Shown here: positions 1 to 64,000 of the stretch, piece by piece | Layout: each line of letters opens with the position of its first letter | How positions within the stretch are numbered: position 1 is the stretch's first letter | Source of the DNA: Mobula birostris | Taxonomy: Eukaryota | Assembly: GCF_030028105.1 (NCBI RefSeq) | Contig: NC_092379.1 | Span: 25,103,821-25,167,820, forward strand | Reading direction: 5' to 3' | Length of the DNA stretch: 64,000 bases | The notes under the pieces: model-generated | Told to the model about the DNA's origin: nothing | Seen by the model: the letters and a program-made list of their open reading frames with translations, nothing else | Database searches by the model: none | Program-made: the position numbers and the translations under genes

Positions 1-1059
1 GGCTGCAGGCTGGGGTTTTGGGTGTTGAGGCGTAATGCTGGGGTCTTGGGTCTTAGGGCAGCAAGCTGGGGTCCTGGGTCTTGGGTTTGCAAGCTGGTGT
101 ATTGTGTCTTGGGGCTGCAGGCTGTGGTCTTGTGTCTTGGGGCTGCAGGCTGGGGTCTAGCGCCTTGGGGCTTCAGGCCCGCTTCTTGGTTCTTGAGATG
201 TGGAGGCTGATAACTCGGAGGCTGGAGCTCGGAGACAGACTGGAAACTGTACATCAACATAGAGCCGGGACTTATCCTTCGAAAACTCGGGACTCATCTT
301 TAACACAATAATAACATGAGACTGGACCGTCCATAGGCATAGAGCCGGAAGTTATCCTTAGACAAGCTGGGACTGAACTTTATCTCCACACCAAGTTGGG
401 ACGGGCCCATCTCGTGATAAACGGCAGGACGGCAGGACTTACCCAACAGAGGCAAAGCCAGGACAAGACAGGTCTCCCCGCAGGCAACCGCAGAACAGCC
501 TGACTTACCCCACGGAGGGGAGGACAAGTGAGATCCCCCGCTGGGCAACGGCAGAACGGCCTGACTTCCCCACGGAGGCGAGGACAAGAACAGACAAACA
601 CCGATGAACGACAGACAGTTCCATCTCTGCATCGGGGTTGTTCCGAGTCGCAGTTACGACCAGCAACCTCGGCTGGCAATGGAAACAGCCATATTCCTAC
701 CTAGGTCGGAGTGGCTGACAGCCACTCAGCTGGCTCGGGAAACGGCCGAATCTATACCGGAAAGACAGCTCCGACTATCGAGAGCAAGGCTCCATGAAGC
801 TAAGGTTCTCCCACGCGACCTAAAGGTGGCAAGTAGCCGTTCTAGCCTTCCACCGGCTGGTTGCTCCCAGGGGATCTTGAGAAGACCATCCAGCAGCCCA
901 CACTCGACCGCAAGACTATTTATATTCCAAGCCCAAGATGGGAATCGGGTGCCTTTGATTAACCCAACCGAAACAAGGGTCAGCTGGAAGACACGGAGTC
1001 CTGAATCCATGGACCGGACCGTGAATCGGAATATAGACTTCACGTACCGGACCATGACA
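1..1059 (-). mobile_element. LTR of Gypsy (Sushi/chromovirus-like) family, cut by the window start
   Basis: The reverse complement from 1059 reads TGTCATGGTCCGGTACGTGAAG..., the same terminus as the copies at 48856, 50437 and 61497. TATAAATA lies at 917-924 (minus). A GGGGTCTTGG/GGCTGCAGG minisatellite occupies 1-230. Confidence 0.8.
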
Positions 1060-1189
1060 GATTTAGACAGTGGAATTGATTTTTTTTTTTTTTTTTTCTG
1101 GCAACATTTGCGACAACACGAAGATTGCAGTATTTCGTGCGGAGGACACAATATGACTGCAGAGGGACTAGACGTAGTTGGAAGCTAGG

Positions 1190-1660
1190 CAAAAATGTGC
1201 CAGGTCATATATAGTGTTGTGAAATGTACTATACGGCGTTTTGGAGAAATAAGCAACAGTGCGGATTAGAATTCAAATGGAGTTAAAATTCAAATATCAG
1301 AGACACAAAGGCAAGTGGGTATCCCCATGTTAGCCTCCCCCAATGTTAATTCATAGATTAAGTCTGTGGTTAAGATGGAAAGTGCAATGCTGGCATTAAT
1401 TTCTAGGAAAATAGAATATACAAGCACGGATATAATGCTGAAGCCTTATATAAGACACAAGTTAGCCCTCACTGAGTACTCTACAGTTTTGCAGCTGTCA
1501 TCTCCGAAAAGATTTATTACCATACGAGAGAGTCCAGAGGAGTGTGACCCGGATGATTTCAAGAACGCGAAGCTTAACACCAGGGGAACGTTTTGCATAA
1601 TTTGTCCGCACTCCTTAAAATGGAGAAGGTTGCTTTGGGATCTCAGAGAAACGTTCTGAA
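1190..1660 (+). mobile_element. CR1 LINE 3' ORF2 fragment, degenerate
   Basis: ORF 1366-1659 MLALISRKIEYTSTDIMLKPY... matches the CR1 RT C-terminal motif seen in better copies (MLAFIARGFEYRSREVLLQLYKALVRP). Confidence 0.7.
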
Positions 1661-1899
1661 TGTTGTAACGAGTAGAAAACGTGGATGTGTAGAGGATGTA
1701 ACCTGAACTAGCATTGAGGGTTTGCCTGCTAGAATACAGGTCCGGTGCATTTTCTCCATTTTCTAGCAAAAAAGTGGTCAATTATTTGAATGTTCTGTGA
1801 CATATTGCGGTCGAGGTCATTTACGTGGGTATAATTAAAGCGCAATTTGGTAGCATCGTGATTGTTTGGGGAATCAATGAATATGCTCATCAGGCAGGT

Positions 1900-3560
1900 G
1901 TATGAGTTTCAATGGTATCCAGGATCAGCCGCGATAAAATGCCAGAGCATATTTGTTCTGCTTTATGGCCTAATCTGCTCCTATGTCTAATAATCTTACT
2001 GTTCTCCACAATGATTTTCTTAGTCTTACTGACATTGAGATCGCTCCGCTTTCAAACATCAGCAAATCAGCGGTCTATCTCACTCCTGTACACCTACTCC
2101 TCACCTTGAAACTCTTCCAATTAAAGTTCTGGAAATATATAGCTGGGGTTTGAGCCCTGTGTAGCGACAAGGCTAATGGTGTTGAGGGCGTGGAAAATGG
2201 ACTACACACACGCATCCTTGATGTTCGCCGTTGTTGGTTGTCAACGAGCAGGAGTGGCGCACTGACATACATCCAGTTGCGTAGTTATGTACAGACGCGG
2301 TAATTTAGAGATCTTGATTAGGACTGTGAGCATCTCCGTGTTGAATGGTGATCTATAATTAATAAACAACAGCCAGGCGTAGGTGTTGCTATTTCCAGAT
2401 TACCAAAACCGAGCGGAGAGACAATGTGATTAGATCCCCTAAAGGCCTTGTGTGGTAATGATTAACATCCAAATGCCCTTACTCACCGCATATATGAGTC
2501 CAACCATCCCATATTGTTCTTGCTATTTTGAAGTATCTAGCAAACTTCGGCTGCAGCTGTGTGAAATTGAAATCCCGTTGAACGCAGTACCAGTTGCCTG
2601 GGTGAGGTTTTCTGATCCCTCCTAGATACACCATCAGGGCTTGACGCTTTGCGAAGTTTCACTCTCCTGAAAAAAAATATATTGACGTCTGTCGCCGAGG
2701 TGAAGATCACAGCGTCACTCGATGATGCAGGATTCACGTCTGTGCAGTTGTATTCTATTCTTCAAAGCCTGCACAAAAGGCGTTGAGCTCACCTACAGAT
2801 AAAGCATTGCAAGTATTTCCCGATCCGAGGTATCGCTCTGAAGGAATATACCGTGTGGCTGGCAGACTTTGCTATCTCTGACATGACGCGAAATCGACTA
2901 TAGCTTCAATTGTACTCGTTCTCTCTTTCATAAAATGGGCGTCCGTTGGTGGTACCTGGAATTCTTGTATAGTTCTAGATCATGTTCCATGAAGAGGCAC
3001 AGAGATTAACATCAGCAGTCCACGAATCTTTTGTTTTATCCAGAGATATTTCAAAGATGAATCCCTGAAAAAATATCTAGTCCACAGAATTACGGTGGCC
3101 TTTGCAAATGAACATCCTTGCAGACTTGAAAAATAGAAATCGACTTTTGACTTTCAGAAGCTCAATTCTCTGATCAGATTATTTAAAACAAATTGCGTTA
3201 TCAGATTATTCTAGCCCTTCAGAAAGGTTTCAACATCTCTTTGATTACCGTATTTATCCCTTTGCTTCCTCTTGCATCATGGCATCATCGTCTGCCTCGT
3301 CTAAGCTCCATGTCTCTGAGGCCTTTGGTACTAGAAAATTATTAGCATGCGGCACATGCCTTGTAGCTGAAAGGATATTGGGACGTTCATGGATTTCACG
3401 TTTTCAACAGAGAATCTAGACACACTGGTCAGACAGAAGTCGCAGTCTGCCACATGATCCTTCTTCTCTCGCCCTCAGGATACCGGGCGGCATTGAAGTC
3501 TAAGTACCTCTAAGCGAAGCTCTAAGATTAACTGCGACTCTTCGGCAACAGATGTGTTGA
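1900..3560 (-). mobile_element. Rex1/Babar-type LINE RT region, degenerate
   Basis: Minus ORF 2537-2737 has RVKLRKASSPDGVSRRDQKT (KAxGPDG motif). Decayed LFIDYSSAFNT, GxPQGCVLSP and NNLxLNVSKTKE-like segments follow on the minus strand. Confidence 0.7.
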
Positions 3561-4542
3561 ACTCAGGCTTTGCGTTTATTAGCAAAAAGAGCCCATTGGC
3601 TTACGTAACTTGAAGAGCCCTGCTTCGTGGTTGGGAGTTAAGCATACACTCACACAAATATAACATAAATTAACGCGTTTGTTGCAACATTGGCGAGATA
3701 TTTGGCTATCACAAGTATTCCTGAAAATAAAATTACAGGAATATAATTAGAACACATTTACAATATGTGTTCAGCATTCGCGTCATCTTAATTGCAAACC
3801 GCTATACAAGTGAAGTAAATGCACATAACTATGTTTGCGTACTGTCTGGCTGTCTTTCTAAAACATGTCCTGACATGCAACATGCACCTTTCTGAAGCAT
3901 TGCAAGGCCTTCCCCGATGATATTAGAAAAAAAAATGCAGCTTACCTTGTGGCCAACATTACAATGACTTGAATTATGAATTGAACTGACAAATATCGCC
4001 GAATACAAAAATGATGCGTGATACGGACATTTTGTGGTGATTTTCTAAATCCATAAGAGACTCCTAAAGTTATTCAGCAAACAAAATCCTCGTTGTCCAT
4101 TTTAATTTGAACCTTCCCGCAACTGATAACTTTATTTTCTCCATTGATGTGTCAGGTTCTCCTTTGTATCCAGTTAACGTACCAGCGTCCTTCAGAGCCA
4201 AAAGCACTGCAATTCCACTGCTCTGCTCCTTCACCTTTTCCTCTGGAAATTTGTTTTCATAATTGACAACTTCTTTCCCTTTTTGCTAAGATCCCCTGTT
4301 GCGGTAGTGTTATTTGCGTCTCTAGGACAGGGCAAACCCATGGAGAATAGTCGGAGTGTGAGTGAGTTTTATTTTACTTCTTGTCTCTGCTGTGAAACAG
4401 GTGCTGACACTCAATTCGGAAGCTCATCTGGTTTCCGCCCCATGTATCGCTAAACGACAGTAAACTGCCTACCTGTTGTAACAGCACCTGGACCTGAGAT
4501 GCCCATCAAAGGTATCAGAATAAAATGATCATCGAAAAAGGC

Positions 4543-4581
4543 GGTTTTTGCGCTATGAAACAAGTGCTTTTATTCACTTTG
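4543..4581 (-). other. V(D)J recombination signal sequence, 23-RSS with variant heptamer
   Basis: Minus strand: heptamer CAAAGTG (4581-4575), exactly 23-nt spacer AATAAAAGCACTTGTTTCATAGC (4574-4552), nonamer GCAAAAACC (4551-4543). It directly follows ...TAT TGC GCC CTG AGT CT. Confidence 0.9.
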
Positions 4582-4891
4582 AGACTCAGGGCGCAATAGT
4601 ACACAGCAGTATCTTTAAACTGGAGACCCCAGATAGTTAATCTGGAGAGCGAACTCTTTGCCTGGAGATCCACAGAAAAACGTTTTTGCAACAACTCTCC
4701 TCTCATTTCTTTTGAGTTCAGAGCACGAATACACCCAATAAACTGGAGTTTGCCCTGTGATGATTGTTTGTACCAATGCAGGTAATAATCGGGTGCTGTG
4801 GTAGTATAGGCACAGTTTACAGTCACCGTTTGACCAGATCTCCTTCTTTCTAAAGCCTGATTCTGAGTTGCAGAAGCGCCGGAGCTATGTA
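4582..4891 (-). CDS. TRAV/TRDV: T-cell receptor alpha/delta-type V-exon (open frame; ORF or pseudogene status uncertain because of the RSS)
   Basis: Polypyrimidine tract plus TTTTCGCAG acceptor, then a phase-1 exon: xHSSGASATQNQALERRRSGQTVTVNCAYTTTAPDYYLHWYKQSSQGKLQFIGCIRALNSKEMRGELLQKRFSVDLQAKSSLSRLTIWGLQFKDTAVYYCALS. Conserved Cys, WYKQ, RFSV, DTAVYYC and CALS end are present. It resembles the mammalian TRAV38/TRDV1 type. The symbol is family-level only. Confidence 0.88.
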
Positions 4892-5277
4892 CTGCGAAAA
4901 TATTTCAGAGTTAAGAAAAAGAAGAATAGCGGTTATGAGACGCTGTCAGTGAACACCTATTTATTTCATTTAAACGTTTCTCCTGAAAACCTGATATAGG
5001 TAACCGTGCCATACGACCTACACTATATGATAACTTGTTTCAAATTAAAAGAACCACTTCCAATAATTATGATAAATCAGTTAATTTCTTACACACTCCA
5101 ATGAAATGCATTTGTGATCAGAATTTGCACTGAAGGAAGACGAGTCAGTGAATTCTCCTAAACACACTTTTGTTGGGAATCGGGACATCGCAGCTAATGT
5201 ATCGCAATTGTATTCACGCGTCCATGGTATATCTACAGATACGGACGTTAATTGCACAGTCCTCGGAGGAAATATAC

Positions 5278-5327
5278 CTTTAGTCGACCGTACTGGGCAG
5301 CTCAACTAAGAGAAGGAAACTTCTCAT
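5278..5327 (-). CDS. Candidate leader exon of the V gene
   Basis: ATG at 5327 gives MRSFLLLVELP..., with two possible donors. CA|GTACGG after 5294 gives a 34-nt, phase-1 exon in frame with the V exon. AG|GTATAT after 5278 gives a 50-nt, phase-2 exon containing TAA. Confidence 0.45.
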
Positions 5328-6059
5328 TTCAAACCTCCGCTGCCTTGCGGCTATAGCCATTCATTGGGACCACTTCTACCGTACAGCTGGATGAAAAATC
5401 AGGAATTATAGAATCAGAAGTTGAGTTAAACGTTACTGGCAACTCCTGTGACACTACTGGAACTAAGCTCTGGTGGTCTCTGCCGTTGTTTTGGATTTAT
5501 CAGTTTCGTGGAAACACTGAGCCTGCAGCATGAATAGCATCTAAGCTTGGAAATATTTTACCCAAGATTAAAAAACAACAAGAACAACTGAAAATAATCT
5601 GCACTTAAGGCTTCCAGTATTGCTGCCGACTACTGTCGGGAAAGCCCTTTCAGAGACAGCCACGATAGATTAATCATAGATTTCACAAAAAATACCAATT
5701 CGCAACAAATATGCAGCTGAATAAAATAAATGGCCTGCATTATATTTCTCCCGTGAATGTGCGAAGCATACTCACGGGGCCATCGTGCACAAAGAATGAA
5801 AATGAAGAAGATGCCCATCTTTCCTTCAGAGCACACATGTTTTTCGTTACGTGCAGCTGGAGTTTGAGAGACTGGCTTGTGTTGTCCGTACGATTCATTG
5901 AAGTGGTATTATGCGTATTAAGCAGTGTGGTTATGTTCCAGTGCACAGTGTTCCGGGTGCTCTTAATAACTTCTGGTCATTGGTTTGCTGTGTGTGCAAA
6001 GTGCGCCGTATTTTGGAAGCGTCAGTCCTGTGCCTCACTTAATTAAAACGAATTAATGG

Positions 6060-9000
6060 TAAGATGCGGAGGAGAGCAGCAAGTGGAGTCTGGGAGACTT
6101 TACATTGTTAATACCGACGGTCCACTTAGCTCCACATCTGAACACCTCGAACAACATTCGAGTCCTATTTTTTTCTCCCAATGAAAACCTGCTCCCCTTC
6201 AACAAATCTGGGTGCCAGCGGAGCTGATGTTGGTTGGGCTAACGTGCTGGTGTTCACAGGCTTTAACTGGGAAACATGGAAAGTTAAAATAATCTTGAGG
6301 GTATTTAGGAGGTGCAAGGCGTAGGCCACCTGGTTACCTTTCTGCAGAATGCTGAACGGTCTGAGGAACTTGAGCGCCAGGTTCTCAGACTCACCAAGAG
6401 AAGCAAATCCTGACTGGACAGCACACCTGCTGTCCTTCCTGCAACTTTTGTTCTTGATTTCCTTTGCGGTTAACCTTGATTCTAGTCTTCTATGTAGAAA
6501 CTAACACCATCCCTCATTCCAGCGTCGGACAAGATCTTCAACATTTGCCTCCTGTTTAGGGAAGAGTGGCGGAGGATACCCAAATTGACATCCCATGCGC
6601 CAAATGCAGTAAAGACTTTTGGACAGCATTTGCCTACATGAAGTGGGTGCTCCACTCCTTTCATCTTTCAGAGGCCAGGCACCTTATGGTACAATCCACA
6701 CCCTGGTTCACACGCTCAGTCTGGCCGTTGAACTGCGGGTAAACCCCTGAGAAAGGACTGTCTGTCGCCCCAAACATTTTTTTAAACGCACATCAGAAAC
6801 GTGTTCGGAATAGCAGAACGCCATCCGACAAGATGTCCAATCGAAGACAGGAATCCCGAAGAACTGCTACAGGGCAATCCCGACCGTCTCTGCCGCAAGT
6901 AGAAATCTTTACAGGGCGATGAATCTCCAGCCTTTCGAGAAACCACTTATAATTACCAAGATAGCGCTGTTCCCCTTGGAGGGTGGGAGACACATGACAA
7001 TTTCCATGCCTATATGCACTGATGGTCTGTTCAAAATAGGTAGCCGTTGAGGTCGACTACGGGGCATTTGTTTTCAACTGCACACCTCGCATGACTACAC
7101 TGCCTGTGAAACATCCTACCTATTTACGGCACACAGGCTCCTCTAGATAAACTGGAGTACTGGCAGTCCTTGGCTGAGCAGTCATTGTCGATTAATGCTC
7201 AATTCGCGTACCTTTTTTTATACTGCAGGGAACATGGGATAAATAGCCGACCCAGAGAAATCTTCCCTTGCTTATGGGTCCAGCGAAAATAAGATCGATT
7301 TCCCAATGAATTGGCGCTGCCGCCTTGAGCTGAATAAAATGATAGTAGGCCATTACTCTCATTGCTGTTCTTGTCTGAAGTGGTAAGACAACTGTCTGTA
7401 GATTTTTTTTTTTTTTTTGGCCCTGGTCAATTGATTAGTAAGAAATTACGTCGGTCAAAGGACACAGACCACCTGGTCCGCCTGGAATTCAGTCTCTTTA
7501 ACTCCTGAACAGAAGCCACGTTTTGCTGTTAGTACTAACGAGCAAATGTTTTTTTGTTTTTTTTTACTCCATCTAGGCAATGTCTGACTGCTAACTTAAC
7601 CGCAAAGGGCTGCCGCTTTCCGAGGTGATAGCCAAGGATAACCGCCTGGATGGGAACGCACGCATGTGCTGTCCATTCTCCGAAGCTGTCATTTGAGACA
7701 ACATTGCAGCCACGCCGACATCCAAGGCTTGCAACTGTACGATGTAGAGAAGGTCCAGATTACATGCACCCAAAAGAGGAGCCGACGGTAACCTGTCTTT
7801 GAGAGCAATGAACCCAACCTCGGCTTCGGTAGTACAAGCAAAACCCGCTGAGTAATTAGTTAGTATTTTCAGAGATGTCTCCTCTGAGCTGAGGTTGCTA
7901 AGGAACTTCCGGTACACTTGGCATAACCAAGCATCGTCGACATTTTTGCACAAGTTGTTTGTGGTCGTTCTCGACGGCCTGCATCTTGATAGAGTACATA
8001 GTTGTTAGAGATGATGAAGACCGAGATAGCGATTAGCTGAAATCCAGACTTTTCCAGCTTTATATAAGGTCCATAATCAAGAAAAAATCTTTTGGATATG
8101 CTATTATGAGCGCCGCAACGGGCTTTGACAACATCCAATGTTCATGCAAGTAGCGGAAGGCATACTTTTGGAGAGTGTCCCCGAGCCTGTGTTTTGTAAT
8201 ATCTTGAACATCGTTAGCATTTTTGCGGGACAAGACGGATATGATCAGATACTCATAATAATCAGTAGTTGTGTTGAATGACGTCTACCACTCGTCACAC
8301 ATCTTTTGCGAACTAGCTTTTATGCTCTCCACAGGTCTAGCTTCGAGAATATGCTTGCCCCTTGGAGAATCAGGAAAATAGTGCTCATGAGTGGAGCAGT
8401 GTAACGATTGTTGACCATTATGGGACGCAGTCCTCCATGCGCAATGTAAGGTCGCAGGCTCCTCTTTGATTGTATACGAAGAAGAAGCCAGCGCCGGCTG
8501 CACAAATAGAGGGCGACTGAATTCCAGGACAAATACGCCCTGATTATAGCCTTTCGCGCCTTGTTTCCCCGGGCCGGAGGGATCTTATAATCGATTCCGC
8601 AAAGGGACTGTACCTGACAGTCGATCGCGTATGGTTAGTGCCGTGGAAAGGTCGGGGCAATTCCGTTACTGAAGACATCATCTATATCCCTGTAAATGGA
8701 AAGGATTTCTAGGTGATTGGATACTGCAATTACATCCGAGCCTTTGTCAGAGGATGAATTTTGAGAATTTATCTCCACCGCGGATGCTTTGACCGACCCA
8801 CACAACCTCTCAGTAGGTCTCTGAGGGTCTTTAGAGACAATAGAAGCCAAATCACAGTTAAAATCCCCGTCTATCTCCCTAAATTCCAACAGCGAACTTG
8901 TGCTCCAGTGCTGACATTTTCCATTTACGAACCATCTCTTAGACAGGACCTGGCAGCTGGAGCACTTTAGCTTAGCTTCTGGAGTTCGATAGTCATTGGG

Positions 9001-9830
9001 GACCTTCTTGGTTTGCTGTTGACCTAGAGATCTAGCTCAAGCGCTCCCTTGACATAACAGGGCCGGGACTCACATGGCCTTATTTGCTGGAACCGGCTTG
9101 TAGCCGAAATACAGAACAGGGCTTCCTGGCGTTTCCAGGTTACGTTGAATAGACGTCTTCCGCCGTCTGCAGCTGATCTCGGACGATTGTGGGGGTCTCA
9201 ACACCTCACCGAGCATATACATTCTTCCAGCGACTGGAATGTACGAAAATCCTCCCTTCGTTCCAGTTCAGGGAAGGTTTATGATAGGATAGCCAAGTGT
9301 GACAGGGGATCACGGGTATGTGACGAGACGCAATGAAATAGAAACCAATGCTCCGTAAGATCCTCTGCCCCCATCCATATGATTAATGTATGCTGCCCGT
9401 TCTTTTCGGGGCAAAGCTGACTGCCGTCCAACACAGACGCGGATATGAACTGTCTGAACTCTTGCAACGGTGTGTTGCGATATACAAATGATACAGAGTC
9501 CAAAAAGAACTTTCATCTCCCGGCGTTTCATAACCCGGTAGACTTCCGCCTTCAGCTTGACACCAACATCCGTGACATTATGAGATCAGGCTTCTAGTTT
9601 TGCAGCCATCGTGACAAACGGCAGTCTGACCAGTTCCTGAGACACAACAGCCACTGGCGTTTTGTGATTTTTTTTTCTCCACAATGAAGGCACCATCCTC
9701 CACCATAACGCTGGAATCTCTCTTTGGTGGAGGTTCTTATTCGGCTGATTTGCATCAACTCGACATGATCCTGAGGTGTAGACCAGCTAGTCCTGGTCCG
9801 AGGTCGGAGAATGGAACGACAATACGTTGA
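6060..9830 (-). mobile_element. Gypsy (Sushi/chromovirus-like) internal region gag-pro-RT-RH-IN, heavily decayed, no LTR seen
   Basis: The motifs run in Gypsy order on the minus strand. Gag is at ~9000-9800, YRDIDDVFSNGIAPTFPRH at 8635-8889, and RT NRYTAPLMSTIFLILQGASIFSKLDL at 8320-8532. The RT/RNase H tether FIALKDRLPSAPLL...ALDVGVAAMLSQ is at 7591-7953. The integrase core is at ~6800-7000 and a KFLxPFxIL...AYxLxLP...FHVSQLKP-like C-terminus at ~6260-6400. Confidence 0.85.
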
Positions 9831-10140
9831 ATCCGTGCTCGGGCTAACCCTCCTCGATGTTTTGAGTCTGATTCATGTAGTGATTGCCCTTCAATGTTTC
9901 ATGAAACTCCATAAATTAAGGTTTCCTCCAAAATCTAAAAATGTTTCTTGGAACAGGGAGAATGGGGGTTTATTGAGCAACCGTTCGATGAGAAAGATGG
10001 CTGTGGCATTGTGGAAAATTTGGTTTAGTTTGTCCCATATTGTAACTTATAAGAGATCGAATAAGGCACCTGCAACAATTTCAATTCTAAATGGCTGTTG
10101 TTTTCCAATGTCTGGTTGCATTAAATGCAGTGTGAAAATG

Positions 10141-13100
10141 TAGAATCATAGAGAAGTAGATCAAGTAAATACGGTCCTTGGCACATGTAGTCCATATCAA
10201 AATAATTTAATCTTCGTATTCCGATTCAGATGCAACGAGACCATATGGCTCCATGATGCTGCTACCCATGTACCATTCCTAACTTTTCCTACATGGTCCA
10301 ATTGTGCTCACATGGAGCACGTTCAGGCAGCTGATTCCACACTCTCTCAAGCCTCTGAGTGAAAACGCCTTCCTCCAGGTTCCACTCAATCTGCTCATAT
10401 CTCACCCTTAAGCATGACCTCTGTTTGTAGACCTACCAATCTCGTTGGCAAAGCGCGTGCTTTCATTGATCCTATCTTCTCTCCTCATAATTGTATATAA
10501 ATGTACCACAATTGCCCTCAATCTTATACGTTCAAAAAGTACAGCCCTAGCCTATTGCTGTGTTCCTTACAGGTCAGTTCCTGCAGACTATGAAACATCG
10601 TTCTAAAATGTATCTTTACTCGTTCGACCTTGATTAAATATCTCTTGTAGATAGGTAACACAAATTGCAAATAATACTCCAAATTAGGCATCATTGGCGT
10701 CTTATGTAATTCCTGTATCACGTCTATACTCAATGTACGAATGCCAAGTTGCCATTAGATTTACTTCTGACGCCATCGAATTGTGACGCCGCTGTCAACG
10801 AATTAGGTACCTGTATTCTCAGATATACTTGTTCTACCACAGGCTTCAGTGCACTACCATTCACTGTATAAGACCTCTCCTGTTGGTCTAAACGGATTGC
10901 AATACTTCGCAGGTGCCGCCATTAAGTTCCATATCCGATCGTGTAGCTCATTTTTTTTCCAGCTGATACATATCCCGCTGAAAGCCATCAAATCATCCTC
11001 TACACCCAGAGTCATGGTGTAATCCTCAAATTTCCTGATCCGGTTGATCACAACATCATCCATATCGATAAAAAATGAATGGCAAACAATAAATAACCGA
11101 GCACAGATCCATGTGAATCACCGCTAGTCACAGACCTTCAGTCATAGAGCCATACTCTACTTTCTCTGGCTTCTCCCACAAAACGAATGTCGAGTAACAT
11201 TTCCTACTAAATACTTTAGGAGAGACTGAACCTTCCTACCCAGCCTCCCATGCGGGACACTACTAAGTATCTTACTGAAGTCCACGGTGACAAGATGCGC
11301 TGTCTTTTTTTTTTTTTTTACCAATTTTCCGTAACTTCCTCGATAAACTATATATTTGGTTGGACATGATGTACCACGCACGGAGCCATGCTCCCTATCA
11401 GTCTACGTCTATCCAAATACTTATATATTCGGAACCATAGAATACCTTCCAGTAGTTTGCCGGGAACTATTGTCAGACTGAACGTCCTACAATTTCATGA
11501 TCTCTGTTTAGGACATAGTTTAGAAACAAATAAAAAAAAAAAAAAAAAAAAAAAAAGAAACGTTGGCTATCATCCAATCATTAGGTACCGCTCCTTTTTT
11601 AATGAAGTTTTGAATATCATTGCGTGCTCCCACAATATCTGAACTTCGAATCGGAAGAACACCTTGCCAGGCCCTGCAGAGCTCTCAACACTGATATACC
11701 TCAGGGTAGCAAACACCACCTCCTCTGTCATTTGTTCAGTGTCCATGAAGTTGCTATATCTTTGCCGCCTTTTAGAGATTGCATATCCATTTCAGAAGTA
11801 AATACAGATGCAAACGATCGATATACGATTCTCCATATATGGTTTAGCTCCACATAACGACTATCATTCTTGTCATCTAAAGGACTATTCTTGTCCCTTG
11901 CAAACCATTCCGAGTTAACATAAATGAACACCATAGTGTTCTCCTTCGCCTTTCTTGCTAGAGCAGTTCTATGTATTATTTTTGCTTTCCTCACTTCTTT
12001 GTTAATGGTTATCATGCATTTGTTGTGCTCCATAAAAAATCAGACTTGTTCCTACCTGATAGACTTGCTATGCACTTCATTTTTGTAACCAGCACATCCT
12101 GCTTCTTAAATCCCTCCGTCTCTGTCGCTTCTGAAACAGCGGAACTCCTGATTCTTGTGCTACCAGTCCTCGTTGTTCTGTAACCAGGTCGCACAGATGA
12201 CTACAACGTCACCATTCCAGGTTATAATTCATGTCCTGAGCTCATCCACCTTACCTGCTTCTTTACATGAAATATAGACAGATCAGGATTTTGGGTGTGT
12301 CACTCTCAATCCTTTTGATTCCTGAGCTTGATAAGGTCTCACCGACATCTGCCTGCACAACTTCTTCGATAGCTATGATGGTTCCCTCGTTCGCACCCCT
12401 CTGCAGAAATAAGTTAAGACCCAAGTGAATAACTAACAAAAATTTCCATTCGGTTATTAGCTCCGCTCAAGTTCAGGTACAAACCTGTAGTGTTCCCGAC
12501 TTCCCTGGAAGACAGCCCTATGACTAAAACATCTTAATACGTCTTTCGATACACTACGAACTATTTTGCATAGTGTTAAACTGTAGAATCTTATTAGTTA
12601 TGTATTCTTCAGAACGTAACACCCGTAGCAATACTTAGATCACACCTTGAAGGTTCTGGCCTTTCACTTTCTACATATCTCCCTGAGCTTGCTATGCCAA
12701 ACGACGTCATTCGTCTTGCCCGTGTCGATTGGTTACCTACATGGACCACACGTTTTAGCTGTTCGCTTGCCAGGAATGCTTAGGACCTGATTCGAGACAT
12801 CCTAGTCCTGGCACCCTGAAGTAAACAGACCATCAAAGAATCTCGTTTTAGCCCACAGAACCTCCTGACTGTTTCCTAAACTAACGGATACTCTACCGCC
12901 ATAGCGTGCCTCTACTCACTTCCTACCTTCTAAGTAACGGAGATTGATGCATTATCAGATATCCGACCACTGACACTTGCCTCTGTTGGGTCACCCGCTG
13001 ACCAACAGTATAGAAAGTGACATACCTGTCGTTGAGGAGATTCACCATAGGGGAACATCACACTCTCTCCTTAACTACTTTCTACCTCTTGACAGTCACT

Positions 13101-13500
13101 GAATTTTCTGCGCCCTGAACCATGTACATATCTACCTCCCTGTCAGTCCTATCTATCACCAATTCAGCCACCGAATTATCTAGATTGCATCCAGATCCAA
13201 TTCTAACTCTTAAATGTGGGTTATTCAAAGCTTCAGATGGCTGCACCTCGCACAATTTTCGTCATCCAGGACAATGGATGTCTGCCTGTTTTCTCAGAAT
13301 CCGCAAGAGGAGCCTCACAATATGTTGTTTGGTATATCGACTGTCCCAACTGATCACATATAAGGAAGGGGAGAGAAAAAAAAAATAATCTTCACCTGTA
13401 GATTATTTTTCTTGCTTTCTCTAAATGTTGCCTCGAAGAGCTAAAGCCTCAGGATTACCGTTATGATTTTGTTGATACAGAAGACGTCACTGCGATGATG
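10141..13500 (-). mobile_element. CR1 LINE, long, old, internally deleted
   Basis: The 3' tail TAGAATCATAG is at 10141. Decayed RT, endonuclease, SGNH-ORF1 (~12500-12900) and zinc-finger ORF1 (~13150-13330) segments follow on the minus strand. Confidence 0.75.
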
Positions 13501-13569
13501 GGCACTGCGCTTGGCACTGGCTTACCTCAATATGATTTTACGAATAAAACCGAAACGCTGATTGGTCGC

Positions 13570-14420
13570 TGATCAACAGTTCAGCAATTTTTTGGTGCGT
13601 ATCAAATATTTTTATTTTACAATATACAACCTGAAATACTTACTGTCTGCAGACAATCACGACAGAGAATAATACTCCCAAAATTAAAAAGCAAAAAGTA
13701 AGAATCCCAAAACTCCTGCCCCCTTCCACGTACAAGTATCAACTAAAACATCAACTCCTCCCTTCACCCTTCCGATTTATGCTGGCAATCCAACCATCCA
13801 CCGTGTCAGCCCGATTAACGCTTTCTTATTTTTTTTATATATCTGAGTTCCAACATAGTGCTTCAGTAGTCAAGTTCTCCAGGCAGTCCTGATGGAGCTC
13901 AGCCGTGACATTTAACTTTACTCGTAACTCCACAGCCCTCCTTTAATCTCTCTCGTCTGTCGCGTCAAAAATATTGCAAGCTGGTAGGTTTAAGCTGATA
14001 GTCGTGCCCCTCCTACAATAAAGTCTTACGAATGTCATGAAAGTCATAATTTCAGGTGCCCATCCATGCACTGAACACATCCGCCTATCGTATGATAATT
14101 CTTGTATTGAAATTTACAGAGCTCAAGATGATAGATGCATCATGCGTAACAGTTAATTGCTGTCATTGTCTGAGGTAATGCCAGTATCTGCTTCCACAAC
14201 CTTCCCTCGAAGTATTGAGGCCCTCAGATACGCAACCCGGGCAACTCTATTTTGCGTCCTGCCTTGTAGCATAAACAAACATTTCCACTTAGAAATTAGC
14301 CCAGTTGAGGTTCAAACGGTCCCTTGCAGTCTGACTGCACATTCCCTGAAAGAGAGCCTGATGGTCCAACATCCTTATGTTGTCCCTCCTATTCCAAATC
14401 GGGAGCAACGTTTTTAATTG
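13570..14420 (-). mobile_element. L1/Tx1-type ORF1 fragment
   Basis: NRRDNIRM (RRxNIRI motif) occurs in ORF 14289-14507, with a decayed YPAKLRIF-like segment downstream. Confidence 0.5.
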
Positions 14421-14422
14421 CA

Positions 14423-15560
14423 TTATAGAAACATAGAAACATAGAAAATAGGTGCAGGAGTAGGCCATTCGGCCCTTCGAGACTACACCGCCATTTATTA
14501 TGATCATGGCTGATCATCCAACTCAGAACACCGCCCCAGCCTTCCCTCCATACCCCCTGACCCCCGTAGCCACAAGGGCCATATCTAACTCCCTCTTAAA
14601 TATAGCCAATGAACTGGCCTCAACTGTTTCCTGTGGCAGAGAATTCCACAGATTCATCACCCTCTGTGTGAAGAAGTTTTTTCCTAATCTCGGTCCTAAA
14701 AGCACTGAGATCCAGGAATATTGAGAATCCATTCCTGCGCTGGTGCCAGCCAAGTCTCTGTAATGGCCACTACATCATAATTCCATGTATGTATCCAAGC
14801 TCTCAGCTCATCACCTTTGTTCCTGATGCTTCTGCATTGAGGTAAACACATTTCAGCCCTTCTAACTTACTGTCTTTACCGAGTTAATTCTGTTTATCTT
14901 TCCACAATGTCTCTCTATATGTTAGATCTGGCTTTACTCCGTGCACTTCTTTCACTGCTCTAACTTTCTGGGTCCCATCCCCCTTGCAAATTAGTTTAAA
15001 CCCTCCTGAACCATGCCAGAGAACCTACCTGCAAGGATATTGCTCCCCCTCGAGTTCAGGTGCAAACCATCCAATCTCTACAGGTCCTACCTTTCCCAGA
15101 AGCGATCTCAACGATCCAAAAATCTAAAACCCTGTTCCCTGCACCAACACCTCAGCCACGCATTCAACTGCCATCCCCTCCAATTCTTACCATCACTGTT
15201 ACGTAGCACTGGCAGCAATCCTCAGAACGCCACCCTTGAGGTCCTGTTCTTCAGCCATCTGCCTAGTTCCTGAAACTCACACTTCAGGACCTGAGACATC
15301 CAGGACCCTTGCACGCGGGAGGTAACAAACCATGCGGGTGTCCTTCTCATGTCCACAAAATCTCCTGTCTGCTCCCCTGACTATAGAGTCTTCAATGATG
15401 ACGGCACTCCTCTTCTCCGTCCCACGCTTCTGCCCCACCAGGTCAGACTTAGTGCCGGAGGTCCTGCCACCGTGGCTCACACCTGGTCGGTCGTCCCCGC
15501 CAACAGTATCCAGGACGGTAAAGTTATTATGGCCAGCAGAGCTGCCAATACCCATTATTG
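14423..15560 (-). mobile_element. CR1 LINE with large internal deletion (SGNH ORF1 and endonuclease start fused to the 3' end)
   Basis: ORF1 has AVIIEDSIVRGADRRFCG. The ORF1 end EGLN* is at ~14991 and the endonuclease start GLKCVYLNA at ~14850. There is an abrupt jump at ~14700 to the 3' end (RVMNLWNSLPQETVEA) with a TAGAAACATAGAAACATAGAAA tail. Confidence 0.85.
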
Positions 15561-15904
15561 GTGCGATAAGTTTACTTTTCCTGCCATGCAGAAAAGTATA
15601 CTCTACTAAGGTAGTATAGACAGAGTTAATTTATTCTCGGTGAGCATATATAAATTAAAATATGTTAAAACAAATTTTAGTCTCTCATATGATTTCAAAC
15701 TTAGCTTGAGTCATTGAGTCATTATCTGGTGTTTCAAACATTATAAAACATCTACAAAGTATAAAAAATTTCCTTGACTCAAACTGTAAGCAAAAAAAAA
15801 TAAGCATGAAGCATCTACAAAATACAAAAGATAATAATAGCTCAAAAAAGACAAAGACTTCCAAAAGGCGCGTATTCTTCCCGTAAACTAAGATACATAA
15901 CAAT

Positions 15905-16020
15905 AATGCAGAAATAAAAGATGTTTACAACAGAATTCTGCAGATGCTGGAAATTCAAGCAACACACATCAAAGTTGCCTGTGAACGCAGCAGGCCAGGC
16001 AGCATCTGTAGGAAGAGATG
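15905..16020 (+). repeat. Penelope-like element terminal fragment
   Basis: CTGCAGATGCTGGAAATTCAAGCAACACACATCAAAGTTGC...GGCCAGGCAGCATCT; related text occurs at 44270, 57630 and (reverse) 29030-29100. Confidence 0.55.
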
Positions 16021-16152
16021 TTTAACAGCGAGCATTAACCAGCGACGAAGTATGTTTGACCAGCAACGAATACAGACATCTGAAGCTTGAGATTAATAGA
16101 ATTTCACTCAGACACTGTCTGATTAGAAAGGAATCAGGGAGTCGTCACTGTA

Positions 16153-16156
<4 letters not shown>

Positions 16157-16187
<31 letters not shown>
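16157..16187. repeat. (ATT)n microsatellite
   Basis: Direct inspection. Confidence 0.95.
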
Positions 16188-16419
16188 TTATTATTAGCTG
16201 CGAGCAATCCGCGCTTGAAATTCAATAACAATGACAAATTAAAGGAAGACAGAAGCAAACGCAATGGCCGACGTCGCAGCGGCCACAGTTGAAGCAGTCA
16301 GACTGCTGATGTTCAAGCTTTTGTTCCTCGGAGCTGCAGCAAAAAAGTCAGACAAAACAAAGAAAAACATAGCCCAATGTGACTTTTTTGTTTCTCTTTC
16401 TCCTCTTTATATGTATACA

Positions 16420-17720
16420 GTTAGGACTGTAGAATAACAGAGACGATAGTGGAATGACACTCCTGCGGAACGTGGAATGGCAGGGAGACCTGCAGTCCCA
16501 AGACGACTACAACTGTGAGGTACATCCATTTGCAGCTTCTGACAGTCTGCGTTAATCAACGACCTGCAAGTAGATGAAGTCCAGATCAAGCTGAAGGCTG
16601 AAGAAGTGATAGTTAGAATAGATTAGATTAGATTAGATTATGAGGACACGCAAGCCTCTTTTATTGTGATTTAATAATGCGTGCATTAAGAAATGATACA
16701 ATATATCTCCGGTGTGATATCACAGAAACACAGGACAGGCCAAGACGGAAAAAAAAAAACTAACAAAACCACATAATTATTACACATAGTTACAACAGTG
16801 CAACAATACCAGAACTTGATGAAAAACAGTCCATGGCACAGTAAAAAAGTTCAAAGTATCTCGAAAGTCCCATATCTCCCGCGGGCGGGAGAAGGAAGAA
16901 AACTCTCCCTGGCATGCCCGACCACAGTCCCACTCTGAGTCGTCCGAAAACTTCGAGCTCTGATCAGCCCTCCGACAACGAGTACCGAGCACCACTCTAA
17001 CCGAACGCTTTGACCTCAGCCTCAGTCGCCAGCAGAAGGCAAACCAGGGATTTTGAGGCCCTCCTACCGGAGATTCTCGATCGCACAGTAGCAACAACAG
17101 CGAACCAGGAATTTCAGAAATTTCTCCAGATGTTCCTCTGCTTCTCAGGTCTGTCTTCATCGAACCAGAGTTGTCCACGGCCCCTATTTAACAGATACGA
17201 TATCATTTCACCAGGGAGCTTAGCGCGCTGCGTCGCGCTGCCATCTTCTCCTCCGGCCTCTAGATAGCTAATCACACCCACGGTGTCGTACAGAGGAAAC
17301 TGGGTGACATTCAGGTAGGAGAGATGGGCCATTGTGCCAATGCAAATTAGCTATATAGACGCTCCACTCAGAAAAGCTATCTGTTGAGGGGGCACTTGTT
17401 AAACCAACAATGGAAAGTCACAGTGCCTGGTCTGTGGAACTGCATCTGTTTCTATGCTACAGAAGGGAACCAGGAGAAGATGCATGGTGTGGTGATAAGG
17501 AATTACTAGACAGGGTATCTTACAGGAGCTTCTGTGGGCAAGAACGAGATAACCGGATGGTCTGATACCTCCCAAGTGCCATGCTACGGCAAATTGCCAA
17601 TTGGATCCAAAGCATTCTTAAGTAGGCGAGCAAACAGCTGGACGTAGTGGTACAGGTACCAATGACATGGAAATTTCAAGTGACGGGGTTCTACATTATG
17701 CTTTAAGTGAGTTTGGTGCT
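16420..17720 (+). mobile_element. Old CR1 ORF1 remnant interrupted by a non-autonomous retroposon
   Basis: Zinc-finger part (…GGAATGGCAGGGAGACC…TACAACTGTGAGG…CAGCTTCTG) is at 16450-16610. A decayed SGNH part (GTAGTGGTACAGGTACCAATGACATGG) is at ~17520-17700. Confidence 0.55.
16616..17262 (-). mobile_element. Non-autonomous Rex/L2-like retroposon (~650 nt)
   Basis: On the minus strand it has a GC-rich head (AAGATGGCAGCGCGACGCAGCGCGC), an AATAAA-containing 3' end and a (CTAAT)n tail. It is flanked by GATAGTTA (16608-16615) and GATAGCTA (17263-17270). No RT motifs. Confidence 0.6.
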
Positions 17721-17890
17721 ATTTAAAACTGCAGGACCGCCAGGAATTTCTTCACAGGATTCCTAGCCATGCCATGTGTTCAGGAGGCCAGAACAAGAAA
17801 GATAACGGGCTCAACGGGCTTAGGCGGAAACAGGCGAGGCGAGGGAGGTTTGACATTCATTTTGTGTTGTTATTTGAGGAGAGGGGCAGT

Positions 17891-18827
17891 ATGAGTGTGA
17901 GGGCAGTTTGCTGTTCTCGGTGTCGGATGTGGGAGGCCCTGGAGTCTACAAGTCTCCCTGACGTCTACATCTGCGCCAAGTGCATCGAGATGCAGCTCCT
18001 TAGGGACCGCGTTACGGAACTGGAGCTGCAGCTCGATGACCTTCGCCTGGTCAGGGAGAGTGAGGAGGTGATAGAGAGGAGTTGCAGGCAGGTGGTCACG
18101 CCGGGGCCACGGGAGGCAGACAAGTGTGTCACGGTTAGGAGGGGGAAGGGGAAAGGTCAGGTAATAGGGAGTACCCCGGTGGCTGTGCCCCTTAACAACA
18201 GGTATTCCTGTTTGAGTACTGTTGGGGGGGGACAGCTTACCCGGGGGAAGCGACAGTGGCCGTGCCTCCGGCACAGAGTCCGGCCCTGTAGCTCAGAAGG
18301 GTAGGGCAAGGAAGAGGAGGGCAGTTGTGATAGGGGACTCGATAGTAAGGGGGTCAGATAGGCGATTCTGTGGACGCAGTCCAGAGACCCGGATGGTAGT
18401 TTGCCTCCCTGGTGCCAGGGTCCGGGATATTTCTGATCGTGTCCAAGATATCCTGAAGTGGGAGGGTGAGGAGCCAGAGGTCGTGGTACATATAGGTACC
18501 AATGACATAGGTAGGAAAAGGGATGAGGTCCTGAAAGGAGAATATAGGGAGCTAGAAAGGGAGTTGAGAAAAAGGACCGCAAAGGTAGTAATCTCGGGAT
18601 TACTGCCTGTGCCACGCGGCAGTGAGAGTAGGAATGCGATGAGGTGGAGGATAAATGCGTGGCTGAGGGATTGGAGCAGGGGGCAGGGATTCAAGTTTTT
18701 GGATCATTGGGACCTCTTTTGGCGCAGGCGTGACCTGTACAAAAAGGACGGGTTGCACTTGAATCCTAGGGGGACCAATATCCTGGCAGGGAGATTAGCG
18801 GGGGCTACTGAGGTGACTTTAAACTAG
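17891..18827 (+). pseudogene. CR1 ORF1 (zinc finger/leucine zipper plus SGNH/GDSL esterase), +1 frameshift in a G8 run
   Basis: MSVRAVCCSRCRMW...YICAKCIEMQLLRDRVTELELQL, then VIGDSIVRG, HIGTND and DGLHLN. The frames join if the G8 at 18224-18231 were G7. Confidence 0.9.
18818..18827 (+). promoter_or_regulatory. Candidate -1 programmed ribosomal frameshift site T TTA AAC TAG
   Basis: An X XXY YYZ heptamer in ORF1 phase (TTA 18819-21, AAC 18822-24, TAG 18825-27). The -1 frame (TTT AAA CTA GAA TGG TTG...) is the ORF2 frame and is open to 19957. Confidence 0.55.
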
Positions 18828-21562
18828 AATGGTTGGGGGGTGGGAATCAAATTAAAGAGGCTAGGCGTGACGAGGGTAGTTCACTACAGGGGGATGGGAA
18901 CCAGTGCAGAGAGGCAGAGGGGTGTAAAGTGAGGGTAGAAACAAAAAGTACTATGGAGAAAAGTAAAAGTGGCAGGCCGACAAAACCAGGGCAAGCATTA
19001 AAAAGGGCCACTTTTCAGCATAATTGTATAAGGGCTAAGAGAGTTGTAAAAGAGCGCCTGAAGGCTTTGTGTGTCAATGCAAGGAGCATTCGTAATAAGG
19101 TGGATGAATTGAAAGTGCAGATTGTTATTAATGATTATGATATAGTTGGGATCACAGAGACATGGCTCCAGGGTGACCAGGGATGGGAGCTCAACATTCA
19201 GGGATATTCAATATTCAGGAGAGATAGACATGGAGGAAGGGGAGGTGGGGTGGCGTTGCTGGTTAAAGAAGAGATTAACGCAATAGAAAGGAAGGACATA
19301 AGCCGGGAAGATATGGAATCGATATGGGTAGAGCTGCGTAACACTAAGGGGCAGAAGACGCTGGTGGGAGTTGTGTACAGGCCACCTAACGGTAGTAGTG
19401 AGGTCGGAGATGGTATTAAACAGGAATTTAGAAATGTGTGCAATAAAGGAACAGCAGTTATAATGGGTGACTTCAATCTACATGTAGATTGGGTGAACCA
19501 AATTGGTAAAGGTGCTGAGGAAGAGGATTTCTTGGAATGTATGCGGGATTGTTTTTTGAACCAACATGTCGAGGAACCGACTAGAGAGCAGGCTATTCCG
19601 GACTGGGTTTTGAGCAATGAGGAAGGGTTAATTAGCAATCTTGTCGTGAGAGACCCCTTGGGTAAGAGTGACCATAATATGGTGGAATTCTTCATTAAGA
19701 TGGAGAGTGACATAGTTAATTCAGAAACAAAGGTTCTGAACTTAAAGAGGGGTAACTTTGAAGGTATGAGACGTGAATTAGCTAAGATAGACTGGCAAAT
19801 GACACTTAAAGGATTGACGGTGGATATGCAATGGCAAGCATTTAAAGGTTGCATGGATGAACTGCAACAAATGCTCATCCCAGTTTGGCAAAAGAATAAA
19901 TCAAGGAAGGTAGTGCACCCGTGGCTGACAAGAGAAATTAGGGATAGTATCAATTCCTAAGAAGCAGCATACAAATTAGCCAGAGAAAGTGGCTCACCTG
20001 AGGACTGGGAGAAATTCAGAGTCCAGCAGAGGAGGACAAAGGGCTTAATTAGGAAGGGGAAAAAAGATTATGAGAGAAAACTGGCAGGCAACATAAAAAC
20101 GGACTGTAAAAGCTTTTATAGATATGTAAAAAGGAAAAGACTGGTAAAGACAAATGTAGGTCCCCTGCAGACAGAAACAGGTGAATTGATTATGGGGAGC
20201 AAGGACATGGCAGACCAATTGAATAATTACTTTGGTTCTGTCTTCACTAAGGAGGACATAAATAATCTTCCAGAAATAGTAGGGGACAGAGGGTCTAGTG
20301 AGGTGGAGGAACTGAGCGAAATGCATGTTAGTAGGGAAGTGGTGTTAGGTAAATTGAAGGGATTGAAGGCAGATAAATCCCCAGGGCCGGATGGTCTGCA
20401 TCCCAGGGTGCTTAAGGAAGTAGCCCAAGAAATAGTGGATGCATTAGTGATAATTTTTCAAAACTCGTTAGATTCTGGACTATTTCCTGAGGATTGGAGG
20501 GTGGCTAATGTAAATCCACTTTTTAAAAAAGGAGGGAGAGAGAAACCGTGGAATTATAGACCGGTTAGCCTAACGTCGGTGGTGGGGAAACTGCTGGTGT
20601 CAGTTATGAAGGATGTGATAACAGCACATTTGGAAAGCGGTGAAATGATCGGACAAAGTCAGAATGGATTTGTGAAAGGAAAATCATGTCTGACGAATCT
20701 CATAGAATTTTTTGAGGATGTAACTAGTAGAGTGGATAGGGGAGAACCAGTGGATGTGGTATATTTGGATTTTCAGAAGGCTTTTGACAAGGTCTCACAC
20801 AGGAGATTAGTGTGCAAACTTAAAGCACACGGTATTGGGGGTAAGGTATTGGTGTGGGGGGAGAGTTGGTTAGCAGACAGGAAGCAAAGAGCGGGAATAA
20901 ACGGGACCTTTTCAGAATGGCAGGCGGTGACTAGTGGGGTACCGCAAGGCTCAGTGCTGGGACCCCAGTTGTTTACAATATATATTAATGACTTGGATGA
21001 GGGAATTAAATGCAGCATCTCCAAGTTTGCGGATGACACAAAGCTGGGTGACAGTGTCAGCTGTGAGAAGGATGCTAAGAGGATGCAGGGTGACTTGGAT
21101 AGGTTGGGTGAGTGGACACATTCATGGCAGATGAAATTTAATGTGGATAAATGTGAAGTTATCCACTTTGGTGGCAAAAATAGGAAAACAGATTATTATC
21201 TGAATGGTGGCCGATTAGGAAAAGGGGAGGTGCAACGAGACCTGGGTGTCATTATACACCAGTCATTGAAAGTGGGCATGCAGGTACAGCAGGCGGTGAA
21301 AAAGGCGAATGGTATGCTGGCATTTATAGCGAGAGGATTTGAGTACAGGAGCAGGGAGGTACTACTGCAGTTGTACAAGGCCTTGGTGAGACCACACCTG
21401 GAGTATTGTGTGCATTCTTGGTCCCCTAATCTGAGGAAAGACATCCTTGCCATAGAGGGAGTACAGAGAAGGTTCACCAGATTGATTCCTGGGATGGCAG
21501 GACTTTCATATGAAGAAAGACTGGATGAGCTGGGCTTGCACTCGTTGGGGGGATCTGATTGA
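18818..21562 (+). pseudogene. CR1 ORF2 (APE endonuclease plus reverse transcriptase), disrupted
   Basis: Motifs LCVNARSIRNK, GITETW, MGDFN, SDHN, KSPGPDG, YLDFQKAFDKV, GVPQGSVLGP and FADDTK are present. A single in-frame TAA is at 19958-60 (ORFs 18833 and 20186 are in the same frame), and a short deletion/frameshift lies at ~21547. Confidence 0.93.
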
Positions 21563-21648
21563 AACGTATAAGTTCCTAAGGGGATTGGACAGGCTAGATG
21601 CAGGAAGATTGTTCCCGATGTTGGGGAAGTCCAGAACGAGGGGTCACA

Positions 21649-23640
21649 GATAGGGAGGGCGGAACAAAGGGCAGAAGGGTGGCATTACGGGTCAGGGATA
21701 CTAGAACAGCAACAGAAAGAGTGGGTAATGTAGCAGGATCCTCTTTTGAGTCAGTATGGGTAGAAGTCAGGAACAGGAAGGGAGCAGTTACTCTATTGGT
21801 GGTATTTTATAGGCCCACTGGTAGCAGCAGTGTGGGGCATATTTTGGAAAGGTGCAAAAATAACAGAGTTGTTATCGTGGGTGACTTCAACTTCCCTAAT
21901 ATTGATTGGCACCTGATTAGTTCCAAGGGTTTAGATGGGGCAAAGTTTGTTAAGTGTGTCCAGGCCGGATTCATATAACAGTATGTGGACAGGCCGACTA
22001 GGGCGAATCTCATACTAGATCATGTACAAGCTAATGAACCGGGTCAGGTCACAGATCTCTCAGTGTGTTAGCATCTGGGGGACAGTGACCACCGCTCCCT
22101 GGCCTTTAGCATTTTCATGGAAAAGCATAGAATCAGAGAGGACAGGATTTTTTTTTTTTAATTGATGAAGGGAAAGTTAGAGGCTGTTAGGCTCGAACAT
22201 GCGGGTGTGAATTGGGAATATGTTTTTTTGCCGGGAAATATATCATGGACATGTGATCGATGTTCAGAGATCTCTTGCAGGATATTAGGGATACATTTGT
22301 CCCGGTGAGGAAGATAAAAACTGGTAGGGTGAAGGAACCATGGGTGACAAGTGAGGTGGAAAATCTAGTCAGGTGGACGAAGGCAGCATACATGAGGTTT
22401 AGGAAGCAGGGATCAGATGGGTCTATTGAGGAATATAGGGAAGGATGAAAGGAGCCTAAAATGGGGCTGTGGAAGTCAAGAAGCGGGCATGAGAAGGCCT
22501 TGGCGAGTAGGGTAAAGGAAAACTCCAAGGCATTCTTCAATTATGTGAAGTAAAAATGGATGACAGGATTGAAGGTAGGGCCGATTAGGGATGAAGGTGG
22601 GAAGATGTGCCTGGAGGGTCTGGAAGTGAACAAGGTCCTCAATGAATACTTCTCTTCTGTATTTACCAATGAGAGGGAACTTGATCATGGTGAGGACAAT
22701 ATGAATGGGGTTGATGTTCCGGAGCATGTTGATTTTAAGGGAGAGGAGGTGTTGGAGTTGTTAAAATGCATTAGGACGGGTAAGTCCACGGGACCTGACG
22801 GAATATTCCCCAGGCTGCTCCACGAGGCGAGGGAAGAGATTGCCAAGCCTCTGGCTAGGATCTTTATTTCCTCATTATCCACGGGAATTCTACTGGAGTA
22901 TTGGAGGGAGGCGAATATTGTCCCCTTGTTCAAAAAAGTTAGATGGAGCTCAACCCGGAGAAGTGTGAGGTGGTACACTTTGGAAGAACAAACTCCAAGG
23001 CAGGGTACAAAGTAAATGACAGGATGCTTGGTAGTGTGGAGGAGCAGAGGGATCTCGGGTACTTGTCCACAGATCCCTGAATGTTGCCTCACAGGTAGAT
23101 AGGGTCATTAAGAAAGCGAATGGGGTGTTAGCTTTCATAAGTCGAAGGATAGAGTTTAAGAGTCGCGATGTAAAGATGCAGCTCTATAAAACTCTAGTTA
23201 ACCCACGCTTAGAGTATTGTGTCCAGTTCTGGTCGCCTCACTACATGGAGGATGTTGAAGCATTGGAAAGGGTACAGAGGAGATTTACAAGAATGCTGCC
23301 TGGTTTAGATTGTATGCATTATGATCAGAGATTGAGGGAGCTAGGGCTTTACTCTTTGGATAGGAGGATGAGAGGAGACATGATAGAGGTATACAAGATA
23401 ATAAGAGGAATAGATAGTGTGGATAGCCAGCGCCTCTTCCCCAGGGCACCGCTGCTCAATACAAGAGGACATGGCTTTAAGGTAAGGGGTGGGACGTTCA
23501 AGGGGATATTAGAGGAAGGTTTTTTTTTTTTTTATTCTGAGAGTGGTGCGTGGAATGCACTGCCTGAGTCAGTGGTGGTAGCTGATACATTAGTGATTTT
23601 CAGAGACTACTAGACAAGTATATTGAGGAATTTAAGGTGG
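21649..23640 (+). mobile_element. Second CR1 subfamily copy, 5'-truncated, RT core deleted
   Basis: Endonuclease VWVEVRNRKG...VGDFNFPNIDW and KSTGPDGIFPRLL are present. At ~22928 the sequence jumps from ANIVPLFKK directly to a QMELNPEKCEVVHFG-like segment. The C-terminus is in ORF 23125-23613. Confidence 0.9.
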
Positions 23641-25689
23641 GTCTTATTATCAGTAATTCCTTTCAAACTCGTTAGCCATCACTTCAGGAACGTGGCTTTA
23701 AAATCATCCGGATCAGGCGACGTATGACGTTTCCTAAGAAACTTCTCTCTAATAACTGTAACTTTACACACTTCATTACCTCTGAGGCTTGCAACTTCCG
23801 GCAAACACTGGTGCCTTCCACAGTGAAGACTGATGTACGATATTTATTATATTAATTGCCATTTCCTTGCTCCCCGTTATTACCTCTCCAGCATCATTTT
23901 CCAGTCTTTCATTATCCAATCATGCCTCTCTTTGACAGTATATATATACTTCAACATCCGGAAATCCCAACAGAAGGGAACACGAACAAGCTGTTAGTTC
24001 CAACTGATCTGGACCGATCAGGGTAACTGTGATAGCTTGACACTTTTGTCTTTGCCTTGTCAATATACAATATAAGACACATACTTATTTTACGTGAACA
24101 TCGGGGAGAGGCTAAAGTTTGCGGCAGAGTGCGATTTTGTGCAGTCCATCAATCATGCAGTTTAATTCCTCCTTCTCATATGTCGTCTTTTATTTTCAAG
24201 GTTGCTGGGTTCTTCGGAATTTGTTATCACCAGCTGAACTCAAACTGTACATGTTCACGGTGCTAACCTCCCCCTCTCGGAGCTTGCTGAGTGCCATCAC
24301 GTTTCGTTATTCCCAGGTGTGGCATGGACACCGGCACCTTCGGAGTGTGGCACTGCCGCCCTGCGGTGGAACCGATCTCAATCCAGTTTCGTCGATTAAA
24401 CCGACGCGGGACAGCAGACTGATTTGTTCATTCACTTTCCTCACCTCCAGTTTGCAGAATGCAAGTTTAACCTTTTCTCTTCCGAAATTGTCCTTGAGTA
24501 CAGAGGATGCCTGTTTCTCATCAAAAGACAACAGGAAGAGCAACTTTAATGCCGCTTCGCACACTGCCTTACTGCATTGTTACGAGAAGTACGTTGATGG
24601 TTTTGGGGTTTCTCAAAGCTATTTGTATATCCCACCATTTCCATTGGTTAGTTGCATTACGAAGGCCTTGCTTTGTTACATTATCTTAATATCTATTCTA
24701 TAGAGATTATTACGTTTTTCTGCGTCACCTCATAAGCTTCCTCTGGTGTTCTGTTCCCTCCCCCCCACCCCACCCCACACCAGCCCACTTCATACTAAGG
24801 CATTCCCAAGCTGCTAAGTTCATTGCGCACTGATCTTTTCCCTAATGTGCTGATGAGACTTAGAACCCGGGAGCATTGAAAGGAAATCAGGTAGAATGAA
24901 TTAGCCGTGTGATGTGATTACTCGGTGCACAGAAGGTCCTGCTTAATAACTCTGTTTCTCTTTACCCTCTCTTAAGTTACCACAATGAAGCTGAAGTGTA
25001 TTCGCACAGACAACTCAGCCATCAGAAAAAAAGCATGTATATTAAATATTCATTCTCTGCAATTCTGCTCTTGTTGTATTCATTACTGAGCACGTCAATG
25101 CCCGTGTGTCCTGAATCAGGCATCGTCCATGAGCTCTGCTTAATTTCTGAGAGAAAAAAAAAAACTACTACATATTCCAATACACATTGCAGCTGCGATT
25201 TCTAAAATATTCCATCTAATTAAAAAAAAACTTTACGTACCGCAGAACGGTTTCCTGAACAAAGAGCAGAAATTCAATCCCTATTTTCATCAACGTTCAT
25301 TGCAGTACGACGTACTTTGCTGTACTATGTTCATCAATTTAAGATATCTCCATTGAAGAAAGGTGAATTCTTCACTCTACAATTTACTGTTTTCGACAGT
25401 TGTTACAGTATTTCCCAATACAATTCGGCGTAACTGCGGGAACCCACACTGGATCTACCTATCAGGGACCATGTGGATTCAAGGGCTCAACTGTTTAAAA
25501 CGTGATTTTGCTGATCTCATCATGACGATTAGGCTTTTCTTCGCACAACTCTTCCAACCCAATTGCGCACGTCGAAAGTTTGATTAACAGGACTGGATGT
25601 TACAATCCCTAAAGTTTCTGCAGTGCACTTGACTTGAGTGGAAGTACTTCTTAAAGATGAGCACTGGATGATGTTACTACCATCACGAC

Positions 25690-26640
25690 ACATCTTGAGT
25701 TTTGTACCTCGACATTACTGGGTGTTTTGGCCTTTTATCTAAAGACACCCTCAGCCGAGGCACGCCCACGACAGGCTGATCAGACCTGTGTGTATGTCAC
25801 ATGGTCAGTCTCTAGATGGTCACCAGGCAGCCCAGACCGCATCCCTTCTTTTCAGCCAAAGACAGTGACTGCCCATTTCGGCTGCATTAACAAGTGCTTT
25901 GATTGCCTTGCTGTGGGCCTGCCTACTGTCCCCTACTTCCTTCAGTAGACTTACAGTGGAACTGGCTACAAAGCCCCTGAACCCCAGTTCAAAAGGGCTC
26001 ACTTTTACGTTGCAGCCTCTCTCCTCTGCTTCAGCTGCGAGGTTGGCCTATCTCTGCCTTTTCCGTTCTTAAACTTCATCCACACCATTCTCCCAGGTGA
26101 CCGTCAGCGCAATAATAAAGACGCGGACGGGAGTTGGACCAAAGGACCAGGTCAAGTTGCAGGTTGGTCGTTGCAATTTCAGTTGGGAAGGTACGTTTCT
26201 GGCCTAAATCAACATTCATTTCCCAGCCCCTGGCTGCACTCAGTGGATATGAGGCGTGAAGTAAGAGGTTAGCAACCGTTTTCTCTCCTTCCCGGACGAA
26301 GGATTGTAGTTGTGGGACCGTCTGAGCATTGAGAGGCCTGTCGTTGGTGGTTACTCTCTTACATTCAAGTTCAGCTGCCAAACACCTCAGCACTTGGTTG
26401 TGTCGCAGGTTGCATCTGCCTTGTATCATGTTTGTCTTGCAACTGACCAAGATGTGCTTGACTGATGCCGGAACTGCGCACACAGGACAGGGGGGATCCT
26501 CTCCCAGACAAAGATTTAGTTTTGCAGGAGAGGGAAGGGAATCATATGTTGCTCTGATGATGAAGCTGAATCTGCTTCACTCCAAGCTTCACAGCTCACT
26601 CCTGTGAAGAGCATTCACCCTTACATTGCCTTATCCGTGC
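25690..26640 (-). mobile_element. Hero/NeSL-type (restriction-like endonuclease) non-LTR retrotransposon, 3' fragment
   Basis: CAVPASVKHILVSC...QGRCNLRHNQVL (CCHC knuckle), WEMNVDL...FPTEIATTNLQLDLVLWS (RPD motif, decayed) and PFELGFRGFVASS...AAEMGSHCLWLKRR. Confidence 0.75.
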
Positions 26641-27099
26641 CTGCTGAATCACATCACTTAAATGATAACTGCAGCGTATTCCAGTCTCTCATCTGGCAGT
26701 GCAGAACAGATGTTAAACGTAATCGGTGATTAGAAGGCAGCGTCTTGGGTCTATTGATAAGATGCTCATAATCGCCTTAGGTCAATGTCCTCCGACTTTA
26801 ATCTCACAATCTTGGGAAAACAGTCAATCTTCTCCTACTTCGTTTTCACTGTCATGGGAAAACCATTCATACGGTAATTTAGGTCAATGATAAGTAGACC
26901 GCTTTCGATTATGTTGGGCTTGTTGGGGAGGGATGGGGAGGGGTTGTTGCGCCGTTTACTGCCAGCTGTGAAGGTCAGGAGAAACAGAGCAGGTCCATAT
27001 AATCATACTCGTGTATCACGAGCAGGCAGAAGATTTGATACTTAAGACTCAAAAGCAGAATGAGAATACGTTTTAATATCACCTGCATGTGACGTACAA

Positions 27100-27720
27100 T
27101 GCGTTAACTTAGCAGTACTAGTTAGATCCAATACATAATTTAGAAGACAAAAACACAAAATATAATAAAATAACAGCAAAATGATAATGGTTTAATGACA
27201 AAGTGGGAAAATCAATTGCCATATAGGTATATTGAGGAGATTAAAATCGTGAAAACAAAAAAAAAACAGAAGTAGTACAATTAAAAACGTGAGGTAGCGT
27301 CCAAAATTCCAATGTCCATTTAGCAATCGGATGGCAGAGGTGATGAAGCTGTTCCTGAATCGCTGATTGCGTGCCGTCAGGATCCTGTACCCCAAGCCTG
27401 TTGTTAACAGTGAGAAAAGAGCATGCCCTTGGTGCTGGAGATCCTTTATATTGGACGCTGCCTTTCTGAGACATCGATTCTTGAAGATTTCCAGGATAAT
27501 TTGTAGACTAGTACCAGAAGGAGCAGACTAAATTTACAACCCTCTACAGCTTCTTTCAGTCCGGTATAAAAACGCCCCCCCCCCCACCGCCCATGCCAGA
27601 AAGTGATGCAGCCTCTCAGAATTCTCTTCAGAGTATATATATGCAGAGGTTTTTGATTTTTTTTTTTTGACATATTGACATCAAAGACAAAACTGTATGC
27701 AGACAATTTGAGGAGGTACT
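27100..27720 (-). mobile_element. Rex1/Babar LINE 3' end
   Basis: ORF 27192-27395 YRILTARNQRFRNSFITSAIRLLN, the typical Rex C-terminus. Confidence 0.75.
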
Positions 27721-28150
27721 AGAGAACAGTTTTTGGGAGCCATGGAACAGACGAAAACCAGGACTTCTACGGAAGTAATGTCCCTCTTACTACCTCTGCC
27801 GCGTTGCAACACAACGAGGGATGTTATGAGTTGGCAGAGCTGGGATGATCTCAAAGCACAGATCAGTACGTGGAACTACGATGTTGTGGCCGTTATTGAA
27901 ACTTAGCTGGAGGAAGGGCAGGATTCACTGTTGTAGGTACGGGGGATTAGGTGTTTTAAAATGAATAAGATGGGAGGCAGAAATGGGGGTGGCGGTGGAG
28001 TTACATTACTGGTCAGAGGTAGTATCATGGCTGCAGAAAGGGAGGACGCTGCAGAGGGATTGTCCACTAAGTTAGTCTGGGTGGAAGTCAGAAACTGATC
28101 TCAGTGGCTGAGAAGTTATTGGAGGCGATTTTAAAGATGAGTTTTCCGGT
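27720..28150 (+). mobile_element. CR1 endonuclease fragment
   Basis: Decayed WNYDVVAVIET-W and GGGVTLLV...VWVEVRN segments. Confidence 0.6.
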
Positions 28151-28229
28151 ACAGAGCCACATGATTGAAAAAAAAAGAAGAAGAAGAAACAGCATTCGCA
28201 TGATTACCTAAAAAATAAAATGTTCTATT

Positions 28230-28640
28230 CGGTGGGAGAAAGAAAGGAAAGGTATGACAGTTTTACAAGCAATGATAGCGAGATCTATGAAAGGCAGGGT
28301 AGTGTCAGAAATGTATAAGTTAACTTTGAGGGAAGGGAAGAATTTTTAATGAAAGTGAATGCATGTCAACGAGTTCTTCATGGGTGCAGGGAGCAGCAGC
28401 AATACAGTCATCGATGTAGCGTAGGAATACTGGGGGGCAGCCACCAGAGGAGGCTTAGAAAATGAACACTTTCATGTAGGCGACAAAAAAACAGGCATCG
28501 CTGGGAACCATGCGAGTATCCATGGCTAGACATTTTGGTGGAAGCAAGTGGGAGAAACCAAAAGAGTAATTTTTAACCATGGGAACAGGGTCCGCTAGAT
28601 ATGGCATTCTAGTGGTGGAGAGTAACTGCCTCGGTCCAGC
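28230..28640 (-). mobile_element. Penelope-like element RT fragment
   Basis: The minus strand reads GCCATGGATACTCGCATGGTTCCCAGC (AMGTRMGPSYA-like) and TTCCTACGCTACATCGATGACTGTATT (FLRYIDDCI). Confidence 0.8.
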
Positions 28641-28659
28641 GTCAAGAAATAAATGGGGT

Positions 28660-29120
28660 GCTTTGGGGCTTTCTGGGTGATTTTTCCAACTTTAGGTACT
28701 GCTTTCCGCCCTCACTGAAGATTCTCCATCCTCTGTTCCCTTTCTCACTTTGTCCCCTTCCTTGCCCATCACCTTGCTCTACAGCTCCATACCCGTTTCC
28801 TTCTTTCATTGGTTTCTTTACTCTGCTATTAGATTTCTCCTTCTTCAGCACTGTATCTATTTCACAAAGGTACTACCTAGCTCTTTAACCACCCCGACAC
28901 GATTCGAGTTCCACCTATCATCTCGTGTTTCTCCCTCTCCTCCGCTCACCTTTTCCCTCTACTCCTCATCTTTTTCTCCCCCCAGACGTGCTGAAGGGAC
29001 CCAGCCTGAAATGTCATTTGAACACTTTTCCATAGATGTTGCCTGGCCTGTTGCGTTCCTGAATCGGTTTCGTGCGCCTCTAGGATTCCCAGCATTGCAG
29101 ATTTTCTTGTGTTTGCGACA
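28660..29120 (+). mobile_element. Penelope-like element 3' end/pseudo-LTR, inverted relative to the adjacent RT fragment
   Basis: A DFSNFR-like ORF end, a pyrimidine-rich UTR, and CTGAAGGGACCCAGCCTGAAATGTC...CATAGATGTTGCCTGGCCTG terminal motif. Confidence 0.65.
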
Positions 29121-29354
29121 CAAAGGAAAATAGTTTTTTTTTGTTGCGTAATCGGACATTCAGAAAACATTTGACAAGGTGCCGCACAGGAGTTTGCTTA
29201 ACAAGACCAAAGCCTATCGTATTACAGGAAAGATACCTGTTAAATATGCAACCTTTTTTTACCGGGTATCTCCAGAGACGAGTCTTGTCACCACTCTTTA
29301 ACAGCCAACAGAATCACCGGTGAGAAAAAAAAAAAAAAAAAAAAAAAAACACCT

Positions 29355-30104
29355 TGTTAGTCTACGGACTTCTAACGTCGATATGATTTGGAGCCCGCCA
29401 AACCAATGACGTTGAGATGTTAAACCCACCCGAAACCCTATCTGTCCGAATACTCTGTAATTTTTGCCACCGTGCAATCGCAATAAGTTACAGACAGTAC
29501 ATTTCATACAATTATGAAGAAAGTATATTTATTAATATTAGGTTAACTAAACAATTTGGAAAGAAAAGAACAAAAAAAAAGTCCATAATAATTAAACAAT
29601 CAAATGTGCACATTAACTGGAGCTTATCCTGAAGTTGCCCTTTACTCACGATCTGGACTCTAAGTACGCGTGAAAACACACACCACTCTCCGGAATTCGC
29701 TTGACATCCATCTCGAAAAATGGGCTACGCCAACCGGGTATTCGTCCTTCCGCGTTGAAGCCATTGTGCTGCACAAAGCACGTTGTGCAGCAGGGCTGCT
29801 ATCCTGAGCCATCTTCTTTGCTGTCTTCTCTCAGGTTCCACCAAAAAGACCTCGACCTACACAAGTGTCCGTCACAAAGAAAACTCTCCGCCCAGCGTTC
29901 ACTAGATCCTTCTCGCAATTCCACCATCTGTATTGACAAACACAATATTCCTAAGTTGAACAACAGAGCTCCCGATGTTGCTTAAATGCAAAGAGGATAA
30001 TTGCACAACAGGCTGCACTTACAGAAGTGCTCATATGAAATGCCTACAGAATAGCAGTGAAAATCTTGACCAAGGAGCCTTAAAAACCTGCAGTACCCTG
30101 AACA
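29355..30104. mobile_element. Probable solo LTR of a second family
   Basis: Begins TGTTAG and ends ...AACA. It shares TGTTAAACCC, ATATTTA and AGCTGGAG blocks with 33031-34320. No TSD found. Confidence 0.35.
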
Positions 30105-30469
30105 ATCGAAATGAGGGCAATAAGAATGTGTTTTTTGGAGGTCAATTGAAACATGTATTTAATGTAAACGCATTTCACAGTTGTCTCAGTTATTCTGGGG
30201 CTCTGTTTATCCCTGTGCGAATAAACCACATTTAGATCGAAATGCAGGTTTTCTATTCGATGTGTTCTCCTCCCATTCCACAAAATTTAATTTCCTCATT
30301 CGTATTACCAATTTTTCTCCTTAACATATAATGCCTTTCCGTCACAGCAAATGTGAACATGAGTTCCCCTTCCAATACGTCAATGTGAGAGGGCACTATT
30401 TTGCATAAGGGTATCACAATGATGTTCGTTTCATGTCACTCTTTAGATAGTGCAGCACTGAACTGTTTT

Positions 30470-31030
30470 TAGTCATAGTCATAGTCATAGTCATAGTCAT
30501 ACTTTATTGATCCCGGTGGAAATTGGTTTTCGTTATAGTTGCACCATAAATAATATATAGTAATAGAACCATAAATAGTTAAATAGTACTGTGTACATTA
30601 TGCCAGTAAATTATTAACTAAGTCCAGGACCAGATTATTGGCTCAGGGTGTCTGAATCTCCAAGGAAGGAGTTGTAAAATTTGATGGCCATAGGCAAAAA
30701 AGACTTCCTATGGCTCTCTGTGCTTCATCTCGGTGGAATGAGTTTCTGGCTGAATGTAATCCTGTGCCCACCCAGTATATTATGTAGAGGATGGCAGACT
30801 TGACCAACTTGGCATGCAACTTAGACAGCATCATCTTTTCAGACACTACCGTGAGAAAGTCCAGTTCCGACCCCACAACATTACTGGCCAAACGAATGAG
30901 TTTGTTGATTCTGTTGGTGTCTGCTACCCTCAGCCTGCTGCTTCAGCACACAACAGCAAACATGATAGCACTGGCCACCACAGACTCAACTTCTTCGAAT
31001 TTATCTGAAACCCCTCTCGTTTCTCTGATA
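30470..31030 (-). mobile_element. Rex1 LINE 3' end with (ATGACT)n tail
   Basis: ORF 30643-30891 VVGSELDFLTVVSEKMMLSKL; TAGTCATAGTCA... tail at 30473-30500. Confidence 0.8.
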
Positions 31031-31039
31031 AAGAAAACA

Positions 31040-33000
31040 GGGAGTTATATGAAATGTACAGGAAACAGGGGGTAAATCAGGTTCTTGAGGAGTATAAGAA
31101 GTGCAAGAAAATACTTAAGAAATAAATCAGGAGGGCTAAAAGAAGACATGAGGTTGCCTTGGCAGTCAAAGTGAAGGATAATCTAAAGAGCTTTTACAAG
31201 TATATTAAGAACAAAAGGATTGTAAGGGATAAAATTGGTCCTCTTGAAGATCAGAGCGGTCGGCTTTGTGCGGAACCAAAGGAAATGGGGGAGATCTTAA
31301 ATCGTTTTTTTGCGTCTGTATTTACTAAGGAAGCTGGCATGAAATCTATGGAATTGAGGGAATCAAGTAGTGAGACCATGGAAACGGTACAGATTGAAAA
31401 GGAGGAGGTGCTTGCTGTCTTGAGGAAAATTAAGGTGGATAAATCCCCGGGACCTGACAGAGTGCTCCCTCAAACCTTGAAGGACACTGGTGTTGAAATT
31501 GCGGGGGCCCTGGCAGAAATATTTAAAATGTCGCTGTCTATGGGTGAAGTGCCGAAGGATTGGAGATTGCTCATGTTGTTCCGTTGTTTAAAAAAAGATC
31601 GAAAAGTAATCCGGGAAATTATAGGCCGGTGGGTTTAACGTCAGTAGTAGGTAAATTATTGGAGGGAGTACTAAGAGAGAGAATCTAGAAGCATTTGGAT
31701 AGGCAGGGGCTTATTAGGGAGAGTCAACATGGCTTTGTGCGTGGTAGGTCATGTTTGATCAATCTGTTGGAGTTTTTCGAGGAGGTTACCGGGAAAGTGG
31801 ATGTGGATATTGCCTACATGGACTTCAGTAATGCATCTGACAAAGTCCCGCATGGGAGGTTAGTTAGGAAAATTCATTCGCTAGGTATACATGGAGAGGT
31901 GGTAAATTGGATTAGACATTGGCTCGATGGAAGAAGCCAGAGTGGTGGTAGAGAATTGCTTCTCTGAGTGGAGGCCTGTGCCTAGTGGTGTGTCACAGGG
32001 ATCAGTGCTGAATCCATTGCTATTTGTCATCTATATCAATGATTTCGATGATAATGTGGTAAATTGGATTAGGAAGTTTGCTGATGATACAAAGATTGGA
32101 GGTGTAGTAGACAGTGAGGAAGGTTTTCAGAGCCTGCAGAGGGAGTTGCACCAGCTGGAAAAATGGGCTGAAAAATGGCAGATGGAATTTAATAGTGACA
32201 AGTGTGAGGTACTGCACGTTGGAAGGACAAACCAACGTAGGACATACAGGGTTAATGGTAAGGCACTGAGGAGTGCAGTGGAACAGAGGGATCTGGGAAT
32301 ACAGATACAAAATTCCCTAAAAGTGTCGTCACAGGTAGATAGGGTCGTAAAGAGATCTTTTGATATATTGGCCTTTATTAATCAAAGTATTGAGTATAAG
32401 AACTGGAATGTTATGATGAGGTTGTATAAGGCATTGGTGAGGCCTAATCTGGAGTATTGTGTTCAGTTTTGGTCACCAAATTACAGGAAGGACATAAATA
32501 AGGTTGAAAGAGTGCAGAGAAGGTTTACAAGGATGTTGCCGGGACTTGAGAAACTCAGTTACAGAGAAAGGTTGAATAGGTTAGGACTTTATTCCCTGGA
32601 GCGTAGAAGAATGAGGGGAGATTTGATAGAGGTATATAAAATTATGATGGGTATAGATAGAGTGAATGCAATCAGGCTTTTTCCACTGAGGCAAGGGGAG
32701 AAAAACAAAACAGAGGACATGGGTTAACGGTGAGAGGGGAAAAGTTTAAAGGGAACATTAGGGGGGGTTTCTTCACACAGAGCGTGGTGGGAGTATGGGA
32801 TGAGCTTCCAGACCAGGTGGTAAATTCGGGTTGTTTTTTTTTAACATTTAAGAATAAATTGGACAGACACATGGATGGGAGGTGTATGGAGGGATATGGT
32901 CCTTGTGCAGGGCAGTGCGACTAGGCAGAAAATGGTTCGGCACAGACAAGAAGGGCCAAAGAGCCTGTTTCTGTGCTGTAGTTTCTATGGTTCTATGTAT
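31040..33000 (+). mobile_element. 5'-truncated CR1 LINE (RT to 3' tail), frameshifted
   Basis: KSPGPD, GFVRGRSCLINL, YMDFSNASDKV, QGSVLNP and FADDTK are present, with tail TTTCTATGGTTCTATG at ~32982. Confidence 0.92.
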
Positions 33001-33030
33001 GCGTATTTCCAGGTAATACACACTTCTGTC

Positions 33031-34320
33031 CTGTTAAACCCATGCGGTTGAGATCGCTGTCCCACCCCACAACTAGTTTGCGTGGAGCCTATGCAATTTG
33101 CTATCTTTTTAAAACCCATGGCCAATAAATAACAGACAGCTCACTGCATACGATTAAAGGAATTATATTTACGGAACTTTGCTAAAGAATTGGTAAAGAA
33201 AATACATATAAAATACAAAAATAGCTCATTATAATGTGAGAAAAAAACAAAACAAAAAAAAAAAGCTGGAGTTCAACTGTTTCCAAAATTAATACTCACC
33301 GATCCTCAGTCGATCTCGGCGCCTTGCTCTGTCCAGTCATGGCCTCCTACCAGCTCGAAAACGTGGAAACGTTTCCCAGTATGTTACATTCTATCCCTTC
33401 CAAAAAAATAAAAAAAAATCATGTCCTCATGACGTTGAGATAATTTTCCACACCTTCATACAAAGCAAAATATCCAATGCAAATGCAAATGGCAGTAATA
33501 TGTCTCACCAAAGGGATAGGTGTCACCTTCTATTTTTCGGGATCGACATAGGTCAGTCTGTCTCGAGGTTTCCTGACTAATTGAGACTGTCTTACCCCAT
33601 TATCTACTTCTTCTGCTTCAGGCACTATCTGTTTCCTTTCTTCTCTAGGTTTGGAGCTTACCCCCGTCCACTTCTGATGCCTCCTGGCAACTCAGGTCAG
33701 CTCGTCACAGGCCGAGCTCGCCTTCATTTCCTGTCAATTAAGAGTTCTGCCTCCCGTCACTTTTTTTAACGGGAAACCTGTCTGTCCACTGCTAATTCGG
33801 TCCTTTCACTCGGCTCAGCGTGAGAACTGTCCAATATCTCTTCATCAATTATTGGCGAGTTTGCAAATGGCAGCATATACCACATCCTCATTCCCTCATC
33901 TTCCGAGTCCATATCACATTCGGGGGGGGGGGGGGGGAGGTCCGGTCTAGTACTCTCCGCTGGTGGGCCTGTAGTTCCTCAATGTGTCTGCAAAGTGGTC
34001 TTGCTAGACATCAGGCCCAGGTCCGGCTCTGGATGAATACTTACCTCTTCCCGAGAAGTAGAAGGTGGTTTTGATGGAGAATGTTCAAACGTCCCTTCCC
34101 ATCCTGTGTTTTAACCCGGAAAACTGGCAGGCTTGGCATATGACTCTCTATACATAGAGCGTAAACGGAGTGTAGAGGGAAAAAACAAAACAAAACAAAG
34201 CAAAACGAAAAAAATCAACAACAACTAAACCCAATATTGGCCTTAAAATAAATTCAGAGTATACCTCGGCTAAATATTCCGTAATCAGTTGAACGACGGA
34301 TTGTTCACAGCAAAACAGGT
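33031..34320. mobile_element. Probable solo LTR related to 29355-30104
   Basis: Shared blocks (TGTTAAACCC, AATTATATTTA, AGCTGGAG); boundaries uncertain. Confidence 0.3.
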
Positions 34321-34559
34321 TTTCCAAGCCTGACGTCGGCAGTTCAATAACATCAAATTACATTTATTGTAATAGACGTTGGGACTCTAAGGCGACGTTA
34401 ATCCTTTATGATGAATGCTGTTGGTTTGATCTTTGTTTTTCTATTTTAACAGCCCTGTTTTGAGTACAGCCATTGGGGGTGAGATGCGGGAGTGACGTCT
34501 CCGTTGCTCATTGGGCAGAGTGAATTGATCCACAGTTGCTGTTGTTTTTTTTTTTCATT

Positions 34560-34800
34560 ATTGCTCGATTGCAACGCTGTACCATCCCATGTTGCAATTG
34601 TTGGGATTCTTTCAGAAGTACATTACTGGAAGATAGAATTAGAGTGTTCATTGACATGTTGAATCTCCTTAATATGCCGATAAAGTCAAGATAAGAGAGT
34701 GTTTTTGGTGTAATTAAATCTATGTGCTGGGCCGTGAAGCTCATCCGTTATGTTAATAATAAGGAGTGAAAACTGATAACTCTGTTCATCGCTGATTCCT
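34560..34800 (-). mobile_element. Rex1-type RT C-terminal fragment
   Basis: Decayed homolog of the Rex segment at 41570-41790 (ORF 34508-34744 RRFNMSMNTL). Confidence 0.55.
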
Positions 34801-35839
34801 AAATGTAGGCTGACGCATGTGCGCTCCAGCTTCCCTTCCTGAATCAACGAGCAGATTTCAGTTTCTTGAGATTGAGAGAGACATTATTTATTGCGGCAGC
34901 CGTTCAGCAGTTTACCGCTCTCGTTCCAGCATGTGTCGGAAATAAAACGGCAGAAATAATCCAATATTCCGTCTACATCTGAGAGAAGAGAAGCAGACTG
35001 AAGAACCGGGATCTCATCATCAGAACCAGGAAGGAGCAGGCGTGGTTGTTTCTTCTACAGTATAACTCAGCTGACCATGGGAATGAGGTGCAAACAAGGT
35101 TACTACACAATGAGTGAACAGGAACAGTTAGAGAGTGAGAACAATGAAGACTAATCGAAACCTTGTGAAATGTAGACTATGGAGCAGCATTGTCCGGTTA
35201 ATTCTATTCACGGAGAATACAAACAGACAATAGTAAAAATAAATAAACACTCCTATACGATTTTTTTTTGTGGGGGGGGTGGAACTTGATGTTGAATCCT
35301 GCCATTCGAAAGCTACGCGAAGGAGACGAGATTCAGTTCCTTAGGCATGCGTTCGGATTCAGGATGCTAATTACTAGAAGCAAAGCCTAGATGGAAGAGG
35401 GACAGAGAATTTCCGTTCCGTTCCGTTGTTTTGAATTAAAATCGGCTGTTCTACCAAGAGGTCACCTTATCTGCGGTTGATGCCTCTAATCTTTAGGAGA
35501 CCACATAAGTAATATCAAATTCAGTGCACTAAATCAGAAGAAGGACAAATGCTTTGCCCAGACATATTGAATACATTCTTGGATAGTGGGTGTAATATGT
35601 CAATAACTTGGAAGCATTTCTTAATGAAACGATAGTCATGTTTTTGTTAAGTACAATTCCGTTTTTTATTTCTCCCTCAAGCTCTCCGTAAATCTATCAA
35701 AGTATTGTACGTTTAAGATCCTGTTTACAATAAAAGAAAGGAAAACCACATCAACATCACTCGAAATAATATGTTACGAACATTCTGACGTTAGGCGAAT
35801 TACAGCGCAATAACTTGTTAAAGAGGAAAGCCAATTAAC

Positions 35840-35911
35840 GGGCACGGACGGGATTTGAACCCGCGATCTTCGGTTTACGAGACCGACGCCTTTCCACTTG
35901 GCCACCGCGCC
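35840..35911 (-). tRNA. tRNA-Thr(CGT): tRNA-Thr (anticodon CGT)
   Basis: GGCGCGGTGGCCAAGTGGAAAGGCGTCGGTCTCGTAAACCGAAGATCGCGGGTTCAAATCCCGTCCGTGCCC folds into a full cloverleaf. Acceptor stem GGCGCGG/CCGTGCC, anticodon stem TCGGT/ACCGA with loop CTCGTAA, T-stem GCGGG/CCCGT. A and B boxes are intact. Confidence 0.93.
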
Positions 35912-36989
35912 TCAATAATTGATCATCTATTTAGAACTATAGCAGCATGATTAAAATCGTATACGCTTCATAATATCACGATCTCTGTTTCAGTGATATT
36001 GATGTGCAATTTTACGGTGATGTAACTTTGTAAGAATTGATGTATAGGTCGTCCTCTATGCTGGTTATGTCAGTGACAAATAAGTTTCAGTAATTAGTTG
36101 CTAAGTATTAGTGGTTACTAGAGATTTCTTAATTAAATAGAATATCGTTCTATCCATTGCACGACTTGCTGCCAATCCTAAATTACAACGAACAGTTCTC
36201 ATGCGTAAGAAATTCTGAATCAGAACCACAGAAGAGGGGGCAGGCCGGTCTCTGACGGCATGAGTTTTATCGCGATCCATTATTTGGAAAAATAAAAAAA
36301 AAAAGATAAAAATATGTGAAACTTGAAGAAAATGAAATTCACTAATCTCTAGCCTGGTAAATAATTTGTTATATAATAAACTATGAAGAACTTGACGAAC
36401 ACGAAAAAAATATGTTTCCAATAACAACTTGGAAAACAAACAAGAAGAAAAAAAACTAGACATCGTCCAGATACCCGAAGACAGACCAGTTTAACAACTC
36501 CATCAGTGCACCTTAATGAAGACCTAATCACCTGCTGGTGTGTTACTAGCAGGTGTTCATTATGCCTATTGGGGATATCGATGGTCGTGTTCGATTAATC
36601 GGCATGGAGAATCAGACTTAAAGTGCAAGAAATTACTGTGATCTAATTTGCTGAAGGCAAAGTCTGAGACCATTAACTCAAAAGGGTATTTTTTGTGGTC
36701 ATTCTGGTAAACTTCTAATAATTAACACAGGTTCTCAGGCTCTCGTCCTTTGTTATAGAGCAAAATCCTGCTGCCAACGACTTTTTTGTATTAGTCGTAC
36801 TATTCAGGATCAGGCACTGAGAGCATTCTACATCACAATGTCCAGTAGCGAGGCAATAATTTAATGGCGCAATCATAATTACGATGGATTGTCTGCGACG
36901 TGGTGTGTTTTTTTTTTTGCCATAAACTGCTAGAGATCTCAGTATTCAGGAAGGTTTCTCTCAATCTCATTCATAGTTTGTCAGAAAGG

Positions 36990-38140
36990 AAGGTCGGACT
37001 CAGGTACACATATCTTTATTTTGATTTCGGCTGTCAAGAGAAATGCCTGCTAGTTCTGGGAAACCGATTAAAAACAGACATTCATGCAGTTTGACGACCA
37101 ATTAGAATTATCTTCTTTGAATGAGTCAATCACAGAGGCATGTAATGGCGTTCTACTGGGGTCAGTGTTGGGACCACTTCTTTTTATGCTGTATATAAAT
37201 GATTTAGCTGACGGAATAAATGGCTTGTTGTCAAGTATGCAGATAATACAGAAGGTGGTAGAAGGGCGAGTAGAGTTGAGGAAACAGGTAGGATGTACAA
37301 GGATTAGACGGATTAGGAGAATGGACAAGAAAGTGGCAAATGTAATATAGTGTTGGAGGTGGCATGGTCATGCACTTTGGTAGTAGAAATGAATGTGCGG
37401 ACTATTTTCCAAACAGGGAGAAAATCCAAAAATCTGTGATGAAAGGTTCTTGTGACTCCCTATACATGATTAGATAAAGGTTAACTTACAGGTAAAGTCG
37501 GTGGTGAGTAAAGCAAACGCTATTTTAACATACATTTTGTGAGGTCCAGAAGGCAACAGCAAGGATGTTATGCTGAGGTTTTATAAGGCCTTACCTAGAG
37601 TATTGAGTACCTTTTCTTCCGTTCATGTTAGGAAAGATGTGTTGGCATTGGAGAGGGTGAAGAGAAGGTTTACAACGAAGATTCCAGGAATGAAAGGATT
37701 ATCATATGAGGAACGTTTAATGGCTCTGGATCTCTACTCGCTGGAATTCTGAAGGATAAGTGGGGATCTCACTGAAACCTTTCAAATGCAGCAAGGCATG
37801 GACAGAGTTAATGTGGAAAGGTTAATTGCATTGGTTGAATAGTCTAGTTTTAAAGGGCACAGCCTCAGGATAGAGGAACGTCATTTCAAATGACAGATGG
37901 GGAGAAATGTCTTGAGCCAGAGAGTGGTGAATCTATGTAATTTGTTACCACATGCATCTGTGGATGCTCGCTTGGGGTGTTTAAGGCAGAGATCGATGGG
38001 GTTTTGATTAGACGCATCAATGCTTACGGGAAGAAGTCCGAGAAATGGGGTTGAAGAGAAGATCGAATAAAAAGTATCAGCCCTGATTGAATGGAAGAGA
38101 AAACTCTAGGGGCCAGATGGCCTAATTCTGCTCCTGTATC
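36990..38140 (+). mobile_element. CR1 LINE RT/3' fragment, degenerate
   Basis: GVLLGSVLGPLLFMLYINDL and MLRFYKAL...KDVLALERVKRRFT; 3' UTR ending GGCCTAATTCTGCTCCTGTATC. Confidence 0.8.
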
Positions 38141-38570
38141 GGGTGGCGGAGAGAAGATGAGATGGGGCTAAACAGCGACTCCTTTGCTTGCATCTCCGGA
38201 AACAAATCTATTTCCATCTTTAATATGTTTATTTTTTTCCGTATCAGGGTTTTGTTGAAGACCCTGGCTTGGAGTTGGACGCTGATCGATTCTCTTCGGG
38301 AATGGGAACCGTTCTAGGTGCGTGGCCGTTTTATGGCGCGCCAAGTGTTGTTCGGCTTGAGAGTCCTGCTCAAATTCCGAAGCCTACGATCTCTGTGTTT
38401 TGGAGACGGGCGAACCGAGGATCAGTGCCACGACGGATATATATATCTTTTTGTTTTTTCGGCCTTGGCATACAGCATATTTTCAAGAAGCTGTCTGAGA
38501 ACTCTCCGGACATGCTGGATGCGTTCACAATGAGAGCGCGAATAGATAAGGATTTTAGCTAAATGCACAA
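38140..38570 (+). repeat. Unclassified non-autonomous retroposon 5' fragment
   Basis: GGCGGAGAGAAGATG...ACAGCGACTCC head resembling the head of 16616-17262; no coding motifs. Confidence 0.35.
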
Positions 38571-38589
38571 ACACTAACCAATTCTACAT

Positions 38590-40450
38590 GACCCTGAGTA
38601 CAACGTTAAACGAACGGCATTTCCAGGTTCACTTTGCGGCCCTTAGAGATGTTGAAAGCTGACCTCTAATTATCTTCCTTTCTTATGCGAAGTAGACATG
38701 TTGTCAAGAGCCGATTATCAATGCCGGGACGGTACTTCACATCTTTTCTACTCACAGAAAAGTAATCGTGCGGCTGTCGGAGATATTGGCGGAAGATAAA
38801 CTCCATGGTCAATGCCTCCATGGCCACCGTTTCAGGACAAGAGAGCGAAAACTGCCGATCCCGGGGAGGACTACTGCCAAGTAGGACTTTTTATGGCACA
38901 ACGGCATCCCCTGTATGAGGGCAGCATGCTGGTGTTTATTTTACTTAAGTCCTCAAGGGGATCTGCATATTCAACCGGAATCCGGATCAGGTCTACATCG
39001 TTAGATGATGCAGGAGAGGATTCATGGAGCCCAGTTGAACAGGTAGACAGGCAGACAAGCATGCCGGTCCCCGCTTTTGGAGTGCTTTTAGAGAGCAATG
39101 AATCTGTGGCTTATATCGGGAAATCAGGGCAGGCCAGGTACATGTTCAGCCGAATAAACTAGATCCAAAGAGAGTTCTACATCATGGTTGCCTTCGAGGG
39201 GTTCTTTGGAAATAAATCGACAGTCAAGCGGCTTGACTTTGCTCCTTTCTTTCGTTTCCCGTTTCGTAACTCCACATGAATGAGCTAGAGAGATGTTGAT
39301 GAAATACCCAGGTGCACTGGAGTTGATATAAGCCTTAAGTTCATGGGTCTTATACCTCCACTACAGGGAAGTTGGGAGCATTAAATATTTCGGGAAAACT
39401 GACTGAAGAAAGAAACGACCGGTCAGGAACTTTCTCCCTGCTGACCGGTATACTACATCGCCAGAACAGAGACAGTAACATCTCCCCGGCGCCGCTTTTG
39501 TTCCTCCCGAGACAGACGCTTGAGCACCACTTATATAGCCTCCTCCCGGTGCTCATGTGCGGGTTGGTGATGGGTAGGAGAGAGGGAGTGGGATAACGGT
39601 GATCATAAAAAGCTTGAAACATTATTTTTTCTGTGTCACTCTGCTGACGGTCCTCAACCATTATTATCCCATTATTATAGAAAGCAGTAATTAAAGATCT
39701 CTTATTCCAACCGGTCTTTACTACAGGCGTCCGGAATTCGACTATATTGCCGTTTCTCCAGCTTGGCATGGGTCCATATGTCGGTGGGCAGCCTGCTTAC
39801 CCCTTACTGCATACTCAAAGCCCTCCTTAACACTTTCACGGAATCTCTGAACGACTGGACAGGGCGATAACCTTGCTCCCGTAAAGCGTTGAAGAGGATG
39901 AGTGGTAATCTATCTAGAAGTTTTACCATGTCTGACAGTGTTCGTGAATCATTACCAAAACGATCAGGTTGGGTTTGATTTTTCTGATCGCCTGGGGTAT
40001 GAACATTTCTGCAACCATACATATCACCAGAATATCTGTCTTGTGGTGCTATACTCATTTCCTGTTCGTAATCTGGAGTCTCTGGCGGACCGAACGCGGC
40101 AATCTGTTTTTGCACGGGTGTGGTAGAAAGAACAGGAGCATTAATAGTTGATAGTAGCGCTGGGAGTCGGACGGGGGCGGCAGAGGTTGCTGTGCTGAGC
40201 AAGAGCGCAACCCACAGACACACGAGTCTGTTTGGCTTCCGTGAGCTGTGCAACAGTTGCAGCTAGGGATAATACCAGTTCCTTCAGATAAAATTCGTTA
40301 GCACAAGATTATCTGACTCATTGCTTCCGTAACTTCAGTCAGAACAGAATCCAGTGCCTGCAGGTTGTCCCGAACCTCTCCAATGAATCTTAGGAAAAAA
40401 GAAAGCTGTTCTTTCGCTCTACTGGGTCGATAGTTCACAGACTTTACTGC
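38590..40450 (-). mobile_element. Gypsy (Sushi-like) gag-protease-RT start, decayed
   Basis: Gag DRYSGDMYGCR...QPDRF; a decayed LCxYCG knuckle at ~39450; EYADPLEDLSK...LPSYRGCRCAIKSP (PPHRxxDCAI motif); RT start at ~38700-38800. Same family as 6060-9830. Confidence 0.8.
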
Positions 40451-41313
40451 GATCAGATATAGAGGGGGGGAAACAAACAAACATTAAGAGCTTGCTGAAG
40501 CAGGTCCATTAAATTAAACTATGCAGTGGAAAACGAAATCAACAGTACGGCTAAATGCAATAACTAATCATAAAACGTATGCCGCTAGTGTTCAGAGTCA
40601 GTTGACTCTACAATCCATTTCTCAAGCAAGATCGAATGCAAGCAAGCAACGAAAGGTTGCAGTACGTTGCTCAAGACTAGACAAGTAGCAAGATAAAAAA
40701 AGAATGGAGGTAAACACCATCACAATAAAAAGATAAAAATGAGCAGACACGTGCATATTCACGAGCACAATTGCCGTATATGCGCTGCAGAATACGTGGT
40801 TGTTACAGACGTATTATGGGACTGAGCATACGGTCTATAAATAGGTAATTCATGGATCCTACCGGGACTACCAAAGAGGAAGGTCTTACAATCTTAGTAA
40901 TGGAGTCAAATAACAGTAAAACACAGAAAAAAAGGCCGTTCTGTTCATCTAATCGGTGCCGAGCATTTAAACTGCCTACAAACATCTCCCTACATCAGGG
41001 CCATTGATCTCGAAACATGCACTTAGCTAAACTTTTCTCAAAAGTTGTGATAGAGCCTGCATCTACCACATATGATCGCAGCTCGTGACACACTCTCAGG
41101 AGGGTCTGAATGAAGTAGTTTCTTCCCTTGTTCCCAATAAAGTTTTCAGCTGTTACCCTGATAGCCATGACATCTCGTTATGGTACCACACAACTTGAGT
41201 GCAGAAAGCAAGGAGGAGTTCCGTTCACTCTACCTGCTGTGCCTGTGGCTTAACTGCCTTAACAGAACGAGTTAGGTACAGAGATAGAGATACAGAGATA
41301 CAGACAGAGAAAG

Positions 41314-41323
41314 ATATATATAC

Positions 41324-41390
<67 letters not shown>
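41314..41390. repeat. Compound (TA)n(GA)n microsatellite
   Basis: Direct inspection. Confidence 0.95.
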
Positions 41391-41391
<1 letters not shown>

Positions 41392-41467
41392 GAGGGGGTG
41401 CGGGTCGGGGTAATATCACTCCGCACAAAGGTCTAAAGGAAATAATTAATTTAAAAGACATATTACT

Positions 41468-42310
41468 CTAAACAACCTGACCCTCAACGTCAGTAAGAAA
41501 AAAGAGCTGATTGCGGATTTCAGGTAGGGTAAGACGAAGGAACACATACCAATCCTCATAGAGGGATCAGAAGAGGAGAGAGTGAGCATCTTCAAGCTCC
41601 TGGATGTCGATATCTCTGAGGATCTAACCAAGTCCCAACACATTGATGCAGTTATAAAGAAGAAAAGACAGCGCCTATACTCTATTATGGATTTGAAGCG
41701 GTTTGGAATGTCAACAAATACTCTGGAAAACTTCTACAGTTGTACCGTGGAGAACATTCTGATAGGCTGCATTACTGTCAGCTATGGAGGGGCTACTACA
41801 CAGGACTGAATGGAGCTGCAGAAGGTTCTAAATCTAGTCAGCTCCATCTGCGGCACTAGCCGACATGTATGCATGAGTTCTTTAGGCAGCGGTGCTTCAG
41901 AAAGGCAGCGTCCATTATTAAAGACCTCCAGCACGCAGAGTTTTCCCTTTCTCACTGTTACCATCAGGTAGGGGATACAAAAGCCTGAAAGCACACACTA
42001 TGCGATTGAGGATTAGCTTCATATCCTCTACCATCCGATTGCTGAATGGAATTTGAAGCTTTAGAGACTACTTCACTTTTATTAATATGCAGTGCTTCTG
42101 TTTTTGCACATTTGTAATAATCTATTCAATATACGTAATAGTTTTACGCGTTTATTTATTATTATGCTTCATTTGAATTCTTATTTTTTCTCTCACTTCT
42201 AGATTATGTAGTGCATTAAACTGCTGCAGCTAAGTGAACACATTTCACGTCACATGCCTGTGATAAGAAACCTTCTTCAGATTCAGAATCTGATTACGAT
42301 TCTGAATTAG
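41468..42310 (+). mobile_element. Rex1/Babar LINE 3' portion with (ATTCTG)n-like tail
   Basis: NNLTLNVSKKKEL, FKLLDVDISEDL and LKRFGMSTNTLENFYSCTVENIL. Confidence 0.85.
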
Positions 42311-42340
42311 ATTCATACATTATACTCAAATTCCTCTAGC

Positions 42341-42940
42341 TGTCACAATGGGGTGCGGGGAACGGACACAAATGCGACACACAGACACAGAAGTACATGG
42401 AAACGGTCTTGACTAGAGTAGTGACGTGACAGAATTCAGACCAGGAACAGGGACAAGAACACAAACTTGGGTTAGGGAAAGCGAGACCAGGACTAGAAAC
42501 CATGGACGAGGATACAAGGCTTCGACTCCGGGCCCGAGACTAGACAAGGACCCAGGACATGGATCTTGCCACGAGCTCGGACCCCAAAACATGGCAAGGA
42601 CATGACATGGCTTCAGGACAGGACATGGCAGGGATCTGAAGGCCTGAAGTTGGAGACAGGCTGGCGTCTTGCTCTTGGGGCTTGAAGCTGGACTCTTGGG
42701 TCTTGAGCTTCTCTGCAGGCAGAGGTCTTGGGCCTTGAGCTTGTCTGCAGGCTGGGGCCTTGGGTGGTGAGCTCGGAGACTGGGGACTTCAGGGTTGTGT
42801 TCTTGGATCTTGGCTTGGGATCCTCGATGCTAGAGTTCTCGGAGCTTGGCTTGCGATCTTGAGCTTTTCTGTCGGCTGCGGTCTGGGATCTTGAGCTTGG
42901 CTGCCGGCTGGGGTCTGGGATCTTGAGTTTGACTCGATAT
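42341..42940 (-). mobile_element. Gypsy-family LTR, 3' half only
   Basis: Begins TGTCACAATGG (reverse of the LTR end ...TGTGTCGCATTTGTGTCCG...GTGACA) and contains the same minisatellite. It is cut by CR1 at ~42945. Confidence 0.8.
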
Positions 42941-42944
42941 TGTT

Positions 42945-43345
42945 TCTCCTCATCTCCGTCCTAAATCTCCTCTCCAGAATCTTGAATGTGTCCTAGTTGT
43001 ATTCTCACCTACCAATGGAAACAGCTTTTCTACTTCTACATTTTCTATCCCTTTCAACATTTTGTATGCTTCTATAAGAACCCCTCTGATTCTTAGGAAC
43101 TCCAGAGGGTATAGTCCCAGAGGAGTCAACCTCTGCTCATAGGTTAACCTCTTCATCCCTGGAATCAAACTGATGAACCTCCTCTGCACTGCCTTCAAAG
43201 TCAGTACATCTTTCCTCCAGTATGGAGACCAGAACTGCACACAGGACTCCAGCTACGGCCTCACCAGTACCCTGTGTAGTTGCAGCATCACCTCCCTGCT
43301 CTTGAATTTAATCCCTCTAGCAATGAAAGCCAACATTCTGTTAGA
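42945..43345 (-). mobile_element. CR1 3' ORF2 fragment
   Basis: QFWSPYWRKDVLTLKAVQRRF. Confidence 0.85.
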
Positions 43346-43349
43346 GTTA

Positions 43350-43920
43350 GGGTATGTGGAACCCATATCTCAGAAAAGGTGTGCTGTCACTGGAGAGAAT
43401 CCAGAGTTTGTTCAAGAATATGTTTTCGGGAATGAAGGGGTTAAGGTATGAGGAGCGTCTTCCAGCCTTGGGGATCTACTCCTGAACTGACCAATGTTTA
43501 ATAAATGCGGGTAGTGGGACTGTTAAATCTCACTGAAACCCACTGAATGTGGAAAGGTCTATGTGGGGTGGATGAGTAGAGGACTTTTCGTATGGTGGTG
43601 GTAGCCATGACAGAGGCCACGGCCTCAAAACTGAGGCGTGATCTTTTAGAATATTTAAGAAGGATTTTTTTTTTTTTTTTTAGTCAGAGAACTGAATCTG
43701 TGGAAATGTTTGACACAGACGCCGGTGCGGGTAAAGTCCGTGGTTACATTTAAGGCAGAAGCTTATAGCTTGCTGATCAGTCAGGACATAACAGGATATG
43801 ACGAGGAGGGAGGTGCACAGGGTTGAGTGAGAACCGGGATCAGCCATGATAGAACGGCGAAGCAGAATTGATGGTGCTGGACGGCCTAATTCTGCTCCTA
43901 TGTCTTATGTTCTTCTACTA
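43350..43920 (+). mobile_element. CR1 3' fragment, divergent from the previous one
   Basis: Decayed RT C-terminus and 3' UTR ending GGCCTAATTCTGCTCCTATGTCTTATG. Confidence 0.7.
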
Positions 43921-44111
43921 CCCGTGTCTCACACAGTGATGATTGAAACAAAATAATCATTACTTTCGGCTGCTATTTCTTTGCTCTATTCCTAACTCGC
44001 CAGCATCATCTTCCAGCCGTACAATATCAACTCTTGTCCGTCTTTTACTCTATATATCTGAGCAACATTTCATTCGTGATTGTTTTCGCTCACTTACCAT
44101 CTTGTTTCTCC

Positions 44112-44114
44112 TGT

Positions 44115-44148
<34 letters not shown>

Positions 44149-44156
44149 TTTGTGTG
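44112..44156. repeat. (GT)n microsatellite
   Basis: Direct inspection. Confidence 0.95.
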
Positions 44157-44269
44157 TCACCTGTAAGTTATGTAAAAACTTTCCAATCCTCTAACTTCCC
44201 ACTATTTTCTTGCAATATTACATGGCCCCGCTTTTTTGTTTATCAAAAACAGTATAACGTTTGTGTATG

Positions 44270-44480
44270 CTGGAAATCCAAGCAACACATACACAAAATG
44301 CTGGCGGAATCTAGGAGTCCAGGCAGTATATATGAGAAATAGTAAACAGTCGCCGTGTCGTGCTGAGACCCTTCGTCAGGACTGGGAAAACAGATTAGAC
44401 GCTAGAGGAATACGTGTGGGGATGAGAGTGGTGGGAAAAGTGGTAGGTGATAAGTGAAACTGGGAGAGGGGGAGTAGTCA
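44270..44480 (-). repeat. Penelope-like element terminal repeat with decayed minimal hammerhead
   Basis: CAAGCAACACATACACAAAATGCTGG...CTGAGACCCTTCGTCAGGACTG; the minus strand has CTGACGA AGGGTCTCAGCAC GACAC. Confidence 0.65.
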
Positions 44481-44670
44481 AGGAAAATAAAAAAAAACTT
44501 CTTAGGATATAATCTCCATAACGATTCTCGAAAGAACATTGTCAATGCCTCCACACCTCTTCAGCCACCGCCTTCAGATCTCTGGGCTGTACATCATCCG
44601 GTCCAGGTGACCTATCCACCCTCATACCACCCTCATCTTGTTTCACAAGATCCTTCTCCCAAGTAACATA

Positions 44671-45545
44671 CAGTGGCATGCAAGTTTGAGCACTGCTGGT
44701 GATAATTTCTGTAACTGTGAATAGCTAAGCGAGTAAAAGATGAACTAATTTCCAAAAGGCTTAAAGTTAAACATGACACAATTATTTAATATTTAGCAAG
44801 AAAACCTTTTTTTATTTCCATGTTTTACTGTTTCAAAATAAGAAAAAAAACAAAAATGATAAGCGCCTGAAGCAAAAGTTTGGGCAGCCTGCATGGCCAG
44901 TACTTAGTAACAACCACTTTGGTAAGTGCTACAGCATGTAAACGCTCATTGTAGCCAGATAAGAGTCTTTCAGTTTTTGTTTTAGGGATTTTCGGCCATT
45001 CTTCCTTGCAAAAGACTTCTAGTTCTGTGAGATTCTTGTGCCGCCTTGCATGCACTGCTCTTTTGAGGTCTATCCACAGTCCAATGACTATCCACAGTCA
45101 AGGGACTGTGAGGGCCATGGCAAAACCTTCATCTTGCACCTCTTGAGGTAGTCCATTGTGGATTTTGAGGTGTGTTTAGGTTCATTATCCTGTTGTAGAA
45201 GCCACCCTCTTTTCAGTTTTGGCTTTTTAAAAGACGGTGTGATATTTGCTTCCAGAATTTGCTGGCTTTTAATTGAATTCATTCTTCCCTCTACAAGTAA
45301 ATGTTCCCCATGCCACTGGCTGCAACAGAAACCCAAAGCTTGATCGCTCCATCTCGTGCTTAACATTTGGAGAGGGGTTCTTTTCTTGAAATTCTGCACT
45401 CTCTTTTCTCCAAACATAACTTCGCTCATTGGGGTCAAAAATTTCTATTCAAAAGATTCAAAGGAAAATCTAAACAAACCTGATGCACTTTGTAAGCAGG
45501 TCTTGTGGACTGATGACGTTAAAACAGAACTTGAGGATAATGTAG
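44671..45545 (-). mobile_element. Tc1-family DNA transposon, 3' half
   Basis: TA|CAGTGGCATGCAAGTTTG terminal inverted repeat at 44671. Transposase WLLQQDNEPKHTSKSTMDYLK...WPSQS and NLTELEVFCKEEWPKI on the minus strand; a VLWTD segment lies on the plus strand at 45455-45545. Confidence 0.9.
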
Positions 45546-45978
45546 TTAACTAAGGGGAAACAAATCGAAAACAGATGAAATACAAAAAAACAGCAGTAAT
45601 TGCAGAAAATGCCAAAAGAAACGAGACACAGTCCAACACATTCCAGGCTCCTGCAGGAGTTTAACTCAATCTGATTACTTATAAAGGTACAATCAAATGG
45701 CAAATATCATTCACCAAAATCTTGCTTTAAAATTCAGACTCATAATTGCCCTGCATCACTTCATAAAGGCACCATAAATTTAAGTGGAACAGTTTTAGAG
45801 TCAAAATCTTACAAATTATCTGATAATCAATGCATTATTTCAGATAGGACAATCCATAATAATCATCCGGATATAATATTACAGAATAAACAAGAAGGAA
45901 CAACTCAATCAATAGATAAAACCATACTCAACACACAGTTGCTCGACCAGTGAAGCACATTACCACGGGTATTGATTG

Positions 45979-46081
45979 TGTCATCGTTGTTCTTGTCCCA
46001 GCTCTCTAGTCAAGTCCTGTTCCTAGTACTTCAGTGACTGTGTCTTGCATTTGTGTCCGCTCCTAGCGCCCTCTTATGACA
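45979..46081 (+). mobile_element. 103-bp remnant of the Gypsy-family LTR 3' end
   Basis: TGTCA...CTAGTCAAGTCCTGTTCCTAGTACTTCAGTGACTGTGTCTTGCATTTGTGTCCG...TGACA, matching the LTR ends at 50100-50170 and 62745-62825. No TSD. Confidence 0.7.
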
Positions 46082-46319
46082 GTACAATGTTTGAATTAGT
46101 ATACAGCATGCAACAAACAGCGGTAAAATGCCTAAATTCTAATAATGCTTCCTTCGCAATTAAATTGAGAGATATATGCTTAGGTTATTAACACGTTCAC
46201 AAGATTGCAGTAGAGTGCACCATAGTTACACGTAATAACAATCAATTCGTTACTTGCTTTGATGATCATGGCTAAATTATGTTTCGTGTGGCTTCGTCTA
46301 TTTTATATGTAATAGTTTG

Positions 46320-47000
46320 CACAGAGGATTATGGGTGTTTGGAATGTACTACCAGAATTGAACACAGTACCCCAAGTGGGGTCTGACCAGGGTCTAATAT
46401 AGCTGCAACATTACCTCTCGGCTCTTAAACTCAATCCCACGATTGATCAATCCAATGCACTGTATGTCTTCTTAACCACAGAGACAACCTGTGCAGCAGC
46501 ATTGAACGACCTATGGACTTGGACACAAATATCCCCCTAATCCTCCACGCTGCCAAGAATCTTACCATTAATGCTATATCCTGCCATCATATTTGACCAA
46601 GCAAAAATGTAGCACCTCACACCGATCTGTGTTGAACTCCATCTGCCACTTCTCAGCCCAGTTTTGAATCCTATCAATGTCTCTGGGTTATCCTTTGACA
46701 TCCCTCTACACTGTTCACAACACGCCCAACCTTTGTGTCATGAGTAAATTTACTAAACCACCCCTCTACTGCCTCATCCAGGTCATGTAAAAAAAATCAC
46801 AAAGAGCAGGTGCCCCAGAACAGATCTTTGAGCCATATCCCTGATCACCGGTTTCCATGCAGAATATGACCTGTCTACAACCATTTTTTTTGCCTTCGGT
46901 GGGCAAGCTAGTTCTCTATCCACAAAGTAATGACCCTTGGATACCATGCCCCCTAACTTTCTCAATAAGCCTTCCATGGAGAACCTTATCGAATCCTTGC
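46320..47000 (-). mobile_element. CR1 RT fragment
   Basis: ORF 46783-47010 VYFSKDS...WKPVIRDMAQRSVLGHLLFVI. Confidence 0.75.
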
Positions 47001-48189
47001 TAAAATACAAGGGTCGGTGGCAATCACTTCGAATATCAGCAGCACATACGATGAACGGGGAGTAAAGGACAGTGTTATAAATCTGAATTGTTACAAGCTA
47101 TGCCGATCATATTTAGGTTCACATCCAACAAACGGATTTTTTACTAGAATATTTAACTTAATCTTTCCTGAAATAATTAATCAACCTGCTTCACTATAAA
47201 GACGTACGTCTTAAATATCCTAGAACATCTTTATTATAAATTATCATTAATCATTGTGCAGGAGGTGTTCTTTAAGTAGTATTGATCCGTTAAATCCACA
47301 ACTTACAGACTGATTCGTGTTTAAATAAAAGTAACTTCACATTAAATTTGGTAATATTGCAAAAAATAGCTGGAAGATGACACGTCACTGTTTGATCTGA
47401 CACCATGTTTACTCTGGTCGTACTCTCTAAACACATTTTGATTCTCTTGTTACCGACAGATCCATGGGGAATTCCTGGCGAACAGTTCTCTCATTGGCAA
47501 ACTTATAAGTACCTTTAAGCTCTTCCTGGTCAGAGAGCCTTTCCTTGTTTCTTTGTTGTTGTTCTGTGTGTTGTTTTTTTTTTTTTTTTAATTTTAGAGC
47601 AGCGGGCTTAACCACGGATTTGAGGCGCGCGAATGTTGCTTTGCAGCGAGAAGGAAAATTGTTGCCCATCAGGACAGACTTGAATACAATTTAAGCGGTT
47701 AATTGCCTATTTACAGAGGGAGATACAAAGGCCCAGTTCTTCAGACCTTGTTCATTTGATACTGAGTGTATGATTGTGTTCCCTTCTCAGCTGCAATCAA
47801 TTGACATTAACAACTATTAATGCCCACGTGATTCAAGTTGTTGTGGACAGCCAGTGTTGCTGCAGACCAAGTGTGTCGATAGGAAAAGAGCAGCGGGTCT
47901 ACATCCACTATTAAGTAGGAGATTATCTAGCCACCAGCGACTTCCCAGAGCACTTTATCACATTATCTGTAACTGTTAAAGGACAAAAGTTGTTGAGTTA
48001 TAGTATTAGACACCTGTAGGTACTGGGTGAGACCTCAATCGGTATATTTTTAACTATTAAAATAGTCTGCTCTATGTTGAACCTGGGCTTTCTAGTTCTG
48101 GATCACTGGTTTTGGATTCACAACTTTAGCGTTCAACAGACTCCTGAATCTTTTGGTTGCTTAGTTCGGCTACAGCTGAATATCATCCA

Positions 48190-48480
48190 CTGGGGAGCCA
48201 ATCGCCTTGCCGTCACTCTATCTTGTCCCACCAGGAATATCGATTCTCATATGCCACACTGATTGTTATAGTCTTACATACCGCGTTCAACACCATCATA
48301 ACTTGTGTTGGGGAAACTGAATTTTTTGGTTCGCCACCCATCCTTCCGCAACTGGATAGTGGTCTTCCTAACAGTAAGACCACACACCGCCGTTTGCGCA
48401 GAAAATACTCTATTCCAATTATGCTAAGCACTTGTGCTCCAATTTAGTGGATGTGGTTGGCCTTAACAAGAATGATTAAG
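48190..48480 (+). mobile_element. Rex1-type RT fragment
   Basis: SYATLIVIVLHTAFNTII (decayed YVRLLFIDYSSAFNTII). Confidence 0.6.
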
Positions 48481-48855
48481 ACACCGAGTAGAGAGCGGAA
48501 GGAGATCGACTGGTGGAATAGGGTGTGATGAATTTCCTTACTAGAATACGTAGAAAAAAATAACACTAAAATACTGCAGTTTTACAATATCACCATGAGG
48601 AGTCACTTGACAGATTACATCCGTATCTACCAAGGGATCAGTCGAGCATCACAACAAAATAAAATTTCCTGCAGAAGACAAGAACTGTTCATATGATGAT
48701 AGGGGTCTCCTTACTATCCATCGGGAACATTTATGAGGAATGCCGCATCCGCAGGGCCCAGCACTTCCGTTAAGCATTCGCTTTAACTTTATACCATCAG
48801 ACAGGAGAATGCAATACATTAAAACAAAAACATTTAGAATGTTAGAAAAATACAC

Positions 48856-50170
48856 TATCATGGTCCGGTCCGTGAAGTTCGGATTCCGGTTCACCGTCCA
48901 GTTCATCGACTCTTGCTCCAGGTTTTCCTGTCTACCCTGTGTCTGGCTTCTTGAGCTCTAAATGAGTCAGCTGATGCTCGTTGGGGCTAGCTGCATAAAT
49001 ACCATCAGAAACCAGGGTGTGGCGGCTGGATTGTTCTTGTCCTTACTTCTTGTATCTCTTCCTCTACCTTCTATTTCCTCGCCTGAAGCCCTGTCTTGTA
49101 TTGCCGGTAGCTCTCGCCTCGCCTGAAGTTCTCGTCTCGCCTTGCTTTGCCAGAAGCCTTGCCTTGTCTTGCCGCTAACTCTTGCCTCTTCTGAAGTTGT
49201 CGTCTCGCTTTCCCTTGCCTGAAGCCTTGCCTTGTCTTGCTGGTAACTCGCGCCTCGTCTCGCCTGCACTCTTGTCCTGGAGCCACACCGCACCTAGCCA
49301 ACTTCCTGTTCCTTGCCTCCGTCGGGTAAGCTAGGCCGTCTCGCCGTTCCCTTCGGTTGCTTCTATCACTTCCTGTCCCATGCCTCCGTCGGGTGGTGAA
49401 CAGCGTCCTGCCCAGGATTACCGCACCCTGCCGAGGAGTACGGCGCCCTCCCCAGGAGATCCGCGCCCTGCCCAAGTGAACCGCGCCCTGCCCTGGAGGA
49501 ACCTGTCTAGCCTGAGGACTCTAGCCTCTCGCCTCTAGCCTCTTGCCAAGCCAAGCCAAGCCAAGTCTCTACCCTCTAGTCTCTCGCCAAGCCAAGCCAA
49601 GTCTCCACCCTCTAGCCTCTTGCCAAGACAAGCAAAGACTCTGGCCTGTAGCCTATTGCCAAGCCAAGCCGAGTCTCTAGCCTCTAGCAACAAGCCTGAA
49701 GACTCCAGCCTCCTATCTCCTGCCAAACCAAGTCTCTAGTCTCTAGCCTTAAGCCTGAGGACGCCAGCCTTATCCTTGCCTAGTTCTGGGGTCCGAGGCA
49801 GGGGCAAGACCCAGGTACTTGGTCCTTGTCCTGTCTCTGGCTCGGAGTCCACCCTGCCTCCTGCCCAGCCTCGCCTCTAGCCTCAAGCCTCAAGCCTGAA
49901 GACTCCAGCCTCGTTCTGCCTGCCTGCCAAGCTTCGTCCTTGTCTGGTTCTGGGGTCCGCGCCAGAGGCAAGGCCCAGGTACTGGGTCATTTTCCAGTCT
50001 CTGACTCGGAGTCCAAACCCGGGCTCCTAGCTGTCTTGTCCAGTCCTATTCCAGATTCCTGGTTTTCGTATCCATGTCCTTGCCCACAGCCTGTATCCTC
50101 GTCCTGTCCCTAGTACTTCAGTGTTTGTGTCTTGCAGATGGGTCCGTTTCCCAGCCACCAACTTATCACA
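48856..50170 (+). mobile_element. Solo LTR, Gypsy family (1315 bp)
   Basis: TATCATGGTCCGGTCCGTGAAG ... TTATCACA; flanks TACAC (48851-55) and TAAAC (50171-75) form a 5-bp TSD with one mismatch. Confidence 0.85.
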
Positions 50171-50436
50171 TAAACAGTTTCTCCCCATGGCATTTATGCT
50201 ACTGAACACCCTGCAGCATATCGGATATGAATGCCACTGGTTAATCTGTTCCATATATTACACAATTTAAAATTAGTGCACGTTAGTTTATTTATTTATA
50301 TTTTTTTTGTTTTCTTTGTTTGTGATTCACCTGTAGATTCCTGTCCTTACCCTTCATAAGTTATTGCATGCAAAGTGTTCAGTTGTGTTTTGTACCCTGT
50401 TTCTTCGAACATTAAACTGTTATGGCATATTGATAG

Positions 50437-51604
50437 TGTCATGGTCCGGTCCGTGAAGTCCGTGTTCCAGCTCACGGTCCCGTCCATGGTTCCTTGTTTT
50501 CTGGTTTTCCCCAGTTTCTGTTGTGGGTACATGATTTTCGTTTTGGGTCTGAGACATAAATACCTCTGTAAACCAGGATTCCATGCTGGACTGTCCTGTT
50601 CTCCTCCTTGCCTCCACCACCTCCACCCACACACCCGCCCTCCGCCACCACGCCGCCTAATTCTCTCCCTAGATACCTCGCCCGGATACCCCGTCTGTAT
50701 ACCCCGCCCGTATGGCTGAAGTTTTACCATCGGAGTAAGACCGGAGTCTTGTTAGGTCAAGATAAGGAACTGTTTTGCGCTGTGTGGAATTGTCTCTCTG
50801 TGTCCACGCCTTCGCTATGTAGGACCGGCAGTTTGCTACTACCTGGTGTTGGTAACTATCTCTGTGCCGTCGCCTTCGCTATGTATGTCCGGCCTTTTGC
50901 CGCCATCATGTGTTGGGATCCGTCTCTTCAGGTTGAACGTTCTGTGTATGATTCCAAGCCCTATGTCCTGTTCCCAAGGTGTTATCCCCGTCTGTGTTAA
51001 GGGTATGAGTGCAGGTCCTACGTTCTGTTCCAAAGGAGGCGTCCCGGCTCTGTCTCCCGTGCTGCCGCCTCTTCTCGTCCAAGGCTCCGTGCTCGTGAAG
51101 ACCCTCCTGCAGTCCGTGCCTAGCCGAGTCCTTGTGTCTCGCCCTACCCAGGAGCTCCTCTCCCAGGCCATGTCCAGTCCTGTAGCCTTGTTTTGTGCTC
51201 GCCTACTTCTGGAGTCCGAGCCGGAGTCAGGTTCCAGATTCTGGGTCGTTGACCAGCACGGAGTCCATATCTATGCCTCGGAATACCCTAGACTCAAGAC
51301 CATGACCCCCCGCCGCAATCCTCCAGACCAAGTCACAGCCTCAAGCCTCCAGACCAAGACCCCTGCCTCAAGCCTCCAACTAAGACCACAAGCCTGCTTC
51401 CAAGCCCAAGCCTCGAGACCCCAAGCCTGTCTCTAAGCTCAAGGCACAAGACCCCAGGCCTGCTTCCAAGCCCAAGCCTCGAGACCCCAAGCCTGTCTCC
51501 AAGCTCAAGCCTCAGGACCCGACGCCTGTCTCCAAGCCTCAAGCCTCAGGACCCCAAGCCTGTCTCGAAGCTCAAGCCTCAAGACACCGAGCTCAAGCCT
51601 CAAG
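50437..51604 (+). mobile_element. Gypsy-family LTR, 3'-truncated within its minisatellite
   Basis: TGTCATGGTCCGGTCCGTGAAG start; ends abruptly in CCAAGCCTCAAG repeats. Confidence 0.85.
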
Positions 51605-52942
51605 TGTCACATTGGCGGGGACTTTGGGAACAAGGGTGGACCCAAATGCAAGACACATCTCGTGAGGTTAATTAAATTTAGTTTATTGTTTGATATCAGC
51701 AGAGCTAGGCAGGAGCAGGAGTAGCGACCTGGACAAGGACTGAGGACTACGACTAGCCTGGGACCAAGGGTCTAGACTAGGACTCGGAATCGGCTCCCAG
51801 AGCTAGAGAAGACATGAAGAGCCTATGGTATGGACTGCGAGCCCAATTCTCAGCAAGGACCCAGTACCTGGGACTTGCCTCGGGCTCGGACCCCAGAACC
51901 AGGCCTGGCATGACATGGGTTAGGGAGACGAGGAACATGGGAACACAGAGCCTCGGTCCCGGGAGAACAGGTACATGGAACCATGGACACATAGACAGAA
52001 CAGAGAGCCAGGACCCCTCCTTGGATACGGGACATAGAGCCGGGATTCATGACCCTCCGCGGGGCAACGGCAAGACGGCCAGACTAACCCCACAGAGGCA
52101 AGGAAAACACAAGACAAGATCAACACGACTGAACACCCGGCAGTACCTATCCAGCTCCGGTGATGGAACTAGACAGAAGTGCAGACGAGGGCTAGAGGCG
52201 AGAGGGGCAGAGAAGGGATTCACACAAGGTGGTAGGACAGGAATCACAGACCGCCAGGGCCAGGACTAGACTCAGAACTGGGAACCCGCCAGGGACAGGA
52301 CTTGACATGGTACTTGAACGCCGACAGGACCAGGAATTGACATGTACTTGCAACACCACCAAGGCCAGGACTTGGCATTGTACTTGAAACGCCACCAGGA
52401 TCAGGACTTATACGTGGTACTTTGATGCCGCCGGAGCCATGACTTGGACGTGGTACTTGGATGCCGCCGGAGCCAGGACGTGAACGTGGTACTTGGATGC
52501 CGCCGATGCCAGGACCTGGTGCTTGAACCTCCGGGGATTGCCGAGATCTCGACTCGGCACGGAAACAGTACACAGCGGCTCTTTATTCTCTCCGGCGGGT
52601 TAACTGACGGACCCACCTTGATGAGGAATCCTTGCAGGATAGCTTCGGCGGGGTACATTGACAAGGTTGCTCCGGTGAGGAAAGGCGAATTACCGGCATT
52701 CGCTTCGGGCAGAAGCTAGGCTTGCTCCGGCCAGATGATACTGGCACGCCGTGACTTTCCAGACTTTGCAGACGCTCCCGCACCGAACGGCTGAAAGCCG
52801 GAGACTCTAAACTACCGGTTCAGCCGAGCGTTAATTGCCTCTAATCACGAACGTCGATGGACACGGGGAAACAGGGAATCAACGGTCCGGGTCGTAACGT
52901 AAACAAGGTAAATTTAACGGGACCCCGATCCGGATAATGACA
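51605..52942 (-). mobile_element. Gypsy-family LTR, divergent subfamily, no matching TSD
   Basis: TGTCAC...TGACA termini and the conserved 3' block (GGACCCAAATGCAAGACACA on plus). Flanks TCAAG and GGCTC differ. Confidence 0.8.
52296..52530. repeat. ~36-bp tandem repeat, 6-7 units, inside the LTR
   Basis: Units such as CAGGACTTGGACGTGGTACTTGGATGCCGCCGGAGC, with no unique spacers. Confidence 0.85.
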
Positions 52943-53850
52943 GGCTCAGCTTCTCAAGTTCTTTCTTAACACTCAGTGACCTGCCTTCAGGACCTTTTCC
53001 CCTGTCTTACCTATATCGTTGGTACCAATTTGTATCACGACCTCTGGCTGTTCTCCTTCTCACTTCAAGATTTAGTGTAAGCGATCAGAAACATCGCGGA
53101 CCTTGGCGCCTGGATGACAATCGAACAATCGATTTTCTTTCCTCCGTCCACAGAATCGCCTGTCTGACCTTCTAACTATAGAGTCCCCTCTCTATGCTAC
53201 CATCCTCTTCCTTTACCTACCGTTCTGAGCCACAGGGTCAGAATCTGTGCCAGAGGCGCGAACATTTGCTGTTTGTTCCAGGTAGGCCACTCCCACAATA
53301 GTACTCAAATAAGTGTATTCATTGTTAAAGGTGACAGCTACTAGTGTGCTCTCTAGCATCTGCCTCTTACCCTTCCCTCTCCTGACTGCTACCCACTTAC
53401 CTAGCTCTCCAGGCCCCGGAGTGACTATCTGCCTATAGTTTCTCTCTACAATCTCCTCACTCTCGTTGACCAGACGAAGGTTACCGAGCTGCATATTCAG
53501 TTCTCTAACGTGGTCCCGAAGGAGCTGCAGCTGGACGAGCGTGGTGCAAATGTGGCCCTCCGGAAGTCTGGCAGTCTCCATGACCTCCCACATCTGACAC
53601 CGAGCACAGAAAACCGGCCTTCCACACATACTTTCTATCTGTATTCTTCACAGATAACCTATCTCACCTCGACCCGTAATCGATGAAGCCCCCTTGAGCT
53701 AAGGCCTTTCTACTCTGTCGTCCTCTATTCCAACACCCGCTTCTCCGACGCCCGCTGTATAAATCTGTCTTTTTTTCAACTCTTCTCGTTGTTTGCACTG
53801 GCTAACCTGTACGCGCTTGCGCAGTCGTGCCCCGTTCAAACAGCTGAAGA
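52943..53850 (-). mobile_element. CR1 5' UTR plus ORF1 fragment
   Basis: ORF 53213-53629 VFCARCQMWEV...HICTTLVQLQLLRDHVREL, followed by a decayed SGNH part. Confidence 0.85.
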
Positions 53851-53899
53851 AATAACCGTCTGGGAAATATCTGGGAAAACTTCGACATATCCAACGATA

Positions 53900-54213
53900 C
53901 ACATTATTCCGTAAAGAGGGGTAGGAAGTCAGAGTGAGCCACGGTGCTCTGTTTGAAAATATAAAAGTGAAATCAGATCAATGGAAAGGGATAATATATG
54001 GTCGGAAAGTATTTAATGTGGCTTGAACTAAGGAACTGCAATCCTCGTGTTTAATACAAGCTCCCAAACAGCAGTAAGGATACGACCGAGAAACGACAAA
54101 GGAAGGTCGAAAGTACGTGCCAAAGTGGCAACTTTTCAACAGTGATGGTAGATTTCAATCTGCAATTAGACTGAGAAATTCAGGTTTCTACTGGAAATTC
54201 TAGAGTTCCAAAG

Positions 54214-54262
<49 letters not shown>

Positions 54263-55620
54263 ATCTGCTCGTGGATGAGCCCAGTAGAGAATTAGCTATA
54301 TTCGATTGGTTGCTGTGAAATGAAACAAAATTGTATATGAACCTATGGTTAAGAAATCATTATCTTTGAAATGTCACAATAGAATCGAATTCACACGGAA
54401 TTTTCCCATGGCAAAGTCAGATGTATCAGTATTTCAGGCATGAAAGAGAATTTGGCAGGAAATGAATGGAAAATAACACTGGGCGGAATGGCAGCAGAGT
54501 AGCATTGACTGGAAAACCTGGAAACAATTGGAAAGCACAGTGTATATCCAGACTAAAGAGCAAGACATATTCTAAATGAAAAGTTGACATAACTGTGGAT
54601 AGCAAGAGATGTCAAAGCAAACATAGCAGACAAAGCAACGCCATGTAACTGAAAAAAAAAAAGGATTGGTTTTGGATAACTGGGAAAAACTTTAAAAAGC
54701 CAATAAAAGGACAATTAAAACCAATATGATGGTAAGGATGAAAATAAAGTAGCCGAGCATATTAAAGATCATACCACACATTTCTTCAGATGCACGTAAA
54801 AGAGAGGCGGAAGTTGATATTGAACCGCTGGGAAATGGTGCTGCACTTGTGGTACTGCGGGCAACGAATTTGGCGGACGAACTGAAAAGTGTTTTGCATC
54901 AGTCTTCTTTGTGGAATACACTAACAATATGGTGAAATTTCCAGGGGTTCAGAGATCATGAAGTGTATGGAGTTACCATAAATTGAAATAAGGTTATTTT
55001 GAAACTGAACGATCTGAAAACCGGTAGGTTATCTTGACGAGAAGGCGTAAACGCCGAAGTTCTGAAGGTTTTCGCTGAAGACCTAGTGGAGTTATTAGCG
55101 TTGGTCTTTCAAGAATCACTCGATTTTATCAAGGGTGCAGAAGACTTGAAACTTGCAAATGCACTCCACTATTCAAATAGGCACAGATGCAAAATAAAGA
55201 AAACTATGACCAGTGAAACTGACCCGAGTGACTGATAAGATTTTCGAGACCATTATTAAGTATGAGGTCTCATGATTCTTGACACAGCATAATAAAGTAA
55301 ATGGTATTCATGCTGGTTTATTCAACGGCAAATCTCGCCTGCGACATCTGCTGAAATTATTTGAAGACATAAAAAGCTGAATAGACAAAGGATAATGATG
55401 TACTTCGATAGAAATAATGCAATGGAAAAAGTGCCACTCATGAGGCTACTAACAAGGGACGAGCGTATAGTGTTATCGGAACGTTTGCAGCATGGATAAA
55501 ACAGTGTCTGATTGGCAGGAGGTAATGCATGGGAGTATTGGGAGCCGGTAACCCGTAGTGTTGAACAGTGGTTAATTTTGGTGTCAATTCCTTTTCCGTT
55601 ATATGTCAAGGATATTATTA
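53900..55620 (+). mobile_element. Old CR1 ORF2 fragment(s)
   Basis: Decayed endonuclease (VMVDFNL) and RT (LVFQES...ANAxPLFK, SCLRHLLKLFE) segments. Confidence 0.6.
54214..54260. repeat. (A)n(TA)n simple repeat
   Basis: Direct inspection. Confidence 0.95.
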
Positions 55621-55689
55621 AGAAGGAGAGTAATAAGAGGTGATGTAGTTTTCATGGATTTATTTTCCATTCATAAATCTGATGGCGGG

Positions 55690-56200
55690 ACGGAATAATG
55701 TATTCATCAATCTTTTAGTGTTTGCCTTCAAGCACCGTTACCTCCTACCTGATGGCAATCTTTTCATTTTTTGTGCGATGCCGATACTCAATGATGGAAG
55801 CTGCCTTTTTGAGGCATCAGTCCCGAAGATGTGCTGGCTAATATAGAGCTCAGTGCCCGCGATGGAACTGTGTGGCTTTGCAACAGTCTGCAACTTATTT
55901 CGATCATTTGCAGTGCCACTTTCATTATAAGAGATGTTTATATATTCAGCTAGAATGCGTGCCCGATACATCTGTAGAAATTAGCGGGTATCTTTGAAAG
56001 CGGACACAATCTCATCGAACTGCATCGAGATCTTGAGTCAGAATAGATCCTCAGAGATAATAATAGAGAGCAGCTTGCGATTACTCCACGTTTTCCAGTT
56101 CTGATCCGTAAATGATGACGTCTTTGTGTTTACTCATCATACACATTCCGAAGTCCACGTTCAATTCTTTGATCCTACTGACGATGTGTGTAATGTTGCT
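55690..56200 (-). mobile_element. Rex1-type 3' RT fragment
   Basis: ORF 55738-55971 DRNKLQTVAK...SKRQLPSLSI...LPSGRR. Confidence 0.7.
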
Positions 56201-56289
56201 AGTGCAACACCACTCAACTAGCTAATATAGTGTTTGAGCCCACTGGGGGTTCACTTATATGGATTATGCTTCGTGCAATTAGCCAGACT

Positions 56290-58280
56290 AGATCAGACAA
56301 ATTGCGGTAATAGATCCTTTCGGGAAAAAGTCATCATAATATGAACAAATTCACCCGGATGCCTAAGACAGCAAAACAAAAGTCATGAGTATCAGTATCA
56401 TGGTTGAGTAAAGAGAATTACAGAGCGATTAGAGACGGTAAAAGCGGAATATTAAAATAAACTAAACAAGTAATATTGCAGAATTTAATCTATGATTCTT
56501 AGGACATAAGAATTTTAAACGAAAGCCGAGAATGGATACTGGGCCGATGGAAAAAGAAGTGAGATATGTTGTAATGGGTTACAGTGACAAGGCGAACGAA
56601 CTGAATAAATAGTTTGCAGCAGTCTATACGCAGAAGGTACGAGCAGTATGTTGGACTTTTTTGCTCTCAGTGGTCATGAGCTGTGTGAGGCTACCATTAC
56701 CTGAGATGGTATTTGGGGAACTGAAATGTCTAAAGGTACGTGTCACCGGGACCAAAAGCTGTGCACAAAAGGGTTATTAAAAAAATAAAATAAATAAACA
56801 TCTCTTAAGATATTGTTTCAGCATTGGCAATGATATTTCACGAATCACTGGGCTCTGGAAAGTTCTGGAAGACGGTGATATAGCAAATATCACCGCGGTC
56901 CTCAAGAATGGAGATAGGGAAAACGAAAGGAAACAATAGGACAGTTTATTTGATCTCAGCTTGGACCTTTTGACGAAGATGTTGCAGAAGATTATTAAGG
57001 ACGTGATCTAAAGATTTTTTCAGGCACTTGAATAAGTAGGCCTTAGTCATTTTGCCTGACAAATATGGCTTTACAAGCTAGGAGCGCAAGGTATTTCGGA
57101 ATATTCTGCGATGCAAAAACACAATAGGTAATAAGCAGAAGGCAAAGAGTGGGAATAACTGGAGCCTTTTCTGGGTGATGATTGTCACTGACTGTGGTGT
57201 TTCTCGGGGTCTGTGTTGGGACCTTTCTTTTTACTTTGTATGCCAATGAATTAGATGACAAATTTGAGGGATTTCTTACAAAAATTACAGACCACTAGAA
57301 GAAATGCGAAGGGCAGTTATATTTGAGAAATGAAAGTGACTACAGAAGGAATTGGACATAAATATGCATAAAGGGCAACACATGCACTTAGAAACCAGTG
57401 TGGGGATGAGTACGATAACGCAATTTGTTAGAAGAAATGAAAGGTTTGACTGTTTTTAAAATGTACAAAAATAGAAATCCTGAGCCACAAATAGATTTGA
57501 CAGTTCATGTACAGCTTACCTTCAGGTTAATTTTGAGGTTGAGTCTGTGGTGAGGAAGGCAATTGTGATGCTGGCATTCATTTCAACAGGAACGGAAATA
57601 GGAAGGCAAGCATCGAATGTTGAGAAACAAAATAAAATCTGCAGATGCTGGAAATCAAAGCAACACACACAAAATATTGGGCGAACTAAGCAGGTCAGGC
57701 AGCAACTTTGAAAAAAAAAATATAGCGGTTTCTGGCAGGAGGAATCGTCTCGGTCCGAAACGTCGAAAGTACTTTTTTTTTTCAAAGTTGGTCCCTAGTT
57801 TACCGCGATCATCCAGCATTTTGAACGTGCTGTATGTTATGCTGAGAATTAACAAAACACTGTTTTGGCCTCAACTGGAACACCGTGAGATGTTGTGGAT
57901 CCCTCACCTGGAGGGATCTCGCATGTATTCAACAGCATTCTGAAGAATGAGGTGTGGCATTGCAATTTATCGACGGCTAATGGAATGAATATTGAGAGGA
58001 CGTATCCAATGGTGGGAAAGTATAAAATGGGAGGATAGATCCTACAAATAGATTGAGGAAGTGATGAGATATCTCTTTATCCACAGAGTGCTAAGCCTGA
58101 AGAATTGTTTCCCACAGGCAGTTGTGGAGGCCAGGTTTTCATGTGCATTGAAGACGGAGGTTGACATATTTCTGTCTGTTTGGGGAGTGAAGGGATGCAG
58201 GGAGCAAGCAACAGATTAGCGCTTAAGGGAAAAATAGTTAAACGATGATGAAATGAAAGGCCAGACTCCAAGAGTCAAAT
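56290..58280 (+). mobile_element. Old CR1 ORF2/3' fragment with an inserted palindromic element
   Basis: Decayed RT motifs; MLRINKTLFWPQLEH resumes after the insertion. Confidence 0.65.
57622..57833. mobile_element. Penelope-derived palindromic (MITE-like) insertion
   Basis: Inverted arms CAACTTTGAAAAAAAAAA / TTTTTTTTTTCAAAGTTG; ATGTT on both sides (57617-21 and 57834-38). Confidence 0.6.
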
Positions 58281-58479
58281 GGACATATTGTCCTGATAAT
58301 CATATTACCTTATTGTCGACTTCTCGCTCTTGTACGCTATCTCGTCAACTTGTGAAATTTTGCAAACAATAGTTGTGTCGCCAGCACATTTTTGATAACA
58401 TTTAAGATATTCCGAGTAATACCGTTATTCTGGGTGGGGGAGGGGGTGGGCGGGCGGAAGAGAGGTGGAGCAGTGCGCT

Positions 58480-58810
58480 AAGCGCAAATCCCTTATGTGC
58501 ACCAGCGTTGCTTGTGAACAAGGTAAATAATTTACATCCGATTAGCAAACACTATGGTCTTCCAGTGTAGATGTGGAGAATCCTATTGCAGAGGGAGGTG
58601 CAGAAGCACAGGTTTTGGAACTTTTTGATAGACCTCTAGGAATAATTGTGCTTAAAGCAGAGCTGTAGTGAATATACTGCAGGATAGCATAAGTATTGGT
58701 ATTATCCAGGTGATCCAAGGCCGCATGTATAGCCCGAGAGATGGCATCCGCAATAGGCAAATTGTGGCGATAGACAAATTGCAGTCGATCCTGGTCCTCA
58801 GATCACGAAG
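58480..58810 (-). mobile_element. Rex1-type RT fragment
   Basis: ADAISRAIHAALDHLDNTNTYAILQYIHYSSALSTIIP. Confidence 0.8.
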
Positions 58811-58949
58811 ACGGAAATGTTCTGTATGCCATGGATGTCGGGAGCGAGGAATTATATACTTAATATCAGAGTTTATATTAAAATTAGCACACACACTAAA
58901 GACATCTAAAGCTGATATTGCATTAAAAGAAGCGTCGCTAGTTGTCAAC

Positions 58950-59165
58950 TGATTTTTTTTTTAATGATGGAGCAGCGACATCGATGTAAACTTCGGAGTG
59001 CAATTAGCAGATTGCTCCTCGATGTGCCTGTCACGATTGGGTGATCTACAAAAATACCTAGTTAGGTTGTTGACCCCTTTCCCGGTCCTAACCTCCAATG
59101 ACAGAGGCTCTGTAGATAATCCTTCCATAACTTCCAACTTTTCGGCCGCCGAGACACTATCTCTG
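58950..59165 (-). mobile_element. CR1 endonuclease fragment
   Basis: EGLSTEPLSLEVRTGKG...RSPNRDRHIEEQ. Confidence 0.65.
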
Positions 59166-59167
59166 AT

Positions 59168-59818
59168 TGTCACGCAGGTGAGAAACTGCTAGAAAGTTCG
59201 GCAGTCTAATGAACAAGGAAGCAATTGAAAGAGAGAGAGAGTGTACGACGCGAGCTAACACACGAGCTGGGAAGTCACTCTGCTAACAGTTCAGAGCAGT
59301 TAAGCTAACGGATGATGGAATTTTGGATGGATTCTAAAATGTTGATCCTGCGGTCTGATAACGGTAGTGGAGACACGGCAGGAGAGAACTGCGGAAGCTA
59401 CCGAGAAATCACTGGTGGGGTTTAAGACCACCACGATGGTGGAGGCGACAGAGCGATTAATTTAGACCCCTGATTACCAGTGCGGTTAACAGTTTGCGTG
59501 TCGGGGTCTGCTGGTGGTGAACCCGTGCCGTGGGTTAGTAGACTAGACGTTCCAAAGAAGGGGTTTTGTCCATCTGTTTCTGTGTGGGAGTCACACGAAG
59601 TGATTCTGAAGACTTCGGAAGCAAGAACAACTAAAGCTGCCAAGTTGAACATCAACTCAATTAAATCTCTCTCTCTCCATCAATTCGACCGAACGCAACA
59701 GAAAGTGAACTGAGCTGCTTAAACTTACCTGACATCGTAAGACTGATATCTACCTCCTGGACTATTATATTTATATACACGCACACTTTACGGATATATA
59801 TGTACGGGATTCGTTACA
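59168..59818. mobile_element. Probable solo LTR of a third family
   Basis: TGTCACG ... CGTTACA termini, non-coding; flanks do not match. Confidence 0.4.
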
Positions 59819-59829
59819 TCATCAACACT

Positions 59830-60890
59830 ACAACGCCCCCACCTTTTTTTTTCCTCCCTCCTTGTCCTTTCTAAAACATCTAAAACCTGGCATTCGGAAA
59901 ATCATTCCTGTCCCTGAGCCATCAAAGTTTCTGTAATGGTCATAAACATCATGTCTGCATTACTGATCCACACTCTGTGCTCATTCACTTAGTCCATTAT
60001 ATTCCTTCACTAAAATAGACACATCTCTGACAATCGATCTGAGCACCATCCGTTCTCTAGCTCCTGCCTACCCTCCCTCTCGCGCTGTCTCAAACCTTCT
60101 TCTATTTGTGAGTCAACCGGCTCTTCCTCCGTTACTTCAGTTCGCTTCCCACTCCCCAGAAATCATAGGTTAAACTCTCCCCAATATGTTTGCAAACCTC
60201 CAGGATACTGGTCCCCTTGGTATTCAAGCGCAACCCGCCCCTTTTGTACATGTCACAACTGCCGCAAAGGAGGTTCCAAGTATTCATAAATCTGAATCCC
60301 TGCACTCTGCTGCAATCCCTAAGCCATGCATTAATCCTGCACCTCATGCTATCGTATGCTCACTCTCATATGGCACAGGCAGTAATCGGGAGATTACTAT
60401 TTTTGAGGTCCTGCTTCTCAACGTCCTTCCTAACTCCCTGTCGTCTGTTTTAAGGCCCTTTTCCCTTGTTCCTACCTATGTCGTTGGTACTAATGTGTAT
60501 ATGACCTATGGCTTTACTCCTTCCCATTTCAGAATAACGTGGACGCGATGAGAAACATCTCAGTCCCAGCACCTTGGAGGCAAACTACTATCCGTGTTTC
60601 TTTCCTGCGACACAGAATCGCCTGTCTGACCCCATAACTATAGAGCCAGTGTCACTGCTGCCCACCTCTTCCTTTCCCTACCTTTCTGAACTGTAGGCCC
60701 AAACTCTGTGCCAGAGGCGCGGCCACTGTTACTTCCCCTAGGTTGGCTGTCTCATCTAACAGTACTGAAACATGAGCACTTTTTTTTTTTTAAGCGGGAC
60801 GGCCAGTGGGGTACTCTCTGGCATCTGCTACTCCCCTTGCATGGGAACTTACACATGTTCCAGCATTTAAAAAATCAAGAAAAAAAACAA
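59830..60890 (-). mobile_element. CR1 ORF1 (SGNH) and endonuclease start, degenerate
   Basis: MRCRINAWLRDCSRVQGFRFM...GGLRLNTKGTSIL. Confidence 0.8.
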
Positions 60891-61496
60891 AATAAACCGC
60901 GATGAATATAGATCACAAACTTTATTTTTAAACTCGAACTCCTGCACTGATCAGCAAGCAATACGTGTGGGGTGATCAGTAGATGTAGGGAGCTTTTGCA
61001 TTGTTTGTGATTATAATTTTGCTTTATTCAACAAAATACTCACAATCCATTACTGCAGTAAATAACTTAAGACAGGACGTAATATGAAGATAAAATCACT
61101 CTCACTCCATCATATGAATAGTAATTTGTGAACTAACTTGTATAAAATGGAGTAAAATCCAATACAGATATGTCTAGATATTAGCGTTAGTTTTTTTTTT
61201 TTTTTTTTTTTTTTGTTTTGTTTATTTTTCAGATCTATTGAGTTCCAATACCGGACTGGAAACAAAAGGAAGGGGAGAAAGAAGCCAGAAAAAAAGAGGG
61301 CGATGCCTCACTGTTGCTGCTATTGGATATTAAAATGATTGTTAAAAGTCATTTGTAAGTACAAATCAAGTCAATCATTGAGAATATTTTTGAGAGTTCA
61401 GTAGCACTAAAATGTACCCAACACCAAATTGCCTACAATGTCGACAAACAGCGTCAAGATTAATAAAAAAAATGAAGTCTTAACTCAATCTATAGA

Positions 61497-62825
61497 TGTC
61501 ATGGTCCGGTCCGTGAAGTCTGTATTCCGGTTCACGGTCGGGTCCATGGTTCATTATTGCAGGGTTTCTGGTTTTCCGCAGTTTCTGTTGTAGGCACGTG
61601 ATTCTCGTTTTAGGGCTGATACATAAATACTTCAGCGATTCCCAGCAGTGCTGTCCTGTTCGCCTCCCTGTCTTCTCCTCCACCAACCCCGCCTGACTTT
61701 CTGCCTGGAGACCTCGCCTGACTCTCTGCCTGAATGACTCGCCTGACTCTCTGCCTGGATGTCTCGCCTGACACTCTGCCTGCTCACCTAACCCGGATAC
61801 CCAGCCTGTATCACTGAAGGTTTACCGCCGGAACAAGATCGGAGCCTTGTTAGGTCAAGATAAGGAACTGTCTTTAGTTGTGTGGAATTGTTTCTCTGTG
61901 CCCACGCCATCACTAGGTAGGTCCGGCTGTTTGCCGCTACCTAGTGTTGGAAACTGTTTCTGTGTCCTCGCCTTCGTTAGGTGGGTCTGGCCGTTTGACG
62001 CCACGTGTGTTGGAATCCGTCTCTTCATGTTCAGCGTTCTGTGTATGAGTCCCGGCCCTACGTCCTGTTCCCAAGGAGGGGTGCCGGCTCTGTGTTAGGT
62101 GTATGAGTCCCGGCCCTACGTCCTGTTCCGAAGGAGGGGTCCCAGCTCTGTGTTCCATGTTCCCGACTCTTCTAGTCCAAGTCTCCGTGCTCCTGAAGGC
62201 CCTTGTTCAGTCCGTGCCTAGTCCAATCCTAACCAAGTCCTGTCCATGTTCCTTTACATGTTCTTGTGTCTACCTATCCCCAGGAGTTCCTCACCCAAGC
62301 ATTGTCCAGTCCTGTAGCCTCGTCTTGTCTTTACCTAGTTCTAGAGTCCGAACCCAAGTCAAGTCTCAGGTTTTGAGTCCTGGCCCAGTCCCTGGTTCAG
62401 AATCCATACCCAAGCCTCAAGACCCCAAGCCTGTATCCAAGCCTCAAGTCTCAAGATCTTAAACCTGTCTCCAAGCCTCAAGCCTCTAGACCCCAAGCCT
62501 GTCTCCAAGCCTCAAGCCTCAAGACCACAACCTCCAGTTCTGCAGTCATGTCTTGCCTTTGCCTGAATCTGGGACCTGAACCTGCAGCAAGACACACGTT
62601 TTTTGTGCTTGTCCAGTCTCATGCTCGGGGTTCATACCCAGGCTCCTAGTTCATACTTCCTTCTCCGGATTTCCTGTGTAGTCCATGTCCTAGTCCAAGT
62701 CTGCGTTCCTGTTCCTGCTCCTTGTCTGCATCCTGTCACGTCCCTACTCTAGTCAAGTCCTGTTCCTTATGCTTCAGTCTTTGTGTGTTGAATTTGGGTC
62801 CGCTACCAGCGCTCTATTTGTGACA
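61497..62825 (+). mobile_element. Solo LTR, Gypsy family (1329 bp), perfect 5-bp TSD
   Basis: ATAGA|TGTCATGGTCC ... TTGTGACA|ATAGA (61492-96 and 62826-30); ATAAATA TATA-like motif at ~61623. Confidence 0.93.
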
Positions 62826-62934
62826 ATAGATACATTACTTGAACCGAGGCAGGTTAAAGTGTATAAACACAGGATCGAAAGCAATACATGGACCCATCTG
62901 TTAATATGAATACGATAGTCAGACTTAAGTCGTA

Positions 62935-63370
62935 CAGTCATGGAACAGTACAGCACAGAAACAGGCACTTTAGACCATCTGGTCAATTTTGAGCTTATTT
63001 AAACGGCCTACTCCAGTTGAACTGCAACGGGACCATTGCCTCAATGCCACTCCCATACACTTACCTGTCCAAGCTATGATTAAACATTGAAATAGAGTCA
63101 CATGCACCAGCTGTTCCACATTCCCTCGAAGTTCGAAGTGAAGAAGATTCCCCTTATGTTCCATTTACACTTTTCGATATTTTCTTTAGTCCCACGTAAA
63201 GTAATTGGGAAAAAAAATACTGTTGCATGTACCCTTTGCACGCACCTCATAAATCCGTGTACCTCTATGGAATCTCCTGTATGTTTTTTTTTCTACGTTC
63301 CAACGAAAAAGAGTCCTGAAATACTTAATCATTCCTTATAACTGGGATCCTCCAGAAGTGGCATGGCATT
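62935..63370 (-). mobile_element. CR1 3' end, degenerate
   Basis: GAACAGTACAGCACAGAAACAGGC... 3' UTR motif; ORF 62970-63164 LHFELRGNVEQLVH. Confidence 0.65.
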
Positions 63371-64000
63371 ATATATTTTTTTACTCTCTTTAAAATTTAT
63401 GTACACTTCTTTTTTTCCGGTAAATAAGCGAACAAAATTTCAGACAATAATCCAGATTAGGCACCACCAGCGTTTTATCGAACTTTCACATAACATCCCA
63501 CCTGTTACACAGTATTTAGATTTATCAGGGCCAATGAACCAGAAGCTTTATTTGCGATCAAATCTACCTTCAACGTCATGTTTTTTGTTTTTTGTTTTTT
63601 TTTTTTTTGGTCCATTTATTCTATCGTACTAATCGACACGCTGACATTCTTTTTTTTTCCAGCCAGGGACACAATTTTTTTTTTTCCTTAAATCAAATGT
63701 CTCTACACCTGCTATCTTTATTTTATTTTCTGACATTATCATAGAAGTATCGATATGTCAATATTTCAGTTCTGAAGGTCTGCATTTGCAAGTAGACATT
63801 TGCCAGTAAATAATCTGTCCCAATTCAGACTTGCTTGATCCTTTGAAATACCAAATCAGCTGACCTTTCTCAAATTTAGAATTTCGATATGCGGCCCAGA
63901 CATATATATATATATATATTTTCCTGCTGCTGCAGTGCCTCAGAACGGAGCGATGTCCACTTAGAACAGAGAGCAGTAGTATTTTCCTCATCAAAGTGGA

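What the first reader, a model, noticed from the sequence alone, without database searches (positions are those of the whole stretch)
18818..18900. Canonical -1 ribosomal frameshift heptamer (U UUA AAC) at the CR1 LINE ORF1/ORF2 junction
Seen in the sequence: ORF1 ends ACT TTA AAC TAG, so T TTA AAC is correctly phased as X XXY YYZ. The -1 frame (TTT AAA CTA GAA TGG...) is the ORF2 frame and has no stop until 19958. It is closed upstream by TGA at 18809-11, and its first in-frame ATG is at 18953. A G-rich tract (GGTTGGGGGGTGGG) starts 6 nt after the heptamer. Established: UUUAAAC is the coronavirus slippery site, G-quadruplexes or an adjacent stop can promote slippage, and LINE ORF2s are usually thought to be made by termination-reinitiation. 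Inference: these CR1s may make an ORF1-ORF2 (ZnF-SGNH esterase-endonuclease-RT) fusion by programmed frameshifting, like a retroviral Gag-Pol. I cannot check whether this has already been described.
Basis: partly seen in the sequence, partly recalled or inferred. Interest (0 to 1): 0.8.

Follow-up and report, generated by a model that had tools for sequence, protein, structure and literature searches.

The report
Vertebrate CR1 LINE ribosomal frameshift site
An abundant jumping gene of rays, and its bird-like relatives, ends its first gene with the same seven-letter slippery sequence that coronaviruses use, followed one base back by a second gene that often has no start codon, so the copying enzyme is likely made when ribosomes slip back one base and fuse the two proteins.

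Summary
Observation confirmed and much wider than this copy. U UUA AAC plus a stop ends ORF1 in eight CR1 subfamilies of this 4-Gb ray genome and in 13 of 14 bird-type CR1 junctions. 72 of 75 complete ORF1 homologs end in Leu-Asn, among them shark, coelacanth, frog, turtle, squamate and bird proteins. The codons are frozen (TTA, AAC, a preceding T under five amino acids) while 10 of 11 other invariant residues vary synonymously. The spacer to the endonuclease takes nine lengths, all multiples of three, and is stop-free only in the -1 frame; five ray subfamilies have no shared in-frame AUG before the endonuclease motif. Best reading: programmed -1 frameshift giving an ORF1-ORF2 fusion (0.82); not tested experimentally. 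Corrections: the conserved G motif starts 10 nt (not 6) downstream, no conserved hairpin or pseudoknot stem was found, and a G-quadruplex folds in only 4 of 18. Against: 6 of 10 bird-type copies carry an AUG at or just after the stop. Ten literature searches found no report for CR1; Dictyostelium TRE5-A/TRE3-A are the nearest precedent. This scan noted the same site earlier in two other genomes (e1-8041403, e1-9568866).

The parts
17808..21648 (+). CR1 LINE copy, young subfamily A (end approximate; a fragment of another CR1 follows)
   Evidence: BLAST to sister copies starts at 17808, 97-98% identical; next endonuclease fragment at 21649
17891..18827 (+). ORF1: zinc-finger-like N-terminus, SGNH esterase; broken in this copy by one extra G in 18224-18231
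   Evidence: homologous to ZfL2-1 esterase PDB 4C1B, E 6e-28
18809..18811 (+). TGA closing the -1 frame upstream of the heptamer
18818..18824 (+). Slippery heptamer U UUA AAC, phased X XXY YYZ in the ORF1 frame
18825..18827 (+). ORF1 stop directly after the heptamer (TAG here; TAA and TGA in other lineages)
   Evidence: TAG 10, TAA 6, TGA 2 of 18
18835..18844 (+). Conserved G motif GGGGGNNGGG, 10 nt after the heptamer; predicted stimulator
   Evidence: G in 17-18 of 18 at five positions, fixed spacing
18818..19075 (+). -1-frame spacer of 86 codons from the heptamer to the Asn of the first endonuclease motif (NARS)
   Evidence: 258 nt in 52 of 60 copies
18953..18955 (+). First in-frame ATG; subfamily-specific, not conserved
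   Evidence: 42 of 52 A copies; no shared counterpart in B, C, E, F, H
19076..21562 (+). ORF2 endonuclease and reverse transcriptase; private stop at 19958-60
14974..15000 (-). Junction of a second subfamily (B): heptamer 15000-14994, TAA, G motif
   Evidence: ORF1 only 54-60% identical in protein
60148..60174 (-). Decayed junction of a third, old copy (heptamer with one change, G motif still visible)

Best explanation
The end of CR1 ORF1 carries a conserved U UUA AAC heptamer with ORF2 open one base back, and it is likely a programmed -1 ribosomal frameshift site that would make a Gag-Pol-like ORF1-ORF2 fusion. Shown: the heptamer, its phase, the adjacent stop, the frozen codons, the -1 frame open to the endonuclease, the lack of a conserved AUG, and a G motif at a fixed 10-nt distance. 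Inferred: most ribosomes terminate at the stop and release ORF1p ending in Leu-Asn; a minority pause with tRNA-Leu and tRNA-Asn on UUA AAC, slip to UUU AAA, read CUA/CUG (Leu) over the stop and run through a free-evolving spacer into endonuclease and RT. The pause is most likely supplied by slow termination at the adjacent stop plus a protein (or, in some lineages, a two-tier quadruplex) on the G motif, rather than by a pseudoknot. The likely function is to set a low RT:ORF1p ratio and carry RT into the ORF1p particle.
For: (1) Codon freeze: 18 of 18 lineage representatives have T TTA AAC; the base before Leu is T under Thr, Ser, Gly, Ala and Cys. Control on 11 lineages: of 13 invariant esterase residues only 3 keep one codon, two of them Leu and Asn; ray-versus-bird four-fold sites are about 30% identical. 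TTA is 10% of Leu codons, joint chance 0.0145 per independent draw. (2) Copies: exact heptamer in A 59/60, B 77/88, C 22/30, D 8/16, E 13/21, F 3/3, G 24/25, H 19/22; 13 of 14 bird-type junctions. (3) Frame: modal heptamer-to-Asn distances 258, 162, 162, 150, 150, 216, 192 in rays and 117, 159, 189, 270 in bird-type loci, all multiples of three; no shared stop in the -1 frame (0.0-0.9 stops per copy) against 2.9-9.7 in the other frames. (4) No shared in-frame ATG before the endonuclease Asn in B, C, E, F, H; the -1 frame is closed 1-5 codons upstream in 13 of 18 and has no upstream ATG in any. (5) Proteins: 72 of 75 complete C-termini end LN; the residue before LN allows a U-ending codon in 80 of 82, against 46 and 47 of 82 one and two places earlier. 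(6) A distant unnamed clade ends in (Q/K/V/A)GN in 13 of 28 and carries (K/Q)GF(L/F) near the end in 3 more, compatible with G GGA AAC and G GGU UUU, which PMC5009743 lists with U UUA AAC among the most shifty heptamers; protein-level hint only.
Against: No experiment or ribosome data. 6 of 10 bird-type representatives have an in-frame ATG at or 2 nt after the stop, one of them a UAAUG overlap like SART1; A and G have an in-frame ATG mid-spacer. No conserved downstream stem: RNAalifold 0 pairs, z below -2 in 2 of 18, quadruplex in the minimum-energy fold in 4 of 18, no shared long-range partner; most efficient -1 sites have such a stimulator. The spacer shows no excess of synonymous change. 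D has no clear modal length (210 in 2 of 16); one bird-type locus (L227) is out of frame; three loci with DNA past the match (L206, L212, L224) showed no heptamer within 400 nt. 12 of 28 distant-clade proteins fit no heptamer. Lineages share ancestry, so they are not independent draws. DNA was seen only for rays and bird-type loci.
Confidence: 0.82

Rival explanations
1. Termination-reinitiation: ribosomes stop at the ORF1 stop and restart ORF2 at a nearby AUG or non-AUG codon, as shown for SART1 and proposed for L1; the heptamer and G motif would be a reinitiation signal.
For: In-frame ATG at or 2 nt after the stop in 6 of 10 bird-type representatives, one UAAUG overlap; SART1 precedent in PMC3708506; AUG-independent initiation considered for L1 in PMC5009743. 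It may operate alongside frameshifting in birds.
Against: Five ray subfamilies lack a shared in-frame ATG before the endonuclease Asn and several carry an out-of-frame ATG inside the G motif; reinitiation does not require a fixed -1 phase across nine spacer lengths, nor a textbook X XXY YYZ heptamer.
Confidence: 0.1
2. Protein constraint only: ORF1p needs C-terminal Leu-Asn and ORF2p needs N-terminal Phe-Lys-Leu, and the overlap of the two frames freezes the bases.
For: Dual coding of LN and FK would fix TTTAAAC exactly (genetic code); LN is near-invariant over vertebrates.
Against: It needs ORF2 to start upstream of TTT, but the -1 frame is closed one or two codons upstream in 7 of 18 and has no ATG there in any; related esterases end otherwise (P0148 and the distant clade).
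Confidence: 0.03
3. The heptamer and G motif are an RNA or DNA signal for something else (packaging, ORF1p binding, splicing, internal promoter) and ORF2 comes from a separate or processed transcript.
For: The G motif is conserved at third positions under different amino acids, so it acts as nucleic acid.
Against: No AG acceptor in TAA/TGA lineages and no pyrimidine tract; no Rfam match at the junction; would not explain the fixed -1 phase and stop-free spacer from the heptamer onward.
Confidence: 0.05

Closest known systems
Coronavirus/IBV ORF1a-1b -1 frameshift (U UUA AAC)
   Same: Identical heptamer and phase; listed among the most shifty with mammalian ribosomes (PMC5009743, passages).
   Different: No conserved pseudoknot or stem-loop found downstream; the zero-frame stop follows the heptamer directly.
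Dictyostelium TRE5-A / TRE3-A (APE-type non-LTR retrotransposons)
   Same: A review figure legend states both require a -1 frameshift for ORF2 (PMC5911963, passage); same ORF1 / APE-RT layout.
   Different: Different clade and host; I did not see the primary data or their shift site. No esterase ORF1 or G motif described in the passage.
Arterivirus (PRRSV) nsp1beta-PCBP stimulated frameshift
   Same: A short unstructured homopolymer-rich motif at a fixed distance 3' of the shift site (CCCANCUCC, 11 nt; PMC5009743); here GGGGGNNGGG at 10 nt.
   Different: G-rich rather than C-rich; no binding protein is known; -1 only is predicted.
SART1 and L1 termination-reinitiation
   Same: Bicistronic LINE RNA with closely spaced ORFs; some bird-type CR1s have an AUG beside the stop.
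   Different: SART1 needs UAAUG plus a downstream structure (PMC3708506); most ray CR1 subfamilies have no such AUG.
Retroviral and LTR-retrotransposon Gag-Pol frameshifts
   Same: Structural ORF fused to polymerase ORF at low frequency; stop directly after the heptamer as recalled for Rous sarcoma virus (from memory, no call).
   Different: Non-LTR element, no protease domain seen to release RT.

Membership tests
Programmed -1 ribosomal frameshift site | X XXY YYZ heptamer phased in the upstream frame | tested here: met
Programmed -1 ribosomal frameshift site | Downstream ORF in the -1 frame, open from the heptamer, without its own conserved start | tested here: met
   exception: AUG near the stop in 6 of 10 bird-type copies
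Programmed -1 ribosomal frameshift site | Heptamer conserved at synonymous positions beyond protein need | tested here: met
Programmed -1 ribosomal frameshift site | 3' stimulatory pseudoknot or stem-loop 5-9 nt downstream | tested here: not met
   a conserved linear G motif stands at 10 nt instead. This excludes the coronavirus-type element, not protein- or stop-stimulated sites
Programmed -1 ribosomal frameshift site | Measured frameshifting or trans-frame peptide | not testable with these tools
   needs reporter, mass spectrometry or ribosome profiling
G-quadruplex-stimulated frameshift | Four G tracts able to form a quadruplex in all lineages | tested here: inconclusive
   two-tier pattern in 10 of 18, in minimum-energy fold in 4 of 18; G-richness above the 93rd percentile of the region in all 18
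Protein-stimulated frameshift (arterivirus type) | Linear motif at fixed ~10-11 nt spacing | tested here: met
Protein-stimulated frameshift (arterivirus type) | A trans-acting protein binds the motif and raises shifting | not testable with these tools
   no binding data
SART1-type termination-reinitiation | Conserved AUG overlapping or beside the ORF1 stop | tested here: not met
   absent in all eight ray subfamilies; present in 6 of 10 bird-type copies
CR1-clade LINE | ORF1 with SGNH esterase, ORF2 with APE endonuclease and RT | tested here: met
   clade label from domain layout and homologs, no RT tree was built

The most novel reading that the evidence does not exclude
Jawed-vertebrate CR1 LINEs have kept one Gag-Pol-style frameshift cassette since sharks and birds parted, driven not by RNA structure but by a protein bound to a G motif 10 nt downstream (possibly ORF1p itself, giving feedback control of reverse transcriptase output), and distant CR1 lineages have swapped the heptamer for other slippery sequences; it would be a natural G-motif-stimulated frameshift in one of the commonest repeats of vertebrate genomes.
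Probability: 0.35. Interest if true: 0.92.

Novelty: new variant of a known kind. Interest (0 to 1): 0.8.

Why it matters
How LINEs translate ORF2 is described as unclear (PMC3708506, PMC5009743, passages). CR1 is a major repeat class of birds, reptiles and cartilaginous fish; a frameshift would redefine its reverse transcriptase as an ORF1-ORF2 fusion, tell how to annotate and assay intact elements, and give a one-cassette reporter test. The 2016 review says natural use of G-quadruplexes as stimulators was not known but anticipated; this G motif is a candidate for that or for a new protein-stimulated class.

Tried and rejected
Chance test of the 10-mer in the window: not enriched, so not used as evidence. 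Downstream hairpin/pseudoknot stem, consensus fold, long-range pairing of the G motif: none conserved. Rfam: nothing at the junction. Purifying selection on spacer amino acids: not seen. Viral contigs and prokaryote genomes gave no usable CR1 junction; DNA for the distant GN-ending clade and for frog, turtle, squamate and coelacanth elements was not obtained. Sequencing runs: no RNA holder listed; contigs of four runs laid at 80% showed no recurrent joint across the junction and none of the 40 listed differences fell in 18818-27, but 125 were not shown and the runs may be DNA, so this is not counted. Splice acceptor and transcriptional slippage were considered and rejected from the sequence (no AG in TAA/TGA lineages, no long homopolymer). 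Literature: searches found no paper on CR1 frameshifting; Kapitonov and Jurka 2003 and Haas 1997 are not held; Kajikawa 1997, Repbase and Dfam entries were not seen and could already remark on the overlap; supplements of PMC4316615 (one file not searchable) and PMC8665684 held no junction sequences.

Full report
Observation. The sequence reads ACT TTA AAC TAG at 18816-18827, so T TTA AAC (18818-24) is phased X XXY YYZ; the -1 frame is open from 18812 to 19957, closed upstream by TGA at 18809-11, with its first ATG at 18953. Pfam places an SGNH esterase before the junction, an endonuclease in the -1 frame and RT after it; ORF1 matches the ZfL2-1 esterase structure 4C1B. The copy is dead: one extra G in 18224-31 breaks ORF1 and the stop at 19958 is private (1 of 48 sisters). 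The 10-mer is no rarer than chance in the window, so everything depends on comparison. The genome is 4.0 Gb; the nearest named proteins are from Mobula (94%) and other rays, so the host is probably a mobulid ray.

Other subfamilies in the same genome. A second CR1 in the window, 54-60% identical in ORF1 protein, ends the same way on the minus strand at 15000-14991. I sampled the genome without using the junction as query, except: 16 random 10-kb stretches (three junctions, two exact and one with a changed last base), a Pfam search (13), upstream ORF1 DNA (17-20, 67, 68) and an outgroup esterase (51, 53-55). Of 255 loci had a protein anchor and were scored; 27 were dropped for lack of one. Exact heptamer: A 59/60, B 77/88, C 22/30, D 8/16, E 13/21, F 3/3, with 10 further loci in one small cluster and singletons; G 24/25; H 19/22 with 3 of 25 unanchored. 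The junction was placed by best match in a 30-45 nt window after the anchor, which slightly favours matches. The deviations are scattered, as expected for decay after insertion. Modal distances from the heptamer to the Asn of the first endonuclease motif are A 258 (52/60), B 162 (67/88), C 162 (17/30), E 150 (8/21), F 150 (3/3), G 216 (16/25), H 192 (19/22); D is unresolved (210 in 2/16). In copies of modal length no stop is shared in the -1 frame (0.0-0.9 per copy) while the other two frames hold 2.9-9.7 per copy. A shared in-frame ATG exists in A (codon 46) and G (codon 39), also in the two D copies, and in none of B, C, E, F, H; several subfamilies instead have an out-of-frame ATG within the G motif. 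That this Asn is catalytic is recalled from L1 and APE1, not tested.

Other vertebrates. Of 120 listed ORF1 homologs, 80 reach the DGxH motif; of the 75 with a 20-36 residue tail, 72 end in LN and one each in IN, VN, GN. Named members include sharks, rays, Latimeria, Hyla, Xenopus, turtles, lizards, a snake and a hummingbird. The residue before LN is one with a U-ending codon in 80 of 82, against 46 and 47 of 82 at the two places before it. A metagenome scan gave 63 loci; I examined 20 and 4 more. Fourteen cover the junction and 13 have TTTAAAC; L204 is degenerate, L220 and L227 have lost the stop; L206, L212 and L224 show no heptamer within 400 nt. I call these bird-type from likeness to the hummingbird protein; their hosts were not determined. 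Six reach the endonuclease motif in the -1 frame at 117 (three), 159, 189 (counted by hand) and 270 nt; L214 keeps the frame with a partial deletion, L227 is out of frame. Together with the rays this is nine spacer lengths, all multiples of three: at least eight length changes, chance about 1.5e-4 if frame were free.

Codon test. In 18 representatives (8 ray, 10 bird-type, chosen among copies with a readable junction) the seven bases are invariant, the base before Leu is T under five amino acids, and the stop varies (TAG 10, TAA 6, TGA 2). As control, in 11 lineages chosen for the longest open esterase frame, 13 columns have an invariant residue and only 3 keep one codon: a Cys, and the terminal Leu and Asn; four-fold sites are about 30% identical between rays and bird-type, 40-87% among ray subfamilies. 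So synonymous sites have turned over while these have not. The -1 frame is closed 1-5 codons upstream in 13 of 18 and has no upstream ATG in any, which leaves no room for an ORF2 start before TTT.

The downstream element. A motif GGGGGNNGGG starts exactly 10 nt after the heptamer in all 18, with G kept at third codon positions under different amino acids, so it acts as RNA. No paired structure is shared: RNAalifold gives no pair, single folds have z below -2 in 2 of 18, a quadruplex enters the best fold in 4 of 18 and a two-tier pattern is present in 10 of 18, and no common long-range partner appears in 14 longer elements. The spacer peptide shows no synonymous excess: it must be open, not particular. 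The closest design is the PRRSV motif CCCANCUCC 11 nt after the shift site, bound by nsp1beta-PCBP (PMC5009743, passage). I therefore infer a protein-bound G motif plus slow termination as stimulator; this step is the least secure.

Distant relatives. A search from the GN-ending protein found 27 more of an unnamed clade plus one fish L2-like protein. Thirteen of 28 end in (Q/K/V/A)GN and 3 carry (K/Q)GF(L/F) near the end, which fit G GGA AAC and G GGU UUU; 12 fit neither, and no DNA was obtained. It is a hint of slippery-site exchange, no more.

Against. Six of ten bird-type representatives have an in-frame ATG at or 2 nt after the stop, one as UAAUG, so reinitiation may contribute in birds. 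There is no structured stimulator, no expression or ribosome data, and lineages are related.

What is known. I saw passages, by term search, of PMC5009743 (first 300,000 of 449,034 characters; no 'CR1'), PMC3708506 (ORF2 translation 'not clear'; SART1 reinitiation), PMC5911963 (TRE5-A and TRE3-A require a -1 frameshift), and PMC11835228, PMC4255032, PMC1947958, PMC5006619, PMC3905857, PMC8665684, PMC4316615, PMC13405545 (no CR1 frameshift statement). Ten searches found no report. The classic CR1 papers and repeat databases could not be read, so prior mention of the overlap is possible. Two earlier notes of this scan reached a similar reading on other genomes; I saw them after forming mine, they are not independent evidence, and one supplied the TRE5-A lead.

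Verdict. A real, deeply conserved feature, best explained as a programmed -1 frameshift joining ORF1 to ORF2 in vertebrate CR1 LINEs (0.82). The mechanism class is known; its use by this clade, with a stop-adjacent heptamer and an unstructured G motif, was not found in print. New variant of a known kind; interest 0.8.

Noticed in passing
proteins P0119-P0147: An unnamed CR1-like esterase clade ends in QGN/KGN/VGN/AGN or carries GFL/GFF near the end, compatible with other slippery heptamers (G GGA AAC, G GGU UUU).
   Followed up: partly
L214:2016-2030; L198, L200, L201, L202, L226 junctions: Bird-type CR1s often have an in-frame AUG at or 2 nt after the ORF1 stop, one as UAAUG; a second route to ORF2 may exist in birds.
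   Followed up: partly
L338-L361 (subfamily G): The best-matching G copies read DRLH or similar instead of DGLH at the esterase His motif in 23 of 24, partly a result of how the query selected them; other G copies keep DGLH.
   Followed up: no
window 35840-35911 (-): ARAGORN calls one tRNA-Thr(CGT); could be a tRNA-derived SINE or a true gene.
   Followed up: no
window 21649-23613, 31048-32598, 37096-37743, 46352-47011, 52952-53620, 54016-55392, 12112-12980: Many further decayed CR1/LINE fragments of other subfamilies, some nested.
   Followed up: no
protein P0022: A shark/ray-type CR1 ORF1 is deposited as a Pseudomonas aeruginosa SGNH hydrolase, and P0087 as a flatworm protein with frog-type sequence: probable host contamination in public records.
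   Followed up: no
G000:C1:99.87-100.15 Mb (L107-L109); C24 and C17 clusters: Near-identical old CR1 copies lie in clusters, suggesting segmental duplications that carry them.
   Followed up: no
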